Shown: one piece after another, positions 1-64,000 of the stretch | How positions within the stretch are numbered: the stretch's first letter is position 1 | Layout: every line of letters starts with the position of its first letter | Virus record (IMG/VR): IMGVR_UViG_3300024502_000010 | Location: 124,001 to 188,000 of that record | Reading direction: 5' to 3' (one strand) | DNA: 64,000 bases | Made by a program: the position numbers and the translations under genes | The notes under the pieces: model-generated | What the model saw: only the letters and a program-made list of their open reading frames with translations | What the model was told of the DNA's origin: nothing | Databases searched by the model: none

Positions 1-42
1 GATATGTTGCCAATGTTACACCTCCATTGTATGTAAGGATAT

Positions 43-753
43 TTATTCAATAGTGATGGAAGGTGCATCAACACACTCAGAACACCCTTCACGAGACCAA
101 CCAAGTGCTTCAGACACTGCAGGAAACTGGCAAGTAAAGATGCAACGAACAAGTTCTGCAATTTCCATGTGTTCCTTCTGTGTACCATGAGCAGAACGAA
201 GATCAATATAATGAATCCATGACCTTACAGAACCGGTCATATAGAGTCTTGTAGGCGTCGCTAAGGGCAGTACAAACCTTGCACACTCCTTTGCCACACC
301 CTTCTCTAAAAGGCGGTTATAAAGGCGTAGAGACTGCTCAAAATGAACGCGGATATCTTCTGTCAGTGTCAGTTTCAGATAGTCGGGAATATCATCAATA
401 GAGTTCTGACGGTTCTTTGTATCTTGGCGGCGCAGTTCAGGCAGAGGAATAGTGCTATTCAGAAGATTTGTATCAGCATATCGTTGCGAAAATTCTTGAT
501 ATGTAAATGAACGATGGCGAAGAATCTGAGCTGCTAGTCCACGAGTAGTATTGATTTCAACAGTCATTGAAGCTTGTTCAAAGATACTCCAGTGTTGATG
601 TTGGATGCAATACTTGAGAAGACCAGAAAACTTATCATTATCCTGATTAGCAGGATTACTTACCCGAGCACAATATGCCATATGCTTTTCTGCATCGGGA
701 GTAACACTAATGAGTTTTACTTCTGGTTTCATAAACTCAAAATCATCGTACAT
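43..753 (-). CDS. thyX: FAD-dependent thymidylate synthase ThyX
   Basis: ThyX signature RHRSFTYQEFSQRY, plus HWSIFE and EISARFVLP-like ECARFVLP; ATG at 753 or 732 is more likely than the track start at 795. Confidence 0.95.
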   Translation of the reverse strand: MYDDFEFMKPEVKLISVTPDAEKHMAYCARVSNPANQDNDKFSGLLKYCIQHQHWSIFEQASMTVEINTTRGLAAQILRHRSFTYQEFSQRYADTNLLNSTIPLPELRRQDTKNRQNSIDDIPDYLKLTLTEDIRVHFEQSLRLYNRLLEKGVAKECARFVLPLATPTRLYMTGSVRSWIHYIDLRSAHGTQKEHMEIAELVRCIFTCQFPAVSEALGWSREGCSECVDAPSITIE

Positions 754-922
754 CGTATTCATCTTCCTCGTCATAAAATACTTCGTCGTAGTCACTTAAA
801 AAATTTTTAATTTCTTCATAGACAGGATCTTTAACCTCAGTCTCAGGTTCAATCTCTGCTTTTAAACAATCTACCAGAGACTCAAGGTTTCTGACAATAA
901 GTTTAAGTTTTTCTCTATCCAT
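743..922 (-). CDS. 59-aa hypothetical protein with acidic tail (MDREKLKLIVRNLESLV...)
   Basis: ORF read by hand; lies just downstream of a sigma70 promoter and overlaps the thyX start. Confidence 0.7.
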   Translation of the reverse strand: MDREKLKLIVRNLESLVDCLKAEIEPETEVKDPVYEEIKNFLSDYDEVFYDEEDEYDVR

Positions 923-944
923 TTTTTATAAACCTCGACAAAGG

Positions 945-974
945 TATTATAGACAAAAAAAGAGGTGGAGTCAA
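945..974 (-). promoter_or_regulatory. sigma70-type early promoter
   Basis: TTGACT-N18-TATAAT, overlapping a terminator hairpin. Confidence 0.7.
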
Positions 975-985
975 GTCCACCTCTT
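954..985 (-). terminator. Rho-independent terminator
   Basis: AAGAGGTGGAC-TTGA-CTCCACCTCT hairpin followed by a T-run. Confidence 0.8.
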
Positions 986-988
986 AAG

Positions 989-1087
989 TCATTTTGCTGC
1001 TACCAGAGTAGCAAGAGATGCTTTTTGACGCCTCTCTTCTTTTTGTTTTTGTTCTTTAATGAGTTGAAGAAAGTTTAGTTTTTTCAT
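989..1087 (-). CDS. 32-aa basic peptide (MKKLNFLQLIKEQKQKEERRQKASLATLVAAK)
   Basis: ORF read by hand; start overlaps the upstream stop (GTGATG) and it ends just before the terminator. Confidence 0.6.
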   Translation of the reverse strand: MKKLNFLQLIKEQKQKEERRQKASLATLVAAK

Positions 1088-1224
1088 CACTTATGCCCCT
1101 CCTTTACAAACTTAACACCACGATAGTTTTCGTTATACTGTTGGGGTTGTTGCATCATTTGCTGTTGATACTCAAGACGCTTTTGCTTGTCGTATTCAAC
1201 ACCGCGATAAACTACTTTTGACAT
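1087..1224 (-). CDS. DUF4278-like small protein, 45 aa
   Basis: MSKVVYRGVEYD...YRGVKFVK with two YRGV motifs; strong SD AAGGAGA; lies downstream of a glnA-type RNA. Confidence 0.85.
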   Translation of the reverse strand: MSKVVYRGVEYDKQKRLEYQQQMMQQPQQYNENYRGVKFVKEGHK

Positions 1225-1254
1225 TAGGTTTTCTCCTTAGTTTTTAGGTTAAAG

Positions 1255-1310
1255 AGCGTTCCTTCAGTCGGCGTTTCCGTTCGCTATTTGCGAATAGCGA
1301 ATGAACGAAT
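1255..1310 (-). ncRNA. glutamine riboswitch aptamer (glnA motif), second of a tandem pair
   Basis: CGUUCA-[P2 UUCGCUAUU/AAUAGCGAA]-CGGAAACGCCGACUGAAGGAACGC; P1 is CGUUC/GAACG; DUF4278 gene downstream. Confidence 0.75.
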
Positions 1311-1562
1311 TGCGTTCCGCGTCGGCTTACTTCCGTCCTATTAGGTTTTAGCACTTTACTATGAAATCCTTTCGGAGTTCTAATAACAATCGGTCCTCTA
1401 TCTTTTGAATTACTACATCGTCGTTTTTAACGATGTCCATTAGTTCCATCGCGGTGTCGCAAGAAACTGCAACCTGTTGGATGCTAGATGCTTGTGGCGC
1501 TGAAACGAAGAGGAAAGGAACCCATGCTAAAAGCAAGAGTGCTTTAGTCATAGGATGAACGG
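1311..1562 (-). ncRNA. split glutamine riboswitch aptamer (first of the pair) with an ORF in its P2 loop
   Basis: 5' half CCGUUCAUCCUAU (1550-1562) and 3' half AUAGGACGGAAGUAAGCCGACGCGGAACGC (1312-1341); P2 UCCUAU/AUAGGA is a perfect 6-bp stem. Confidence 0.65.
1348..1551 (-). CDS. 67-aa hypothetical protein with signal-peptide-like N-terminus and two Cys
   Basis: ORF track; hydrophobic N-terminus MTKALLLLAWVPFLFVSA; no SD sequence. Confidence 0.7.
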   Translation of the reverse strand: MTKALLLLAWVPFLFVSAPQASSIQQVAVSCDTAMELMDIVKNDDVVIQKIEDRLLLELRKDFIVKC

Positions 1563-1608
1563 TAGAGGATTATTATACCTCTATTCAACTTATATAGGAA
1601 GTTTTGTG

Positions 1609-1624
1609 TGTATTTCCTGATACA
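1609..1624 (-). promoter_or_regulatory. NtcA-binding site
   Basis: Perfect TGTA-N8-TACA (TGTATCAGGAAATACA) upstream of a TATAAT box at 1572-1577. Confidence 0.65.
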
Positions 1625-1629
1625 GTTTT

Positions 1630-1956
1630 CTATCTCTCAATATAACTTAATGTATGATTGGTAGCATAAAGTTGTTGGATAATAATATCACATCCAATCT
1701 TTGGATTACAATCACCACAAGTATAAACATCAACTGCTGCCTTACCTTCTTCTGGCCATGTATGAATGCTGATGTGACTTTCGGACAACAAGCATATTAC
1801 AGTAACTCCTTGTGGTTCAAACTTTTTTGAAATTGTTTGAACCACAGTAGCGCCGCTCGCTGCTGCCGCGTTTTCCAATAAGTCTATAAGACAACGCTCG
1901 TCGTCCAAAAGGACAAACGAGCATCCATACAAATTAAGTAGGTAATGCTTCCCCAT
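1630..1956 (-). CDS. speD: S-adenosylmethionine decarboxylase proenzyme
   Basis: LLSESHISIHTWPE self-cleavage motif; DVYTCG. Confidence 0.95.
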   Translation of the reverse strand: MGKHYLLNLYGCSFVLLDDERCLIDLLENAAAASGATVVQTISKKFEPQGVTVICLLSESHISIHTWPEEGKAAVDVYTCGDCNPKIGCDIIIQQLYATNHTLSYIER

Positions 1957-2168
1957 TACAACGGATTCTCCTCTGCTTCTTTAATTAATGAACTCACAAT
2001 ATCTTCTGTGCCATCCATTGTTTTGATAGCATACAGAGATGATTTCTTATATTTTTTAATTTTCTTATATTGTTTTAAAACTATGTCTATATTATCTAAG
2101 TCAATAGTAATTTTGGCATCTTTACCAATTCTATTTTCTTTTCCTTGACCACCAAATCCTGCGCTCAT
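1956..2168 (-). CDS. hypothetical protein
   Basis: ORF track; translationally coupled to its neighbours. Confidence 0.7.
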   Translation of the reverse strand: MSAGFGGQGKENRIGKDAKITIDLDNIDIVLKQYKKIKKYKKSSLYAIKTMDGTEDIVSSLIKEAEENPL

Positions 2169-2518
2169 TTTTTCTTCTTTTTCTCAGGTTGTTTGTATCC
2201 CCAAAGTTTTGGATTGGTTCTACCATATCCAAAATCAATCTTTTTAACAGCACCTGGACCATACTTGTCATAGTACATATCAAAAAGATTTACTCGTTTA
2301 GGGCAACGAGTCAAATCAATATATTCTTCACCATCAACAAGATACCAAATTAAATATGCATCATTGGGTAGAGAAGAATCTTTTGCTTTTTCTACAGTAG
2401 TTTTTTCTAAAATAATTTCGCATCCATATTCATATGGCAGAACTTTATTAATCTTAGTCTTATTTTCTGCCATTTTACTTTTTTCTCCTACCGCTGTACT
2501 CATGAACGACCCCCCCAT
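2165..2518 (-). CDS. hypothetical cyanophage protein
   Basis: ORF track; coupled overlap. Confidence 0.75.
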   Translation of the reverse strand: MGGSFMSTAVGEKSKMAENKTKINKVLPYEYGCEIILEKTTVEKAKDSSLPNDAYLIWYLVDGEEYIDLTRCPKRVNLFDMYYDKYGPGAVKKIDFGYGRTNPKLWGYKQPEKKKKK

Positions 2519-3093
2519 TGAATATCGGAGTAGGCTTCGGAAACAATTTCTTTAGTTATTTTATATTTAGTTTCAAGTCTTTTATCTTTTGTTAGAACTA
2601 AAACTTCCGCTTCTTTAGGATGAAGTCCCTCCAAAATATTAATGAACATGGTTTCTCTACGAAGAGAACTTAGTGTATCATTGCCACCTTTTACAAAGTT
2701 ATAGAACATATGATACTCTCTTCGGATAGAAGACTTCCCTTGGTCCATAGATCCAAGAGAATTGGAGTCTAACTCATCCATTTTAGAAACTGCATCATTA
2801 ATTTTTCCACTTAGAGTTCCACTGTAAGAGGTTTGTTCTCCAGTGCTTGCATATGGAACATCACCTTCAGGAAGCAGTGAAATCACAGTATCATCAAAAT
2901 TCCAAATAAAAATTGCTTTTAGGGAATCATGTTCATAAGTTTTAAGAACTTCCACTTTCTTTGCATTACTTCTTTGCTTTGATGTAAGCTCTAAAATCTC
3001 AAATATAAAAGGATTTGTGGGAAGAGTTTCAATCGGTTTTTCAGTCGTCGCTTTCTTCGTCTTCGTCGTAGTCATAATCGTAATCGTTTTCAA
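2500..3093 (-). CDS. conserved T4-like cyanophage hypothetical protein
   Basis: ORF track; RRETMFINILEGLHPKEAE motif. Confidence 0.8.
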   Translation of the reverse strand: MKTITIMTTTKTKKATTEKPIETLPTNPFIFEILELTSKQRSNAKKVEVLKTYEHDSLKAIFIWNFDDTVISLLPEGDVPYASTGEQTSYSGTLSGKINDAVSKMDELDSNSLGSMDQGKSSIRREYHMFYNFVKGGNDTLSSLRRETMFINILEGLHPKEAEVLVLTKDKRLETKYKITKEIVSEAYSDIQWGGRS

Positions 3094-3274
3094 ATCGTAC
3101 AGATACTATTTCGTCAGGAATCACCTGCCCATTTTCATCAAAGAACTCTGGATGTAAATATGGAGGTTTTGACTCCAACAAATGCCTATAAGTTAACCAA
3201 CCTATTATACCTCCTACCATAAAAAAGAGCAATGTGAACATTGTAACGAATGTTATTACATATGCTGTTTCCAT
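3041..3274 (-). CDS. small membrane protein
   Basis: N-terminal TM helix; PYLHPEFFDENG motif; acidic tail. Confidence 0.75.
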   Translation of the reverse strand: METAYVITFVTMFTLLFFMVGGIIGWLTYRHLLESKPPYLHPEFFDENGQVIPDEIVSVRFENDYDYDYDEDEESDD

Positions 3275-3292
3275 TTTTCTTCTCCAGAGAGT

Positions 3293-3523
3293 TTATTTTT
3301 TCCTAATATCAAAATGAAATTCTATAAAGAAATGAAACTCTCTACGGAAGAGAGAAATCATTTTACCAAACTTCACTTGAAAAGTCTTTGGCGTTGATGA
3401 TTTTCTCCTCCTATTGCGTAGTAATAATTCAACACCCCTATTAATTTGAGGTTCTGACTTATTTAGTTTGCTTCTTTCTCCTTCCTGGTCTTTTGTCATG
3501 ATTATATCTCCAGGCATCTTCAA
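3293..3523 (-). CDS. hypothetical protein
   Basis: ORF track; INRGVELLLR motif. Confidence 0.65.
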   Translation of the reverse strand: MKMPGDIIMTKDQEGERSKLNKSEPQINRGVELLLRNRRRKSSTPKTFQVKFGKMISLFRREFHFFIEFHFDIRKK

Positions 3524-3863
3524 GAATACCGTAAAGGTAATTTCTTATTTTTCTTGCTTGTGGTTTTGGAATATGTCCATATCCTTCACGAAGTTGTTTA
3601 TGAATCTCATCTGATCCACCCTCAAGATAATCATCCAAATCCATTACAAGATTACTCAGCTCGTGTGCTGTATTACTTTCAATAAATTGTTCAACCTCTA
3701 CTTTTTTAGTTCCACGAACTTTTAGATAATCATAAAAACTCAAAACAAATTGACCATTGAAAGCATAATCAATTGCTTTTTCTACATCGTTACAAACTTC
3801 GTGAATGGTGTTTTCCATTAAACTAGATTTTGCTCCTTTAGATATTGAACAGTATCGGTGCAT
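3459..3863 (-). CDS. hypothetical protein
   Basis: ORF track; true start probably MENTIHEV. Confidence 0.75.
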   Translation of the reverse strand: MHRYCSISKGAKSSLMENTIHEVCNDVEKAIDYAFNGQFVLSFYDYLKVRGTKKVEVEQFIESNTAHELSNLVMDLDDYLEGGSDEIHKQLREGYGHIPKPQARKIRNYLYGILEDAWRYNHDKRPGRRKKQTK

Positions 3864-4054
3864 CCACCAATGTGTTGGTCATTTACAATCACTTGAGGAA
3901 AGGTAGATCCCTCTCCGAATTCTGAATAAAATTCTTCTCTACTAAAATCACTATTCAATTTGTAGACTACATGTTGCAGTTGTGCCAACTCTAGCACCTG
4001 TTGAACTTTTGTGCAATATGGGCAACCATCTTTTGAATAAACTGTGAACTTCAT
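3818..4054 (-). CDS. nrdC: glutaredoxin
   Basis: CPYC active site, TFPQV and IGG motifs; start at MKFTVY. Confidence 0.92.
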   Translation of the reverse strand: MKFTVYSKDGCPYCTKVQQVLELAQLQHVVYKLNSDFSREEFYSEFGEGSTFPQVIVNDQHIGGCTDTVQYLKEQNLV

Positions 4055-4182
4055 TTTTTTCTGCAATTTTGTGGAATATTTATAGAAGATTTATTATAAG
4101 TCTTTACTGGTGGTCTGTAAAGTCCAGGCCATGTATCACGAATAATTTCTGCGAGTTTGTATGGTGTTGTAGAAGTTATCAT
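4051..4182 (-). CDS. 43-aa hypothetical peptide (MITSTTPYKLAEIIRDTWPGLYRPP...)
   Basis: ORF read by hand; ATGA overlaps at both ends. Confidence 0.55.
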   Translation of the reverse strand: MITSTTPYKLAEIIRDTWPGLYRPPVKTYNKSSINIPQNCRKK

Positions 4183-4253
4183 AAGTCCTGCATAACAGAT
4201 AATATAAACATTAGGATTCCAAAAAGTTGGAAGAGAACTAAGATGAGAAGCAT
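4179..4253 (-). CDS. 24-aa hydrophobic micropeptide (MLLILVLFQLFGILMFILSVMQDL)
   Basis: ORF read by hand; coupled to the next ORF. Confidence 0.4.
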   Translation of the reverse strand: MLLILVLFQLFGILMFILSVMQDL

Positions 4254-4807
4254 TTGAGGTTTTCTACTAGGAGTTCTAATTCTTGTAGGGATGCGTCCCA
4301 TTTTAGGGCATTCGCTCTTGAAGATATAACCCAAATATTATCGGGGGTATATCCTTTACCAGGAACCTTTTGATCTAAACTAGGATTTCTTGGATCTCTT
4401 TTATCATTAGTAGATACAAGAGGTATTCCAAGTAAAGGACAAGTTTCTGGAATAATAATATCATCTATAGTTATACTAAATGGAATACCCTTTCTTTTTG
4501 CCCTATGTTGAGCATTATGAAACATACTATATCTTCTATCGTCTTTTTTTAATTCACCTTCTGGTTTCTTTTTAGTTTTATTAAAAGCAATAGTAGTTTC
4601 TCTCCTAACACACCCACAACTAGTAGTTGAACCATTCATAAGACCATATCTCTCGCAAGTTTTTTCTCCACCACATTCACATTTACAAGTTGAATAAACT
4701 CTATTCTTCCCACTCTTAAAGACTACTTCTTCTTTCAGGACAGTAAGTTTTCCAAATTTTTTACCAATCAAAGCACCACAAGGTTTTGATTTATTATTTA
4801 AGGGCAT
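4238..4807 (-). CDS. free-standing HNH-family homing endonuclease
   Basis: N-terminal GKKFGKLTV...CKCECG...TTSCGC module; C-terminal CPLLG..SLDQKVP..GY...NIWVIS.RAN..K nuclease core. Confidence 0.8.
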   Translation of the reverse strand: MPLNNKSKPCGALIGKKFGKLTVLKEEVVFKSGKNRVYSTCKCECGGEKTCERYGLMNGSTTSCGCVRRETTIAFNKTKKKPEGELKKDDRRYSMFHNAQHRAKRKGIPFSITIDDIIIPETCPLLGIPLVSTNDKRDPRNPSLDQKVPGKGYTPDNIWVISSRANALKWDASLQELELLVENLKCFSS

Positions 4808-4900
4808 TATCCTAACTTTGAATATCTATTATTATTTATATTTTATCATACTTTGGGTCTTATGTAAATAAAAAAGACCCCAACAATGAGGTCTTTAAAA

Positions 4901-5962
4901 TCAAAGTGCGTTGCCCCGAGGCAAAACTTCCTCTGGAAAAACAAAATTTTCATGTGGTTGGTCTACGGGAGCCATCCAAGCACGAAGCCCTTCGTTAAGA
5001 AGTATATTCTTCGTGTAGAAAGTTTCGTATTCCGGATTGACGGCTGCTTCAATCTCCTGACTAACAAAGTCGTAAGCACGAAGATTGAGAGCAAGACCGA
5101 TAATCCCGATAGAAGATGTCCAGAGACCCATGACGGGAACAAAGAGCATAAAGAAATGTAACCAACGCTTGTTACTAAAAGCAATTCCAAAGATTTGCGA
5201 CCAGAAACGGTTAGCAGTAACCATTGAATAGGTTTCTTCCTCTTGTGTTGGTTCGAATGCCTTGAATGTATTTGCTTGATCACTATCTTCAAATAGTGTG
5301 TTTTCTACAGTTGCTCCGTGAATAGCACAGAGCAGTGCTCCACCCAGTATACCAGCAACACCCATCATATGAAATGGGTTAAGAGTCCAGTTGTGAAAAC
5401 CCTGAAGGAACAGAAGGAACCTGAAGATAGCAGCAACACCAAAGGAAGGTGCAAAGAACCAACTGGATTGACCCAGAGGGTACATCAGGAAGACGCTCAC
5501 AAACACTGCGATGGGACCAGAGAATGCAATTGCGTTGTAAGGACGGATGCCTACCAGTCGTGAGATCTCAAACTGGCGAAGCATAAATCCGATCAGACTA
5601 AAGGCCCCGTGGAGCGCCACAAAAGTCCATAGTCCCCCAAGTTGGAACCACCTGACGATATCCCCTTGAGCCTCAGGACCCCAGAGCAGAAGAAGAGAAT
5701 GACCCATAGAATCTGCTGGAGTACTAACTGCTGCAGTAAGAAAGTTTGCACCCTCAAGATAGGAACTCGCAAGCCCGTGAGTATACCAACTCGTGACGAA
5801 AGTTGTCCCAGTAATCCAACCACCAAGAGCAAGATAAGCAGTGGGAAAAAGAAGAAGTCCAGACCAGCCAACAAAAACGAAACGGTCTCTTTTAAGCCAG
5901 TCATCGAGTACATCAAACCATCCTCGTTGTTGAATAGGTTGTGAAAGTGTAGAAGAAGTCAT
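4901..5962 (-). CDS. psbD: photosystem II D2 protein
   Basis: Near-identical to D2 ([14 protein letters not shown]...[10 protein letters not shown]); no intron. Confidence 0.99.
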
Positions 5963-5983
5963 AACCTCCTTAGTTATTTCTCA

Positions 5984-6017
5984 TATTTATCTTAACATTC
6001 CTTAACAAAGTAGTCAA
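5984..6017 (-). promoter_or_regulatory. psbD promoter (sigma70 plus T4-late box) with 10-bp direct repeats
   Basis: TTGACT-N17-TAAGAT; TAAATA; CTTAACATTC/CTTAACAAAG repeat between -35 and -10. Confidence 0.55.
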
Positions 6018-6030
6018 TGAGTGTTTGTGC

Positions 6031-6153
6031 TTATCCCCAATACATCTGACCGAGAGTGAATAAGACAAATACAAGAACTGTAAATACCATCATACCTACA
6101 CCTGCCCAGATGATCCAGGGTTCCATAGGATGATGTTGATTATTATGAGACAT
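6031..6153 (-). CDS. 40-aa single-pass membrane peptide (MSHNNQHHPMEPWIIWAGVGMMVFTVLVFVLFTLGQMYWG)
   Basis: ORF read by hand; clean TM helix; directly upstream of the psbD promoter. Confidence 0.6.
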   Translation of the reverse strand: MSHNNQHHPMEPWIIWAGVGMMVFTVLVFVLFTLGQMYWG

Positions 6154-6179
6154 AAAAAAAGAGGGTTGTTACACCCTCT
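6154..6179 (-). terminator. Rho-independent terminator
   Basis: AGAGGGT-GTAACA-ACCCTCT followed by T7. Confidence 0.8.
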
Positions 6180-6201
6180 AATTATATCAGTTATTCAGTT
6201 G

Positions 6202-6246
6202 TTATCAACCAATTGAAGGTGCAGTGAGAGCAACAGGAGTTGCTTC
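6202..6246 (-). pseudogene. psbA: orphan 3' end of a second psbA allele
   Basis: GAA GCA ACT CCT GTT GCT CTC ACT GCA CCT TCA ATT GGT TGA TAA = [13 protein letters not shown], matching the D1 C-terminus. Confidence 0.85.
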
Positions 6247-6276
6247 AGAAAACTGAGGATAGGTTTTTATTATTAC

Positions 6277-6304
6277 TTGACTTTTTGATAATTTATGATA
6301 TAGT
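6277..6304 (+). promoter_or_regulatory. sigma70 promoter with extended -10
   Basis: TTGACT-N16-(TGa)TATAGT. Confidence 0.6.
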
Positions 6305-6346
6305 TTCTTAGTGGAAACACACATCACACACATTAGGAGAATATCT

Positions 6347-6550
6347 ATGACACCTTATGAACTTCGATTTGAAATCTTTAAGCAAGCATATAATATGCTT
6401 AATGACCAGTTTAGCATGGAATATGATACTGCTGTTCGTTGGAATGAAGATGAGAACAAAAAAGTAGCAATGGATTATCCAGAGTTTCCAACACTTAATC
6501 AAGTTCTAGAACAAGCAGAAATCATTAATGATTTTGTAAGTTCCAAATAA
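6347..6550 (+). CDS. 67-aa hypothetical protein (MTPYELRFEIFKQAY...)
   Basis: Own promoter, SD AGGAGA and a downstream terminator. Confidence 0.8.
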   Translation: MTPYELRFEIFKQAYNMLNDQFSMEYDTAVRWNEDENKKVAMDYPEFPTLNQVLEQAEIINDFVSSK

Positions 6551-6554
6551 AGTT

Positions 6555-6582
6555 AAAGGAGGGTTTTATCCCTCCTTTTTTA
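6555..6582. terminator. bidirectional terminator
   Basis: AAAGGAGGG-TTTTAT-CCCTCCTTT followed by a T-run, between convergent genes. Confidence 0.8.
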
Positions 6583-7317
6583 TTATCTTTTGTTTCTATT
6601 ATAAGTTGCTCTTACAGCATCAAAAGATACTCTATCCTTTTCCTTTTCATCATCGGGAAGATTTGAATATGATGTATTAGCAAGTTTTGCTCTTCTTTGT
6701 TTCTTTTCTGGTGTTTGGTCTGTACTTGTTTTAGCAGTTCTTGCCCAACCCTGATGAACTGCATCAGCACCTGCTTCTCTTGAAGTTCCACTACCACTTC
6801 TTTCACCTCTTCTAATAGCACGAAGGGCAGCGGCAGCAGATGAACGATTTGCTGCTCTACCGAAAGAACGCTTATCACCAGATGCTCTACCATATCCATA
6901 TCTTTTATCTAATGCAGCATCAGATGCTTTCTCATAAGGACTATCCTCTCTTTCTATAATATTGTCTCTCCACTCTTCACTCATATTCACCATAATTGCT
7001 TCTGCTGCTTGTTGAGTATCAGCATATCCTTCATCAAGTAAGTGTGAAAGAATTAGATCGTAAACATCTACTTCTTCTTTTGCTAAATCAGAATCGACAC
7101 GAACATTTGAACCTGTTCTTACATTTCTTCTTGCTGCTGCCTGATGAGCGCGGCGTCTTGCCATCCAAGCACCACTTATACCACCACTATCTACATCTTG
7201 TGCATCTCTCTTTCTTAACATTCCTTTGACTTTTCTATCAGAGATTTCATCCAGTTGCTGATTTTCAACAACTTCCATATATGCTTCTTGAAGATTGCGA
7301 AGTTCTTGTGCGTCCAT
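6583..7317 (-). CDS. late modular hypothetical protein (cyanophage LLDEGYA-module family)
   Basis: Late box CTAAATA upstream; module YDLILSHLLDEGYADTQQAAEAIMVNMSEEWR shared with the 63027 ORF. Confidence 0.8.
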   Translation of the reverse strand: MDAQELRNLQEAYMEVVENQQLDEISDRKVKGMLRKRDAQDVDSGGISGAWMARRRAHQAAARRNVRTGSNVRVDSDLAKEEVDVYDLILSHLLDEGYADTQQAAEAIMVNMSEEWRDNIIEREDSPYEKASDAALDKRYGYGRASGDKRSFGRAANRSSAAAALRAIRRGERSGSGTSREAGADAVHQGWARTAKTSTDQTPEKKQRRAKLANTSYSNLPDDEKEKDRVSFDAVRATYNRNKR

Positions 7318-7332
7318 TTTTATGAATACTTT

Positions 7333-7695
7333 TTAGTTATTTAGGTATTCTATCATCTTTTGAAGAGTGCTGATGTTGTCTCCTACAAGACCTAATGCAG
7401 TGTTGCAGTTGTTACAGAGAACACCACGAACCTTATTTGTAGAGTGGCAGTGGTCTATACACTTCTTGGTTAGTTCCACATCACATATTTGGCAGTTCTC
7501 ATTCTTCATTAGGTCATTATATTGGTCTTCTGTAAGTTTAAATCTGCGTCTAGCATATTCGTGAGTCTTATAATATTGCCTACGAACTTCCCGTTCACAA
7601 TCCTTACACTTTGATTGAACCCCAGAAGGTCTACTACTTCTTTTAGAGAAACTATCAAGTTCTTTTGTTTCTCCACATCTACTACAAGTTTTCAT
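7333..7695 (-). CDS. endonuclease VII-family homing endonuclease (F-CphI-like)
   Basis: CQIC...IDHCH..NKVRGVLCNNCNTALG Endo VII motif; N-terminal CxxC/CxxC; position downstream of psbA; start ATG at 7695. Confidence 0.88.
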   Translation of the reverse strand: MKTCSRCGETKELDSFSKRSSRPSGVQSKCKDCEREVRRQYYKTHEYARRRFKLTEDQYNDLMKNENCQICDVELTKKCIDHCHSTNKVRGVLCNNCNTALGLVGDNISTLQKMIEYLNN

Positions 7696-7740
7696 TATGG
7701 TATGGAAGTTTGGTATGGAACTATTTATGAATAATACCAT

Positions 7741-7768
7741 AAAAAAAGAGACCTGTAAAGGTCTCTTC
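7741..7768 (-). terminator. psbA terminator
   Basis: AAGAGACC-TTTACA-GGTCTCTT followed by a T-run. Confidence 0.8.
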
Positions 7769-7792
7769 ATTCTTATTCAGTTTTTATAAAAC

Positions 7793-8872
7793 TCAACCGA
7801 TTGCGGGTGCAGTAAGGGCAACAGGAGTGTTGCTAGCAGCAGCAAGATCCAGAGGGAAATTGTGTGCATTCCTTTCGTGCATCACCTCGAGCCCGAGTCC
7901 AGCACGGTTCAGAACATCTGCCCAAGTGTTGAGGACACGACCCTGTGAATCAATGATGGACTGGTTAAAGTTGAAACCGTTGAGGTTGAATGCCATGGTG
8001 CTAACACCAAGAGCAGTGAACCAGATACCAACTACAGGCCATGCAGCAAGGAAGAAGTGCAGCGAACGTGAGTTATTAAAGGAAGCATATTGGAAAATAA
8101 GGCGTCCGAAATAACCGTGAGCAGCAACGATGTTATAGGTCTCTTCTTCTTGACCAAACTTGTAACCATAGTTCTGTGACTCGTTCTCAGTGGTTTCACG
8201 AACCAGTGAGGAAGTAACCAGAGAACCGTGCATAGCACTGAACAGAGAACCTCCAAAGACACCAGCCACACCAAGCATGTGGAAGGGGTGCATCAGGATG
8301 TTGTGCTCTGCCTGGAACACAAGCATATAGTTGAACGTACCAGAGATACCCAGAGGCATCGCATCAGAGAAAGAACCTTGACCGAAAGGATACACCAGGA
8401 ACACAGCAGAAGCAGCAGCCACAGGTGCAGAGTAAGCAACACAGATCCAAGGACGCATACCAAGACGGTATGAAAGTTCCCATTCACGACCCATGTAAGC
8501 GTAGATACCGATAAGGAAGTGGAACACTACAAGTTGGAAAGGACCACCGTTGTAAAGCCACTCATCAAGCGAAGCAGCTTCCCAGATGGGATAAAAGTGC
8601 AGTCCAATCGCGTTGGACGAAGGAATAACAGCACCAGAGATGATGTTGTTTCCGTACATGAGTGAACCAGCAACGGGTTCACGGATACCATCAATGTCCA
8701 CTGGGGGAGCACCGATGAATGCGATGATGAAACAAGTCGTAGCAGCAAGCAGGCAAGGAATCATGAGGACTCCGAACCAACCGACATAAAGACGATTATC
8801 GGTTGATGTGACCCAGTTGCAGAATTGTTCCCAAGTATTCGATTGTCGTTGACGTGAAATTGTAGCAGTCAT
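7793..8872 (-). CDS. psbA: photosystem II D1 protein
   Basis: Full D1 sequence; E130; H332/E333 retained; no intron. Confidence 0.99.
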
Positions 8873-8886
8873 TGTTTTAAGCAGTT

Positions 8887-8992
8887 AGTAAGACCATCAG
8901 GGAAATGGTGGAGATACTATGCTCCCCGCACCCTTAGCGGGGATATGAGAGACGTAATTTATACACCCATAGGTCTCGGTTATCGGGTGTCT
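8887..8992 (-). ncRNA. PhotoRC-II-like structured psbA leader
   Basis: GAGAC...GUCUC, CACCC...GGGUG, CCCCGC...GCGGGG and ACCAU...AUGGU pairings in the psbA 5' UTR; family name from recollection, not a search. Confidence 0.6.
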
Positions 8993-9040
8993 AACAATGT
9001 TAAGGGAACGTTGCGTTCCGTAACATTTGTTTACCTATTT

Positions 9041-9069
9041 ATCATACTACGGTTTGCCGCCTGTGTCAA
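9041..9069 (-). promoter_or_regulatory. psbA sigma70 promoter (plus adjacent late TAAATA)
   Basis: TTGACA-N17-TATGAT. Confidence 0.75.
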
Positions 9070-9132
9070 CCCCCCTCCCCAAATGGGGACACTCTCCTAA
9101 ATACTCATAGTGTTTATCACAACAATAAGAAA

Positions 9133-9594
9133 ATGAAAAGACTTCTATTAGCCTTTTCGTTATTCTTCGCAATCCCAGTTAATGCTGCTGAAATTACATC
9201 AAAAATCACTGATTCCGTTCAATTGAAAGTTGATGGTGCCGCAGTTCAATCAACTCGAATTGGTGCTTCCTATTCGGCGTCAGGAACCAATATCCAAGCA
9301 ACATCCTTTGGAGGTGTTGGTGGTGCTGGAACCTATGACATTAATACTCCAGGTCAAGCATTTACTTTCTCTGAAAGTTTCAATGCTGCTGATACTCCAG
9401 TTAATACTCAAACAGTTACTAACGGTGTTATTGGAACACCAAATCTCTACGGAGATAGTGTAACTCAAGTTGGTGGTGAGAAAGGAACTCTTGCAGGTAC
9501 TCTTTCACCAACTGGTGTTCCTACTGTTACTGCTGGTGGTGCTGGAACAAGTGCTACTGCTCAAAGGTCCATTGAACTGAGTGTATTCAAATGA
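9133..9594 (+). CDS. secreted Gly/Thr-rich hypothetical protein
   Basis: Signal peptide ending VNA; late box CTAAATA at 9097-9103. Confidence 0.85.
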   Translation: MKRLLLAFSLFFAIPVNAAEITSKITDSVQLKVDGAAVQSTRIGASYSASGTNIQATSFGGVGGAGTYDINTPGQAFTFSESFNAADTPVNTQTVTNGVIGTPNLYGDSVTQVGGEKGTLAGTLSPTGVPTVTAGGAGTSATAQRSIELSVFK

Positions 9595-9956
9595 GACATT
9601 TAACTCCCGTTTTGCTTTTAGCAACGGGAGTCATTTGTACTCCCGTTTATGCTGAGAGCGTTGTGCCTAATTTTACTAGAGGCACAATCAATGCAACAAC
9701 AGAATCTACAACAAGAATTGTAGAAGCAATCCGCCAAGTTGAATATACAACTGGTGAATCTTATACTGTAACTGGTACGAACATCAACATTCCTGGAAAT
9801 CCTACTAAGGATACAAATTATAGTATTACAACTCCTGGTGCTCCATTCCAGTTCAGTGAAACCTATCTCGGACCTGGAGTGGCAAAAGAAACATGGATAG
9901 ATCGCACCACAGAAACTCAATCAACTACTACATCAATCTCTGTCTTTACGCAATAA
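9591..9956 (+). CDS. secreted Thr-rich hypothetical protein, paralogue of the 9133 ORF
   Basis: Signal peptide; shared TPG..F.FSE and C-terminal SVF motifs. Confidence 0.85.
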   Translation: MRHLTPVLLLATGVICTPVYAESVVPNFTRGTINATTESTTRIVEAIRQVEYTTGESYTVTGTNINIPGNPTKDTNYSITTPGAPFQFSETYLGPGVAKETWIDRTTETQSTTTSISVFTQ

Positions 9957-10471
9957 TTTCAACAGGGACTGCATTTGCTCAGCAAGCTCCATCAAATACA
10001 AACATCGCAGGACCTTCAGCATCTGCTACTGGTAATGTAACAAACCAGGCAGTTCAAGTGCTTCAGGGCCCTTATGCTATGAATACATTTGGTGCTGGTG
10101 TTTCTTGTCAAGGACCAACATTTTCCCTGGCACCATTTATTATTGGTAATGGTAATGCTAGTCAAGATCCAGAACAGTTTTCATCTTATTCTGGAAATGC
10201 TGGATTATCTATGGGATTTAATATTCCCTTAGATGGTTCTTTACAAGAACTCTGCAAATCAAGAGCAAGAGTTGAAATCTCAAGACAACAAGCCGAAGCT
10301 GATAAAGCAAGATTAGATTTTGAACTTGTAAGATTATTAAAATGTGGTGAAGCATACAAAGCAGGAATTATGTTCCATCCTGATAGTCCTTACTACAAAG
10401 TTTGTGAAGATATTGTTGTGAAGTACCCAAGAGTTGAGGATGTGGTCAATGGAACCAATACAACCTATTGA
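9893..10471 (+). CDS. secreted hypothetical protein with beta-rich N-half and Cys-containing helical C-half
   Basis: ORF track; AFA signal-cleavage-like site. Confidence 0.8.
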   Translation: MDRSHHRNSINYYINLCLYAIISTGTAFAQQAPSNTNIAGPSASATGNVTNQAVQVLQGPYAMNTFGAGVSCQGPTFSLAPFIIGNGNASQDPEQFSSYSGNAGLSMGFNIPLDGSLQELCKSRARVEISRQQAEADKARLDFELVRLLKCGEAYKAGIMFHPDSPYYKVCEDIVVKYPRVEDVVNGTNTTY

Positions 10472-11333
10472 TAATCCAAACTTAAGGCAAATAATCGGAA
10501 ATAATCCGATTAACATACCGAGTGCAAGTATCAACAGAATATCTGGTCCATCTATAATCTCAACTATAGATAGACCAAATGTTCGTTCTGTAGAAGCACC
10601 TGTTGTTCGTGGTCTTGAAGTTCCTGTTATTGATGCCCCAAATACTACGATTAAATATCCAGTTATTAATGTTCCAACTCAAGCAGAGTTTGATGCTGCT
10701 GTAAAAGCAGAGCGTGAAAAACAAGCAACAGAACAACAAGAAAAAACAAGGGGGTTGCCTGATACTACCCCCCCACCTCAACTGCCTCAGGTTGCTCAAA
10801 CCCCCCCTACTCAAACTCCTGTTGTTACTCCAGTTGCAGAAGTTCCAGCAGATAAACCACAACCAACATTTTCTGTTTATGGTGTCGATATTAATTTACC
10901 TGACCCTTCTCTTGTTGCTACGGCTGGTGCTGTCGCAGTAGTCACAACTGCTGCTACAATGGCATCCACAGCAGTTTTAAATGTATTGAAGAATGCTGCT
11001 GAACCATTTATCAAAGAAGCAACAAAGAATAAGTTTAAAATTAAAATCAAACAAGTTAAACCTGTTCTCCATTATGTGATGGCAGAAGCAGGTCATATTG
11101 ATATTTTTGAATATTCATCAGAGGGAACAAGACTTGTTGCACAAACAGATAATGTAGAACAATATATCCGTGATGAGATTGAAAAGAATACCCTATATGA
11201 AATTGAGAATAAAGTGATTATTGATGAACCAGTAAAAGATAAATTCACAAAAGAGGGGCAAGAAAGATTTAAGTCTCTCTATGCCCCTCCTAAAAAGATT
11301 GCTAAGAAATTATCTGCTCGCTTGTCTTTTTGA
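10434..11333 (+). CDS. Pro-rich hypothetical protein with central hydrophobic segment
   Basis: ORF track; LVATAGAVAVVTTAATMAS hydrophobic stretch. Confidence 0.8.
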   Translation: MRMWSMEPIQPIDNPNLRQIIGNNPINIPSASINRISGPSIISTIDRPNVRSVEAPVVRGLEVPVIDAPNTTIKYPVINVPTQAEFDAAVKAEREKQATEQQEKTRGLPDTTPPPQLPQVAQTPPTQTPVVTPVAEVPADKPQPTFSVYGVDINLPDPSLVATAGAVAVVTTAATMASTAVLNVLKNAAEPFIKEATKNKFKIKIKQVKPVLHYVMAEAGHIDIFEYSSEGTRLVAQTDNVEQYIRDEIEKNTLYEIENKVIIDEPVKDKFTKEGQERFKSLYAPPKKIAKKLSARLSF

Positions 11334-11750
11334 TTCTAATAGAGCAAAATCTTTCTTTTTAGTGCCACCAGAATATTCCCAAGCAAATCCTTCATCAATC
11401 ATCATTTGATTGACTGATTTCTTTTTATTGACTGCGGATACTTCAGCATCCCCAATAAACAAATGTCCAAGAATTCTTCCGTACTTTTCGGTAGAATCTG
11501 GGAGTTCTGTTTTGACAATAATGTCAGTTTGACCTTCTAACTTTTTCTTGAGCCATTCTTTAACTTCAAGACCAAGTGCCTTTTCTTTAGCATCAGTTGT
11601 TCTGCTCTCTGGGGTATCGACACCAGCAAGACGAATTCGTTTAGTAAGGGAGATATCAAACCCAAGGTCAATAGCAGCATCAATAGTGTCGCCATCTACT
11701 ACCTTATATACTGATTTGATTCTATAGATATACGGGTCTTTGTCTGCCAT
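11310..11750 (-). CDS. thermonuclease (SNase-like) family nuclease
   Basis: VVDGDTI, RIRLAGVDTPE and EKYGRILG motifs. Confidence 0.9.
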   Translation of the reverse strand: MADKDPYIYRIKSVYKVVDGDTIDAAIDLGFDISLTKRIRLAGVDTPESRTTDAKEKALGLEVKEWLKKKLEGQTDIIVKTELPDSTEKYGRILGHLFIGDAEVSAVNKKKSVNQMMIDEGFAWEYSGGTKKKDFALLESKRQASR

Positions 11751-11962
11751 TAGAAAGGAAACTTAATACTCCCAGTATTTAGTTTGGGAATTGGTAGTTT
11801 CTCAAATGCTTTATTCACTTGATTCTCCACAACCTTACCAACGAACTGTTCTGGGTTGTTTAAAATTGCTTCCGCTTTTTTATAAGTCACATAAGCACCA
11901 TAGCAAAGTGCTCCACTAATGAGAAGACTTGTTGTTGACAGAATGATTGCTAGGTTCTTCAT
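11750..11962 (-). CDS. small membrane protein
   Basis: N-terminal TM helix. Confidence 0.75.
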   Translation of the reverse strand: MKNLAIILSTTSLLISGALCYGAYVTYKKAEAILNNPEQFVGKVVENQVNKAFEKLPIPKLNTGSIKFPF

Positions 11963-12068
11963 TTTTCATTTCCTCGTGTGCTAATCGTAATATGTAGTAG
12001 ATTACATATAAAGTAAAGATAAGACCAGACCCCAATATTATAATTACTCCCCAAGGAAAGTCGCTCAT
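11916..12068 (-). CDS. 50-aa membrane peptide (MSDFPWGVIIILGSGLIFTLYVIYYILR...)
   Basis: ORF read by hand; TAATG overlap with the upstream stop. Confidence 0.55.
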   Translation of the reverse strand: MSDFPWGVIIILGSGLIFTLYVIYYILRLAHEEMKNEEPSNHSVNNKSSH

Positions 12069-12814
12069 TAAAACTTACCTTCTACACAATATTCTGCTTT
12101 CTTGTTTGGATAATATGGATACTTACCCTCTTGTGGTTTCATCCATCCACAACCAATCAGCCAATCCATTGTCATTGGAGTTGGTCTCATCTGTTCCCAC
12201 AGTGGACCCTTAGCACACATTTCTAACTTTTCTGCAGTGACATTTGATTGTTCTTCTGCCCAGTTAGCATCTGCTTCCCAAGGAACTGCACGACCTTGAC
12301 CCATCGTTTCATAAGTCAATCTTGTAGATTTCATAACCCAGGCAGGGATCTCACTATCTTGATGAACCTGTGCCATAAAAGATGTTTTTAATCCACCACC
12401 CATACAGTCTTGAACTGTATGCCATCCTTCGTGTCTCATTGTTCCTAGAAACTCTCTAGGATCTTTAAGAAGAGTTTCATTTACAAAGAAACGATTATAT
12501 TCTGGTTTATATAATCCTACTGTCCTTGGTGTGAAATATCTTTCTGGTGCAACATAAACAGGAACTCCAAGTTTATCAAGTCCTGCAATGATTGCTTTTA
12601 GTTCTTCTCTAAATGGATCAAAGTCTGGATCTTTTAGTAATTCAGAATCTACTGTAAGTCTTTCTACTCCTTCAGTACATTCCAAAAGTATCATACAACC
12701 CATTGCTGATAAACTATAAGGTTTTACAGTTGGTTGTGTTTTAATTATTGATTCTGCTGCTACTGGAGAAATCAATGCTAATGATAAACTAATTGCTGTG
12801 AGAATTTTTTTCAT
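12068..12814 (-). CDS. secreted putative zinc metallopeptidase
   Basis: Signal peptide; HEGWH (HExxH) and downstream WEADA. Confidence 0.7.
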   Translation of the reverse strand: MKKILTAISLSLALISPVAAESIIKTQPTVKPYSLSAMGCMILLECTEGVERLTVDSELLKDPDFDPFREELKAIIAGLDKLGVPVYVAPERYFTPRTVGLYKPEYNRFFVNETLLKDPREFLGTMRHEGWHTVQDCMGGGLKTSFMAQVHQDSEIPAWVMKSTRLTYETMGQGRAVPWEADANWAEEQSNVTAEKLEMCAKGPLWEQMRPTPMTMDWLIGCGWMKPQEGKYPYYPNKKAEYCVEGKF

Positions 12815-13011
12815 TCATCCCACCATCCTTCTTGTTTATGAATCCAGATTTTCAAATCTTTGACATATTTTCTCAAGATCTGGGCCTGTTCTTCATGCCA
12901 AAAATCACCCGTCTCCATATGAAGACGGGTGTGATTATCTATAGCTTTGAGTATTTGGTGGATGGGAGCATTCCAACACTCTCGTTTTGGAGTGTTCCAT
13001 TCTCTTGGCAT
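12811..13011 (-). CDS. hypothetical protein
   Basis: ORF track. Confidence 0.7.
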   Translation of the reverse strand: MPREWNTPKRECWNAPIHQILKAIDNHTRLHMETGDFWHEEQAQILRKYVKDLKIWIHKQEGWWDE

Positions 13012-13118
13012 TGGTATATAAATGTGTAAATTTGATTATCACTTAAAAAATCAGTTTGACATAAGTTAGGTCCAACTAACACATGACCAACAACCACCAA
13101 AGTAACAAATTCAATCAT
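12939..13118 (-). CDS. 59-aa hypothetical protein
   Basis: ORF read by hand; ATGA overlap with the upstream stop. Confidence 0.45.
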   Translation of the reverse strand: MIEFVTLVVVGHVLVGPNLCQTDFLSDNQIYTFIYQCQENGTLQNESVGMLPSTKYSKL

Positions 13119-13231
13119 TTTTTCTTTCCACCATTCTTTGCCTTTTTGGCGTTCGCATTGCCAGAATTCTGCTTTTTGTTATTAGCAGAACCTGCCGAAC
13201 CTTTCTTACCTTTGTTTGCTGACTTTGCCAT
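13115..13231 (-). CDS. 38-aa highly basic peptide (MAKSANKGKKGSAGSANNKKQNSGNANAKKAKNGGKKK)
   Basis: ORF read by hand; TAATG coupling. Confidence 0.65.
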   Translation of the reverse strand: MAKSANKGKKGSAGSANNKKQNSGNANAKKAKNGGKKK

Positions 13232-13575
13232 TATGCGCCACCTGTGCGAGGTTGTACTTGACCTTCTTCAAGTGCTTCAACTCTTTCTTCAAGAGTTGGT
13301 TCAGCAGCAACTTCTGGTGCTGGTGGTTCTGGAGTAGGTTCTACTACAACTTCTCTGCGTGGTTCTTCTTTCTTCTCATCTTCATCGCCACCCTTCTTCA
13401 TTGTATTAATACCGAAAGTTGCAGCAGATGCTGTGAATACAGTAGCAATAAAAGTAGGATCCATCTTAGATAGAGCCCCAGCATAACTGGCAGTAAGAAG
13501 AGCAGCGGACCAACCCAAAATCGCTATACGAATAACAGTACTCATACACTTTTCTCTTTTATTTGGATTATCCAT
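13231..13575 (-). CDS. two-TM membrane protein with acidic/Pro tail
   Basis: ORF track; two hydrophobic helices. Confidence 0.75.
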   Translation of the reverse strand: MDNPNKREKCMSTVIRIAILGWSAALLTASYAGALSKMDPTFIATVFTASAATFGINTMKKGGDEDEKKEEPRREVVVEPTPEPPAPEVAAEPTLEERVEALEEGQVQPRTGGA

Positions 13576-13611
13576 CAGTCTTTTGATGAAGTGTCTTTGT
13601 TATTTAGGATT

Positions 13612-15738
13612 TCAGAACTTAAATTTAAGTTTTGCAGATACTGCTGTGTTAGAAACTCCATCATTAATTTGATGTATTCCTTCAATAATAACCATTTCCT
13701 TATAATCAACAGAAGCAGATGCTTCAATCATTCCACTGGTTTCATAAGAACCACCAATAGTTACTCCAAATAAATCCTTTTTCTTTCCACCAAAACGGTG
13801 TGAAATATTTAGACCTACCTCACCAGAATGTGAAGTTTTGTTTATAGCATCAACAGTTCTTCTGGATTGAATAGAACCTTTCTCAGTAAATCCATCTCTC
13901 TGATAGTTACCAACAGTGTATCCAACAAATGGAGTTACATTCTTATTGAGATGCCAGAATAGTCTGTTATTTACAAACCACTCTTTTCCTTCTGTTGAAC
14001 TTTCATTATTGAAGACACTCTGAACATTTCTGGATACATTATATTTGTTCTGGGAGTATCCAGCATTTGTTAAGAGTGAGAATGTATTTCCACGGAACAT
14101 ATTGAATATTCCATAATGATTTTTGAGGAGTTTAGAAGTACTATCAACACCACCCAAATCAATGTTCATATTATTATATTGACCACCTATAGTCCAGGTT
14201 GGTTTAATATCAATCTCTAATCCACCACCAATGATTAAAGTCTTACCATTGTATCCATAATCACCAGAAGACCAGGCATAATAGTTGTTATTGAATACTC
14301 TTACTCTGTCTGTGGTTGGTTCAGTTGGTTCGTAAATAAACAGATTTTGTAATCCACCACCAATCTTATCTAAAACTTCATGCTGGTCAGTGCGTCCAGA
14401 AAGAACATCATGATTATTTTCAATATCAACAGAAAGAAGTAATGATGCTACAACGGTTCCATCACTATAAGTATCCTGTCTTAATAAAGGAGTTTGAGTT
14501 GTGGTTGCAAAGTCTCTTCTAATCTTTTGAACTCCATCCTTCTCAGATGCCTTATGAGTTACTTCTGTGGTAACAACAACTGGAAGTCCTGGTGCAGGAA
14601 CAGTCACAGAGTTTAATAATGTTGGTGGTTGTGGTTCAGGAGTTGGCTCTGGTGTAGGTTCAGGAGCAGGAGCAGGAGTGGGTTCAGGAGTTGGCTCTGG
14701 TGTTGGTTCTGGTTCTGGTGTAGGTTCAGGAGTTGGTTCGGGAGTTGGCTCTGGTGTAGGTTCAGGAGTTGGTTCGGGAGTTGGCTCTGGTGTAGGTTCA
14801 GGAGTTGGCTCTGGTGTAGGAGTTGGAGTTGGTGCTACCTCATCAACAGATGGAGCATCTGGATTATTTGGAGCAACAGGAGTGAATTCTTCACCATTTG
14901 CTGTTGTAGTTCCAGGTTGACTATCAACTAAAAGAACTGGTGATAGTGCGGTATCTCCAAGGTTGAATACTGCAAATCCCAAGAGATAATCACCATTAGC
15001 ACCTACTTGATAAGTTGAATACTGCCATCCAGTAGAACCAAAAGAACCTGTTGAATAATCACCAGTTCCTGGATTAGTAAATCCAAGTAATGCATAGTTT
15101 TGAAGTTGGTTATTAACTGTTACTGATGGAGAAGTTCCAGTTCCTTGATAAACAAGTGAAGTAATAGAACCATCATTGAAAGGAACATAGTCCGTTCCAA
15201 TGTAGTTCCAAGACATTGTATAAACTTTTCCAGTCTCCAAAGTGACTGATTTTGTAATCCAAGCAGCATCAGTAGGATTTGGATTTCCAAGTCCAGATGC
15301 TTGTTGCTGTTGAATAAGAAGGTCTCTTATTGCTTGATTTTGTTCTGCGGTTAAACCAAGTGCTTCTGTTGCCTGGTCGAATGTTTGCTGTCCATTTGGT
15401 TGTAGTGCTGCACCTGCGGTTCCGTAAGGAGCAAACTCCCAAGTGGTTGGTGTTACTGCGGGTGCGTAATATGGATTAGGAGAACCATCTTGTAATGTTG
15501 GACTTCCTTGTGCTGGGAAAGAACCGGCATTAAAGATAACTGGATTATCTACGACACTAACACCAGTTCCTCCTCCGTCGATTGTGGCATCTAATGTTCC
15601 TGTTTGAGTTCCAGTATTCCATCCTGAAGTATCTCCAGTCTCGAAATCTGTTCCAGATATTGTTTCTGCTAATGCTGCTGTTGATGCCCCCATTAAAAGA
15701 GCAGACGCTACAGCAAGCGCCCTTGTAGCGTAAGACAT
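13612..15738 (-). CDS. autotransporter-like protein: signal peptide, beta-rich passenger, (PEPT)n stalk, C-terminal beta-barrel
   Basis: Signal peptide ending ALA; amphipathic strands; terminal AKLKFKF ending in Phe. Confidence 0.75.
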   Translation of the reverse strand: MSYATRALAVASALLMGASTAALAETISGTDFETGDTSGWNTGTQTGTLDATIDGGGTGVSVVDNPVIFNAGSFPAQGSPTLQDGSPNPYYAPAVTPTTWEFAPYGTAGAALQPNGQQTFDQATEALGLTAEQNQAIRDLLIQQQQASGLGNPNPTDAAWITKSVTLETGKVYTMSWNYIGTDYVPFNDGSITSLVYQGTGTSPSVTVNNQLQNYALLGFTNPGTGDYSTGSFGSTGWQYSTYQVGANGDYLLGFAVFNLGDTALSPVLLVDSQPGTTTANGEEFTPVAPNNPDAPSVDEVAPTPTPTPEPTPEPTPEPTPEPTPEPTPEPTPEPTPEPTPEPEPTPEPTPEPTPAPAPEPTPEPTPEPQPPTLLNSVTVPAPGLPVVVTTEVTHKASEKDGVQKIRRDFATTTQTPLLRQDTYSDGTVVASLLLSVDIENNHDVLSGRTDQHEVLDKIGGGLQNLFIYEPTEPTTDRVRVFNNNYYAWSSGDYGYNGKTLIIGGGLEIDIKPTWTIGGQYNNMNIDLGGVDSTSKLLKNHYGIFNMFRGNTFSLLTNAGYSQNKYNVSRNVQSVFNNESSTEGKEWFVNNRLFWHLNKNVTPFVGYTVGNYQRDGFTEKGSIQSRRTVDAINKTSHSGEVGLNISHRFGGKKKDLFGVTIGGSYETSGMIEASASVDYKEMVIIEGIHQINDGVSNTAVSAKLKFKF
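14627..14830 (-). repeat. 12/24-bp coding tandem repeat encoding (PEPT)n
   Basis: Repeated GGTTCAGGAGTT/GGCTCTGGTGTA units on the plus strand. Confidence 0.95.
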
Positions 15739-15883
15739 AGAAAGTCCTCTGTGAGTTCAGTGTGTACTAAACAAAACAAACCGAAGTTATGTTTAAAAGT
15801 AAAGTAATCACCGAATCACAGAGGATTCGGACTATGTAGATTCAGACCATTTAAGATCAAGAATCAGTTATGATTGTAACTAT

Positions 15884-16552
15884 TTATCCCTTCTTCCAGG
15901 ATTCACCCTCTGCTTTTCTTCTACGTGCAAGTCCTGCTTCTACATTAGAACCAGGATTGCGATAGAGATAAAGAGCATCAGGAACTAAATCCCACTCCTT
16001 ATTTTTCAAGCGTTTAGTAATAGTATTAAAGTTATCGCCACCGTAAAAACCGGCACCAAGATTATAAGCAAAGCTGAGCAGAGCGCCTCTTTTTCCATCT
16101 GACATTTCATTCCAATGAGGGATTTTACGCAGAGCAGGAAGGAACTCTTTCTTACATTGTTCGATAAGAAGTTCATCTGCTTCTGCCTGTGTTAGGGTAT
16201 CACCCATTTTGAAGGGTGATCCATCCTTCTTGCGAGTAGATCCCCAACCAATAGTGATTGGAAGTCCACCAGTCAAGGGGTCTGGGTATGCCTTCAGATG
16301 ACATCCCTCAAACTCTTTGATTAACTTGATGCCCATTTGAGGAACATCATCACCACCTGTTACAGGAGCTGCAGCAGCAGTGGTTGCTGGTGCAGCACTA
16401 GTCTTTTTTCCTCTATAAATCTCCGCCCAATCAATATTATCTTCTAGATATTTGACTGGGAGGTTATCTTCCAACCACTGCACTGCTTTAACGTGGTTGG
16501 GGTTCTTCTCGTCATAAAACTTGAAGAAGTTATGTAAATCGATTCTTGCCAT
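15884..16552 (-). CDS. GH24 phage lysozyme with N-terminal accessory domain
   Basis: IKEFEGC..KAYPDP....ITIGWG and GLARRRKAEG motifs. Confidence 0.9.
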   Translation of the reverse strand: MARIDLHNFFKFYDEKNPNHVKAVQWLEDNLPVKYLEDNIDWAEIYRGKKTSAAPATTAAAAPVTGGDDVPQMGIKLIKEFEGCHLKAYPDPLTGGLPITIGWGSTRKKDGSPFKMGDTLTQAEADELLIEQCKKEFLPALRKIPHWNEMSDGKRGALLSFAYNLGAGFYGGDNFNTITKRLKNKEWDLVPDALYLYRNPGSNVEAGLARRRKAEGESWKKG

Positions 16553-16637
16553 TGTTTTCTCCGAAATACCGTTGATAAAGTTCGTTTGCTTCTACGTGCT
16601 TTCCATGATTTGTAAGTTCTTTGATCACTTTAAGCAT
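16530..16637 (-). CDS. 35-aa peptide (MLKVIKELTNHGKHVEANELYQRYFGE...)
   Basis: ORF read by hand, between the two lysin-like genes. Confidence 0.5.
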   Translation of the reverse strand: MLKVIKELTNHGKHVEANELYQRYFGENNGKNRFT

Positions 16638-16650
16638 TTTTGCCTTAAAT

Positions 16651-17322
16651 CTAATCGAAGATTCTGCCCCACCCATCATTGCCTCCTGGACACCAACGGT
16701 GCTTAAGAACTGCTTTGGTATAGATTGTTTTCTTACCGTTAGTTACAGGACCAGTATAGTTATCATTCAATGATCCATATGGGTCATTAACGTAATATCC
16801 TTTTCCGTCTGGAGTCTTACCAATTACAACGCACATGTGCCCACCAGTAGGTGCAGAAAGAGAACCCCTATGGAGTATGCCAATAACAACGGGCTTCCCA
16901 GCGTCCAAACTTTTATCAATATCAGCAAAAGATAGATTGTAACTAAAGTGTGACTTAACGCCATAACCTGCCAGAACCTTCGTCTGTACGGCATGGTCCG
17001 TTGTATCACCAATCGCAAATACTTTCTTGACGTATTCATCGTCACCTTTAATGCTTCCTGGCTTGAGGAACGCAAGACACATAGCGCACGATGAAGAGTT
17101 GCAAGTTCTATGTGCATCTCTGTAGTTATCTACTTGATTGAAATATGGAACGTTTAGAACCGCTGGTGTAGGGGGTTTGGTTCTAAAAATTCCAATCCAA
17201 TCTGTCTCCGCATCGTCTAAAAATTGGGGAGGAAGATTATCTTCTAACCACTGAACCGCTGCAACATGATTTGAATTGCTATCATCATAAAACTTAAAAA
17301 AGTTATGAAGATCTAGGGTCAT
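16651..17322 (-). CDS. peptidase C39-like protein with the same N-terminal domain as the lysozyme
   Basis: VPYFNQ...CNSSSCAM, GGH and VNDPYG motifs. Confidence 0.85.
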   Translation of the reverse strand: MTLDLHNFFKFYDDSNSNHVAAVQWLEDNLPPQFLDDAETDWIGIFRTKPPTPAVLNVPYFNQVDNYRDAHRTCNSSSCAMCLAFLKPGSIKGDDEYVKKVFAIGDTTDHAVQTKVLAGYGVKSHFSYNLSFADIDKSLDAGKPVVIGILHRGSLSAPTGGHMCVVIGKTPDGKGYYVNDPYGSLNDNYTGPVTNGKKTIYTKAVLKHRWCPGGNDGWGRIFD

Positions 17323-17387
17323 GGATTATCTCTATAAACACTGAAGATATTTATAAAAAAAGCGCCTTTTTGGGCGCTTGATTATCT

Positions 17388-17915
17388 TCAGGCAGTAACA
17401 GTTTCTCGAACCGTAGATTTTACATATTCAAAAACATTTTCTGGAGTAGTCTCAACATAAGGATCTTCAGGGGCATTATCGCGCTGTCCTGGTTCAACAA
17501 ACAGTTTCTCGATGATTCCGTTATCCACGACTGCAGCATAACGCCAAGAGCGATCACCGAAACCAAGGTTGGACTTACTAACAAGCATTCCCATAGAGCG
17601 TGTGAAATATGCATTTCCATCTGGAATGAGTTTTACTTTCTCAATGTTCTGGTCTTGTGCCCAGGCATTCATCACAAACCCATCATTAACAGAGATGCAG
17701 TAAATAGCGTCGATGCCACTACCAATAAAGTCGTCGTATTTCTCTTCGAATCCAGGTAGCTGATAGGCACTGCAAGTAGGAGTGAAAGCACCAGGCAGGC
17801 TAAAAATGACCACACGCTTTCCATTGAATAGTTCTGCGGATGTACGATTTACAAACTCACTATTCTCACGGAATACAAATTGTACTTGTGGAACTTGATA
17901 TTGCTCTTTACGCAT
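17388..17915 (-). CDS. peroxiredoxin (type II / Prx5-like)
   Basis: LPGAFTPTCS, CISVND.FVM.AW and RSWRYA motifs; start at MRKEQY. Confidence 0.92.
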   Translation of the reverse strand: MRKEQYQVPQVQFVFRENSEFVNRTSAELFNGKRVVIFSLPGAFTPTCSAYQLPGFEEKYDDFIGSGIDAIYCISVNDGFVMNAWAQDQNIEKVKLIPDGNAYFTRSMGMLVSKSNLGFGDRSWRYAAVVDNGIIEKLFVEPGQRDNAPEDPYVETTPENVFEYVKSTVRETVTA

Positions 17916-17926
17916 TTTGACCTCTA

Positions 17927-18046
17927 TCAAAACACACCGGGGATAATTTGACCGGTAGTAAGATAAGAACCAGCGGCTGCAACAAAACCAATCATTGCAA
18001 ACCAACCATTAATACGCTCAGCTTTTTCAGTAAAAAGATTTTTCAT
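17927..18046 (-). CDS. hli: high-light-inducible protein, 39 aa
   Basis: Not in the ORF track; [39 protein letters not shown] with the AExxNGxxAMIG motif; SD AGGAGA. Confidence 0.92.
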   Translation of the reverse strand: MKNLFTEKAERINGWFAMIGFVAAAGSYLTTGQIIPGVF

Positions 18047-18321
18047 TTGTTTTCTCCTTGATAAAGGTGGTGTTGTTTAAGTTCAGGATTTGGTTGTGAA
18101 GGAACAACTGGGTTCCTCGATTTGTTTTTAATTACGATGAAAGCATCGTTTTGGTAGGATACAGTTCCAAATGGTTTTGCCCATTTTGGATTTGCATTTG
18201 GACTGGTAGCAGTTCCTGTTACTGCTACTCCTCCAATCTCCACCGAGATTTCATCATCAGCATTCCACCCAAGTTCTTGAAGGGCAATTGCGAACTGCCC
18301 TAGCATACCAGCAGTGCTCAC
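18043..18321 (-). CDS. hypothetical protein
   Basis: ORF track; coupled to petF and hli. Confidence 0.75.
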
Positions 18322-18611
18322 AGATTCTCTTCCTGTTCAGTAAGAATTACACAATCACTTGTGGGATAAGCAACGCAAGTGAGAACCCAACCTTCTGCTT
18401 GTTGATCATCATCAAGGAACGATTGTTCTTCGTTGTCAACGGTGCCAGAAATGAGTTTGCCAGCACAGGCAGAGCAAGCGCCTGCCTTACACGATGAAGG
18501 GAGGTCAACACCTGCCTCTTCTGCTGCTTCAAGGATGTACTGGTCATCAGGACATTTGATAGTAGTTTCGGTGCCATCAGGGGATTGGAGAGTGACATTA
18601 AAAACGGTCAT
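18318..18611 (-). CDS. petF: plant-type [2Fe-2S] ferredoxin
   Basis: [13 protein letters not shown]...VLTCVAYP. Confidence 0.96.
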
Positions 18612-18697
18612 TAGTAAGTCTCGCAAATTTTTTCAACGGATGCTGCCAGTAAAACAAAAAAGGCAACTGATGTTATTGTAAAGATAGTTGAAGTCAT
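18611..18697 (-). CDS. 28-aa hydrophobic peptide ([28 protein letters not shown])
   Basis: ORF read by hand; TAATG overlap with the petF start. Confidence 0.5.
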
Positions 18698-18706
18698 TGT
18701 CAAGTC

Positions 18707-18916
18707 TCAAACTACTCCAAAGAAGAGGTGCCCAGTGAGAGCATAAGAAATAGCGCCAGCAACAATGCCGACCATAGCCCAGCGTCCATTCATTTTCTCC
18801 GCTTTTTCTGCATAGGGTTCGATGCCATAACGCTCAAGGTCTTCCTTGGTCATATACATCGCGGGTTCTTTGGCAAACATATTCATTTGCCCAAACTCGT
18901 TTTTTGTTACAGTCAT
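18707..18916 (-). CDS. hli: high-light-inducible protein
   Basis: AEKMNGRWAMVGIVAG motif; FAKEP N-terminal motif. Confidence 0.92.
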   Translation of the reverse strand: MTVTKNEFGQMNMFAKEPAMYMTKEDLERYGIEPYAEKAEKMNGRWAMVGIVAGAISYALTGHLFFGVV

Positions 18917-19012
18917 TTTTCGTTTTATTACGAATTGTTACACAATTATATAGCAAAAATAAAGGGGTGTCAAGCACCCCTCGTAGTCATTTATACCTAG
19001 TTTTGTTAGGAA

Positions 19013-19975
19013 TTACTGACCAATACGCCCAACAGCAATGCGTGATTTGTTGAGAACCGAACCTGCAAGAGGAACATAACCCAAATCATCAGCAATCATC
19101 TGTGCTTTTGTGCTCAAAGCATAGTTCAGAGCAGCACGGATATCATCAGTCTTAGCACCATTACCTTTCTTATATGCAAGGATCCAAGTCAGAGTAGAAA
19201 TTGGATATGCATTTGTTCCAGAGGGATTGGGATTTTCGCCAGCAAGGTTTGCATCCAGAGTAATGCTATTCAGAGCAGCAGCACCAGTCACAGCGGAAGG
19301 ACCGACAAACTTACCTGCCTTGTTTTGAATAACTGCTGCTTTAAGTTTGTTGGCACGAACAAATCCAGTATTCACATAACCAATAGCACCAGGAGTGTTT
19401 TTGATAGTACCAGAAACACCTTCGTTACCTTTTGAACCAACACCAGTAGGCCAATTAATAGACTTACCTACACCATAAGTCCAACCACCAAATGCTTCCA
19501 AAGAGTTGGTGAATGCAAAAGTAGTTCCAGAACCATCAGAACGATGAACAACTTTCATCGGACCAGCAGCACATCCGACTTGCTTCCAGTCTTTAATACG
19601 ACCAGCAAAAATATCAACAGTTTGCTTTTGAGTGAGTTTCAGAGTGCAACTAGGATTGTTGTAAGCAACAGCAATCGTTCCACCAATCATAGGGATCTGG
19701 ACAACACCACGCTTCACTTTTGCCGCTTCTGCGGGTTTGATGGGTTCGTCACTTGCTGCGAAATCAACCGTTCCCGCAAGGAATTGACGAACACCAGCAC
19801 CAGAACCAACGGACTGATAATTAACCCTACTCCCAGAAGTTCGTGCATAATCTTGGAACCATCGTTGATAAAGAGGTGCTGGGAAGGTGGCACCTGCACC
19901 GTTCAAAGTAGTCCCAGCAAATGCAGCAGCAGGAGCAAGAGCAAGACTAATAGAAATAAAGTTTTTGAGTTTCAT
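19013..19975 (-). CDS. pstS: phosphate ABC transporter substrate-binding protein
   Basis: GAGATFP, YQSVGSGAG, HRSDGSGTT and YPI motifs. Confidence 0.97.
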   Translation of the reverse strand: MKLKNFISISLALAPAAAFAGTTLNGAGATFPAPLYQRWFQDYARTSGSRVNYQSVGSGAGVRQFLAGTVDFAASDEPIKPAEAAKVKRGVVQIPMIGGTIAVAYNNPSCTLKLTQKQTVDIFAGRIKDWKQVGCAAGPMKVVHRSDGSGTTFAFTNSLEAFGGWTYGVGKSINWPTGVGSKGNEGVSGTIKNTPGAIGYVNTGFVRANKLKAAVIQNKAGKFVGPSAVTGAAALNSITLDANLAGENPNPSGTNAYPISTLTWILAYKKGNGAKTDDIRAALNYALSTKAQMIADDLGYVPLAGSVLNKSRIAVGRIGQ

Positions 19976-20014
19976 AAAAAGTGAATAACTACAAAGAAAT
20001 TCTAAAGGAAATGA

Positions 20015-20043
20015 AAATTAAAGTCCACTAAGAGAAGGTTAAG
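20015..20043 (-). promoter_or_regulatory. putative cyanobacterial pho box
   Basis: CTTAACCT-tct-CTTAGTGG-ac-TTTAATTT; ~11-bp periodic YTTAAYYW-like repeats upstream of pstS. Confidence 0.45.
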
Positions 20044-20045
20044 GT

Positions 20046-21338
<1,293 letters not shown>

Positions 21339-21357
21339 TTATCACACTTTCAGTTTA

Positions 21358-22854
21358 TCAGAAAGTAAATTTGGTTTGGATTACACCACCAAAGTTGGAA
21401 GAAGCATCAGTGAATGCTTGGTTGTTAGAAGCATAGAACACTGCAGGAGTAATAGTAATGTTATCGCTTACACGATACTTGTAGAATACTTCCCACATCG
21501 TTGCATCCTCATCCAGTCCTTCTGCATTACCAGGTTGACCCACAGCAAAACCTGCAGAATTACCCTTGGCAAGTACATCACTCCACTGAAGACCAGCATA
21601 CCAAGTTTGAGAATCGGTAGCACCAGCAGGAGTTGCTGCACCTTCAGCATTCAGACTTACAGTGTTCCAACCATAACCAGCAGATACCGAGGGAACAATG
21701 CCAGACTTAGAGGGTTGCCAGTAAGCACTCAGAGCATAACCGTTGGAGGTTTGACCTGGAGCAAGAGCACCAGAAGCACCAGCAACACCATTAAAGGTGC
21801 GAACACGAGTGCCTTCAGTACCATAACGATAACCGAATGCAATACCGTAGTTAGGAGCACGATAACCAATCTGTGCCAGAGTGTTCAGGGCACCCTTTTC
21901 GTTGAACTCACCTTTGGTGGAATCGCCACCATTTTGAGCAACATAGTTCAGACCAGCAACAAAACCTTTCTTACCTTGTGACCACTGGGCACCAAAACCA
22001 GCACCAGTTGCCTTGTTATAGACGCCAGGAGCACCAGCAAGTTGGAAGAAGTCAAGAACTTCCGACTTATATGCAGTAGGAATCCAGGTCATTTCAGTGT
22101 TACGAACCAGAGCACCAGCAGTCAGAGTTACACCCTTAGCAAGTGCAGGGAACTGATAGTAGAGACGGTCGAGAGTAACTGCATTTGCGGTACTCTCTGC
22201 CTTATCCAGTTTGAACAGAGAAGAAGAAGAACCGAAGGGTTGACTGGAGAAGTTGCCAGAACGCAGACGAGTGCGGAGCAGATCTTTACCAGTGAACGAT
22301 GTGTCAAAGTTCAGGCGAAGATCATAGTTGAATGCAGTATTACCAACATTCGTACTTGCAGTTGAACCGGGAGTCCAAGCATTATCTACACCACCAAGAA
22401 CAAAGTTTGCTTCACCGCGAAGTTTTGTGGTGGTAGAGAACTGAGTTGCTTCAAGAGCACCTACTTTGGTTTCCAAACTTGCAACCTTACCTTGAATAAC
22501 AGTGAGTTCATCACGGAACTCATTAGCAAGACGCTTGAGTTCATCAGTATTTTCTGTTACGCGATCCAAGCAAGCATTCAGAAGTGCTGCTGCCTCATAG
22601 CGAGTCATTGCTTTGCCACCACTGAAGGTGCCATTTGGATAACCAGCAACGCAACCATAACGCTCTACAAGGTTGCTGAGTGCCTGATATGCCCAATCCG
22701 TAGGTTGAACATCAGACAGTTGTGAGACGCTTGTGACCTGCTCAGAGGTTGCATATTGGTTGACTGCTGCCATGTTAAGGTCTGCCGCATTCGCAGCAAC
22801 AGGAGCAACCATTCCCAGAGCAACAGGTGCAAGCATCAGTTGTTTGAGTTTCAT
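21358..22854 (-). CDS. cyanobacterial SLH-domain outer-membrane porin (SomA/B, iron-uptake porin family)
   Basis: DVQPTDWAYQAL..LVERYGCVAGYP SLH domain; QFSTTTKL; terminal QTKFTF. Confidence 0.92.
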   Translation of the reverse strand: MKLKQLMLAPVALGMVAPVAANAADLNMAAVNQYATSEQVTSVSQLSDVQPTDWAYQALSNLVERYGCVAGYPNGTFSGGKAMTRYEAAALLNACLDRVTENTDELKRLANEFRDELTVIQGKVASLETKVGALEATQFSTTTKLRGEANFVLGGVDNAWTPGSTASTNVGNTAFNYDLRLNFDTSFTGKDLLRTRLRSGNFSSQPFGSSSSLFKLDKAESTANAVTLDRLYYQFPALAKGVTLTAGALVRNTEMTWIPTAYKSEVLDFFQLAGAPGVYNKATGAGFGAQWSQGKKGFVAGLNYVAQNGGDSTKGEFNEKGALNTLAQIGYRAPNYGIAFGYRYGTEGTRVRTFNGVAGASGALAPGQTSNGYALSAYWQPSKSGIVPSVSAGYGWNTVSLNAEGAATPAGATDSQTWYAGLQWSDVLAKGNSAGFAVGQPGNAEGLDEDATMWEVFYKYRVSDNITITPAVFYASNNQAFTDASSNFGGVIQTKFTF

Positions 22855-22888
22855 AAAATTATTTTTTATGTACTATAGGACAAATGTT

Positions 22889-22950
22889 AAGAATTACAAC
22901 TGAATTCTTAAGTACTTATTTAGTATAGAGAGATTCTTAAATTTTGTCAA
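22889..22950 (-). promoter_or_regulatory. porin promoter (sigma70 plus late box)
   Basis: TTGACA-N17-TATACT followed by CTAAATA. Confidence 0.65.
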
Positions 22951-23762
22951 GTGTTTTGCTGAGAAGTAGAATTTTCGGTTATTCTCCCCAGATATGGATC
23001 ATAATCCATGTATTCTTCTATTTTAATTTTAGAACCATTTTGCTCCCAAAATTCGGAGAGTGCAGTGTGATTTCCTTTATGAAAAATATCAACATGTTCC
23101 GGATGAATAGATGATCCAAGTTCAATTCTATAAAAGAGAAGAGGAATTGAATATGTATTTCCAGAATTATAAATCAAATCATCCGCAACTGGACGAGGTT
23201 TGACTCCATTATCCAGTTTATATTTTTCTCCACGGACATGGAACTTCAATAACTTTTCTGCATGATGTCTATTAATAAGATAGCAAGCTGTTGAAAAGTC
23301 ATTAACAAATCTCTTATGCAATCTAACATGCAAATCACCAGTACAAATGATTGCGATTTGAACTACATCCCAATCATATGGAATATGTGCATAAAAATCT
23401 GACCAATTAAAATCCCAGTATTTCACCAAATCAAGATTACAATCATCTTCCATGATGATTGCATATGGACTATCTGAGGTTTCATACCAATGCTTTATTG
23501 CCTTAAGGTGAGATGTAATACATCCAATCTCACCCGATGTCATATTTTCAGGATAGCGACCTATTATAATATCACTTAAGTCATCTTCACGACCATCGTA
23601 TGCAGAGATGCGTGTATAATTTTCAACTTCCCAATATTTAAATTGGGACTCCATATATTCTCTCCTTTCTTGCTGTCCATCAAGATTAAGATAATAAATG
23701 GGTCCAATATTTTTTAGTTTGTATGCTGATTTATTCTTATCCAATTTATTAAAATCCATCAC
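22947..23762 (-). CDS. glycosyltransferase family 25
   Basis: YYLNLD...ERR...RISAYDG, GEIGC..SH.KA and IMEDD motifs. Confidence 0.88.
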   Translation of the reverse strand: MMDFNKLDKNKSAYKLKNIGPIYYLNLDGQQERREYMESQFKYWEVENYTRISAYDGREDDLSDIIIGRYPENMTSGEIGCITSHLKAIKHWYETSDSPYAIIMEDDCNLDLVKYWDFNWSDFYAHIPYDWDVVQIAIICTGDLHVRLHKRFVNDFSTACYLINRHHAEKLLKFHVRGEKYKLDNGVKPRPVADDLIYNSGNTYSIPLLFYRIELGSSIHPEHVDIFHKGNHTALSEFWEQNGSKIKIEEYMDYDPYLGRITENSTSQQNT

Positions 23763-24943
23763 AAATCAATCCAGTATACCTCTTCATTGGGAATTCCATC
23801 AACCACAACTCTATCTCCATATTTTGATTCTAGGAAATCTTTTACTTGACCAAGAATTGCTTGATTGTCAAGTACATATACTTTATAACCCTCATCGAGA
23901 AGGTCTAAGCAAAGACGATACTGCTGACTCTCGGTAAGGATATCAGTTCCTTCTTTATATGAAATGTAATGAAAAGCAAATGGAATTTTATTCTCGTTCT
24001 TTTTGATAAAGTAGGTTTTCAAAAACTTTGCGTGTTCATTATTAAAGTCATCAGTTGTTTTTCCAAGGTTATATTCTAAACCAAGTTTTTTTGCATAAGC
24101 AGCAAAAGAACGATTGTCTCTTGGTAAGCACGGACCACCAAATCCATATCCATATTTCAGATATTTACTACCAACTCTTGTATCAGAACCGATTGCTTTA
24201 AGAACATGATCAATTTCTTCTTCAAGACCAGCAAGAGACATGACTTCGCCAACCATATTTGCATAACTAATCTTGGTAGTTAAGAAACAATTGACTGCAA
24301 GTTTAACTAACTCTGCAGCAGTCGTTGACATAAAATAAATTCTTGGTTCTGTTACTTGAATTCTATTATAAATTTCTTCAATGAATGGGCGATACTGACC
24401 TTCGGGTCCACCAACAAGGACCATATCTGCATTCTGCAGGTCCTTAATAATATTTCCCTGAGCAATAAACTCAGGATTATAGTAAACATCTACGCCATAA
24501 GCATTGAGTTGGGATTGAAAATTATCACAATCACCCGGATTAGTTGTACATCCAACTACAAAACATTTACCTTTAACTTCAATCCCAAGGTCTGGAGCAT
24601 TTTGAATATCATTGATAACACCCCAAACAGCACTAACATCATAACTTCCGTCAGGAAGAGATGGCGTCGCTACCAGAGTATAAAGAACATCACACTCTCG
24701 GATAACATCATAGTTTCCAGTTTTAAATGTAATATTCTTTGCTTCAGAAAGAAGTTGCTGAACTTCTGGTTCGTGAGTATCAATGGTTCTTTGTAGAAGA
24801 CCATTTACATAGTCTTCTCTAACATCAGAGGCTACAACCTCATAACCTGCTTTTTCTAAAAGAAGGGCAAAGCAAATACCAAGTCTACCTGCCCCAATAA
24901 CTCCTACTTTCATTTTAGTTTTGCTGTAATAAGTAAATGCCAA
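23759..24943 (-). CDS. UDP-glucose/GDP-mannose dehydrogenase family protein
   Basis: GxGxxG, YNPEF, AELVKL and GFGGPCLPRD motifs. Confidence 0.92.
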   Translation of the reverse strand: MAFTYYSKTKMKVGVIGAGRLGICFALLLEKAGYEVVASDVREDYVNGLLQRTIDTHEPEVQQLLSEAKNITFKTGNYDVIRECDVLYTLVATPSLPDGSYDVSAVWGVINDIQNAPDLGIEVKGKCFVVGCTTNPGDCDNFQSQLNAYGVDVYYNPEFIAQGNIIKDLQNADMVLVGGPEGQYRPFIEEIYNRIQVTEPRIYFMSTTAAELVKLAVNCFLTTKISYANMVGEVMSLAGLEEEIDHVLKAIGSDTRVGSKYLKYGYGFGGPCLPRDNRSFAAYAKKLGLEYNLGKTTDDFNNEHAKFLKTYFIKKNENKIPFAFHYISYKEGTDILTESQQYRLCLDLLDEGYKVYVLDNQAILGQVKDFLESKYGDRVVVDGIPNEEVYWIDL

Positions 24944-25683
24944 CCAAGATTTTTTTCAAGAACTCTAAACATTTCCGGAGGCATGGATTCAAACCAAGGT
25001 TGTCTCACATACTCACCATTCTTATAAGGTTCTATTTGATAGGGGAAGATATGATCCTGTTCAATTGATAGAACTTCATATCCATCCAACAAGTCTACCA
25101 CATCTTGCTTAGTATATGTATTAGCGATTGGACAACCATACTGTGCTTCTGGTTGATCAAGACCAGACTCAATCATATAATTTTTCCAAGAGTCTTTTGC
25201 ATAAAGCATAATCTTGAGAACACTATTCTCGTTCATATACTTTTTAATCTCAGAAATAATCTTTTCTGGGTGAGGACTATGATGAATTACCCCAAAAGAA
25301 TAAACCAAATCATAAGTCTCTGCAGGGACAAAGGTTGAAAGTTCTTCAGCGTTTCCAGAATAAAACTTTCCAGTCTGCTCAAATACTTCAAATCTTTGTT
25401 TAGCAAGTTCAAGACTTGATTCAGAAAGTTCTACTCCAGTATAATCTGCCCCATTAAGAGCAAAGTTCAAACCAACTGTAGCAAGACCACAACCAATCTC
25501 TAAAACTTTTTTACCTTCCCATTTGGAAAATTCAGTGAAGTCAAGGATGTGAGGTTCAACAAAAAATTTCTTTCTTTCTACCTCATTAAAATATTCTTTA
25601 GTACCAACCTCTTTTGAAGAATGTCTGACATTGCAGGGACGATCATCCCAAAACTTTTTTACTTCGGTAATTGTTGCAGTCAT
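24910..25683 (-). CDS. class I SAM-dependent methyltransferase
   Basis: VLEIGCG and YDLVYSFGVIHH motifs. Confidence 0.88.
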   Translation of the reverse strand: MTATITEVKKFWDDRPCNVRHSSKEVGTKEYFNEVERKKFFVEPHILDFTEFSKWEGKKVLEIGCGLATVGLNFALNGADYTGVELSESSLELAKQRFEVFEQTGKFYSGNAEELSTFVPAETYDLVYSFGVIHHSPHPEKIISEIKKYMNENSVLKIMLYAKDSWKNYMIESGLDQPEAQYGCPIANTYTKQDVVDLLDGYEVLSIEQDHIFPYQIEPYKNGEYVRQPWFESMPPEMFRVLEKNLGWHLLITAKLK

Positions 25684-26564
25684 AATGGAATATTGAAATT
25701 ATAGTCTACTTTAATTGTTGACGGATAAGTGAAACACCAAAAATTATCTCTCACATAGGTCAAATCAGTTCTCATAAATGAAGCAATATATGAAAAAGCA
25801 CTGTTTGCCATAATAAAGCAATCTGAGTATATCATATGATATAAGTCACTGATTGGATGTTCATCTATATGAAGTTTAACTTCAAACATTTCTGTTGTTA
25901 GATTTACAAATTCTTCAAATGAATTAGTAAATCCCTGAGAGTAAATATGAAGAACTGTCTTCTTATTATAATATTTTTGTTTCAACCTGTCAATCAGATT
26001 CAAATATCTAGAGAAATCTCTCTCATAATTATAAAGTTCCCTTTCGGTTGAAGAGGCATCAACATCTTTTGGATTTTCCGTCCTTATATGTAGGGCAATA
26101 TTTACCTCATCATTATTGAAATATTTTTCTCCACTAAATCGCAAATTATTCTTTGCCTCTTTTACTAACTCTTCAGTAAAAATTATATCAGAATTCTGCT
26201 CACAGAAACACATCATGGGCCAAGTTGCACCATGCTGAGGAAGTTCAATTAAAATTTCTTTGTTAGTATTTCTATTTTCTGCAATAAAATTTACAAGATT
26301 TTGATCAAAAGAAAAACCTCTAATTATTTCATCTGGATTTTTTAACTTAGGAAAATTAAAAAACTCTTCAAATGATTTGGACCAAGATTCACTGTCACCA
26401 GTATAATCAGTATACTCAAAGTGAGACAGGTCTTTAACTCCTGAAAAAGAAAACTCAACTCCAAAAAATTTGGAAACAAAACTGAGCATAATGGGGTACA
26501 TCATCATAGCACCCGCACCCTCAGTTTTATTTCCGTTCATGTCCAACGATAAGTGTAAAGACAT
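25680..26564 (-). CDS. GT11/O-fucosyltransferase-like protein
   Basis: IALHIR and DLYHMIYSD..IMANSAFSY motifs. Confidence 0.55.
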   Translation of the reverse strand: MSLHLSLDMNGNKTEGAGAMMMYPIMLSFVSKFFGVEFSFSGVKDLSHFEYTDYTGDSESWSKSFEEFFNFPKLKNPDEIIRGFSFDQNLVNFIAENRNTNKEILIELPQHGATWPMMCFCEQNSDIIFTEELVKEAKNNLRFSGEKYFNNDEVNIALHIRTENPKDVDASSTERELYNYERDFSRYLNLIDRLKQKYYNKKTVLHIYSQGFTNSFEEFVNLTTEMFEVKLHIDEHPISDLYHMIYSDCFIMANSAFSYIASFMRTDLTYVRDNFWCFTYPSTIKVDYNFNIPL

Positions 26565-26571
26565 ATAATAA

Positions 26572-27330
26572 TTACAGAGTAAAAGTTGGAATAGGAATCA
26601 TTTTATGTTTGTTTTGAGTATTAAATCTTTGCAGAATCTTTACTGCACTGCCCGTCCCAAATTCCATTGCCTCTTCAAGTTCTGCGTAAGAAGCACCAAT
26701 TTGAGATTCATCACTTCTACCATCTTCCCAAAGTCCATCAGTAGGAGGTGCAGAAATAATCCGTTCATCAACACCAAGATGTTCCCCCAACATCCAAACC
26801 TCAGTTTTATACAGGTCGGCAATAGGAGCAATATCTACTCCACCATCACCATACTTAGTATAGAATCCTACACCATAATCTTCAACCTTGTTCCCAGTAC
26901 CAACTACAATACCACCAACACATCCAGCAACTTGATACAAAGTAACCATACGAATGCGTGACTTTGTATTTGCATTTGCAAGATTATTCTTGGTAAACTC
27001 TCCTTCCCCTGTCCAGAAATCAAATGACTTCATAAGTTGATCGTATGTACCAGTCAAATCAATTCTAACTTTAGTTACATTATCATACTTATCTTCCAAT
27101 ACATTGGAATAAGAATCAGATAGTTCATCATTTTTAAAAGATGAATGAAGAGGCATAGACAAAACATATGTTGGAAGTCCTGTCTCGGCACAGAGAGTAG
27201 AGACAACGGCAGAATCAATTCCACCAGAGACTCCAACTACAAGAGATTTAATATTATTCTCAGAAGCATAATTTTGAATCCAAGAAACTATTTTATTTTT
27301 TAATTCTGAGTAATCATTAATACGGTTCAT
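26572..27330 (-). CDS. nadE: NH3-dependent NAD+ synthetase
   Basis: GVSGGIDSA, N.KSRIRM, GTGNKVE, YTKYGDGG.D..PI.DLYK and PTDGLW motifs. Confidence 0.95.
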   Translation of the reverse strand: MNRINDYSELKNKIVSWIQNYASENNIKSLVVGVSGGIDSAVVSTLCAETGLPTYVLSMPLHSSFKNDELSDSYSNVLEDKYDNVTKVRIDLTGTYDQLMKSFDFWTGEGEFTKNNLANANTKSRIRMVTLYQVAGCVGGIVVGTGNKVEDYGVGFYTKYGDGGVDIAPIADLYKTEVWMLGEHLGVDERIISAPPTDGLWEDGRSDESQIGASYAELEEAMEFGTGSAVKILQRFNTQNKHKMIPIPTFTL

Positions 27331-28184
27331 AACACAATCCAGTTTTCTACATAAAGGTCTTTAGTATCTTTATCGGCATAAGAAGGTCCAAACCAATTTT
27401 TAGGTGCAATGACCTTTTTATTTGGATTAGAAATTAACCAAGCACCCCACCAACTCATACTACTATTAGCAATAATAGCATGAGAACACAGAGACATCAA
27501 GCACAAATCGGAGTATGGAGTATAGGAACCATCTGCATATTTTTCCTGTGGTTCAGAATGAAGAAAGCGATCACCAGAGAAAAACTCCTGTTCCTTTACC
27601 CATTCGGGAGAGTCGGAAAAAATAACAACTGGTTGCTCATCATCAAACTCTGCTAATGCTTTTTCATAGTATTCAATTGTTTGTGGAGGATGTTGCGAAG
27701 AACACTGAGTATAACTCCACTTAAATCCACGAGGGTCTGTAAGATTAGGATCACCTCTACGAACATGAAGCATAATCGGTTCTTGTCCTTCAAGGGAACT
27801 CATCATTTCTTTACATGGTCCAAGATGCTCATCGTGAAATGTAAAGTCTTTTCTAATTTCATCTGAAATATGTTTGAAATATTTTTCAGATTGAAAGAAC
27901 CCGTGAATACTTACATCATTTGGGCAATTTTCAAAGAGTTCATCATCAAAGTGAAAGAACCTTTCCTGAACATATCCAAAATCATCTCTGACTGCTAAGT
28001 TTTCCTCCTTAACAGATTCTAACTTAAAACACTGATGAAGACTGTAATTTTCAATACCGTTTCTGTTGAATGGGGGGATACACCAATTATATCCATGCTT
28101 GGCAGCAATACCTCTCACTGCTGCATATTCGAACATTTGATTTCCAAGTCTACCAAGATTTCCAATCTGATTAAATGCTAACAT
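27327..28184 (-). CDS. alpha-1,2-fucosyltransferase-like (GT11)
   Basis: GRLGNQMF, GFFQSEKYF, HVRRGD and IIANSSMSWWGA motifs. Confidence 0.9.
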   Translation of the reverse strand: MLAFNQIGNLGRLGNQMFEYAAVRGIAAKHGYNWCIPPFNRNGIENYSLHQCFKLESVKEENLAVRDDFGYVQERFFHFDDELFENCPNDVSIHGFFQSEKYFKHISDEIRKDFTFHDEHLGPCKEMMSSLEGQEPIMLHVRRGDPNLTDPRGFKWSYTQCSSQHPPQTIEYYEKALAEFDDEQPVVIFSDSPEWVKEQEFFSGDRFLHSEPQEKYADGSYTPYSDLCLMSLCSHAIIANSSMSWWGAWLISNPNKKVIAPKNWFGPSYADKDTKDLYVENWIVL

Positions 28185-28986
28185 ATTTTTTAAGATAATT
28201 TTGCTTAGAATAATATTCTTTTAATTGCTCTTTATTCATAGTTTGAATTTTTTCCCACTCTTGCATATTTGATTGCATATGTGGATTACTAAACCAAGAA
28301 TTTTCCCCTCGACTATGTTCTAAGTGATAAACATAATCAGTAATCCTACCTACATTATAATCTAAAGTAGTAAACCTGTAAAATCTTTCTTTATCTTCTG
28401 GTGCATATGCTTTGAAATTTTCATTTTCCATCCCACCATCAATGTAGACTTTACGATTAAAGAACTGAACCCAACCAAAGTCAGAAGTATGAAGATTAGA
28501 ATTCTTATCGAGCACTTGATAATCTTTTGTTTCTAAAAATTCAGAGACAATCTCATCAGTTGCTCTAACCTGATACTGATGCATTCCTTGTCCATAAGGA
28601 TAGATTACATCGTGAGTATGATGAAGAATAGATTGATATGCTTCATGATATGAATCTAAAGGAAGCAAAACATCACAGTCATAATTTACAACGATTTCTG
28701 TTTTGGATTCGGCAATCATTTCATTCAGAACTCTTTGACGATGAAATAGAGGATCATCACTCTTCTCAAAGATATGGTTCACATTTATTTCAACATCCAA
28801 AATATCCTTGAGAATGGGAAGAGCATCCTTTTGAAAAACTGATTCTGAATCTACTTCTTTGATGGTGATATTAGTATCAAAATTTTCCAGAAGAAACGCC
28901 GTTGTTGTAATAACATTACGCAACCTATCTTGAGATTCAATCCGAATAGGAATAATAAATGTTGCTTCCTTTAAATCAATTTTCAT
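28171..28986 (-). CDS. GT-A fold glycosyltransferase (GT2/GT7C-like)
   Basis: YDCD, GGMENENF..Y.PED and YHLEH motifs. Confidence 0.75.
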   Translation of the reverse strand: MKIDLKEATFIIPIRIESQDRLRNVITTTAFLLENFDTNITIKEVDSESVFQKDALPILKDILDVEINVNHIFEKSDDPLFHRQRVLNEMIAESKTEIVVNYDCDVLLPLDSYHEAYQSILHHTHDVIYPYGQGMHQYQVRATDEIVSEFLETKDYQVLDKNSNLHTSDFGWVQFFNRKVYIDGGMENENFKAYAPEDKERFYRFTTLDYNVGRITDYVYHLEHSRGENSWFSNPHMQSNMQEWEKIQTMNKEQLKEYYSKQNYLKKYVSI

Positions 28987-29746
28987 CTGGATACTTCCTG
29001 TTCATGCAAAAATCTCTATGCTTATCCTGTATATAATGATATTCTTTGGTATTGATTAACCACCCACCTTCCGGATGTTCAATTGCAGCATCATATTGAG
29101 AGGTTTGTTGACTACTAATTCTATCATCATGATCTCTATTTGCAACTAATGTATCTTCAATAATATGAGGCATACCATTTTCCCACCTCATGCGATGATA
29201 AAATTCTGTGTCTAAAAATAGTTTCAAATTTTCATCAAAGTGTTGTTTAGAAGTATTCAAAAAAGAGACAACTGTTGGACTACTTAAAAGATTTCTTCCC
29301 TCCAACATATAGTCAGACCACTTTGGAGTTTTGTAATCATAAAATTGTTTGCCATCTTTAGTTCCACAGAATCCACTAAATGCCCACTTACAATTAGTTT
29401 GTTTATATTCTTGGTCTATTATTTCAAGAGCAGAATCGTTCACAAAAATATCATCAGAGAACATAATCTTAATTATCTCTCCCTCACACTCATCTAAAGC
29501 AATATTAATATTTTCGCAGGGAACTTTTCCTTCATACCTCACATACTTAAACTCAAAGTCATCAGAGTATTCTTGACAGACATTCAAGATATTATCATTT
29601 TTACTCTGGTCAGAAACAACAATTTCCAAATCAAGAAGAGTTTGCCTCTTAATGGAATCAAGCAGTTCTCTCATCCATATTGAACCATTTTCTCCACGGT
29701 CATGGGCAGGAATAGCAATAGAAAATCTCATCAGATTCTCTCCCAA
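28976..29746 (-). CDS. glycosyltransferase family 2
   Basis: FSIAIP, IVVSD.S and MFSDD motifs. Confidence 0.8.
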   Translation of the reverse strand: MGENLMRFSIAIPAHDRGENGSIWMRELLDSIKRQTLLDLEIVVSDQSKNDNILNVCQEYSDDFEFKYVRYEGKVPCENINIALDECEGEIIKIMFSDDIFVNDSALEIIDQEYKQTNCKWAFSGFCGTKDGKQFYDYKTPKWSDYMLEGRNLLSSPTVVSFLNTSKQHFDENLKLFLDTEFYHRMRWENGMPHIIEDTLVANRDHDDRISSQQTSQYDAAIEHPEGGWLINTKEYHYIQDKHRDFCMNRKYPDEN

Positions 29747-30531
29747 CCATCAGGAACTAAATCTTTATCATCAACATCCGAACTTGGTCCAAACCAATTC
29801 TTGGGACAAATAACTTTTTCACTTTTAGCAAGCCAAGCACCCCACCAACTAAAAGTACTTGCAGCAATGATATGATATTGGCACATGGACATGAGGCACA
29901 TATCATGAATATTATCACTTGATTCCGAAATTAAAAATCTATCATCCTCAAACAAATTACTATTCTGACACCACTTTGGTTCATCGGAAAATACAATTAC
30001 AGGAATATCTTGCGGAAGTTTAGAAAGTGCTTCAGCAAAATATTCATCTGTCTGAAGATAATGATAATCTTTTTTCTCCACTTGATCGGTTCTTCTTACA
30101 TGCAAAGAAATTGCTTTACCTTCGGGAACTACTTGATCGAATATTTCTTTGCAGGTATTCCAAACATCATCTCTCCAAGTAAAGTCTTGGCGAATTTCAT
30201 TTTCAATGTGCCAGAAATATCTTTCGGATTGAAAATATCCATAGAGATTAATATCATCAGGACATCTTTTCACAAGTTCTTTATCATATCCGAAAGAACT
30301 TTCTTGTTTGTATGGTGCTTTCAATAATCCAACATTTTTAAGTCCCGACATTTTAAATGCCATGAAAAGTTTATGTTGGTTTTCTTCATCATAAAACTCT
30401 TCATCGGTTCTTGGTCCATCAGGAATAATAAAATCATATCCACGAGCAGCAGCGATACCCCTCGTTGATGCATATTGGAACATTTGATTCCCAAATCTCC
30501 CATTTTTACCTAAGTGATTATGTCCTATCAT
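29731..30531 (-). CDS. alpha-1,2-fucosyltransferase-like (GT11)
   Basis: GRFGNQMFQ, GYFQSERYF, HVRR and STFSWWGAWL motifs. Confidence 0.9.
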   Translation of the reverse strand: MIGHNHLGKNGRFGNQMFQYASTRGIAAARGYDFIIPDGPRTDEEFYDEENQHKLFMAFKMSGLKNVGLLKAPYKQESSFGYDKELVKRCPDDINLYGYFQSERYFWHIENEIRQDFTWRDDVWNTCKEIFDQVVPEGKAISLHVRRTDQVEKKDYHYLQTDEYFAEALSKLPQDIPVIVFSDEPKWCQNSNLFEDDRFLISESSDNIHDMCLMSMCQYHIIAASTFSWWGAWLAKSEKVICPKNWFGPSSDVDDKDLVPDGWERI

Positions 30532-31232
30532 TCTAATACAACTCCTGGAGGCAATCTATAATGAAATCCGAAGGGAGTGATCCCTTCACACTCAGGAACT
30601 CTTGCTTCCTGAGAAAATTTAACAGCAACTTCAACCGGAGCAAACTTACATCCTTGCTCAACAAATATGTGTCTGTTGTGTACACATATGTTTCCGTCCT
30701 CATGATAGTTAACAACTCCAGGGGGCATCCAATAGAAATCACTATTGTTTACCTCCCAAGGAACTTCAACTTTATTTGGAACATTTAGAAGTTTTTTACT
30801 TCTCAAAGAAAATCCACCATTACCAACTCGATGATGATTTCCAAAAGGATCAATATAAGAATCCTCAACATATTCCCAAGGAGCGCCTATGTAATCATAT
30901 TCCAACCAACTATCATCCCACTTTTCGGGGAACAAAACAAATCCATCTGGTTGAACTAACAAACAGTGAGATGTTTCTATATGTTCACAAATTTTATAAA
31001 TTACATAATAATTATAATCGTTGTAATTATTAACTTCTATTGTAGGTTCTTCTAAGATAATTCCATCATTTTCAAGTTGATCTTTATGTTTTTCTATTTG
31101 CTCTTTTGTTGTTACTAATTTAACAGCACCATAATTAATACCACTCATACTTGTATATAAAGCACGAAGGGTTTTATCAATTTCTCCAGTAGTGTCTATA
31201 GTAAACAGAGTTACATCAGGAAGATTAATCAT
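30528..31232 (-). CDS. DUF5672-family protein (glycosyltransferase-like)
   Basis: LLVQPDG, YDYIGAPW, VGNGGFSLRS, EDG and FGFH motifs. Confidence 0.8.
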   Translation of the reverse strand: MINLPDVTLFTIDTTGEIDKTLRALYTSMSGINYGAVKLVTTKEQIEKHKDQLENDGIILEEPTIEVNNYNDYNYYVIYKICEHIETSHCLLVQPDGFVLFPEKWDDSWLEYDYIGAPWEYVEDSYIDPFGNHHRVGNGGFSLRSKKLLNVPNKVEVPWEVNNSDFYWMPPGVVNYHEDGNICVHNRHIFVEQGCKFAPVEVAVKFSQEARVPECEGITPFGFHYRLPPGVVLE

Positions 31233-31250
31233 ATATTATTTTTATTATTC

Positions 31251-31790
31251 TCAACCAATCCAGAAACCAATCAGAGCATCAAAATTATGAGCAGGTCCAT
31301 GGGTTTTATCCAACTTAAATCCAAGTTCTTCATAATCAGATTCGTACCAAGAACTCAGATGAGATTCATGAATATTACCATACATCTCACCTTGCTCATA
31401 AACACCATTTGGAGTTTGGATTATAATAAGAGAAAAATATTCTTTTGCTTCTTCCAAAAGTTTTTTAGAAGCATCCATCTCCAGATGCTCTGGACCATCA
31501 GACCAATATAAAATATTTTTATCTTTCTCTTCTTTGTTTACATACTGAGCGAAATTTTCAACAGAATCACATACTACAGTAGCATTATATTCTTCCTTCG
31601 GAAATGCATTAGCATTAGGTTCAAAAATTTCAATAAGAGTTATATTACAATTCCTCTCTTTAAAGAAATCATACTGCCACATATGAGAATCTGGTCTCCA
31701 TCCAACAGTATAAACATTAGTATTTTGCTTCACACTATTAGTCAACTCTCTGGAATACTCTTCACGCATTCCATCCAAATAAAAATCCAT
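31251..31790 (-). CDS. hypothetical protein, possibly methyltransferase-like
   Basis: ORF track; GPEH and TPNG...N.HE.H motifs. Confidence 0.55.
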   Translation of the reverse strand: MDFYLDGMREEYSRELTNSVKQNTNVYTVGWRPDSHMWQYDFFKERNCNITLIEIFEPNANAFPKEEYNATVVCDSVENFAQYVNKEEKDKNILYWSDGPEHLEMDASKKLLEEAKEYFSLIIIQTPNGVYEQGEMYGNIHESHLSSWYESDYEELGFKLDKTHGPAHNFDALIGFWIG

Positions 31791-31791
31791 T

Positions 31792-32865
31792 CTATTTCTC
31801 CAATAATCTTTGCAGTTTATTTATTTTTACTAAAGCACCTTCGGACATATTAGTTCCGCGATTAGGAACTATAAAGTAATCCAATTCTATAGAGCTAGCA
31901 ATATTATACAATGTATACATGCAATCTGTAAACACATACTCTATAAATTTTGTACCTTTAGGGCAGAATATTATATTATAATTTGCTCCGCCATGGCACC
32001 CAACTACAGTATGTGCATTTTTAAAAATATCAAATGTTTCTTCAATCGTATAATTTGTGTCAATATAATCTATAAAATTCAAATCGTTTTTCTCTGCATA
32101 TTGTTTCAAGTAATCAACAGTTTCTTCTTCATTAATAAAAATTCTTGAGGTTGCTGTTTTGTTTCTGTTCAGATAAATTAAATTTTTATTTTCAAATTTC
32201 TCATCTCTCAATATAAACTCATTAGCCTCTTGATAGAAAAAGTTATTCCACCAATAACAAGGCATATGATTATTACAATCAAGTAGATATAACTTGTTTG
32301 CTCTTGCTAAAATTTCAGCATACCTAAATGGAGTATAATTTGGAACATAATATACTGGGTTTTTTAAATTTAATTTATTGAGAAAAAAGTCAGATATAGA
32401 TTTCTTATTAACACCTTCATATAATAAAATTGTTACATCAGGATTCTGTTCAAGAAATTCTCTTGCAAATGCGATAATGGGTAGAGCATCTTGAACAAAG
32501 TGTTGCCATATATAACCACCATAATTTAGAGCAGAGAATACTCGGTCAAACTCTAAGTCAACATATGATGGTTCTATATTTAAAGCTTCTACCCTACTTC
32601 CCTCACAATAATAAGTAAAGTTTTCAATACCTATCATTCTAAAGTAGGAATTATCATATTCTTTCAATAAAAATTCATTAAATGGTAGTTTAAACTCTTC
32701 ACCATCCCACAACTTGGGATAGTTTATTTCCCTCTCGCCCAAGAAAATCATTCCCGTACTCTTAGCATCACTAAGAGAAACTACATCTTCATCACTATCA
32801 ACCTTGATTGGATATGAATAGTGCTTCTCTTTCTCGCTTAATACTTTTTCTTTAATGATTTTCAT
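31792..32865 (-). CDS. GT61-like glycosyltransferase
   Basis: WQHFVQDALP, IYLNR, R...NEEE and VVGCHGGA..N..F motifs. Confidence 0.8.
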   Translation of the reverse strand: MKIIKEKVLSEKEKHYSYPIKVDSDEDVVSLSDAKSTGMIFLGEREINYPKLWDGEEFKLPFNEFLLKEYDNSYFRMIGIENFTYYCEGSRVEALNIEPSYVDLEFDRVFSALNYGGYIWQHFVQDALPIIAFAREFLEQNPDVTILLYEGVNKKSISDFFLNKLNLKNPVYYVPNYTPFRYAEILARANKLYLLDCNNHMPCYWWNNFFYQEANEFILRDEKFENKNLIYLNRNKTATSRIFINEEETVDYLKQYAEKNDLNFIDYIDTNYTIEETFDIFKNAHTVVGCHGGANYNIIFCPKGTKFIEYVFTDCMYTLYNIASSIELDYFIVPNRGTNMSEGALVKINKLQRLLEK

Positions 32866-32868
32866 AGA

Positions 32869-33813
32869 TTATTTCACGTAATAATTATCCCGCTCTTCCT
32901 TACACACACTACCCGGATATAAATCTCCATCAGTATCCAACCATAACCATCTTTCATCATTTACGATTCCATCTTCAGGTCTCCACCAACCATTAGAGCG
33001 AGACCAATCAAACCAATACTTAGGTGCAATTACATTAATAAGTTCATTATTAGTCCAAACTGGCCAAAATGCAAAAGTAGATGCTGAAATAATAGCATAC
33101 TTAGCAGTATTCAAAATACTATAATCAATAGATACTGGACCACCAGGATAAATATACCAACTGATATTCTTTTGGTAAGGATCCTTTTCTTCAGAAATTG
33201 CAGATCCAACAATCTTAACACCAGGAACTAATTGACCAGCAAACTCTGGGTCATCAGTAATGATTACAAACTCAATATCTGGATTATTTTCTTTCATATG
33301 CTTCATAGCAAATCGATAATACTCAGCAGGTAGTACCGAATGCCCAGTTTTGTAGTCACCACCCCTAATTTGAATTACACAGATATTTTCCGAAGAATAG
33401 TCCCGGACTTTATATTTGTCGTCATAAGATAACCAGTCACATATTTTATCTCGATAATCTTCAATATAAGACATCCTCTGGAAGTTACCATTAATATAAG
33501 TATTATCCTTTACTGTAAAGAAATTTTTATCTGCTGCTCCAATTTCTCCAGGAGCAGTTTTATGATGGATGCTTTCTTCTTCATAATAATGTAAGATACC
33601 ATCGGGAAGTTCTCTACAGTCATAAAAATCAGATGCTTGTTCTACATTAAGAGAGATATCTTTTCCAAAATCAAAATTTAAAAATGGACCTCTCCAACCG
33701 GGTGAACTAATCGCATAATCATAACCCAAACGATCAGCAAAGACACGACAACAAACCGCTCTCCAGATTTGGTTTCCCAAACCCGCGTGTTCATGAATAC
33801 TTACTGCTAACAT
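32869..33813 (-). CDS. GT11-like glycosyltransferase
   Basis: GLGNQ, GNFQ, IRGGDY and STFAFW motifs. Confidence 0.8.
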   Translation of the reverse strand: MLAVSIHEHAGLGNQIWRAVCCRVFADRLGYDYAISSPGWRGPFLNFDFGKDISLNVEQASDFYDCRELPDGILHYYEEESIHHKTAPGEIGAADKNFFTVKDNTYINGNFQRMSYIEDYRDKICDWLSYDDKYKVRDYSSENICVIQIRGGDYKTGHSVLPAEYYRFAMKHMKENNPDIEFVIITDDPEFAGQLVPGVKIVGSAISEEKDPYQKNISWYIYPGGPVSIDYSILNTAKYAIISASTFAFWPVWTNNELINVIAPKYWFDWSRSNGWWRPEDGIVNDERWLWLDTDGDLYPGSVCKEERDNYYVK

Positions 33814-33815
33814 AA

Positions 33816-34412
33816 TTATCTCCGATGATATTTGTTACTGTATTTTTTTCTCAAAATAGTAAGACCATTATTCCAAGGAAGTGTTGACCATTCCCAGAAT
33901 TGTGGGTCAAGTTCTGCTACTGCTCTATATGGACCACCACCAGCCCATTGACCATCTTTAAGTGTAAGATCAGAATGGTAGAATGGGTCAGTGCTTCCAT
34001 ACATCAAATCGTGCAAAAGAATAACACTTGTTGGACCAACTAATTCATCAAGAAGTTCTAACTGCTTTTTAACATGAGGATATGAATGCCAGTCATCGAC
34101 ATAAACAACATCTATTTTTTTATCCTTAGGCCAATCTTCAAGGAACTTGATACTATCTCCTTGATGAAATGTATAGTTGCCATTATTTGGTTTAAATTCT
34201 GACGGTGGATTAAGATCAACAGACCACAGATGTCCGTTATTTAACTTTGCTGCTTCATATAAAGGTTCTGTGGTATGTCCTTCCCTAACACCAAGTTCAA
34301 CATATGTAGAACCTTTAGATGCCAAAGCGATTGAAAAAATTGTAATAATATGCCTATCAGAATCTAGGTTTCCGTTTAAAGCTTTATTACAAAAATCAGT
34401 TAGATACTTCAT
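33816..34412 (-). CDS. class I SAM-dependent methyltransferase (Methyltransf_24-like)
   Basis: VELGVREG, VYVDDWH and ILLHD motifs. Confidence 0.8.
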   Translation of the reverse strand: MKYLTDFCNKALNGNLDSDRHIITIFSIALASKGSTYVELGVREGHTTEPLYEAAKLNNGHLWSVDLNPPSEFKPNNGNYTFHQGDSIKFLEDWPKDKKIDVVYVDDWHSYPHVKKQLELLDELVGPTSVILLHDLMYGSTDPFYHSDLTLKDGQWAGGGPYRAVAELDPQFWEWSTLPWNNGLTILRKKYSNKYHRR

Positions 34413-35345
34413 TTAATTCGTGTACTTATTTACGATATTATCAAAAAATTTTGGAAGTGTCAATCCAGACAAATCCATTTTTTGAGCTTTTTGGAATAAA
34501 TGATCGTTTTCTATTAATAGATTTTCATTTACTTCGGAGTATTTATCCACAAAAAGAACAGGGTAATCTGCAAATAAAGTTTCCAAATAAAGATGCCTCT
34601 TCATAATTGGAACTCTTCTCATATAAAGAACTTCCCAATTACGATGACAATCAATAGCATTTCCTCTTGGGCATATCATAAATTTTGATTGACTAAGATT
34701 ATAAAGAAACACAGAAAAAGAAACTCTATTTTCATGTACCACTGCCCAAGATTTATTCCTGAACATTTCTTTTATTCCCTTCCTTTCTTCATTGGAAGAT
34801 TCGTTGTGACTCACATATAAAAGTCCGGGAGGATTATTTGGAAGATTTTTTGAAGCGCCTTTAATTTCAGATACTCTCATATCATTAGGATTCATTGCTC
34901 TCTGCAGTCCATAAGGAGCTGGGATAACTTTTCCACCATTAGCAATAGCATTTACTGCAGAAATGCACAAAACATTATTGGGTATCAAGTCAAAGATATA
35001 ATCATCAATGGGAGTATCCTCAAGATTTGTGAAAATAATAAAATTCATTTCAGGAAAATTTGAGCAAAGATTTAATAAATCACTCCTTTCCATTAATGAA
35101 TTGACATATGGTCTATCAGAATCACTAACCTCAACAATATGTCTTTTATATAAACGAATATTATCAATAAACAGAGTCATATAATCTCTGCTTTTTTTAA
35201 TCTCAAATAATCTATTAACGAATTCAAGATTCAATAAATTAGCATCTTTCATAAATGATGTAAAAATATTCCCCCATTGACCAGACTGGTCTCCGAAAGA
35301 ATAATCACATAGTTTTGAAAGTGCTACACCTTCAATCAATTCCAT
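34413..35345 (-). CDS. exostosin/GT47-like protein
   Basis: SKFMICPRGNAIDCHRNWEVLY...PI. Confidence 0.75.
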   Translation of the reverse strand: MELIEGVALSKLCDYSFGDQSGQWGNIFTSFMKDANLLNLEFVNRLFEIKKSRDYMTLFIDNIRLYKRHIVEVSDSDRPYVNSLMERSDLLNLCSNFPEMNFIIFTNLEDTPIDDYIFDLIPNNVLCISAVNAIANGGKVIPAPYGLQRAMNPNDMRVSEIKGASKNLPNNPPGLLYVSHNESSNEERKGIKEMFRNKSWAVVHENRVSFSVFLYNLSQSKFMICPRGNAIDCHRNWEVLYMRRVPIMKRHLYLETLFADYPVLFVDKYSEVNENLLIENDHLFQKAQKMDLSGLTLPKFFDNIVNKYTN

Positions 35346-36190
35346 GGCGTAATAAATTCTGAATATTTTTCTTGATTATCTACAATGTACTGTGGAAATG
35401 ATTCATCTATAGGAACAGGAAAATAATTTACACCTCTACCCAAAGGGTCTTTCTTTTCACTGACTATATCTTCGGCATTCACTATTATTGAAGGTTGAGC
35501 ATCGGCACCTGCGACCATTTTTTGTTTATATCTTTCCACACCACCAAAATAACTCCAATGCCATCCACCATCTTGAATTCGATAAGATTCATTCCACATA
35601 CTATCTCTCAGTTTGTCTATAGAAAGATTTTTTATTTTTTTCCAAGTACAAATTCTTGAACCTCTCCAATTATCATGATAATGAGTATTAAGATTATAAT
35701 AAAATGCTCTCTGCATTGCAACATATAAATTATTAGGATTAAACCAATTTAGATTTTCTAAAATTAATGGATTTACAATTTCATCAGCATCACTTGTTAT
35801 AACAATATCATCATCAGTCACTCCTGCTTTTTCAATCGAGACTGCAGTATAATTTCTTGCATACATATCCCTTTGATAGGGGAGAGGAATATCAATATAT
35901 CTTTGTCCACAATTTGGATCAATGTCTTCATATGCAGTATGAAATTTTTGTTTTTCTAAAAATGCAGTAAAATCCACAGGGATTTCATCCATTACATCAT
36001 GAATAACCTTATCGTTAAATTTGGAAAAACGTTCTTTGTTCTCCAAATAATAAAGAGGTTTTTCATCACCCATAGTAGTATATGGACATTCTGTTATAAC
36101 AAAATAATCCACATAGTCATAAAGGAGATTGAAACGTATTTCAAGTATCTCTAACTCATTAAAAAATCTAAAGGAATCAAATATTTTCAT
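35336..36190 (-). CDS. glycosyltransferase family 17
   Basis: FFNELEILEIR, VDYFVITE, SDADEI and GGWHWSY motifs. Confidence 0.88.
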   Translation of the reverse strand: MKIFDSFRFFNELEILEIRFNLLYDYVDYFVITECPYTTMGDEKPLYYLENKERFSKFNDKVIHDVMDEIPVDFTAFLEKQKFHTAYEDIDPNCGQRYIDIPLPYQRDMYARNYTAVSIEKAGVTDDDIVITSDADEIVNPLILENLNWFNPNNLYVAMQRAFYYNLNTHYHDNWRGSRICTWKKIKNLSIDKLRDSMWNESYRIQDGGWHWSYFGGVERYKQKMVAGADAQPSIIVNAEDIVSEKKDPLGRGVNYFPVPIDESFPQYIVDNQEKYSEFITPWN

Positions 36191-36848
36191 AAATTTTTTC
36201 TCTGGACAAATAGGTTATCATTCTTTCATTTGGACTATAATCTTTAATAGAATAAGAATAATCATTTTCATTATCGGAAAAAACCATATTACAAAAATCT
36301 CTTAAGGCAGCGGTTACTTGTCCCATATCACAATCATCGATTAAGATATTTTCTATTCCCAATTTTCCACAATTTACCAAATCGGAAATAGCACATTCGT
36401 AACTATGTCCACCATCTACCCATGCCATATCAAATGGAATGTCATCTGGGTTGTCAAAAGAAGTTAAAGTTTCTAAAGAATCTCCGGGAAAAAAAGTAAT
36501 AAAATTTTCACCATAAAGTTCATTAATTGCATCAACACAAAGTTGACTTTCCTCATTAATACCAAAAGTATAAACTTTTACTTCAGGTATTTCTTTTTTA
36601 ACAACGTAAGAATAAAATCCCTTAAAAGTTCCAATTTCCAAGATATACTTTGGTTGAATCTTTTGCAAATATTTTTTATGAAATTTTAATTGGTGAACCA
36701 TATTTTCAGCTGTTCTCCAATTAAATAATCCACCTTCACTATGATCAAACATTCCTTCCAATTTGGAAAGAAATTCATAATCATATTCCAGCAGTTCCGA
36801 TTTAGATTCAAAATCTTGTTTTGTAATTTCGATAGTTCTAGTTGTCAT
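36177..36848 (-). CDS. class I SAM-dependent methyltransferase
   Basis: LEIGT..G.YS, FDMAWVDGGHSY and ILIDD motifs. Confidence 0.8.
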   Translation of the reverse strand: MTTRTIEITKQDFESKSELLEYDYEFLSKLEGMFDHSEGGLFNWRTAENMVHQLKFHKKYLQKIQPKYILEIGTFKGFYSYVVKKEIPEVKVYTFGINEESQLCVDAINELYGENFITFFPGDSLETLTSFDNPDDIPFDMAWVDGGHSYECAISDLVNCGKLGIENILIDDCDMGQVTAALRDFCNMVFSDNENDYSYSIKDYSPNERMITYLSREKIYENI

Positions 36849-37841
36849 TTAATTTCTCCAATAATCGTAAATGTCTTTAGTAACTTCATATTCCATACTC
36901 TTCACTTTTCTATTCGGTTGCTTCATAGCCCAGATAAACATACTTTCAATTAGTTCTTCAAGTTTTGTTTCATCCCTGAATTCTAACATACTTTTTGCTT
37001 TTGTATGATCACAATATGCGTGCTTAACTTCATGTCTTGGTTCACCATGTTCAATAGGAACTTCATATCCATATTTCTTACCAATCTTCTGTACGGTTTC
37101 AGCAACCTCATTCAAAGTAAAATGTTTATCGGCACCAATATTAAAAATTTCTCCATCATATTCTGTAAGAAGTTTATCAAATGGTTCCATATAATATTTG
37201 ATATCGGAGAAAGCACGAGTCTGTTCCCCATCACCATAAACAAGAATTGGTTGACCATTCAAAGTTTTGCGAATGAAAATACCAATCACATTTCGATAAC
37301 GGTCCCAAATGTTTTGGTAAATTCCAAGAACATTATGAGGACGAACAATATTGTATCGAAGTCCAAACTGTTCGTGAGCTAATTTTAAATCACACTCGAC
37401 AGCATACTTAGCAATACCATATGGGTCAATTGGTTGAGGACGCTTATCTTCAGTGAATGGTGGTTCTTGCTCACCATAGACTGCCATACTAGAGGTGAAA
37501 ATCATTTTAGTATCGTGCTTGATACATTCATTAATTAAATTGGCAGAACAAATAAGATTGTTTCTATAGTTATAGTTTCGAATAAAAGGTGATAGTCCTT
37601 CAGCAGCATATGCAGCAAAATGCAAAAGGACATCTGGTTTATGTTCTTCGAACAATTCAACTACTTTTTTTCTCCTTTCAAGATCAAATTTTGCAAATGT
37701 AAAATTTTCTGCCTTTGGAAGAAACGCTTTATATCCACCAGAAAGATCATCAATACCTATTACCTTATGACCGTTCGCTAAAAGATGTCGAGTATAATTG
37801 GACCCAAGGAGTCCCGCGCATCCAGTAACAAATATCTTCAT
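36849..37841 (-). CDS. NAD-dependent epimerase/dehydratase
   Basis: TGCAGLLG, SSMAVYG, YGIAK and RPHNV motifs. Confidence 0.9.
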   Translation of the reverse strand: MKIFVTGCAGLLGSNYTRHLLANGHKVIGIDDLSGGYKAFLPKAENFTFAKFDLERRKKVVELFEEHKPDVLLHFAAYAAEGLSPFIRNYNYRNNLICSANLINECIKHDTKMIFTSSMAVYGEQEPPFTEDKRPQPIDPYGIAKYAVECDLKLAHEQFGLRYNIVRPHNVLGIYQNIWDRYRNVIGIFIRKTLNGQPILVYGDGEQTRAFSDIKYYMEPFDKLLTEYDGEIFNIGADKHFTLNEVAETVQKIGKKYGYEVPIEHGEPRHEVKHAYCDHTKAKSMLEFRDETKLEELIESMFIWAMKQPNRKVKSMEYEVTKDIYDYWRN

Positions 37842-38689
37842 AGATAATCTCCTTTCATTGCTTCAAATACTTTAGCAATACCTTGATCAATTGTGGTTTT
37901 AGGGGTCCACCATTTCATCAAATAGGTATCTGGTCTATTTCTTTTATCCATCTGTACACTATCTTTTTGATCAGATGGTTGAACTTTTACATCATACTTT
38001 CCGATCAAATTAAATTGTCCACAAATAATACTTGCAATGTCAATGATTTTTGTTGACTTAAAGCTTGTAATATGAAGATTATCTTCTGAGGTAAATTCAT
38101 TATAGTTTTCCATAATTGCCTCAAGTGCTTCGCAGCAGTCTTCAGCATATAGAAACTCCCGTTCTTCCTGACCATCAGTAAGCATATCAATTGCACCAGT
38201 CTCAAATCCTTTACGGATGAAGTCTGTGATAACATGTGCTTTGTCATGGTCCTTTTCGATACCATATACATTCCAGAACTTAACAATAAGTCCATTAAGA
38301 GATTTGGTATAAAGTTCTCCAACATTTTTGAGTACCCCATATGGAGAGTAACTCATGTTGCTCATTTGAGATGATGCAAATACAAATCTCTTATTATACT
38401 TTTTAAGAAGTCCAAATGCATTTGCCATCAAGCGAGCGTTATTATCAATGAACTGGAAAGTATGTTGATACTTCTTCAGGTAACGAGACCCACCAACATC
38501 AAATGCAAGAAAGAATACAAAGTCTGCAGTCTCAATTGCATTCTCAAGATATTGATTCGGTATCACAGTCATATCATGATTGGGTGTTTCCACCTTATCA
38601 AAGTCAATAACAGTATGACCTTTTTCTCGAAGATACTCCGAAAGGTAGGCACCAATTTGCCCACTGGAACCAAGAATAGTAATTTTCAT
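37838..38689 (-). CDS. NAD-dependent epimerase/dehydratase
   Basis: GSSGQIG, YGVLK, WNVYG and REFLY motifs. Confidence 0.85.
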   Translation of the reverse strand: MKITILGSSGQIGAYLSEYLREKGHTVIDFDKVETPNHDMTVIPNQYLENAIETADFVFFLAFDVGGSRYLKKYQHTFQFIDNNARLMANAFGLLKKYNKRFVFASSQMSNMSYSPYGVLKNVGELYTKSLNGLIVKFWNVYGIEKDHDKAHVITDFIRKGFETGAIDMLTDGQEEREFLYAEDCCEALEAIMENYNEFTSEDNLHITSFKSTKIIDIASIICGQFNLIGKYDVKVQPSDQKDSVQMDKRNRPDTYLMKWWTPKTTIDQGIAKVFEAMKGDYL

Positions 38690-39429
38690 TCTACATCAAC
38701 CATAACTTCATGAGATTCAAATGTATAATCATCCGAATACTTATCTATGTCTTCTATTAGAGTGTTCATATATCGCGTATCTTCAACCATCATATCTCTT
38801 GTCGGTTGAAGAATCATCTGATATTTTTTAAAATTATTTTCTACCAAATATTCATCTAACTCACCACCAGTATTTGCATTTTCATAGTCATCAGATTCAT
38901 CATATTCAGAATCAATGAAGACGACATTTTTAATGTGGTCACCAAGACTCTTAATAACATTAAGATCGTTACCCTGCGTGTCAGTTTTTAAGACTTCTAC
39001 TACATCATAATCAATATTATCCAATATAGACTTTAAAGAAATGACATCCACATTATACACATTTTCTGTAGAATTCTCAAACCTACCCTTTGGTTTGAGT
39101 AGTGAAGAACATCCTGGATTATTTGGCCAAACATCCCAACCAAATCCATAAAATTCTTTTGTAGTTGGTTCTTCAACATTATCAATTGCAGCTTCGATAA
39201 GATAGAATCTATCTCCACCTCTTGTTCTAACTAAAAGTTCCTTTAGGGAAGAACAATTTTCTGGGTGGGGTTCAATACCAATAACAAAAACATCATCAAT
39301 AAAATTAATCCATCGTTTAGATCTTCCCATATCACAGGAAAGACCCACATCAATTCTAAGTTTTAGTCCAGATTTAAGTTTTTGATTAATATAATCAAAG
39401 TCGATATCCAAATCATTCTTTACTGTCAC
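38686..39429 (-). CDS. FkbM-family methyltransferase
   Basis: IDVG, GIEPHP and LKTDTQG.D motifs. Confidence 0.75.
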   Translation of the reverse strand: MTVKNDLDIDFDYINQKLKSGLKLRIDVGLSCDMGRSKRWINFIDDVFVIGIEPHPENCSSLKELLVRTRGGDRFYLIEAAIDNVEEPTTKEFYGFGWDVWPNNPGCSSLLKPKGRFENSTENVYNVDVISLKSILDNIDYDVVEVLKTDTQGNDLNVIKSLGDHIKNVVFIDSEYDESDDYENANTGGELDEYLVENNFKKYQMILQPTRDMMVEDTRYMNTLIEDIDKYSDDYTFESHEVMVDVE

Positions 39430-40525
39430 CTTTCACCTCTTCCACCTTTTTCATTTGCGTATTAATCCACTCATAAGTCTTGCGGATACCTTCTTCCAGA
39501 GTCTGTGAATAATCCCAACCAAGTTTTTCGCGAATCAAATCATTATTTGAATTGCGTCCACGAACTCCAAGAGGACCATCAATATGATTCTTCTCTACGA
39601 CTTTACCTGCAACTTTAGCAGCAGTATCTACGAGTTGATTAATGGTTACCATTTCTTCGGAACCAATATTAACAGGTCCGATGAAATCACTATTCATCAT
39701 TCTGCGGGTTGCTTCGATGCATTCATCAATATACAGGAAGGAACGAGTTTGTAGCCCGTCTCCCCACACCTCGATGGTTCCACCTTCCTCTGAAAGGTAG
39801 GCAACTTTACGACAGATTGCTGCGGGTGCTTTTTCTCTACCACCAGTCCAGGTTCCTTCAGGTCCAAAGATATTATGATACCTAGCAACCCGCACAGGAA
39901 TACCATAGTTGCGGTGATAAGCGAAGAAGAGTCTCTCTGAGAAGAGTTTTTCCCAACCATACTCGGAATCTGGGTTAGCAGGATAAGCGGACTCTTCACG
40001 ACAATCGGGATTGTCTGGATCTAATTGATTATGTTCTGGATACATACAAGCAGATCCAGAATAGAAAATTTTAGTTTTATAATCTAATACTGGGCGAACA
40101 CAAGCGGTGCCATTATCAACACCATCAAAAGTTTCATTCAATTGACGCTGTGCTTCAAGAACATTTAAGTTGATGGTTGCAGAGTTGTGCATAATATCAG
40201 CATCATTTTCTCCAGTGAAAACAAATCCTGCACCGCCCATATCAGCAGCGAACTGATAGATTTCATGGAAGGGTAGAATATATCGATAAGGAACTGAGTT
40301 ATAAAAGTTTCCTTGCTCTCCTTTAAATTCAAGAACACGGCGAACAAAGTTCATATCCCTCAGGTCTCCCTGAATGAATTCATCTGCTTCAGAAATTGAA
40401 AATTCTGGATACTTGAGGTCTACACCACGCACCCAATAACCTTCAGACTTTAATCTTCTTACCATATGACTTCCAATAAAGCCACCAGCACCTAACACAA
40501 GTGCCGTTTTCTTGTACTCACTCAT
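39413..40525 (-). CDS. GDP-mannose 3,5-epimerase-like NAD-dependent epimerase
   Basis: GAGGFIG, QFAADMGG.G, YGWEK, RYHNIFGP and GGREKAPAA motifs; start at MSEYKK. Confidence 0.9.
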   Translation of the reverse strand: MSEYKKTALVLGAGGFIGSHMVRRLKSEGYWVRGVDLKYPEFSISEADEFIQGDLRDMNFVRRVLEFKGEQGNFYNSVPYRYILPFHEIYQFAADMGGAGFVFTGENDADIMHNSATINLNVLEAQRQLNETFDGVDNGTACVRPVLDYKTKIFYSGSACMYPEHNQLDPDNPDCREESAYPANPDSEYGWEKLFSERLFFAYHRNYGIPVRVARYHNIFGPEGTWTGGREKAPAAICRKVAYLSEEGGTIEVWGDGLQTRSFLYIDECIEATRRMMNSDFIGPVNIGSEEMVTINQLVDTAAKVAGKVVEKNHIDGPLGVRGRNSNNDLIREKLGWDYSQTLEEGIRKTYEWINTQMKKVEEVKGDSKE

Positions 40526-40560
40526 AGACCAATAAATTTCTCTTAGTATATAGTATACAA

Positions 40561-40589
40561 AAAAAGAGGAGTTTATGCAACTCCTCTTA
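40561..40589 (-). terminator. terminator hairpin after the wcaG-type RNA
   Basis: AAGAGGAGT-TGCATAA-ACTCCTCTT followed by a T-run. Confidence 0.75.
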
Positions 40590-40596
40590 TGTAACT

Positions 40597-40692
40597 CAGG
40601 CTCGCCACTTGCCCTTTGACTGGAGGCAAGAAACCAGGCGGGAGAGAGTCCCATCCGCACCAATTGCCCTTGAGAGAGGCAATAAACTCATA
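40597..40692 (-). ncRNA. wcaG-type RNA: tandem pseudoknot modules each ending in UGGYG
   Basis: UGAG/CUCA with AUUGCC/GGCAAU then UGGUG; CUGG/CCAG with CUUGCC/GGCAAG then UGGCG; upstream of an NDP-sugar epimerase. Confidence 0.7.
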
Positions 40693-40724
40693 ATAGGGTC
40701 ATTTTGACTCCACCAGTATAAGTT

Positions 40725-40961
40725 TTAAGTCGTTCCAGGACTAAAGAAAAGTTGGGTTAACTTTGATATCTCGGTAATACCAAAGAATGCACATAAGAAT
40801 AGTACATCCCAAAGTTTAAGTTTAATAGCAAAGGGTACTGTGAGTAATCCTCCAACAACCTTTATCATTAAACCATATTTAAATTCTCCCCATAGCATAG
40901 TTTGATAACCAATTATGAGGAGAATGTTTCCAATCCAACGAAGTAGATCAGATTTTGCCAT
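40725..40961 (-). CDS. small multi-TM membrane protein
   Basis: ORF track; three hydrophobic segments. Confidence 0.7.
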   Translation of the reverse strand: MAKSDLLRWIGNILLIIGYQTMLWGEFKYGLMIKVVGGLLTVPFAIKLKLWDVLFLCAFFGITEISKLTQLFFSPGTT

Positions 40962-40989
40962 AAGGGGTTGCTCCCGACCAGTGCGCTTT

Positions 40990-41646
40990 TTAAGTCATCC
41001 CGGGACTTTCACCCATCATTGGACCATGCATATACTTGAGATTAAAAGTCATAACATATCTATCAAAATCAGAATTGCTTTCTTCTGTTTTGTGATTTAC
41101 CCATCCAGGAAAGATTACAAGTTCATTTGTTTTAACAGGAACTTCAATCCAAGGATACTGATATTTTACTTGTTTAGAGAAAGCAGATTCTACGACATCA
41201 TTTGCCCTATGATATTCTAATGGATCTCTTATCAAGAGATTTCCACTATTTGGTGGACAATGAAGGTAAGAACTAACAACAATATCAACAAATTGATGCT
41301 TGTGTTCTACAGTTCTTCCCCCTTTAGAATGACGATTAATCCAAGAATTTGCTACTTCAATTGGTTGATTGGAGAGACCAAATTCTTTGAGAATGTAAGG
41401 CATATTTGCATTCAAAAATTGAATGTATTTCCTATTCTCTGTCCAAGTATGAGGTTGCCCATTGATATTATGTATAACAGTAGATGTTGCTTCTCCTTTT
41501 TCTAAGGGTACTTGTTCTTTTTGATTTTTAGAATAGTCTACTGTCTCATCCGCTTTTGCTTTTAGACTATATTCGAAATTAAAATCGTAATAAAGTTTAA
41601 TAGCTACTTCGGAACAAATTTTTATTCGTTCAATATGATTTAACAT
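40990..41646 (-). CDS. putative 2OG-Fe(II) oxygenase (TIGR02466-like)
   Basis: SW.N....G.....H.H, SSY and LVIFPGWVNH...R.VMTFN motifs. Confidence 0.8.
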   Translation of the reverse strand: MLNHIERIKICSEVAIKLYYDFNFEYSLKAKADETVDYSKNQKEQVPLEKGEATSTVIHNINGQPHTWTENRKYIQFLNANMPYILKEFGLSNQPIEVANSWINRHSKGGRTVEHKHQFVDIVVSSYLHCPPNSGNLLIRDPLEYHRANDVVESAFSKQVKYQYPWIEVPVKTNELVIFPGWVNHKTEESNSDFDRYVMTFNLKYMHGPMMGESPGMT

Positions 41647-41651
41647 TTTAA

Positions 41652-41900
41652 TTAATCTTCATCGTCTTTCACATAACAAGGAACACGGTCTGGGTCCAAC
41701 CATTTAGCATATTCAATATCCTCCATTGCAGTAGAGCATTGTAGAACATTATCAAAAAGATAAATGTCATTCCAGCGTTTGGTGTACTCATTTTGTTTTT
41801 GGAGACGGTAATCGGGTTTACCGTTAATCTCAAGAATACCAACTTCTACGAAGCGATATCCTTCTCGTTCCAAAAGAACCTTAGGAAGTCGTGTTGTCAT
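41652..41900 (-). CDS. hypothetical protein
   Basis: ORF track. Confidence 0.75.
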   Translation of the reverse strand: MTTRLPKVLLEREGYRFVEVGILEINGKPDYRLQKQNEYTKRWNDIYLFDNVLQCSTAMEDIEYAKWLDPDRVPCYVKDDED

Positions 41901-42112
41901 GCAACTTCAACGGATTCAAGATCAGCAAGAACATATTCCATAAGCATCTCATAATCATCCAGTGGATCACCAGAGAATACTACACCCTCATTCTCATAAA
42001 AACGACGAACCTTTTTATAGAGTTTAGGATTCTTTACATCAAGGTAGAAGTCACCGTTTGCTGCACCACGAAGGGTTTGAACGTCTTTCTTGAATTTTGC
42101 TGTGAGAGTCAT
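41897..42112 (-). CDS. hypothetical protein
   Basis: ORF track; early promoter TTGACA-N18-TATAAT upstream. Confidence 0.75.
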   Translation of the reverse strand: MTLTAKFKKDVQTLRGAANGDFYLDVKNPKLYKKVRRFYENEGVVFSGDPLDDYEMLMEYVLADLESVEVA

Positions 42113-42165
42113 TGTTTTGAATGTTGACCTTAGTATTATAAGGGTTTGACAGGTAATCTGTCAAG

Positions 42166-42238
42166 TGCTCCTTGCGTGGATCGAACACGCCTCAGGCGAA
42201 TTATGAGTTCGCTGCATTCACCAGATTGCTAAAGGAGC
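42166..42238 (-). tRNA. tRNA with CAU anticodon (Met or Ile2)
   Basis: GCUCCUU/AAGGAGC acceptor; GCGAA-CUCAUAA-UUCGC; UUCGAUC T-loop. Confidence 0.85.
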
Positions 42239-42242
42239 AAGG

Positions 42243-42330
42243 TACGAGTGGGTGGATTCGAACCACCTCAAAGCCGCTAATCTGGCGGAAAGAGTTTATA
42301 AGACTCCTCTGACTACCAAGTCTCACTCGC
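42243..42330 (-). tRNA. tRNA-Ile(UAU) with long variable arm
   Basis: GCGAGUG/CACUCGU; GGAGU-CUUAUAA-ACUCU; variable arm CCGC/GCGG; UUCGAAU T-loop. Confidence 0.8.
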
Positions 42331-42369
42331 TTAAATTCAGGTCTATTATAGAGGACCTGAAACTCTGTG

Positions 42370-42600
42370 TCAACAACCTTCTTCGTGGTCGGTATGTATT
42401 CGTATCACATCGTCGTCCACTTTAGATTCTACTGCAAACTTTATGGTTTCGTTGTATGGAACTATCACTGCGTTTCTTTCTCCGTCAGTAATGACAAATG
42501 ATTCACCATTTTCTACTCTTTCTATTAGGTTGTCAAAATCTTCTTGAAACTCTTGAACTGTAAACTTTTGGAGATCTGAAAGTTCTGGATACATTTTCAT
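42370..42600 (-). CDS. Phd/YefM-like small protein
   Basis: FTVQEFQEDFDNLIERVENGESFVITD...AVIVP pattern. Confidence 0.55.
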   Translation of the reverse strand: MKMYPELSDLQKFTVQEFQEDFDNLIERVENGESFVITDGERNAVIVPYNETIKFAVESKVDDDVIRIHTDHEEGC

Positions 42601-42618
42601 AAAGTGAAGTTTTATGAG

Positions 42619-42694
42619 TCCGGATATTCAGATTTGAACTGAAATTATTCCTGCTCCCAAAGCAGGTGCCATGACCAAGTTAGGCGATATCCGG
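42619..42694 (-). tRNA. tRNA-Pro(UGG)
   Basis: CCUGC-UUUGGGA-GCAGG anticodon arm; UUCAAAU T-loop. Confidence 0.9.
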
Positions 42695-42811
42695 TTATTT
42701 GTTTTTATGTATAAACATAATACCAGCGAATGGTACGATTGTCAACCCACATCCACAAAGAAAAAGAAAGAAAGGACTTGCTGCTAGGGTTTCAACCAAG
42801 TGGAAAATCAT
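42695..42811 (-). CDS. 38-aa membrane peptide (MIFHLVETLAASPFFLFLCGCGLTIVPFAGIMFIHKNK)
   Basis: ORF read by hand; SD GAGGA; ATGA overlap. Confidence 0.55.
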   Translation of the reverse strand: MIFHLVETLAASPFFLFLCGCGLTIVPFAGIMFIHKNK

Positions 42812-43092
42812 CTTCCTCTCCAGTTCTTGTATTCATAATACATGTATTGGTCTGCTTCGTCAAGCCCCTGTAAAGGAGCTTGACAATCCCAATATGACCA
42901 TTCAATACAGAACTGTTTAATATGTATATCATTAGAAGCAGTTTTTACTCCATACATTCTTGAAAAGGCAGACATTGCAAACCAATATCTCTGCCTAATG
43001 TGCGGTTCCATTTCCCTTATAGTCTTTGGAGTCATAGTATCCGCCTCTTGTTCCGAAATAGAGTGTAGATAATACAAATGGAATAGCAACAA
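42808..43092 (-). CDS. hypothetical protein
   Basis: ORF track; true start probably MTPKTIRE. Confidence 0.65.
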   Translation of the reverse strand: MLLFHLYYLHSISEQEADTMTPKTIREMEPHIRQRYWFAMSAFSRMYGVKTASNDIHIKQFCIEWSYWDCQAPLQGLDEADQYMYYEYKNWRGR

Positions 43093-43103
43093 AAATAAGT
43101 GCT

Positions 43104-44138
43104 TTACCTAACATGATGACCACCAAACATATAACGCATTCCGTTCAGGATTTTTGCTCCAAATGATCCGAGATTGCGTGAGTTAAATCTTTCAAATAGT
43201 GCCGTAGTAATAACAGGAGCGGGAACCCCCAAGTCCACAGCGGCAGAAACAGTCCAACGACCCTCACCGCTATCGGATACTCCTCCAGAGAAGCGTTTAA
43301 GGCTACCATCCCTGCGTAGCACATCAGCAGTAAGATCGAGTAACCAACTACCAACCACGCTACCGCGACGCCATAACTCAGCCACCTCAGCAACATCAAT
43401 GTCGTAACAATAACTTTCTGGGTCTGCCATAGGAGCAACTTCAGCATCTCCTTCTTTGACATACTGTGCTCCGTTATTTGCGTTCTTTAAGATATTAAAT
43501 CCTTCAGCATATGCCTGCATCATTCCATATTCAATTCCATTGTGAACCATCTTCACAAAATGTCCAGCACCAGGACCACCACAATGTAACCAACCAAACT
43601 CAGCAGAAGTTACATCCGAGTCATACTGAGTCCTGGGGGCAGCGTTGATTCCTGGGGCAAGGGCATCAAAAATCCTCGCACAAGTGGCGACCGCAGTATT
43701 TCCGCCACCAACCATAAGACAGTATCCACGATCCAAACCATAAACACCGCCGCTAGTACCACAATCAATATATTGGATACCAAGTTTTGCCAGACGCTCT
43801 GCTCTTTTCCGACTGTCTTTAAAATTGCTATTGCCATGATCAATAATAATATCTCCTTCACCACAATATCGTAGTAACTCATTGATCGTTTCCTCTACTG
43901 TTTCGGATGGAACAACCATTTGAAAAATACCTGGTTGTTGTCTACCGTTTTTATTTTGTTTAACTACTTTAACAAGGCTTTCAATATCAGTCGTAATTCC
44001 ATTAACAAATCCCTTTTCAAAAGCTTCGTTTGCTTTCTCATAATTTCTTCTATATCCCCAAACCTCTATACCCGATTTCATCATGCGGCGAGACATACCT
44101 TCGCCCATTCTTCCTAAACCGATTAATCCTACTTTCAT
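43104..44138 (-). CDS. gnd: 6-phosphogluconate dehydrogenase (decarboxylating)
   Basis: GLGRMG, DHGNS, DCGTSGG, GAGHFVKMVHNGIEY and DSGEGRW motifs. Confidence 0.96.
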   Translation of the reverse strand: MKVGLIGLGRMGEGMSRRMMKSGIEVWGYRRNYEKANEAFEKGFVNGITTDIESLVKVVKQNKNGRQQPGIFQMVVPSETVEETINELLRYCGEGDIIIDHGNSNFKDSRKRAERLAKLGIQYIDCGTSGGVYGLDRGYCLMVGGGNTAVATCARIFDALAPGINAAPRTQYDSDVTSAEFGWLHCGGPGAGHFVKMVHNGIEYGMMQAYAEGFNILKNANNGAQYVKEGDAEVAPMADPESYCYDIDVAEVAELWRRGSVVGSWLLDLTADVLRRDGSLKRFSGGVSDSGEGRWTVSAAVDLGVPAPVITTALFERFNSRNLGSFGAKILNGMRYMFGGHHVR

Positions 44139-44230
44139 AAAACCTCTGGATATGCGTGCGTAAGTCCCCAATATATAAAAAGTCCAATTGAACCAAACAA
44201 AGTCATTGAAGTGAATATTAACCTAATCAT
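44135..44230 (-). CDS. 31-aa membrane peptide (MIRLIFTSMTLFGSIGLFIYWGLTHAYPEVL)
   Basis: ORF read by hand; ATGA overlap with gnd. Confidence 0.5.
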   Translation of the reverse strand: MIRLIFTSMTLFGSIGLFIYWGLTHAYPEVL

Positions 44231-44513
44231 CTTCTTCGTCCTCATAGGTAGATGGTTCTTCAAAGAGTTCATCCATTTTTTGTTGTATAATTCTTTGTTG
44301 CAGTTCTTGCAAGTCTTCTTCGGTGAATTTAACCACTAGTAAAGGATCTCCTGCTTTAACGTCGTTTAATTCTGGATGTTTTACTTTTGGACTTTTAGAA
44401 TACCCATGATGAGCATTCATAATCATCCAACCCTGCACGAACATTGTAAGTGCAATCACCACAAGAACAAACCAAGGAACCAAGAAAATCAGTTCAGAGT
44501 GATTTTGAGCCAT
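44223..44513 (-). CDS. small membrane protein
   Basis: TM helix; HPE motif; acidic tail. Confidence 0.7.
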   Translation of the reverse strand: MAQNHSELIFLVPWFVLVVIALTMFVQGWMIMNAHHGYSKSPKVKHPELNDVKAGDPLLVVKFTEEDLQELQQRIIQQKMDELFEEPSTYEDEEDD

Positions 44514-44692
44514 GGAAGCAACGGAGGAATTACCCCTACAAGTCTCAAAAGTCCTTCAGCAAATAAAGCAAGAACCACCCAACCGACGCACATACTAATG
44601 ATAGAAGCATTACGGTTGTGTCGTCGTATTGCTGCATCGATCATCTCCTGAACTTCAGAACGTGTAATAAATTCGTCTTGTTCGTGCATCAT
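44489..44692 (-). CDS. small membrane protein
   Basis: ORF track; HNRNASIISM plus TM helix. Confidence 0.7.
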   Translation of the reverse strand: MMHEQDEFITRSEVQEMIDAAIRRHNRNASIISMCVGWVVLALFAEGLLRLVGVIPPLLPWLKITLN

Positions 44693-44838
44693 TTCTCGTC
44701 TCCAAGAAACTTTGCGAGAGGATCTTTTCGGGTTTTTAAAATCTCACATGCTCGATAATAAAACATATTATTAGTGTTGCCAGAGGCTTCAAAAGTTGCC
44801 TTGATCTTCACCCAATTATCATAGGTGTGCTGATCCAT
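44689..44838 (-). CDS. 49-aa hypothetical protein (MDQHTYDNWVKIKATFEASGNT...)
   Basis: ORF read by hand; SD AGGGA. Confidence 0.65.
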   Translation of the reverse strand: MDQHTYDNWVKIKATFEASGNTNNMFYYRACEILKTRKDPLAKFLGDEK

Positions 44839-44953
44839 AGGTTTGTCCCTGTGATACTATTATATACTAATCACAGACATTTCAAAGTCAATTTTTTGTG
44901 TTCATATCGTAACACTGTTGAAGAAAATATTAAATTTGTAACTTAACTTAAAA

Positions 44954-45038
44954 CGGAAAGGGTGGGATTCGAACCCACGGATGCTTTCACATCGCTAGTT
45001 TTCAAGACTAGAGCCTTCAACCACTCGACCACCTTTCC
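44954..45038 (-). tRNA. tRNA-Ser(UGA)
   Basis: CUAGU-CUUGAAA-ACUAG; long variable arm; G73. Confidence 0.95.
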
Positions 45039-45048
45039 AGTGGGAGGT

Positions 45049-45300
45049 TCAACGAACCTCAAAATCCAAACGCTTTACTTTGCGTTGGCGTCTTGCCTCT
45101 TGCCAGGCAATATCTTGTGAAGTCAGAACATTTGATTTTTGTTCTTTCTGAATAGAGTTTAACATAACAATACGAGATAAGTCAAGTGCTGAAATCTTAT
45201 CTCCACGAATTGTTGCCATATTAGGACAACCACAGGTCACTGTTTTTGAATGATGTCCTGTTATTTCTCTATTACAATCTTTGCATCTTATTGAAATCAT
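45049..45300 (-). CDS. small Cys-rich (zinc-ribbon-like) protein
   Basis: CKDC...CGCPN. Confidence 0.7.
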   Translation of the reverse strand: MISIRCKDCNREITGHHSKTVTCGCPNMATIRGDKISALDLSRIVMLNSIQKEQKSNVLTSQDIAWQEARRQRKVKRLDFEVR

Positions 45301-45315
45301 TATTCTTCATCCTAA

Positions 45316-45750
45316 TCATTGCAGGTGTGCTCTCAACTGCCAAACAAACTTACCATGAGATTCCATCAAATCTTGAACTAAATTTGCTGTAGCATATGAC
45401 TTTTGATTTTCAGACTCTTCCGAAATTTCTCCCATCAATTCACAAAACTTGGTATTGTTATCAAGAAGTTCTTGAAGCATTTCTTTTGCTCCGGTTGAAC
45501 TTGCTGCCTCTTTGATTTGAGTTACCTCAAGCATTCTTGAGAGAGAACTGAGAGGTTTTACATTCAGATAACGCATATGTTCTGAGAGACGATCAATCTC
45601 TTCAAACATAGTCTCATACTGACCACCAAAGAGTTGATGTAGTTGAGTGAAATCTTCACCTACAACATTCCAGTGAAATGCCCAAGTTTTATGGAATAAA
45701 ACAAAAAGCGATGACTGTGCATCACTCAAGAGTTTATAAAGTTTTTCCAT
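45316..45750 (-). CDS. dps: Dps/ferritin-like DNA protection protein
   Basis: HWNVVG..F..LH.LF..QY......D..SE and H.K..WQL motifs. Confidence 0.92.
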   Translation of the reverse strand: MEKLYKLLSDAQSSLFVLFHKTWAFHWNVVGEDFTQLHQLFGGQYETMFEEIDRLSEHMRYLNVKPLSSLSRMLEVTQIKEAASSTGAKEMLQELLDNNTKFCELMGEISEESENQKSYATANLVQDLMESHGKFVWQLRAHLQ

Positions 45751-45778
45751 TATACTCTTTTTGAAATATTTATGCAAA

Positions 45779-45795
45779 TGGGAGCAGAGGGATTC
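45779..45795 (-). pseudogene. orphan tRNA 3' end (T-arm 3' strand, acceptor 3' strand and A73)
   Basis: GAAT-CCCTC-TGCTCCC-A directly after the HNH gene. Confidence 0.6.
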
Positions 45796-45801
45796 ATTTT
45801 T

Positions 45802-46338
45802 TTACTTATTCATACAAAACTTAGGATGTTGCTTGTCCTTACTGTAACGTCCACCGTTACTCTTTTGGGGTGGTAAAGTTTTTTGTGCGTGGCAGTTGGG
45901 ACAGACCACTTGTAGATTTTCAGGGGCGTGGTTGAAAGGGTCGTCGTCTATGTGGTCCACCTCAAGGCAGGTTCGTCCGGTATGAATGTTTGTTCCAGAC
46001 CAACCACAAAGGGAACACTTACCCCCACTCGCTTCTAATAAGTAAGCACGAACACCGCTGGGAACATAACCCTGCCCTGTATGGTTCAGTTCTCCTACTT
46101 TCCACTTATCTATTGTCCATTGTCTCTTGGCTGCAGCACTACACTTGTTAGAACAGAACTTGCCAGTAGAACTCTTTTTCTTATAGTCAAACTCTACACT
46201 GCAGTAATTACAGATGGCGGTGTCCCAACCAGTTCTTTTCCTCTTAGGAGACTTCTTATTATTATAGGTTACAGAACACGAACGGGAGCAGAACTTAGGT
46301 TTATCGTTCTCACACCCGCAGTTTAAACAAGTAGTCAT
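45802..46338 (-). CDS. HNH homing endonuclease
   Basis: CSLC...LEVDHID.....N...NLQVVCPNCH; N-terminal FCSRSC / FCSNKC zinc repeats. Confidence 0.9.
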   Translation of the reverse strand: MTTCLNCGCENDKPKFCSRSCSVTYNNKKSPKRKRTGWDTAICNYCSVEFDYKKKSSTGKFCSNKCSAAAKRQWTIDKWKVGELNHTGQGYVPSGVRAYLLEASGGKCSLCGWSGTNIHTGRTCLEVDHIDDDPFNHAPENLQVVCPNCHAQKTLPPQKSNGGRYSKDKQHPKFCMNK

Positions 46339-46392
46339 AATAGAACCGAATACCTTTTATTATTTATAACACAAGTATTCGTTTTAGTAAAG

Positions 46393-46464
46393 TGCCCGAA
46401 GAGGGACTTGAACCCCCAACATTTTCGGTGTAAACGAAACGCTCTGCCTTTGAGCTATTCGGGC
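46393..46464 (-). tRNA. tRNA-Val(UAC)
   Basis: GCCCGAA/UUCGGGC; UUUCG-UUUACAC-CGAAA. Confidence 0.92.
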
Positions 46465-46466
46465 AA

Positions 46467-46540
46467 GCTCCCATCGTAGGTACTGCCCCTACCAATCTCT
46501 GATTAACAGTCAGGCCCGTTCGCTTGCTCGGTCGATGGGA
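46467..46540 (-). tRNA. atypical tRNA-Asn(GUU)
   Basis: UCCCAUC/GAUGGGA, G73; CUGA-CUGUUAA-UCAG; T-loop GGCAGUA; D-loop lacks GG. Confidence 0.7.
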
Positions 46541-46544
46541 ATAA

Positions 46545-46614
46545 AGGAAGTTACTGGACTTACACCAGTTCAAAGGGCATTGTCTGCTTGTCTCGATTCT
46601 TTGACTTAACTTCC
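46545..46614 (-). ncRNA. tRNA-like element with degenerate anticodon arm
   Basis: GGAAGUU/AACUUCC; D-like GUC/GAC; T-like ACUGG-UGUAAGU-CCAGU. Confidence 0.55.
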
Positions 46615-46654
46615 TTTGGCGTCTTTCTATGCTATCTGCATAACGACTACCAAG

Positions 46655-46726
46655 AGCGAAAGACGAGATTCGAACTCGCAACAACCTGCTTGGAAGGCAG
46701 GGACTCTACCGTTGAGTTACTTTCGC
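46655..46726 (-). tRNA. tRNA-Gly(UCC)
   Basis: CCUGC-CUUCCAA-GCAGG; U73. Confidence 0.95.
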
Positions 46727-46765
46727 AATGAGACAATCATAAACTATTTAAGTTTGATTGTCAAG

Positions 46766-46848
46766 TGCTCCAGAGAAGATTTGAACTTCCACGCTTTTTA
46801 AGGCGGCGGATTCTAAGTCCGCTGTGTCTACCGTTCCACCACTGAAGC
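46766..46848 (-). tRNA. tRNA-Leu(UAG)
   Basis: GCGGA-CUUAGAA-UCCGC; long variable arm; A73. Confidence 0.93.
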
Positions 46849-46931
46849 AGATGGAGTAAGCGTAATATACCTCATAAGGATATAACAGAGGCTTACCCTC
46901 TATCACTTTTATGTATGGAGATAAACTCCAA

Positions 46932-47004
46932 CAGGCACAGAGGGACTCGAACCCCCAATCGTCATCTTAGAAGGATGTTGCATTATCCATTATGCTATGT
47001 GCCC
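46932..47004 (-). tRNA. tRNA-Arg(UCU)
   Basis: CAUC-CUUCUAA-GAUG; UUCGAGU T-loop. Confidence 0.93.
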
Positions 47005-47009
47005 ATAAA

Positions 47010-47060
47010 GTAGGTTCCTATCGCCGCCATTCCTGAACCTACCGAAGGGGAATGCCGCAG
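47010..47060 (-). ncRNA. candidate H-type pseudoknot RNA in a tRNA spacer
   Basis: P1 CUGC..CAUUCC/GGAAUG-GCGG; P2 GUAGGUUC/GAACCUAC. Confidence 0.55.
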
Positions 47061-47109
47061 TTGATTTCTCAACTCTTATATTGTACCAGTTGTTTGGAAA
47101 CTGGTCAAG

Positions 47110-47181
47110 TGGGAAATGGTGGATTTGAACCACCGACCTCTGCGTTATCAGCACATTGCTCTACCACTGAGCTAATCTCCC
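47110..47181 (-). tRNA. tRNA-Ile(GAU)
   Basis: UGUG-CUGAUAA-CGCA; canonical D and T arms. Confidence 0.93.
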
Positions 47182-47273
47182 TGGCGGAAGTGGTTGGATT
47201 CGAACCAACGGATGCACTTAGGTACATCGGCGGATTAGCAATCCACTGCATTAGACCTCTCTGCCACACTTCC
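47182..47273 (-). tRNA. tRNA-Ser(GCU), CCA encoded
   Basis: GUGGA-UUGCUAA-UCCGC; long variable arm. Confidence 0.95.
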
Positions 47274-47275
47274 AA

Positions 47276-47347
47276 TAGTCCCTACGGGAATCGAACCCGT
47301 GTCTACACCGTGAAAGGGTGGTGTCCTAACCGCTAGACGAAGGGACC
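47276..47347 (-). tRNA. tRNA-Glu(UUC)
   Basis: CACC-CUUUCAC-GGUG. Confidence 0.95.
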
Positions 47348-47350
47348 AGG

Positions 47351-47432
47351 TGGGCAGGGAGGGATTTGAACCCCCGTAGGCAGAGCCAGCGGATTTACAG
47401 TCCGCCTCCATTAACCACTCGGACACCTACCC
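47351..47432 (-). tRNA. tRNA-Tyr(GUA)
   Basis: GCGGA-CUGUAAA-UCCGC; long variable arm. Confidence 0.95.
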
Positions 47433-47442
47433 GACTTTTCTA

Positions 47443-47847
47443 TTATATAGGTTCTTTGGGGCAACTGTCAACCCATGGAGCGCATAGTCTCATCTCCCCA
47501 CCAAGTAATCGTTGAGCCTCAGAGTTATCTGGAGCTTTCTCAATCAACCTGGGCAAAGGTACTCTAGGTGGATCTGAGTCTCTTGTCAAGTCCTCATAAT
47601 CACGAATTGCTTTATCCACATCACGCTCAACTCTCCTACCAACCACAGCAGGGTCCTGAAGCAGCACATCGTTGATTACGGTGCCTGGGAACAGAGATCT
47701 CTGAACCTCGTCTAGAAGGTCCCAGAGGCGCTCCTGAGGCGCTCCTGTGCATTGGGAGAGGGTTGCTACGATACCACTGAGTATGACGCTTATAAGGATT
47801 ATCTGCTTCTTATCAGGTTTCTTCTTTCCGAAGTTAAAATTGAACAT
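47443..47847 (-). CDS. membrane-anchored hypothetical protein
   Basis: ORF track; N-terminal TM helix. Confidence 0.75.
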   Translation of the reverse strand: MFNFNFGKKKPDKKQIILISVILSGIVATLSQCTGAPQERLWDLLDEVQRSLFPGTVINDVLLQDPAVVGRRVERDVDKAIRDYEDLTRDSDPPRVPLPRLIEKAPDNSEAQRLLGGEMRLCAPWVDSCPKEPI

Positions 47848-47883
47848 AAAAAAAGAGGAGTAGCAACCGCTCTCCTCTATTTA

Positions 47884-49086
47884 TTATTTTTGTCTAGCTC
47901 TTTGAAGGGCTCTCATAAGAGCACCAGATCTAGTCGTTGATTTTTCAGTATTACTAGAATTTTTTTCACGATTTTCTCTACTTGGAATTACTCTCCTATT
48001 ATCAGAAGAATCACCCGGATGAATTGCTTGAAATCTTGATTTTGTTGTTTCACTTCTTCTATTTGGTTGTGCTTGAATATGATCTACATCATGCTTTTGC
48101 CCTGTTTCCTGAGACTTACTTTTTGCCTCATCTCTTTGAGACTTTTTCCTTCCCCTTTCAATTCTTAATGCTCTATTCGCATTTTTTTTACAATCACCCG
48201 GATGCAAATTTCTTTTACAATGATCTTCCAACTCTTTATGACTAATCGCTTTTAGATTTTCTTTTCTCCTTTCATCTTGGTCTTTTCTTTTTTCTTTGGA
48301 TTCTAGTCCCCAATATGGAGTTTCTGCAGTTTGTCTATTTTTTAATCTATAAGCATTTGGATTTTCTTGTGATTGTCGAATTTTCTCAGCATCTTCTCTA
48401 GAACGGATTCTAGTATATTTTCTTGCTTCTAAAATAATATAACACTCATATATAAACTCACTAAAAGTTTTTCCATTAAAGGAATCACTCAACTTCGCCA
48501 TCTGAACACCAGTCTTGGGATTTCTTTCTCCCATTCCTAGTTTCTTATAAATTCTACCTCTTTGTTCTGCACCTTCCTCACCACTTCTACTCTTTTTACC
48601 CTTAGACTTAGCAGAATCAATAGCAGTAGGAGTATTTGTAGCAACTCCTTTCTTTGACTTCATAGTATCTTTTACGCCTTTGAGAGCACCAACAAATTGT
48701 CTTGCTCTTTGTCCGGGATCTTTTACTTTAGATTTTGGAGAACCAACAGTGATATCATGAACTGGAGAATCTTTCTTAGCACCAGTTTTACCAAACTGTT
48801 TTTTTAATTCTTTACTCTGTGGCTTATCACCCTCTCTATGTTGCTTTCTTGCAGTATGAGCAGCATAATCTCCAGGAGACTTATGAGTTCTTACCCAAAC
48901 AGGAACATCTTTTCCACTCTTTTCTACTTTTGGATCTTGAATGGGACCTTTTTTCCTAAACCCCGCACGAGAAACATCTTTTCTCGCGGCACCTTCTGAT
49001 CCACGCATATTCATAGTTCCGGAAGGTCTAACTTTTTTCCCTACCATCAAAGTCCTTTCATCAAGGATTTCTTCTTGAAACTGCAT
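47884..49086 (-). CDS. late modular basic protein with C-terminal HNH-like domain
   Basis: HDVDHIQ...G.SSDNRRVIP.REN.EK at the C-terminus; internal KTFSEFI..ILE linker. Confidence 0.7.
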   Translation of the reverse strand: MQFQEEILDERTLMVGKKVRPSGTMNMRGSEGAARKDVSRAGFRKKGPIQDPKVEKSGKDVPVWVRTHKSPGDYAAHTARKQHREGDKPQSKELKKQFGKTGAKKDSPVHDITVGSPKSKVKDPGQRARQFVGALKGVKDTMKSKKGVATNTPTAIDSAKSKGKKSRSGEEGAEQRGRIYKKLGMGERNPKTGVQMAKLSDSFNGKTFSEFIYECYIILEARKYTRIRSREDAEKIRQSQENPNAYRLKNRQTAETPYWGLESKEKRKDQDERRKENLKAISHKELEDHCKRNLHPGDCKKNANRALRIERGRKKSQRDEAKSKSQETGQKHDVDHIQAQPNRRSETTKSRFQAIHPGDSSDNRRVIPSRENREKNSSNTEKSTTRSGALMRALQRARQK

Positions 49087-49101
49087 CTTTATAAGTACTT
49101 T

Positions 49102-49761
49102 TTAGGTATTTATGAAAACTCTACCATACCAAAAACCACTTGGAACTTCATCAATAGAGTTTATGTATTTGTTTTCATTTCCATTTGTAATCCACTTTTT
49201 ACCATAACAAGGATTTTTCTCACCAAGTTTTGCCTCAATATGTTTTCTTTTTGTTTCTGGATTTTGATGAGATTTGAGTGCTGCCTGTCTATGGTTCTCA
49301 ACTACTTCTGGACGATTGTGTGCTTTCTTTCCAACTCTACTTTTTAGTTTTCTCATTTCTGGATTACTCAAAGTTCTAATCAAGTTTTTTCTTGCTTTCT
49401 CTTTGAGTTTTGGATTACTCATAGGATTGTATTCTGTTTTCATCAACTCACTTCTTTTCTTGTTTGCTTCTTCACCAGCACCTTTATTACAATAAAATCC
49501 AGTAGAAGTTTGTTTTGCCCTATTAGCAAAGTGTGGATTTTTATCTACTTCATAAAAATCGTGGAGAGCACATTCTGCTTCAAGTGCTTCTTCAACACTC
49601 CCAAAAGTTTCTAATATTATTTTTTGAGTTGGATTGAAAGTTTTATCTTTGAAACTTCCAAAATAACTTACATCTTCTTCTGGAAGACATTTACATTCTC
49701 TTTTTCCAATATAACCTCTTCCATATTCCTCATAGGAATAATACACATAAAAGTGTTTCAT
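49102..49761 (-). CDS. GIY-YIG (Seg-like) homing endonuclease
   Basis: FYVY..GYIG.R...YFGS..EALEAE..N; NUMOD3-like GEKNPCYGKKW; late promoter within an RBS-masking hairpin. Confidence 0.85.
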   Translation of the reverse strand: MKHFYVYYSYEEYGRGYIGKRECKCLPEEDVSYFGSFKDKTFNPTQKIILETFGSVEEALEAECALHDFYEVDKNPHFANRAKQTSTGFYCNKGAGEEANKKRSELMKTEYNPMSNPKLKEKARKNLIRTLSNPEMRKLKSRVGKKAHNRPEVVENHRQAALKSHQNPETKRKHIEAKLGEKNPCYGKKWITNGNENKYINSIDEVPSGFWYGRVFINT

Positions 49762-49796
49762 ACTACTCTAACTTGCTGACATTACTATTTATACAA

Positions 49797-49819
49797 GAAA
49801 GGAGTGCCGAAGCACTCCA
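49797..49819 (-). terminator. terminator hairpin
   Basis: TTGGAGTGC-TTCG-GCACTCCTTTC. Confidence 0.7.
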
Positions 49820-49858
49820 ATCCCACCTGAAAAGTGTCAGCAAGTCAGGTAAAGTTAT

Positions 49859-50512
49859 TTAGACATCAGCAAGAACCAATCGTTTAGCATAGTCATAAGC
49901 ATATTGTGTTCTTGCTCCATGGTGTCCCCATCCAATCCATTCGTAGGCATAATTCATATACCTATCAATAGATTTTCCAGAAACTTTCATTCTGTTTTCA
50001 ATACTCTTCCATTGTGGTTCAGTAGTAATATACCGAAGTTGAGTATCAGCAGTAGAAGGATTACCTCCTATTTTTTTAGCAAAAGCACCCAGTCCATAAT
50101 AACGAGAAGCAGAAGTAAATTGTATCAAACCATAACCTCTTCCACAATTATAGTATGAGGTTCTACTACCACCTTCACAAATGTTAGGCACGAATGTTGA
50201 TTCCTGTCTAATATTGCCCATGATGGTAGCAAGGGCGTTTCTGTCTCTAATACCACGATCCTGGAAAAATGCCAGGGTAGCATTCTCATGTTCATTACAC
50301 CCTTTACAAATTAGTCTTTTCTCTTTTGGCTTTGGTGGTGCAACCTCTAGGATTGCTGTCTTCTCGGGTTCAAACTCTTTAATAATAGAATAAGGTTTTT
50401 CATCCACTGGGGGAGGAGGACCTTGCAGTTTATAACTAGAGAAAGGCAGTGATGCCGTATTGGTTGTAACCATTGCTAAAAGAGGAACGGCTACAGTAAA
50501 GAAGTTTAGCAT
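49859..50512 (-). CDS. phage tail lysozyme-family protein with N-terminal signal/anchor
   Basis: ATIMGNIRQES.F.P...E, GYGLIQFT and TQL.Y motifs; start at MLNFFTV. Confidence 0.75.
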   Translation of the reverse strand: MLNFFTVAVPLLAMVTTNTASLPFSSYKLQGPPPPVDEKPYSIIKEFEPEKTAILEVAPPKPKEKRLICKGCNEHENATLAFFQDRGIRDRNALATIMGNIRQESTFVPNICEGGSRTSYYNCGRGYGLIQFTSASRYYGLGAFAKKIGGNPSTADTQLRYITTEPQWKSIENRMKVSGKSIDRYMNYAYEWIGWGHHGARTQYAYDYAKRLVLADV

Positions 50513-50666
50513 TAAAATTAATTGAACTCTACATCCGTATAGAAAGGGGGTACACCCTTTTCTCAAAGGGCACTTTCCACGGCTCTAATTGTCACTCAAA
50601 GTCTCATTACAAGAAAACCCACCTTATGGTGGGTTATAAACATTATAAGTTTTTATTTAGAATCTG

Positions 50667-50861
50667 TCAAGATTCCACTTCTTCAGAAGTTTCTTTGGAT
50701 TCTGGCTCTGGCAAAGTAACTCCAATTTGTGTTAGATACTCAATAGCTCCTTGAACTTTCCAAAAAAGTTCTCTGTTTTGATTAATTTCTGATTCAAGTT
50801 TAACTCTTTGTTCTAAAAGTTGTTGTAGATGTTGCTGCTGTTCTGTCATTTTTTTTCTCAA
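50667..50861 (-). CDS. small coiled-coil protein
   Basis: ORF track. Confidence 0.65.
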   Translation of the reverse strand: MRKKMTEQQQHLQQLLEQRVKLESEINQNRELFWKVQGAIEYLTQIGVTLPEPESKETSEEVES

Positions 50862-50879
50862 ATTTTATTAAAAGTTTAT

Positions 50880-51056
50880 TTAGTAATCTTCAGGTTCTAG
50901 AGAGACAATCTCAAGTTCATCATCTTCCGGTTCAATCCACTCATAAAACTCAGCAAGAATTGCGCGTGCATCCTCTTTAGGAATGCTCATATCAGCGGCA
51001 CGGTCAAGAGACCATGACCTAACATGAGCAACAATATCTTCAGTCGTTGCGTTCAT
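50880..51056 (-). CDS. 58-aa hypothetical protein (MNATTEDIVAHVRSW...)
   Basis: C-terminal part of the track ORF; SD AAGGA. Confidence 0.65.
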   Translation of the reverse strand: MNATTEDIVAHVRSWSLDRAADMSIPKEDARAILAEFYEWIEPEDDELEIVSLEPEDY

Positions 51057-51483
51057 AATAGTCCTTTCGGAAGTACCTGTTGAGGATGTTGCTATTGTAG
51101 TATCTGGGCACTCCACTGTCAAGGGATTCTGTGAGAACATTGTTGAAGAAGAGTTGCCTTGTTTCTTCAAAGTTTGTTTTGCCCTTTGTTTTATGTAATG
51201 ATAAAATAGTGCGCGTAAAATTCTCCCTACCATATTTCTCTATATCTTCTTTGAGTTCTGGACATGAACCATAGTATTTTTTCCAATCAGATTCTGCCTT
51301 AACCTTTCTAGATTTTCCTCTCGGTGTGCGGAAGCTCCAGAAATATTTTCGACCAATATAGTCACGATTAGTTTTGTTGCAATGAATATGATATACGAAA
51401 CCAAAATAATCCTGAATATCACTCGAACCAAATTCTTTTCCATTGTAGGTCCAAGGATTCTCATAGTCAATATCTGTACTCAT
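51040..51483 (-). CDS. GIY-YIG nuclease (Seg-like)
   Basis: GFVYHI....RDYIGRK, YYGS and NFEE...YYNSNI motifs. Confidence 0.8.
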   Translation of the reverse strand: MSTDIDYENPWTYNGKEFGSSDIQDYFGFVYHIHCNKTNRDYIGRKYFWSFRTPRGKSRKVKAESDWKKYYGSCPELKEDIEKYGRENFTRTILSLHKTKGKTNFEETRQLFFNNVLTESLDSGVPRYYNSNILNRYFRKDYYERND

Positions 51484-51628
51484 CAATAATATCAAGAACT
51501 TCGTTCAGATATTTATGAGCAAGTCCTTTCATATCCATTTCGGGTCTAATATGATCTTTATAAAGATTGTCTTTTAATTTCAAAACACGAACTTTAATTT
51601 CATCTTTAGTCAGTTGATTTTTAGACAT
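51467..51628 (-). CDS. 53-aa hypothetical protein
   Basis: ORF read by hand (MSKNQLTKDEIKVRVLKLK...). Confidence 0.6.
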   Translation of the reverse strand: MSKNQLTKDEIKVRVLKLKDNLYKDHIRPEMDMKGLAHKYLNEVLDIIDEYRY

Positions 51629-51666
51629 AAAAAAGGGGAAGGATAACTTCCCCTATCTATATGAGA

Positions 51667-51816
51667 TTAAGTATTCTCACCTAACCATTCTTTGCAAAAG
51701 TCATAATCTCCAAACATAAACTCATCACATTCTGCTGCTTCTTTGTATGCGTTCAGAATTTCCTGTTCACACCATTCATCATAATTGGAATCCTGCGAAA
51801 GTATTTTTGGTAACAT
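51667..51816 (-). CDS. 49-aa acidic peptide overlapping the nrdB 3' end
   Basis: ORF read by hand (MLPKILSQDSNYDEWCEQEILNAY...). Confidence 0.5.
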   Translation of the reverse strand: MLPKILSQDSNYDEWCEQEILNAYKEAAECDEFMFGDYDFCKEWLGENT

Positions 51817-52969
51817 CTTGTTTGATTCCGCCGACTACATAACTCTCGACTTCCGTTTCCTGGGGAGCAACCTGGAGACCTTTAGAGGAAATCCAGTGCT
51901 GTGTCCAAGGAAGTGGATTATTGTTTGCTGAAATATCGTATTGGGGTTTTAGTCCAATTGCTTTAAGTCTTCTATTTGCTACCCATTCAACATATTGTTG
52001 AAGAAGTTTGTCGTTTAATCCAATCATGCTGCCATCTTTGAACAGATAATCTGCCCATTTCTTCTCTTCGTTTACAGCACGATCAAACATCTTATAAGTC
52101 CATTCCTCTTCTTCTTTCATAATCTTTTGCATTTCTGGATCATCACCTTCTCTCCACTTATTCAGAATGTTCTGAGTAAGTGCTAAGTGTTGGTTTTCAT
52201 CTCTTGCGATAAGAGAGATGATTTTAGCAGATCCTTCCATAAGCTTAAGTTCACCAAAGGCGAAACTACAAGCAAAACTAACGTAGAAGCGAATACCTTC
52301 AAGAATATTAACGTTTGCGACTGCTCTGTACAGTTTTCGTTTGACATCATTGAGATTTTCCCTTGCGTATGTGACTCCTTCAAGTTGTTGCTTCCAAGTT
52401 TCGGAAGTACCATAATTCTGTGCAGATTGAATAAAGTCATCATAAGACTCTGTGACGCTCTTAGCACGTTCCAGAATACGCTCATCACCAATAATAGTAT
52501 CAAACACCTCAGATGGGTCTGAATATACGTTCTTGATAATGTAAGTGTATGAGCGACTATGGATCATCTCCATAAATCCCCACACTTCCATACATGCTTC
52601 TAACTCAGGGAGTGAGCAGTATGGAATGAATGCCATACCAGGACCACGACCCTGAACAGAATCAAGCATAATCTGATACTTCAGGTTAGAAGTATAAATG
52701 TGCTTCTGTTCAGGGCGAAGTGTTTGATAATCTCCACGATCCTTCTGGAGAGACACCTCTTCGGGTCTCCAGAAGTATCCAAGTTGCTGAGTGGTTAGTT
52801 TATCAAAAATAGGATATTTGTATGAATCGTATCTTTGAACCCCAAGTGGTTTACCAAAAAACATTGGTTGTTTTTTGGTGTCAACTTTTTCAGTATTAAA
52901 AACAGTCATTCCTTTAATATTTGTTTGAGGTTCTTCTGTTGAAGAAATTTTAAACTGCACAGGATTCAC
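51779..52969 (-). CDS. nrdB: ribonucleotide reductase class Ia beta subunit
   Basis: FWRPEEV, DSVQGR, EMIHSRSY, LEGIRFY and RDENQH di-iron ligands; no intron. Confidence 0.97.
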   Translation of the reverse strand: MNPVQFKISSTEEPQTNIKGMTVFNTEKVDTKKQPMFFGKPLGVQRYDSYKYPIFDKLTTQQLGYFWRPEEVSLQKDRGDYQTLRPEQKHIYTSNLKYQIMLDSVQGRGPGMAFIPYCSLPELEACMEVWGFMEMIHSRSYTYIIKNVYSDPSEVFDTIIGDERILERAKSVTESYDDFIQSAQNYGTSETWKQQLEGVTYARENLNDVKRKLYRAVANVNILEGIRFYVSFACSFAFGELKLMEGSAKIISLIARDENQHLALTQNILNKWREGDDPEMQKIMKEEEEWTYKMFDRAVNEEKKWADYLFKDGSMIGLNDKLLQQYVEWVANRRLKAIGLKPQYDISANNNPLPWTQHWISSKGLQVAPQETEVESYVVGGIKQDVTKNTFAGFQL

Positions 52970-55247
52970 ACTCTCCCTCCTCTACTGAACTTAACTCACT
53001 TAACAAATCTTGAAGATTGGGTTTCTCTTCTACTACCTCATCAGTTTTAATATCATAAGTGTTTTGGTAGTAAGAAGTCTTCCACCCGTACTTGTATGTA
53101 GTCAAAAAGTCTTGTGCCATCACGGACACTGGGACTTCATTATCCGTATAATTCTCCGGGTTATAGGACCAGTTGCCTGAGATTGCTTGGTCAAAGAATT
53201 TTTGCATCACAGCAACAATATTAATATAACCACGGTTACTAGGCATATCCCAAAGAAGCGTATACGCATTCTTGAGGGTATGATACTGTGGAACAATCTG
53301 TTTGAGTGGTCCCTTTTTACTTTTCTTAACGGACAAGAATCCGCGAGGAGGTTCAATTCCATTGGTTGCATTTGACACAACGGAACTGCTCTCCGAAGGC
53401 ATTTGTGCGGACAGTGTTGAGTGCCTGAGACCGTGTTCCAAGATGGATGCTCTAAGAGTTTCCCAATCATGCTGAAGTTGAACAGAAGAAATTTCATCTA
53501 CATCTTTTTTGTAAGTATCAATTGGAAGAATTCCATCAGCATACTTAGTGCGACCAAAGTATTCGCAATATCCTTTTTCTTTAGCAAGTTGATTAGATGC
53601 TTTTAGAAGATAATACTGGAATGATTCGGATAAACCATGAACTGCATCCCATGCTTCTTGGGAATCATAATTAAACCCAAGTTTTGCCAAATAGTGCGCT
53701 AACCCTATAAACCCTATACCAAGAGAACGACGCGCCTTGGTGGCGATTTCTGCCGCATCCACGGGGTAATTTTGATAATCAATCAACTCATCCAAACCGC
53801 GAACAGAAAGGTCACAAAGTTCTTCAAGTTCTTCATCAGACTTTACCTTTCCAACATTAATTGCAGAAAGAATGCAAAGTGCAATCTCACCCATCTTGTC
53901 ATCAATATGCTGAAGAGGGTCTGTTGGAAGAGTAATCTCTTGACAAAGATTACTCATATTAACTTTGTCTTTAAAAGAAGAATGAGAATTGCAGTGGTCA
54001 ATATTCATAATGTAGACTCGACCCGTCTCTGCGCGTTCTTTAAGAAGGCTAAGGATGAGTTCTTGTGCTTTAATAGTTTTTTTCGCAATGGACGGATCTT
54101 TTTCATATTGTACGTAGAGAGAATCAAACTCAGGGAGTCCAAAGCTATCATAAAGTCCAGGGACATCATGTGGAGAGAAAAGCGTGATCTCACCGTCTTG
54201 AATAAATCTTTCATAGAACAACTTGCTAATTTGAATGGAGTAATCAAGTTTGCGGACACGATTATCTTCCGTTCCCTTGTTATTCTTAAGGACTAAAATA
54301 TCTTCTATTTCTTGGTGCCAGATTGGGAAGTGGACTGTCGCGGATCCACCTCGTATGCCATTCTGCGTGCAACATCTGACAGTTGCTTCAAACTTCTTGA
54401 GAAATGGTACAACACCCGTGTGTTGAACTTCTCCCCCTCTGATTTTGCTGTTGATGCCACGGATCCTACCAGCGTTGATGCCGATTCCCGCCCTCTGTGC
54501 AACGTATCGACCAATAGCCATATCACTGCTAAAGATAGAATCGAGGGTGTCATCAACATCAACAAGAACACAACTAGCAAATTGTCGAAGTGGCGTTCTA
54601 ACTCCTGCCATGATGGGAGTTGGGATGTTGATTTTGTGTTTGGAGATTGCGTCATAATACCTCTTTACATATGACATTCTAGTTTCTTTTGGATACTCAG
54701 CAAAGATAGTCAAAGCAATCATCATATACATGAACTGCGGAGTTTCATATACTCCACCGCCGCTTCTATCTTGCACAAGGTACTTATCAACGACTTGACG
54801 TAAACCCGCATAAGTGAAGAGATAGTCGCGGTCATGATCAATATATGAATCAGCCCTATCAATCTCTTCTTTCGAGTACTTATTGAAAATGTCATTATCA
54901 TAAACTTCATGATTAACACATTGGTAAATGTGTTGCTCTAGAGTTGGGAGTTCTTTCATCTTTCCATAAAGTTGCTTACGAACAGCAAACAAAAGAAGAC
55001 GAGCAGCAACATACTGATAATTTGGATGATCCAAATCAATCAAGTCACTAGCAGAGCGAATCAAAATTTCCTGAATCTCCCCCGTAGTAATACCATCATA
55101 AAATTGAATGCCAGAAGTCATTTCAACTTGACTCGCAGATACACCTGCAAGACCCTTACATGCCTCTTCGACCATCAAATGCATCTTGTCTAAGTCAAGA
55201 GACTCAATTCGACCATCACGCTTTTTAACCTTTGTACCGTTGCTCAT
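52950..55247 (-). CDS. nrdA: ribonucleotide reductase class Ia alpha subunit
   Basis: ATP cone; PTPIMAG, FASCVL, SNLCQEI and MPSESSS motifs; no intron or intein. Confidence 0.98.
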   Translation of the reverse strand: MSNGTKVKKRDGRIESLDLDKMHLMVEEACKGLAGVSASQVEMTSGIQFYDGITTGEIQEILIRSASDLIDLDHPNYQYVAARLLLFAVRKQLYGKMKELPTLEQHIYQCVNHEVYDNDIFNKYSKEEIDRADSYIDHDRDYLFTYAGLRQVVDKYLVQDRSGGGVYETPQFMYMMIALTIFAEYPKETRMSYVKRYYDAISKHKINIPTPIMAGVRTPLRQFASCVLVDVDDTLDSIFSSDMAIGRYVAQRAGIGINAGRIRGINSKIRGGEVQHTGVVPFLKKFEATVRCCTQNGIRGGSATVHFPIWHQEIEDILVLKNNKGTEDNRVRKLDYSIQISKLFYERFIQDGEITLFSPHDVPGLYDSFGLPEFDSLYVQYEKDPSIAKKTIKAQELILSLLKERAETGRVYIMNIDHCNSHSSFKDKVNMSNLCQEITLPTDPLQHIDDKMGEIALCILSAINVGKVKSDEELEELCDLSVRGLDELIDYQNYPVDAAEIATKARRSLGIGFIGLAHYLAKLGFNYDSQEAWDAVHGLSESFQYYLLKASNQLAKEKGYCEYFGRTKYADGILPIDTYKKDVDEISSVQLQHDWETLRASILEHGLRHSTLSAQMPSESSSVVSNATNGIEPPRGFLSVKKSKKGPLKQIVPQYHTLKNAYTLLWDMPSNRGYINIVAVMQKFFDQAISGNWSYNPENYTDNEVPVSVMAQDFLTTYKYGWKTSYYQNTYDIKTDEVVEEKPNLQDLLSELSSVEEGECESCAV

Positions 55248-56212
55248 ATTTTCTTCCAGGTAGTAAATTTAAGTTTTGCTTCTAATCCAGAGTAAGTATT
55301 TGATTCTATCACAGACTGAACATCTAGTCCAGATAAAACCATATCATTAATATCTTTTTCTTTTATTCTTGAGGGCCAGATGACAACTTTTTGTCCACTA
55401 CTAATAACTCTGGAGATTCTAGAGTGGATTTCTGCATTACGTGGTTCGTTATCGTATATCCAAACACAATCGCGAATATTCCACTTAGTAATATCACCGT
55501 CAGCTCCGCAAAGAGCAATCGAGTTGCGAATGAAAGTTGAGTCGAATGGACCTTCGGTGATGTAGACAGTTTCACTTTTTTGGACTTCATCGAGACCATA
55601 GATTTTTGGTGCGTCATCGTTAAGCATTACTGTAATGTATTTTACCTTGCTGGGACCAAGTGCTCTTCCCTGAAACCCGACTAGATTATTTTGATAGAAC
55701 AAAGGAATGATAATCCTTGGTTCATCTTTATCTGTGCTGTCGAATGTTTGGTGAAGAGAGTTAGTCCACTCCTTAAATTTTTCGGCGTAATAATAGTTAT
55801 CTGGATTTAATTTTCTACTTTCCAAATAACTCTTTGCGTCAGTATTTGCTGATGCTTTAGGTAGATTTAATTTTGGTTTGAACTTAGGTGCCTCAAATTT
55901 AAATACTGGTTCTTCTACAGTAAAGTTTTTTCCAGTATGACCTTCCTTAAACTTTTCAAATGTATATTGTTTGTATATTGCAGTATCAATTTGTTTTAAA
56001 AAGTTATTAAAGGATATATTGAGACCGCAATTGTGACATTTAAAATTTGTATTATTTTTTACCTGATACAAATATCCCCTTGCTTTATTCTTATTCTTTT
56101 GAGAATCTCCACAAATAGGACAACGAAAATTATAAAGGTTGTGCTTTACCTTTTTAAATTTTTGAAATCTGGAAGAAATCAAATTGATGTATTTAACATC
56201 AACAAAATCCAT
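55244..56212 (-). CDS. T4-like DNA primase (gp61)
   Basis: CPICGDS zinc finger; TOPRIM EGPFDS and YDNEPRN motifs. Confidence 0.95.
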   Translation of the reverse strand: MDFVDVKYINLISSRFQKFKKVKHNLYNFRCPICGDSQKNKNKARGYLYQVKNNTNFKCHNCGLNISFNNFLKQIDTAIYKQYTFEKFKEGHTGKNFTVEEPVFKFEAPKFKPKLNLPKASANTDAKSYLESRKLNPDNYYYAEKFKEWTNSLHQTFDSTDKDEPRIIIPLFYQNNLVGFQGRALGPSKVKYITVMLNDDAPKIYGLDEVQKSETVYITEGPFDSTFIRNSIALCGADGDITKWNIRDCVWIYDNEPRNAEIHSRISRVISSGQKVVIWPSRIKEKDINDMVLSGLDVQSVIESNTYSGLEAKLKFTTWKKI

Positions 56213-56378
56213 GACAATACACTTAGGAGTCTACTTATTCTACCAGATTATTGAGTCTTGTCAATACACAAAACGGTTATGAGAGCGGTCCATTTTATAA
56301 CCGAATTTGTTATTTTTTGGAGAGAATAAATCGTCGTCTTATTTTTAGTTTTCACTGGCATCTTGTGCCAACACTCAA

Positions 56379-56726
56379 TTATTTATTTCTTACTTGTTCT
56401 GTTAGAGAATTTACTGAAGAAGTTATAAAATCTGTTACAACTGGAACAAATAATAAAGCAACAGCAACTATACCTGCTGCCATCCATTTAAATCTAGAAA
56501 GTTCGTCTACTTTTACTTCCAACTTACCCATTTTCTCATTGATATCTTCATCACTTCTGACACAGTTAAAAATTCTTTCGTCATGTACCGCAAGCATCTT
56601 ACAAATGTTTTGATTAGTTTCACTCAAAGTTTGGATGGCAGCATCTACACGCTCAACCATTTCCTCATGGATTTTTACTCTTTCTTCAAGAACTGCAACC
56701 TTGATCTTTGAGTCTTGTCCAAACAT
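56379..56726 (-). CDS. coiled-coil protein with C-terminal TM helix
   Basis: ORF track. Confidence 0.75.
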   Translation of the reverse strand: MFGQDSKIKVAVLEERVKIHEEMVERVDAAIQTLSETNQNICKMLAVHDERIFNCVRSDEDINEKMGKLEVKVDELSRFKWMAAGIVAVALLFVPVVTDFITSSVNSLTEQVRNK

Positions 56727-56730
56727 TAGT

Positions 56731-56946
56731 TTACTGCGATGGTTTGTTTTTCATCCAGCGTTTGCGGGATCCCACTCCTAAAGATGCATATTTTTTTCTT
56801 CTCGTTAAACCCATAACAGGATCAAAACCAGCAGTTGGACCTTTTGGTTCAGCAGATGCACTAAACCCAGGAGCACCAGCAGAAGAACCAGTTACCATCT
56901 GCTCTCTAACTATTTGAATTATCCAGTCCAATTTCTTCTTTTCCAT
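56731..56946 (-). CDS. hypothetical protein
   Basis: ORF track; IIQIVRE and GPTAGFDP motifs. Confidence 0.7.
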   Translation of the reverse strand: MEKKKLDWIIQIVREQMVTGSSAGAPGFSASAEPKGPTAGFDPVMGLTRRKKYASLGVGSRKRWMKNKPSQ

Positions 56947-57319
56947 TGTAGATTTTATAGAGTTCAGAGAGGCAGTTTATGTCAACTTGAATATCATGTA
57001 TATAACATTTTGGATATTCGGGTAACCTATTAAGAAAAATAATGAAGGTTTTCATGGCAGACCACAACTCTCTTTCTATTTTATAGAAAAGCATTGGAGT
57101 TGCTGCCTCCCCAAAAATATTATAAAGAATAATAAAATGATTAAGAAGAAGGTGAGTTTTTAACTGACCAGTATTCTTATATCGTTTCAATAATCTTTTA
57201 ATATATTTGAAATGATTTAAATCCTTTTCAAAATCTTCTTTGGTTACTGCTTGAGGATTTTCATAATGTTTAATAGCGAATAATATAAAATTATCCTCAT
57301 TCAACTCATTAAAAATCAT
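56906..57319 (-). CDS. conserved T4-like phage hypothetical protein
   Basis: F..FAIKHYENP...F..DL..FKYIKRL. Confidence 0.8.
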   Translation of the reverse strand: MIFNELNEDNFILFAIKHYENPQAVTKEDFEKDLNHFKYIKRLLKRYKNTGQLKTHLLLNHFIILYNIFGEAATPMLFYKIERELWSAMKTFIIFLNRLPEYPKCYIHDIQVDINCLSELYKIYNGKEEIGLDNSNS

Positions 57320-57322
57320 AGA

Positions 57323-58075
57323 TTATAGAGCAGGTGGATAATTTGTATTTCCAGTAGTAATTCCAGACATTGCAACAAGAACTTCCTTCCTAACTCTCAG
57401 ATTACCTTCACTATCTTTATATGTCGTAATACCGACCCAACCACCATGAGTTAACTCATAGCGAGTTGCTGATGCCGCAGTAACAACAGTTCCATTAGCA
57501 CCAATAACAGCAGTCTCACGACCACCAGTTACCCTTGAGAAAGTAACTAAGTTTCCAGCAGTAATTGCAGTTGCGATGGTTGATGCAAGAGAAACTGAAG
57601 TTGATCCAACAGATGCGACAACCTTAGAAACAGCTCCACTGGCAAGAGTATCTCCAGCAACAACACCAGCAACACTATTAACTAAAACTATATCAGTTCC
57701 AACACCTGCAGTATAAGTTGCGGATGTCTTAAGGAAGGTATAGTTTTCAGTTACTGACCCAGTTGACTGATTTAAATGACTATCTAAAACTGCATACTTA
57801 GGCGATTCGCTAATTTCAAATGCAACTCCAGAAATAGCAGACCCATTTAATCCTGCAGTTGATGCAATAGAAAGACTCGTCGTACTTGCAATACCAACAA
57901 TTACAGCATCACCGTAGTGAACACCAAATGCAGTACCAAATCTAATCACATCTCCAGTTGCAGCAGCACCTACTTGACCAAATGTAGTTCCACTGCCAGT
58001 TACAGTAAGGGTTGCATAATCAAGAGATACTGTACCACCAGATCCTTTAGCATCATTATTTCCCCAGAGTGCCAT
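57323..58075 (-). CDS. late Gly/Ser/Thr-rich structural protein
   Basis: MALWG start; HGGWVG..RVRKEVLVAM end; late box TATAAATA. Confidence 0.75.
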   Translation of the reverse strand: MALWGNNDAKGSGGTVSLDYATLTVTGSGTTFGQVGAAATGDVIRFGTAFGVHYGDAVIVGIASTTSLSIASTAGLNGSAISGVAFEISESPKYAVLDSHLNQSTGSVTENYTFLKTSATYTAGVGTDIVLVNSVAGVVAGDTLASGAVSKVVASVGSTSVSLASTIATAITAGNLVTFSRVTGGRETAVIGANGTVVTAASATRYELTHGGWVGITTYKDSEGNLRVRKEVLVAMSGITTGNTNYPPAL

Positions 58076-58129
58076 GTTCTTTCTTCCGTAAAGTTATTTG
58101 CTAAAAATTATTTATAAAAAAAAGAGACC

Positions 58130-58294
58130 TTACTTTTGGTCTCCCTTATGTAAAACAACTCTCAAAAAATTAGTTGTTAAATCAAGCAATCCATTCTCCT
58201 CAAATCTTTTTGTTTTTGCCAACCACTCGGATGTAGTTAGTAATAGACCAAGAATAATGGTTACTCCCCAGTTAGTTACAAGGCAGGTAATCAT
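58130..58294 (-). CDS. 54-aa membrane peptide (holin-like size)
   Basis: ORF read by hand (MITCLVTNWGVTIILGLLLTTSEWLAK...). Confidence 0.55.
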   Translation of the reverse strand: MITCLVTNWGVTIILGLLLTTSEWLAKTKRFEENGLLDLTTNFLRVVLHKGDQK

Positions 58295-58464
58295 GCTTGT
58301 GGTGTAAAGAGTTTATCCTTTACTAAATCATAAACGACATTATCAATACTGTTATCGGTGCTATCAACATACTTTTTAAGTAGGTCAAGAACAAGACCTT
58401 TAACAGCTGGATGAGTTGCAATCTGAATAAGAAGTGGTTTTACCACTGCTACTACTGCGCCCAT
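58291..58464 (-). CDS. 57-aa hypothetical protein
   Basis: ORF read by hand (MGAVVAVVKPLLIQIATHPAVK...); SD GGAGGA; late box. Confidence 0.65.
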   Translation of the reverse strand: MGAVVAVVKPLLIQIATHPAVKGLVLDLLKKYVDSTDNSIDNVVYDLVKDKLFTPQA

Positions 58465-58518
58465 AATGTCCTCCGTAAAAGAGTATCCAAAGATATTTAG
58501 GATTTTTATATAACAGAT

Positions 58519-60819
58519 TCACTTCATATATTTTTGCATTTCTGGATTATCTCTATAGTTAATCCTTCTATCATACTTATTTGCGACATCTGCAACATTT
58601 CCTAAAAGAGGAACTCCCTTGAGACCTTTAGCAAGTGCTGCAGATGCAGTTTGTGGTTTAGATTTAGCAGTAGCAGGTTTTGCTACTGGTTTTGCTGCAG
58701 GAGGTTTCTTATCTGGAGTTACGCCAACAGTAGTTTGACCACCACGTTCTTTACCCAAAAGTTGATTCATAGATTGTTTATTTGGTTTAATCTGTGAACC
58801 AGAACCAACTCTTTGATTATGTCTATTTACATCGGACTGAGAAACTCCTGGTTTAAAACTTCCAGGAACTGTCTTACCAAAAACTTTCTGAACCGTTCCA
58901 GCCTGTGTAAATTTTGATCCAGAATTATATCCTGCTTGAGTTTTTCCAGCAACAACTCTACCAGTTCCTAAGAATTCGTTAATATTTTGCTCTGCGATTT
59001 TCTTTGCCATTTTAGTAGCAGTCGCATACATTACTTCTTTACCGCGACCAGGATATCTCTTCTCAAAGTCTCCTGCCTTGGACTTCATTGACTTAACGAT
59101 TCTTTCCTTTTCTTTAGTCTCCGCAGAGGTTAGGGTTTTTTCATCAATTATGTTTCCATCAGGTTCGTAATGAGCAACCATTGTAGAAGGCTTTTTCTTT
59201 AAACTTGCCTGAGGTAGATTTAACCCCGGTGTTGGACGAGGAACATCTCCAGGAATTCCCCCTTCCCATGCACCAGATCCACCTGTTTTTTGTGCATCTT
59301 TTCTATACCACTGCCCACCAGCAGTTCTACCATATTTATTAGGAGCATACTCAGCTTCATCAATATGCACTTCCTCACTTCTTACACTTGCAAGAAGATC
59401 ATCTAACTTAGACTTTCTTTTTGGTTTTGCTTTTGGTTTTGTCTTTTCTTTAGCATCAATTTTTGCTTTTACTTCAGCAGGTGATGGAGATCCTTTTCTT
59501 GCTTTTTTAGCTGGTCTCCCCTCTTCTTTTTTGGGAGGAGTTGTTGCACTTCCTTCCCATGGGTCAGCGGGTTTTTCTGCTTTCTTAGGTGCTGCCGTTG
59601 GTTTTGGTGCCTCTTTTTGTGCTTTTGATTTTGAAGGTTTGCCACCTTCAATCTTACGAGCAACATTTCTTGCTCCTCTTGATACCGACCTTGCGGCTTT
59701 TGCAAGACCTCTCTTCAATTTTGAACCAATTCTCGAAAGAAGACCTGGTTTTTTATCTTCTCCATCTGAAGTTGATTTACCACTACCAGAATCTGAAGTA
59801 GTTGAAGTTCCTGAAGTTGTAGTTGATGATGAAGAAGATCCACTTCTACCTCTCTCATAACCTTTTCTTGCTGCAGAACCCAGTGCTCTTGCTCCTCTTA
59901 CTGCAGCACCAGCTGCATATCCAAGTCCACCAGCAATTGCTTTACCAACTTTCTTTACAGCACCTTTGACTTTTTGAAGTCTATCACTCTTAATATCAGT
60001 GTCGTGACCATAAGTAACTTTTGCCTCATTTAAAAGTGCAGAAGAAATTTCAAGAGATTCAAGTAACTCATTTTCAATATCATTGATATCATATCCTTCT
60101 TCAATACACTCATAGAAAAATTCTTGGACAACTTCTTCAATTAAAGAATCTGACAGTAGGAAAATTTCCATGTCTGACATTTCATCAAGAACTCCATTGA
60201 AATCTTCAATCTCATTCATTTCAAGAAGAGTTCCACCAAGTTCTTCAATTTTTTCCCCAAGATCAAGTTTTGGATTGATGTCAACTTTATTGTTAACTTC
60301 CTTTTCAACTACTCTTGGTTCTTTACCTTCACCTTTAATCTTATCTGCAACTTCAATTAAATCATCTCTCCAATTTGAAAAACTCTCTTTTCTAACGCCA
60401 ATTGCTTTTCCACGAACTTTTCTACGATGCTTCAGATATTCATCAGACTTATCTACATCACCATCATTGTCAATATCCGAATCTTCTTTTCCTACAGGAT
60501 CAAGTGCTTCTTTTTGGGTTGCAATTGCTTTACCAATTGCTTTACGACGCTTATGGAGGTACTTATCTGACTTATCTACATCACCATCATTGTCAATATC
60601 CGAATCTTCTTTTCCTACAGGATCAAGTGCTTCTTTTATTTTTTTCTTATCTCTCATTGCCTTTGCTTTAGCAAGAGTTCTTTCTCTTGCAGCATCCTGC
60701 TCAGACTTAGGAATAGCAGTCACTGCACCAAGTCTCTCGGCGGGTTTACCGGGAACCGCAGATTCGACAACCTGCTCCAAATAAAGTTTGGAGATATCTT
60801 TTAAATTATTGGAGTTCAT
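58519..60819 (-). CDS. large late modular low-complexity protein
   Basis: Alternating basic and acidic modules; duplicated DIDNDGDVD motif. Confidence 0.8.
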   Translation of the reverse strand: MNSNNLKDISKLYLEQVVESAVPGKPAERLGAVTAIPKSEQDAARERTLAKAKAMRDKKKIKEALDPVGKEDSDIDNDGDVDKSDKYLHKRRKAIGKAIATQKEALDPVGKEDSDIDNDGDVDKSDEYLKHRRKVRGKAIGVRKESFSNWRDDLIEVADKIKGEGKEPRVVEKEVNNKVDINPKLDLGEKIEELGGTLLEMNEIEDFNGVLDEMSDMEIFLLSDSLIEEVVQEFFYECIEEGYDINDIENELLESLEISSALLNEAKVTYGHDTDIKSDRLQKVKGAVKKVGKAIAGGLGYAAGAAVRGARALGSAARKGYERGRSGSSSSSTTTSGTSTTSDSGSGKSTSDGEDKKPGLLSRIGSKLKRGLAKAARSVSRGARNVARKIEGGKPSKSKAQKEAPKPTAAPKKAEKPADPWEGSATTPPKKEEGRPAKKARKGSPSPAEVKAKIDAKEKTKPKAKPKRKSKLDDLLASVRSEEVHIDEAEYAPNKYGRTAGGQWYRKDAQKTGGSGAWEGGIPGDVPRPTPGLNLPQASLKKKPSTMVAHYEPDGNIIDEKTLTSAETKEKERIVKSMKSKAGDFEKRYPGRGKEVMYATATKMAKKIAEQNINEFLGTGRVVAGKTQAGYNSGSKFTQAGTVQKVFGKTVPGSFKPGVSQSDVNRHNQRVGSGSQIKPNKQSMNQLLGKERGGQTTVGVTPDKKPPAAKPVAKPATAKSKPQTASAALAKGLKGVPLLGNVADVANKYDRRINYRDNPEMQKYMK
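60446..60637 (-). repeat. perfect 69-bp direct repeat (60446-60514 and 60569-60637)
   Basis: Identical copies 123 nt apart, encoding KEALDPVGKEDSDIDNDGDVDKS. Confidence 0.95.
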
Positions 60820-60820
60820 C

Positions 60821-62122
60821 TTAAAAAGTACTTGCTTTTTTTGCTTTATACTTATTTATGAAATTGATACCATAAGCCTTGCCACCCTTCTGCAAATATT
60901 GTTTATTAGTTCCCACTGCACCGGGAGTTTTTGATGCATAATGCTTAAATGCCCCCAATGTACCAACAAGAGTATTTGGATGCTTTTCGTCTCTCATTGG
61001 ACTATCCATTTGAACTTCGGTATATTCCATCACATCTTTAATCCAAGACTTAAACATATAACCCTCTTCAGTCACACAGATTAAATGATTGGTTCCCCTA
61101 CGCATTACTTCACCAATCAAACCAGTATTAAGGTTTTGAACTTTATCACCGATTCTGAAAATTTTACCTCTCACATAATTCTCACGAAGATTTCTCATAT
61201 CATACTTTGGAGCAATCTCCCATAAAGCAAAACTTTCCTTTTTGATTGCTGACTTTTTAACACCCATTCCCTGACGAACAGCATTGAATAAACCTTGAGT
61301 TTCTGCATCATCAAGAGACTTTGGAGTGCCTCTTCTAAAAGATTTAAAATCGCCATCAATAACTGCCTTTCTCATCTTCGATGCCGACATTCCCTCAACA
61401 CCCTCAGCATCAGCATCACGAACACCAGCAGAGATTACCCTAATTTGATCAAAGGTATAAAGTTCTCCATTATACTTTTGTGCCAGATTTTCAAACTCTG
61501 CTTGCCTATCTGAACCAACAACAATATTGACATTAGTATACCCGTCTTCATTAGCGGTAATGAGAACATTAAAAATTGTCTTCATTTCCTTATCATTAAT
61601 AATGTTCTCCTCGAACTCAGGGAACATTTTCTTCATATAAGAAACTTTACTATCAGGGTCTAAAGGATTCTTCTTTGGATCTTGAGACCTTGAAGGATAA
61701 ATCTTAATATCTCCACCGGCAGAAATTCTCTTTGCTGACTTGAGAAGTTTTTCGTGCCCCACTGTTGGTGGATTGAAGCGACCAAATACAACAGTGAGTG
61801 GTGGAAGTTCTTCTGCAGGTTGCTCTTCGGGTTCTTGTCCTGGTGCTGCTTGAGGTTGTGGTGCAGGTTCTTGTGCTGTAGCGATTGGTTGAGGAGATGG
61901 TGCTTGTGCTGCTTGAGGTGCTTGTGTCTCTGGTTGTTTTGCACCTTTTGCTTGGCGACCATCAATATATTTAAGTTTCCCCTTCTCCGTTCTCGCAATG
62001 ACTTTACCGGAACGGTCAATCCATCCACCATGACCATCACCAACCAATCCAAGTTTTTTCGCTTGCATCGCTGCTTGCGATTGTGTTGCCTCAGACAAAA
62101 ACTGAAAGAAATTTTTCATCAA
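60821..62122 (-). CDS. cytidylyltransferase-like (HxGH nucleotidyltransferase) protein
   Basis: FGRFNPPTVGHEKL, VVGSDR and MSASKMR motifs. Confidence 0.85.
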   Translation of the reverse strand: MMKNFFQFLSEATQSQAAMQAKKLGLVGDGHGGWIDRSGKVIARTEKGKLKYIDGRQAKGAKQPETQAPQAAQAPSPQPIATAQEPAPQPQAAPGQEPEEQPAEELPPLTVVFGRFNPPTVGHEKLLKSAKRISAGGDIKIYPSRSQDPKKNPLDPDSKVSYMKKMFPEFEENIINDKEMKTIFNVLITANEDGYTNVNIVVGSDRQAEFENLAQKYNGELYTFDQIRVISAGVRDADAEGVEGMSASKMRKAVIDGDFKSFRRGTPKSLDDAETQGLFNAVRQGMGVKKSAIKKESFALWEIAPKYDMRNLRENYVRGKIFRIGDKVQNLNTGLIGEVMRRGTNHLICVTEEGYMFKSWIKDVMEYTEVQMDSPMRDEKHPNTLVGTLGAFKHYASKTPGAVGTNKQYLQKGGKAYGINFINKYKAKKASTF

Positions 62123-62159
62123 TGTATTTTAACGCACTTACCTGTCTTTTAGTTATTTA

Positions 62160-62849
62160 TTACTTTGCATATTGTGCAAGTAAAAAATCAACTCCTTTAT
62201 CAATATCATACTTTGATTTTGGTGGTTTATTTGTGATTTGCAATGCGGTTGTAAATCTATAATTATAGATTGTTCCACTCCCACCTCTTTTCAACCTCAA
62301 TCTAATTCTCAAACCAGGATTAAATTGAGGAACTGGAAGACCGGCAGGGTTTGCTGCCATATAATATAATCCATATCCACCAATTTGAATATAATAAGTT
62401 TGTTTAGAACCATAGTAACCCCATAAAGCACTTGATTTAATTGGTAAAAATGCATCAGTAAATCTCGCATAGTCAGATTTTACCATATCATCAGTCATTG
62501 CTTTATTATCAATGATTCCTTTATTTGGTGGTCCTTTAGGTCCCCATTGCTTATTTGCAAAATTTTCAATGCCAACAGTTCTCATTAAATTTCTAAGTTC
62601 TTCAGCTGCGGCAGTTTTTGCTCCACCAAGAACCCATCTTCCATTCTGATATTCTAAGGTTCCTTGACCATAATCGGCTTTCAAATCAAGTTTTACTTCA
62701 AGTTTATATGGTTTTTTATTATATAAAAACATTGCGTCTGGTGCATTAGAATCAGAACCTGCTGGAGTAAATCCCGGAGGCACTAATTTTTTAGACAACA
62801 ATTTTCTATGAATTTTACCTTCGTAGATAAACCCCTGTTCGCCAGCCAT
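62160..62849 (-). CDS. putative PD-(D/E)XK nuclease
   Basis: G..YE..I, PDA and LEVK spacing. Confidence 0.5.
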   Translation of the reverse strand: MAGEQGFIYEGKIHRKLLSKKLVPPGFTPAGSDSNAPDAMFLYNKKPYKLEVKLDLKADYGQGTLEYQNGRWVLGGAKTAAAEELRNLMRTVGIENFANKQWGPKGPPNKGIIDNKAMTDDMVKSDYARFTDAFLPIKSSALWGYYGSKQTYYIQIGGYGLYYMAANPAGLPVPQFNPGLRIRLRLKRGGSGTIYNYRFTTALQITNKPPKSKYDIDKGVDFLLAQYAK

Positions 62850-62886
62850 TTATACAAATACTCTTTCAAGTATTTATTATTCTGTA

Positions 62887-62958
62887 TGGAGTGTAAGGAA
62901 ATCGAATCCTTATTGCTGGAATGCAAATCCAGAGTAATAACCGTTATACGAACACCCC
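62887..62958 (-). tRNA. tRNA-Ala(UGC)
   Basis: GGGGUGU/ACACUCC with G3-U70; CUGGA-UUUGCAU-UCCAG. Confidence 0.9.
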
Positions 62959-63026
62959 GTGTTTAGATATTATAAAACCCCTCAACTGAAAAGTCAAGGG
63001 GTTAGAGCAACCTTCCGACTTATTTA

Positions 63027-64000
63027 TCAGTCGTGCTCACCCATTGCTTTTTGCTTACGGAGTTTCTTAGGATTCTTAGTAATTCCACCAGGACCCTCTG
63101 AAGGATAATCGTGGTCGGCACGAGTTCCTACACCGTGAGCAGAACCTGCTCTTGCTCTTTCTCTATCATCGGCAGTTAGACCCTTTCTTGGAGAACCATA
63201 AGCATCCTTTCTGTTGGCAGGATTGGTTCTCCTTTGCATTGCTTTTAAGAATGGCTTTCTCTTTGCAGTCATCTTGGTTTTTAATGCTGCACTATATGCT
63301 TTTGGAGTTTCGCCGTATGAACCTTCTGCTTCAGAAATAATTTCAGATCTCCACTCTTCACTCATATTTGCCATAATAGCGATTGCTGCCTCTTCAGTTT
63401 CAGCATATCCTTCATCGAGCAAATATCCTTTTACAATATCGAACATATCAAATCCAGAAACAATACTTCCTGGCTTTTTGGAACCAGTTGCCTTATTTAC
63501 TGGAGCAGGGGCTGCTGCTGGGGTTGGTTTTAGTGCTGCAACGGCACCACTCTTTACAATAGCATCAGCTTTTGCTTTTTGTTGATCTGGAGCATTACCA
63601 GTTTGATATCCAAATGTCTTTTGCATTAAAGGATTTGGAGTTTTTGGTTTGATTGATTCTGGACCTGCTGCCTTTGTTCCAGGAGCTGGTTTTGCTGCAG
63701 CGGTTGGTGCTGGTTTTGTTGCAGGAGCAGTTGGCGCTGGTTTTGCTGCTGCTGGTCTTGCTGCTGGGGTTGCTGCTGGTCTTGCTGCTGCTGGTCTTGC
63801 TGCTGCTGGTTTTGCTGCTGGTTTTGCTGCTGGTTTTGCTGCTGGTTTTGCTGCAGGGGGTTTTGCTGCTTGCTTTTGGAGATATTCACCAGTTGTAGAG
63901 ACTCTTCTGTTTGCCTCAACACCACTCATTCCAGTTTTCATTAATTTTTGAACTTTTGCTTTACCACCACCAGCAGAAAATGCAGTCATTACAGGTGCTT
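63027..64000 (-). CDS. late modular protein (5'-truncated) with PAAK repeats and LLDEGYA module
   Basis: Frame appears open to the window edge; FDIVKGYLLDEGYAETEEAAIAIMANMSEEWR. Confidence 0.8.
   Translation of the reverse strand, partial: APVMTAFSAGGGKAKVQKLMKTGMSGVEANRRVSTTGEYLQKQAAKPPAAKPAAKPAAKPAAKPAAARPAAARPAATPAARPAAAKPAPTAPATKPAPTAAAKPAPGTKAAGPESIKPKTPNPLMQKTFGYQTGNAPDQQKAKADAIVKSGAVAALKPTPAAAPAPVNKATGSKKPGSIVSGFDMFDIVKGYLLDEGYAETEEAAIAIMANMSEEWRSEIISEAEGSYGETPKAYSAALKTKMTAKRKPFLKAMQRRTNPANRKDAYGSPRKGLTADDRERARAGSAHGVGTRADHDYPSEGPGGITKNPKKLRKQKAMGEHD
63720..63870 (-). repeat. 12/15-bp coding repeats encoding (A)AKP/(A)ARP
   Basis: Tandem TGCTGCTGGTTT / TGCTGCTGGTCT units on the plus strand. 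Confidence 0.9.

What the first reader, a model, noticed from the sequence alone, without database searches (positions are those of the whole stretch)
45779..46464. HNH cassette swapped a tRNA: intact tRNA-Val upstream, stranded tRNA 3' end downstream
Seen: tRNA-Val(UAC) ends ...UUCAAGU-CCCUC-UUCGGGC-A. After the HNH gene comes GAAT-CCCTC-TGCTCCC-A, with the same T-stem strand and A73 but a different acceptor strand. This is the same geometry as the psbA scar. Established: T4 SegB and T5 nucleases home within tRNA clusters. Inference: the cassette supplied a diverged, cleavage-resistant tRNA 3' half and left the old one behind, so 3'-end replacement may be a general invasion route in this phage.
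Basis: partly seen in the sequence, partly recalled or inferred. Interest (0 to 1): 0.7.

Follow-up and report, generated by a model that had tools for sequence, protein, structure and literature searches.

The report
Homing-nuclease cassette replaced a phage tRNA-Val
In this river cyanophage, a mobile block carrying an HNH nuclease gene and its own valine tRNA overwrote the resident valine tRNA gene and left its last 13-17 bases as a scar; beside it sits a valid-looking but unannotated, oddly shaped asparagine tRNA.

Summary
The 17-mer at 45779-45795(-) is not a chance match. Its last 16 bases are the exact 3' end of an intact tRNA-Val(UAC) ("type I", GGGAGCA...TGCTCCCA) in 57 related phage contigs. 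In 53 of these the tRNA lies directly upstream of the same dps gene.

The intact tRNA-Val upstream of the HNH gene differs from type I in both acceptor strands and in the anticodon stem. So a whole foreign "type II" tRNA-Val came in, not just a 3' half.

The nearest relatives (flanks 99-100% identical) are not empty at this locus. They carry tRNA-Asn, then a paralogous HNH gene (53% identical), then an intact type I tRNA-Val.

The swapped tract is 46537..45796: a non-canonical tRNA-Asn, the type II tRNA-Val and the HNH gene. The HNH gene still carries 30 nt of its earlier home. It joins the old T loop at a 3-4 nt GAA(T) microhomology.

Several results fit a free-standing homing endonuclease of the kind known from the T4 SegB tRNA cluster: the cassette occurs in three diverged genomic backgrounds, dN/dS is about 0.1, and an empty-site allele exists. 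Cleavage and target specificity remain untested.

Side finding: about 140 cyanophage loci hold covarying, mitochondrial-like tRNA-Asn or tRNA-Val genes that replace the canonical ones.

The parts
46654..46726 (-). tRNA-Gly(UCC). This is context only. It and the spacer below it form the last stretch that is 100% identical to relative L031, just before the swapped tract.
   Evidence: ARAGORN; Rfam 67.7 bits; identity profile
46468..46540 (-). Non-canonical tRNA-Asn(GUU)-like gene (ncAsn), 73 nt. It has a 3-bp D stem with loop AGCAAGCGAA, T loop GGCAGTA, G8 and discriminator G. It occupies exactly the position of the canonical tRNA-Asn in L031. The left breakpoint of the swap lies between 46538 and 46537.
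   Evidence: Missed by standard ARAGORN and by Rfam at E<=1. Called mtRNA-Asn(gtt) by ARAGORN -mt. Scores 95.3 bits with family model R1. Covariation measured on 34 distinct homologues. Breakpoint.
46393..46464 (-). Intact 'type II' tRNA-Val(UAC), acceptor stem GCCCGAA/TTCGGGC, A73. It is foreign to this lineage. It is the only tRNA-Val in the 204.8-kb genome.
   Evidence: As this exact sequence it occurs only together with the HNH gene. Type II relatives sit at the syntenic site of other cyanomyoviruses.
46361..46368 (-). TATAAATA, matching the T4-type late-promoter consensus, 22 nt upstream of the HNH start codon. It lies inside a spacer homologous to the one upstream of HNH-B in L105.
   Evidence: This is a consensus match only; function is inferred.
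45802..46338 (-). HNH-B, a 178-aa free-standing HNH endonuclease ORF. It has two N-terminal CxxC...CxxC modules followed by the HNH motif.
   Evidence: Pfam PF01844 (23.9 bits against a 21.4 cut-off) and phrog_1271. 53% identical to HNH-A of L031. dN/dS 0.07-0.13 against L103 (same contig as L068), L105 and MA10.
45792..45821 (-). Thirty nt carried along from the cassette's former home, the spacer upstream of the Zn-ribbon gene in phages without dps. It includes the last codons and the stop codon of HNH-B and ends in the GAA(T) microhomology.
   Evidence: Alignments with L130 (empty site) and L105
45779..45795 (-). Scar of the resident 'type I' tRNA-Val(UAC): T-loop GAAT, T-stem CCCTC, acceptor strand TGCTCCC and A73. 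Positions 45791..45779 are unambiguous.
45767..45774 (-). CATAAATA late-promoter-like motif of dps. A sigma-70-like TTTGCA-18-TATAAT (45778..45749) overlaps it. It is conserved in relatives directly after the intact type I tRNA-Val.
   Evidence: consensus match only
45316..45750 (-). dps/ferritin-like gene, the right-hand flank. Identity to L076 and L031 resumes at 45795.
   Evidence: Pfam PF00210, E 3.7e-21
44953..45300 (-). Zn-ribbon ORF (45049-45300) and tRNA-Ser(UGA) (44953-45039). These are syntenic markers: in phages without dps the Zn-ribbon gene directly follows tRNA-Val.

Best explanation
The locus is the footprint of a free-standing HNH homing-endonuclease cassette that overwrote the resident tRNA-Val gene.

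Shown:
1. The ancestral state of this lineage was tRNA-Gly, tRNA-Asn, HNH-A, type I tRNA-Val, dps, as in L031 and L076.
2. In the window, the tract from position 4 of tRNA-Asn to position 56 of type I tRNA-Val has been replaced. The replacement holds a non-canonical tRNA-Asn, a type II tRNA-Val and HNH-B.
3. HNH-B's original home was the spacer just 3' of a tRNA-Val gene in phages without dps. L130 is the empty site and L105 the filled one.
4. The copy here still carries 30 nt of that spacer. It is fused to the old tRNA's T loop at a 3-4 nt GAA(T) microhomology. One illegitimate join therefore made the chimera.
5. The identical junction is now found in at least three diverged genomes.

Inferred:
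1. HNH-B cuts or nicks cassette-free genomes near the tRNA-Val gene during co-infection. Repair from a cassette-bearing genome then copies in the cassette together with its flanking tRNA genes (co-conversion), as shown for T4 SegB.
2. The type II tRNA-Val keeps the phage supplied with the UAC isoacceptor while the conserved type I sequence is removed.
3. The scar plus the conserved dps promoter serves as the right-hand homology arm.
For: - The scar equals the type I tRNA-Val 3' end at the syntenic site in 57 loci.
- Flank identity to L031 is 99-100% down to 46538. Identity to L076 is 99.5% from 45795 onward. Between these points identity is 14-72%.
- The type II tRNA-Val of this exact sequence occurs only with HNH-B, in 7 contigs plus the window.
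- In L068 the cassette is far more conserved than its surroundings: tRNA-Val 100% and HNH-B 94% identical, against dps at 62% aa and flank DNA at 46-92% per 50-nt bin, mostly 58-78%. L053 is a third genomic background.
- HNH-B is under purifying selection, dN/dS 0.07-0.13, and has an intact HNH motif.
- The empty and filled sites, L130 and L105, define the original insertion.
- HNH-A shows the same pattern: 90-97% identity across phages whose dps is only 51-75% identical.
- Precedent: SegB recognises GGTTCRANTCC, cuts at the 3' ends of tRNA genes and spreads flanking tRNA genes. T5 F-Tfl genes also lie in a tRNA cluster (PMC2330249).
- This is not an assembly artefact. Single contigs bridge both junctions in independent runs and samples.
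Against: - There is no biochemical or genetic evidence that HNH-B cleaves anything, and its target is unknown.
- The type II tRNA-Val keeps a T arm almost identical to type I (GGGGGTTCAAGTCCCTC against GGGGGTTCGAATCCCTC). A purely T-arm-directed enzyme would probably cut its own genome.
- dS between the window and L068 copies is 0.26, so that spread is not very recent.
- tRNA clusters recombine readily even without nucleases.
- The direction of the last exchange (allele A to B, or B to A) cannot be rooted from the data held.
Confidence: 0.7

Rival explanations
1. One reading: the HNH cassette replaced only the 3' half of the resident tRNA-Val. This produced a hybrid, cleavage-resistant tRNA and left the old 3' end downstream.
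For: The geometry fits (intact tRNA, HNH gene, stranded 3' end). Old and new also share the T-stem strand CCCTC and A73.
Against: The intact tRNA's 5' acceptor strand is GCCCGAA rather than GGGAGCA. Its anticodon stem (TTTCG/CGAAA against CTGCT.../...GCAGA) and its D arm also differ, with compensatory partners. The same type II acceptor occurs in whole tRNA-Val genes of other cyanomyoviruses. The swap also extends upstream into tRNA-Asn.
Confidence: 0.03
2. Passive mosaicism. The block was exchanged by ordinary or illegitimate recombination between co-infecting phages at conserved tRNA sequences. The HNH gene is a passenger, or has another role, and does not drive the exchange.
For: The tRNA cluster is highly mosaic: several different tRNAs lie next to tRNA-Val in relatives. 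The left breakpoint lies at the shared start of two tRNA genes. The right junction is a microhomology join that needs no site-specific nuclease.
Against: Two paralogous HNH genes each spread across phages with far more diverged flanks. Purifying selection acts on the ORF. The type II tRNA-Val is strictly linked to HNH-B. A clean empty/filled pair exists. There is close precedent for nuclease-driven inheritance of tRNA regions (PMC2330249).
Confidence: 0.2
3. Integrase-type insertion into a tRNA gene. The element carries a copy of the tRNA 3' end, restores the gene on one side and leaves a partial duplicate on the other, as with attL and attR.
For: The geometry matches: a whole tRNA, then the element, then a tRNA 3' fragment.
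Against: There is no recombinase; the only ORF between the two copies is the HNH gene. The two 3' ends match at only 11 of 17 positions. The whole tRNA differs, not just the part distal to a crossover site.
Confidence: 0.02
4. The 17-mer is kept because it is functional where it now sits, for example as part of the dps promoter or UP region, or as an RNA-processing signal for the HNH/dps transcript. On this view it is not a neutral scar.
For: It is identical in all 9 allele-B copies, including the diverged L068 and L053. The dps promoter-like motif starts 4 nt after it.
Against: With cassette DNA identity averaging roughly 94%, 17 unchanged bases are expected about one time in three. No hairpin or known motif lies within it. 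In ancestors the same bases were simply the end of the tRNA gene.
Confidence: 0.08

Closest known systems
T4 SegB, a free-standing GIY-YIG homing endonuclease in the T4 tRNA gene cluster (PMC2330249)
   Same: Both are free-standing nuclease genes inside a phage tRNA cluster. In both, the gene is absent from close relatives and transfers together with flanking tRNA genes while the recipient's tRNA markers are lost. SegB recognises the T-psi-C motif and cuts at tRNA 3' ends; here the scar junction lies in the T loop. In relative L031 the HNH-A stop codon lies inside the next tRNA, as the segB stop abuts tRNA-Arg.
   Different: This gene has the HNH fold, not GIY-YIG. No cleavage or cross data exist. 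Here a functional isoacceptor of the same anticodon is brought in, and a 13-17 nt scar of the old gene remains.
T5 F-TflI, F-TflII and F-TflIV, HNH nicking endonucleases in the T5 tRNA region (cited in PMC2330249; the rest from my own knowledge)
   Same: They are HNH-family, free-standing, and located among phage tRNA genes.
   Different: No detectable close sequence relationship was tested or found. Their targets and any role in allele replacement were not compared.
S-PM2 F-CphI, an endonuclease VII-type gene next to psbA (Zeng et al. 2009 and Millard et al. 2010; my own knowledge, the latter cited in PMC10690425)
   Same: It is a cyanomyovirus free-standing homing endonuclease next to a highly conserved gene. 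This window has an Endonuclease_7 ORF after psbA and a stranded psbA 3' end.
   Different: It belongs to a different nuclease family and has a different target. It is relevant only as the second case of the same geometry.
Integrase-mediated insertion into tRNA genes (att duplication of the tRNA 3' end)
   Same: The layout is the same: whole tRNA, element, partial tRNA 3' end.
   Different: There is no integrase, the repeats are not alike, and the entire tRNA was exchanged.

Membership tests
Free-standing HNH homing endonuclease gene | HNH (beta-beta-alpha-metal) catalytic motif with flanking Cys pairs | tested here: met
   Pfam PF01844 scores 23.9 bits against a 21.4 cut-off, and phrog_1271 gives E 2e-22. 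The motif CSLCGW...EVDHIDDDPFNH...NLQVVCPNCH is intact.
Free-standing HNH homing endonuclease gene | Own ORF between genes, not inside an intron or intein | tested here: met
   The ORF at 45802-46338 lies between a tRNA gene and the scar, with a TATAAATA motif 22 nt upstream.
Free-standing HNH homing endonuclease gene | Presence/absence polymorphism at one site among close relatives | tested here: met
   L130 is empty and L105 filled at the original site. Alleles 0, A and B all occur among phages whose dps is 98-100% identical.
Free-standing HNH homing endonuclease gene | Gene more conserved than its flanks (lateral spread), with the protein under selection | tested here: met
   In L068, HNH-B is 94% and tRNA-Val 100% identical against dps at 62%. 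dN/dS is 0.07-0.13.
Free-standing HNH homing endonuclease gene | Site-specific cleavage or nicking of the allele that lacks the gene | not testable with these tools
   Needs purified protein and DNA substrates.
Free-standing HNH homing endonuclease gene | Nuclease-dependent biased inheritance in mixed infection | not testable with these tools
   Needs phage crosses. The window comes from a river metagenome, not an isolate.
SegB-like (GIY-YIG) tRNA-cluster homing endonuclease | GIY-YIG catalytic domain | tested here: not met
   Pfam finds only HNH families.
SegB-like (GIY-YIG) tRNA-cluster homing endonuclease | Located in a phage tRNA cluster and co-transferred with neighbouring tRNA genes | tested here: met
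Integrase-type tRNA-gene insertion (att sites) | Recombinase gene in the element, and near-identical direct repeats of the tRNA 3' end | tested here: not met
   The only ORF is the HNH gene. The two 3' ends match at 11 of 17 positions.
Canonical bacterial-type tRNA (for the element at 46468-46540) | Matches the Rfam RF00005 / ARAGORN standard model; has U8, G18G19 and a T54-psi55-C56 loop | tested here: not met
   No Rfam hit at E<=1 and no standard ARAGORN call. It has G8, D loop AGCAAGCGAA and T loop GGCAGTA.
Canonical bacterial-type tRNA (for the element at 46468-46540) | Four-arm cloverleaf kept by compensatory changes, a 7-nt anticodon loop with U33, and a discriminator fitting the anticodon | tested here: met
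   95.1% of cells are paired, and 13 of 20 pairs show changes on both sides. The covariation score is 0.609, against 0.17 shuffled and at most 0.07 slid. Discriminators are G73 with GUU and A73 with UAC. That these are identity elements is my own knowledge.
Canonical bacterial-type tRNA (for the element at 46468-46540) | Processed, CCA-tailed and aminoacylated | not testable with these tools
   Only assembler contigs of the metatranscriptomes are held, so no read ends are available.

The most novel reading that the evidence does not exclude
The tRNA-Val/tRNA-Asn corner of cyanomyovirus genomes is the site of an arms race between homing endonucleases and their tRNA-gene targets. Three interchangeable classes of tRNA-Val gene (type I, type II, non-canonical) and two of tRNA-Asn are kept in circulation. 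Nucleases overwrite one class with another. The mitochondrial-like genes, which lack the universally conserved D-loop and T-loop DNA motifs, are functional tRNAs that escape nucleases reading those motifs (or escape host tRNA-directed defences).
Probability: 0.2. Interest if true: 0.85.

Novelty: new member of a known kind. Interest (0 to 1): 0.6.

Why it matters
- **Natural record of a process seen in the lab.** It shows base by base how a homing-endonuclease cassette can overwrite an essential-type small gene yet leave the phage with a working substitute. SegB work demonstrated this in the laboratory, but it has not been documented for cyanophages, which are among the most abundant viruses in water.
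- **Source of tRNA-cluster variability.** It helps explain why cyanophage tRNA clusters vary so much. It also provides dated recombination markers (scar, carried spacer).
- **Candidate nucleases.** It points to two uncharacterised HNH enzymes that probably recognise tRNA-gene neighbourhoods.
- **Under-counted tRNAs.** If the non-canonical tRNA-Asn and tRNA-Val genes are real tRNAs, tRNA counts in cyanophage genomes are too low. Bacterial-type translation would then tolerate tRNAs without the canonical elbow.

Tried and rejected
- **Chance statistics inside the window.** They could not settle the question, so I used relatives instead.
- **PDB sequence search for HNH-B.** Only remote McrA-type HNH matches came up, E 0.007, so there is no characterised close homologue.
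- **Phage-isolate collection.** It holds no near relative of this locus; the best hit is S-SRM01 at 65%. It also has no match to ncAsn.
- **5' pattern for type II tRNA-Val.** It was useful only after filtering.
- **Close cassette-free relative of L068 or L053.** I looked for one to map a second conversion tract. The best flank match was 85%.
- **Run contigs laid on the region.** They confirmed the assembly and the river origin. They gave flat word depths, so they say nothing about expression or RNA ends.
- **Prokaryote-genome scan for the non-canonical motif.** Most hits were chance. Five showed the fold: three with the full ncAsn cloverleaf (19 of 20 pairs) on MAG contigs, one of them a 2.6-kb low-GC contig that is probably phage DNA; a Cys-anticodon version in a Verrucomicrobiales MAG (19 of 20); and a weaker variant (13 of 20) in a second Verrucomicrobiales MAG.
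- **Deletion derivative of allele A.** I considered that allele B might derive from allele A by deletion. I rejected this because the bases after the HNH-B stop codon align with the L130/L105 spacer, not with tRNA-Val positions 1-56.

Full report
**Setting.** The window is bases 124001-188000 of a 204,829-bp, 36.7% GC contig. Its gene content marks it as a T4-like cyanophage: psbA, psbD, gnd-like and dps genes and a tRNA cluster. It is abundant in river metagenomes, with contig depth about 286, and it is also present in metatranscriptome assemblies. All genes discussed here lie on the - strand.

**Observation.** ARAGORN and Rfam call an intact tRNA-Val(UAC) at 46393-46464 (69.4 bits). A 178-aa ORF at 45802-46338 matches Pfam HNH above threshold. 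Six bases after its stop codon comes GAATCCCTCTGCTCCCA (45795..45779). The dps promoter-like motif and the ATG at 45750 follow. This sequence has the form of a tRNA 3' end: T-loop GAAT, T-stem CCCTC, acceptor strand TGCTCCC and A73. Within the window alone it is not statistically remarkable.

**Comparative test.**
- The 16-mer occurs in 79 IMG/VR loci.
- In 57 of them it is the exact 3' end of an ARAGORN tRNA-Val(UAC) beginning GGGAGCA ("type I").
- In 53 of those 57 the tRNA lies directly upstream of a dps homologue, and in most of them the same promoter/ATG context (..ATAAATA..TATAATGGAA..) is visible. The other four have the Zn-ribbon gene there.
- Eight loci show the window's arrangement, and 14 are unrelated hits.
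- Phages with 98-99% identical dps and no HNH nearby exist (L004, L072, L079, L002, L041).

**What was replaced.** The intact tRNA differs from type I in both acceptor strands (GCCCGAA/TTCGGGC against GGGAGCA/TGCTCCC), in the anticodon stem and in the D arm, always with paired changes. It is a complete, different gene ("type II"). Type II tRNA-Val genes are the resident gene at the syntenic site (Arg-Gly-Asn-Val-Zn-ribbon-Ser) in other cyanomyovirus contigs. The window's exact version occurs in IMG/VR only next to this HNH gene, in 7 contigs.

**Nearest relatives and breakpoints.**
- L031 is 99-100% identical to the window down to 46538.
- L076 is 99.5% identical from exactly 45795 to 44071.
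- Between these points L031 carries a canonical tRNA-Asn, a 143-aa HNH ORF (HNH-A, 53% identical to the window's HNH-B, E 1e-49) and an intact type I tRNA-Val. The reading frame of HNH-A runs 21 nt into that tRNA.
- The window carries instead a non-canonical tRNA-Asn, the type II tRNA-Val and HNH-B.

The exchange therefore swapped one nuclease-bearing allele for another. It did not fill an empty site.

**Origin of the cassette.** HNH-B homologues (74% aa) lie in L105-L109 and in Synechococcus phage MA10. Each sits directly downstream of a non-canonical tRNA-Val that shares the type II acceptor stem, in phages without dps. L130 is the matching empty site: HNH-B' is inserted 15 nt after the tRNA, and the last codons of the ORF come from target-site DNA.

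The window's HNH-B still ends with 30 nt of that spacer (45821..45792). It then switches to CCCTCTGCTCCCA. The bases GAA(T) are shared by both parents. A single illegitimate, microhomology-level join to the T loop of a type I tRNA-Val therefore created the chimera.

**Spread.**
- The same junction occurs in L068 (dps 62% identical, HNH-B 94%, tRNA-Val 100%) and in L053 (dps 65%).
- HNH-B has dN/dS of 0.07-0.13.
- HNH-A is 90-97% identical across phages whose dps is only 51-75% identical.
- Single contigs from several samples bridge both junctions, which rules out mis-assembly.

**Mechanism.** These features meet every sequence-level criterion for a free-standing homing endonuclease gene. The closest studied case is T4 SegB. 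It recognises the T-psi-C motif GGTTCRANTCC, cuts at tRNA 3' ends, and drives inheritance of its gene and neighbouring tRNA genes while the recipient's markers are lost (PMC2330249). A later paper shows that segB homologues are generally associated with tRNA genes (PMC13096335).

I infer that HNH-B acts in the same way, and that the type II tRNA-Val travels with it as a co-converted, function-preserving flank. What HNH-B cuts is unknown. The near-identity of the two T arms argues against a purely T-arm target.

**Side finding: a non-canonical tRNA family.** The element at 46468-46540 looked like a decayed tRNA-Asn, but it belongs to a large family.
- A motif scan found more than 119 viral contigs. 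They yield 34 distinct 73-nt sequences of two kinds: anticodon GUU with G73, and UAC with A73.
- The cloverleaf is strongly supported by covariation. 95.1% of cells are paired, and 13 of 20 pairs change on both sides. The score is 0.609, against 0.17 shuffled and at most 0.07 slid.
- The D and T loops are conserved but non-canonical.
- Standard ARAGORN and Rfam miss these genes, whereas ARAGORN's mitochondrial mode calls mtRNA-Asn. Family model R1 finds one copy in the window, at 95.3 bits.
- They replace the canonical genes. None of 43 loci with the Val form has a canonical tRNA-Val(UAC). Only 3 of 94 loci with the Asn form have a canonical tRNA-Asn.
- The window's genome has no canonical tRNA-Asn.
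- In isolates (S-N03, MA10 and relatives) the Val form lies unannotated.
- One Verrucomicrobiales MAG has the same scaffold with a Cys anticodon.

**Second scar.** psbA (7793-8872) is followed by an Endonuclease_7 ORF and a 244-aa ORF. After these comes a second copy of the psbA 3' end, matching at 31 of 36 bases, together with the stop codon, AACTGAATAA and a terminator-like hairpin, at about 6165-6250.

**Verdict.** The locus is a new member of a known kind: a tRNA-cluster homing endonuclease with co-conversion. The record of its history is unusually clear, and the non-canonical tRNA family deserves study in its own right.

Noticed in passing
window 46468-46540 (-); loci L002, L003, L068, L105, L110-L219: A family of 73-nt non-canonical tRNA-like genes with Asn GUU or Val UAC anticodons. 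They have G8, a 3-bp D stem with loop AGCAAGYGAA, and T loop GGCAGTA / AGCGTTA / GGCGGAA. Covariation is strong. They are mutually exclusive with the canonical isoacceptor gene. Standard ARAGORN and Rfam miss them, and they are unannotated in isolates S-N03, MA10, MA01, ME01 and MC09.
   Followed up: yes
L375 (Verrucomicrobiales MAG contig), around 5293-5313 (-): The same non-canonical scaffold with a Cys (GCA) anticodon and 19 of 20 pairs, in a bacterial MAG. A weaker variant is in L372. The fold may not be confined to cyanophages.
   Followed up: no
window 6165-6250 (-), with ORFs 7333-7770 (-) and 6583-7317 (-): A stranded copy of the psbA 3' end (31 of 36 bases, plus the stop codon, AACTGAATAA and a hairpin followed by a T run). 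It lies downstream of an Endonuclease_7-domain ORF and a 244-aa ORF, and upstream of psbD. The geometry is the same as at tRNA-Val.
   Followed up: partly
L031 730-1161 (-) and tRNA-Val 678-750 (-): The HNH-A reading frame runs 21 nt into the next tRNA-Val gene. 5' processing of that tRNA would therefore cut the mRNA before its stop codon. This resembles the segB/tRNA-Arg arrangement discussed in PMC2330249.
   Followed up: partly
L013 7707-7779: A non-canonical tRNA-Asn that breaks off after about 48 nt into unrelated sequence. This appears to be a truly truncated copy.
   Followed up: no
L030 / L104 (HNH-B region): This contig's HNH-B region is one base longer, and the protein match stops at residue 159. 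This is either a frameshifted copy or a sequencing error.
   Followed up: no
window 42241-42330 (-): ARAGORN calls a 90-nt tRNA-Ile(UAU) with the anticodon at position 31, which is unusually long. Similar 88-90-nt calls recur in relatives, and 90-nt 'tRNA-Phe' calls appear in L002 and L033. These may contain introns or be mis-called non-standard genes.
   Followed up: no
L008, L027, L046, L050, L073, L076 (between tRNA-Gly and tRNA-Asn); L049, L057: ARAGORN reports tRNA-like genes with undetermined anticodons: a 4-nt 'gaca', and 2-nt 'ta' and 'ca'. These are further odd tRNA-like elements in the same corner of the cluster.
   Followed up: no
L028 4685-4983 (-); L065 1930-2230 (+): ARAGORN calls permuted tmRNA-like genes (tag ANNIVAFSRS(K/N)TTALV) overlapping tRNA-Leu in two cyanophage contigs.
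   Followed up: no
run X1, record 5 on window 46476-46533: A low-depth contig (6.8 against 286) shares only the core of the non-canonical tRNA-Asn and diverges on both sides. Its acceptor stem is of the TCCAGAT type. A second phage with another allele co-occurs in the same sample.
   Followed up: no
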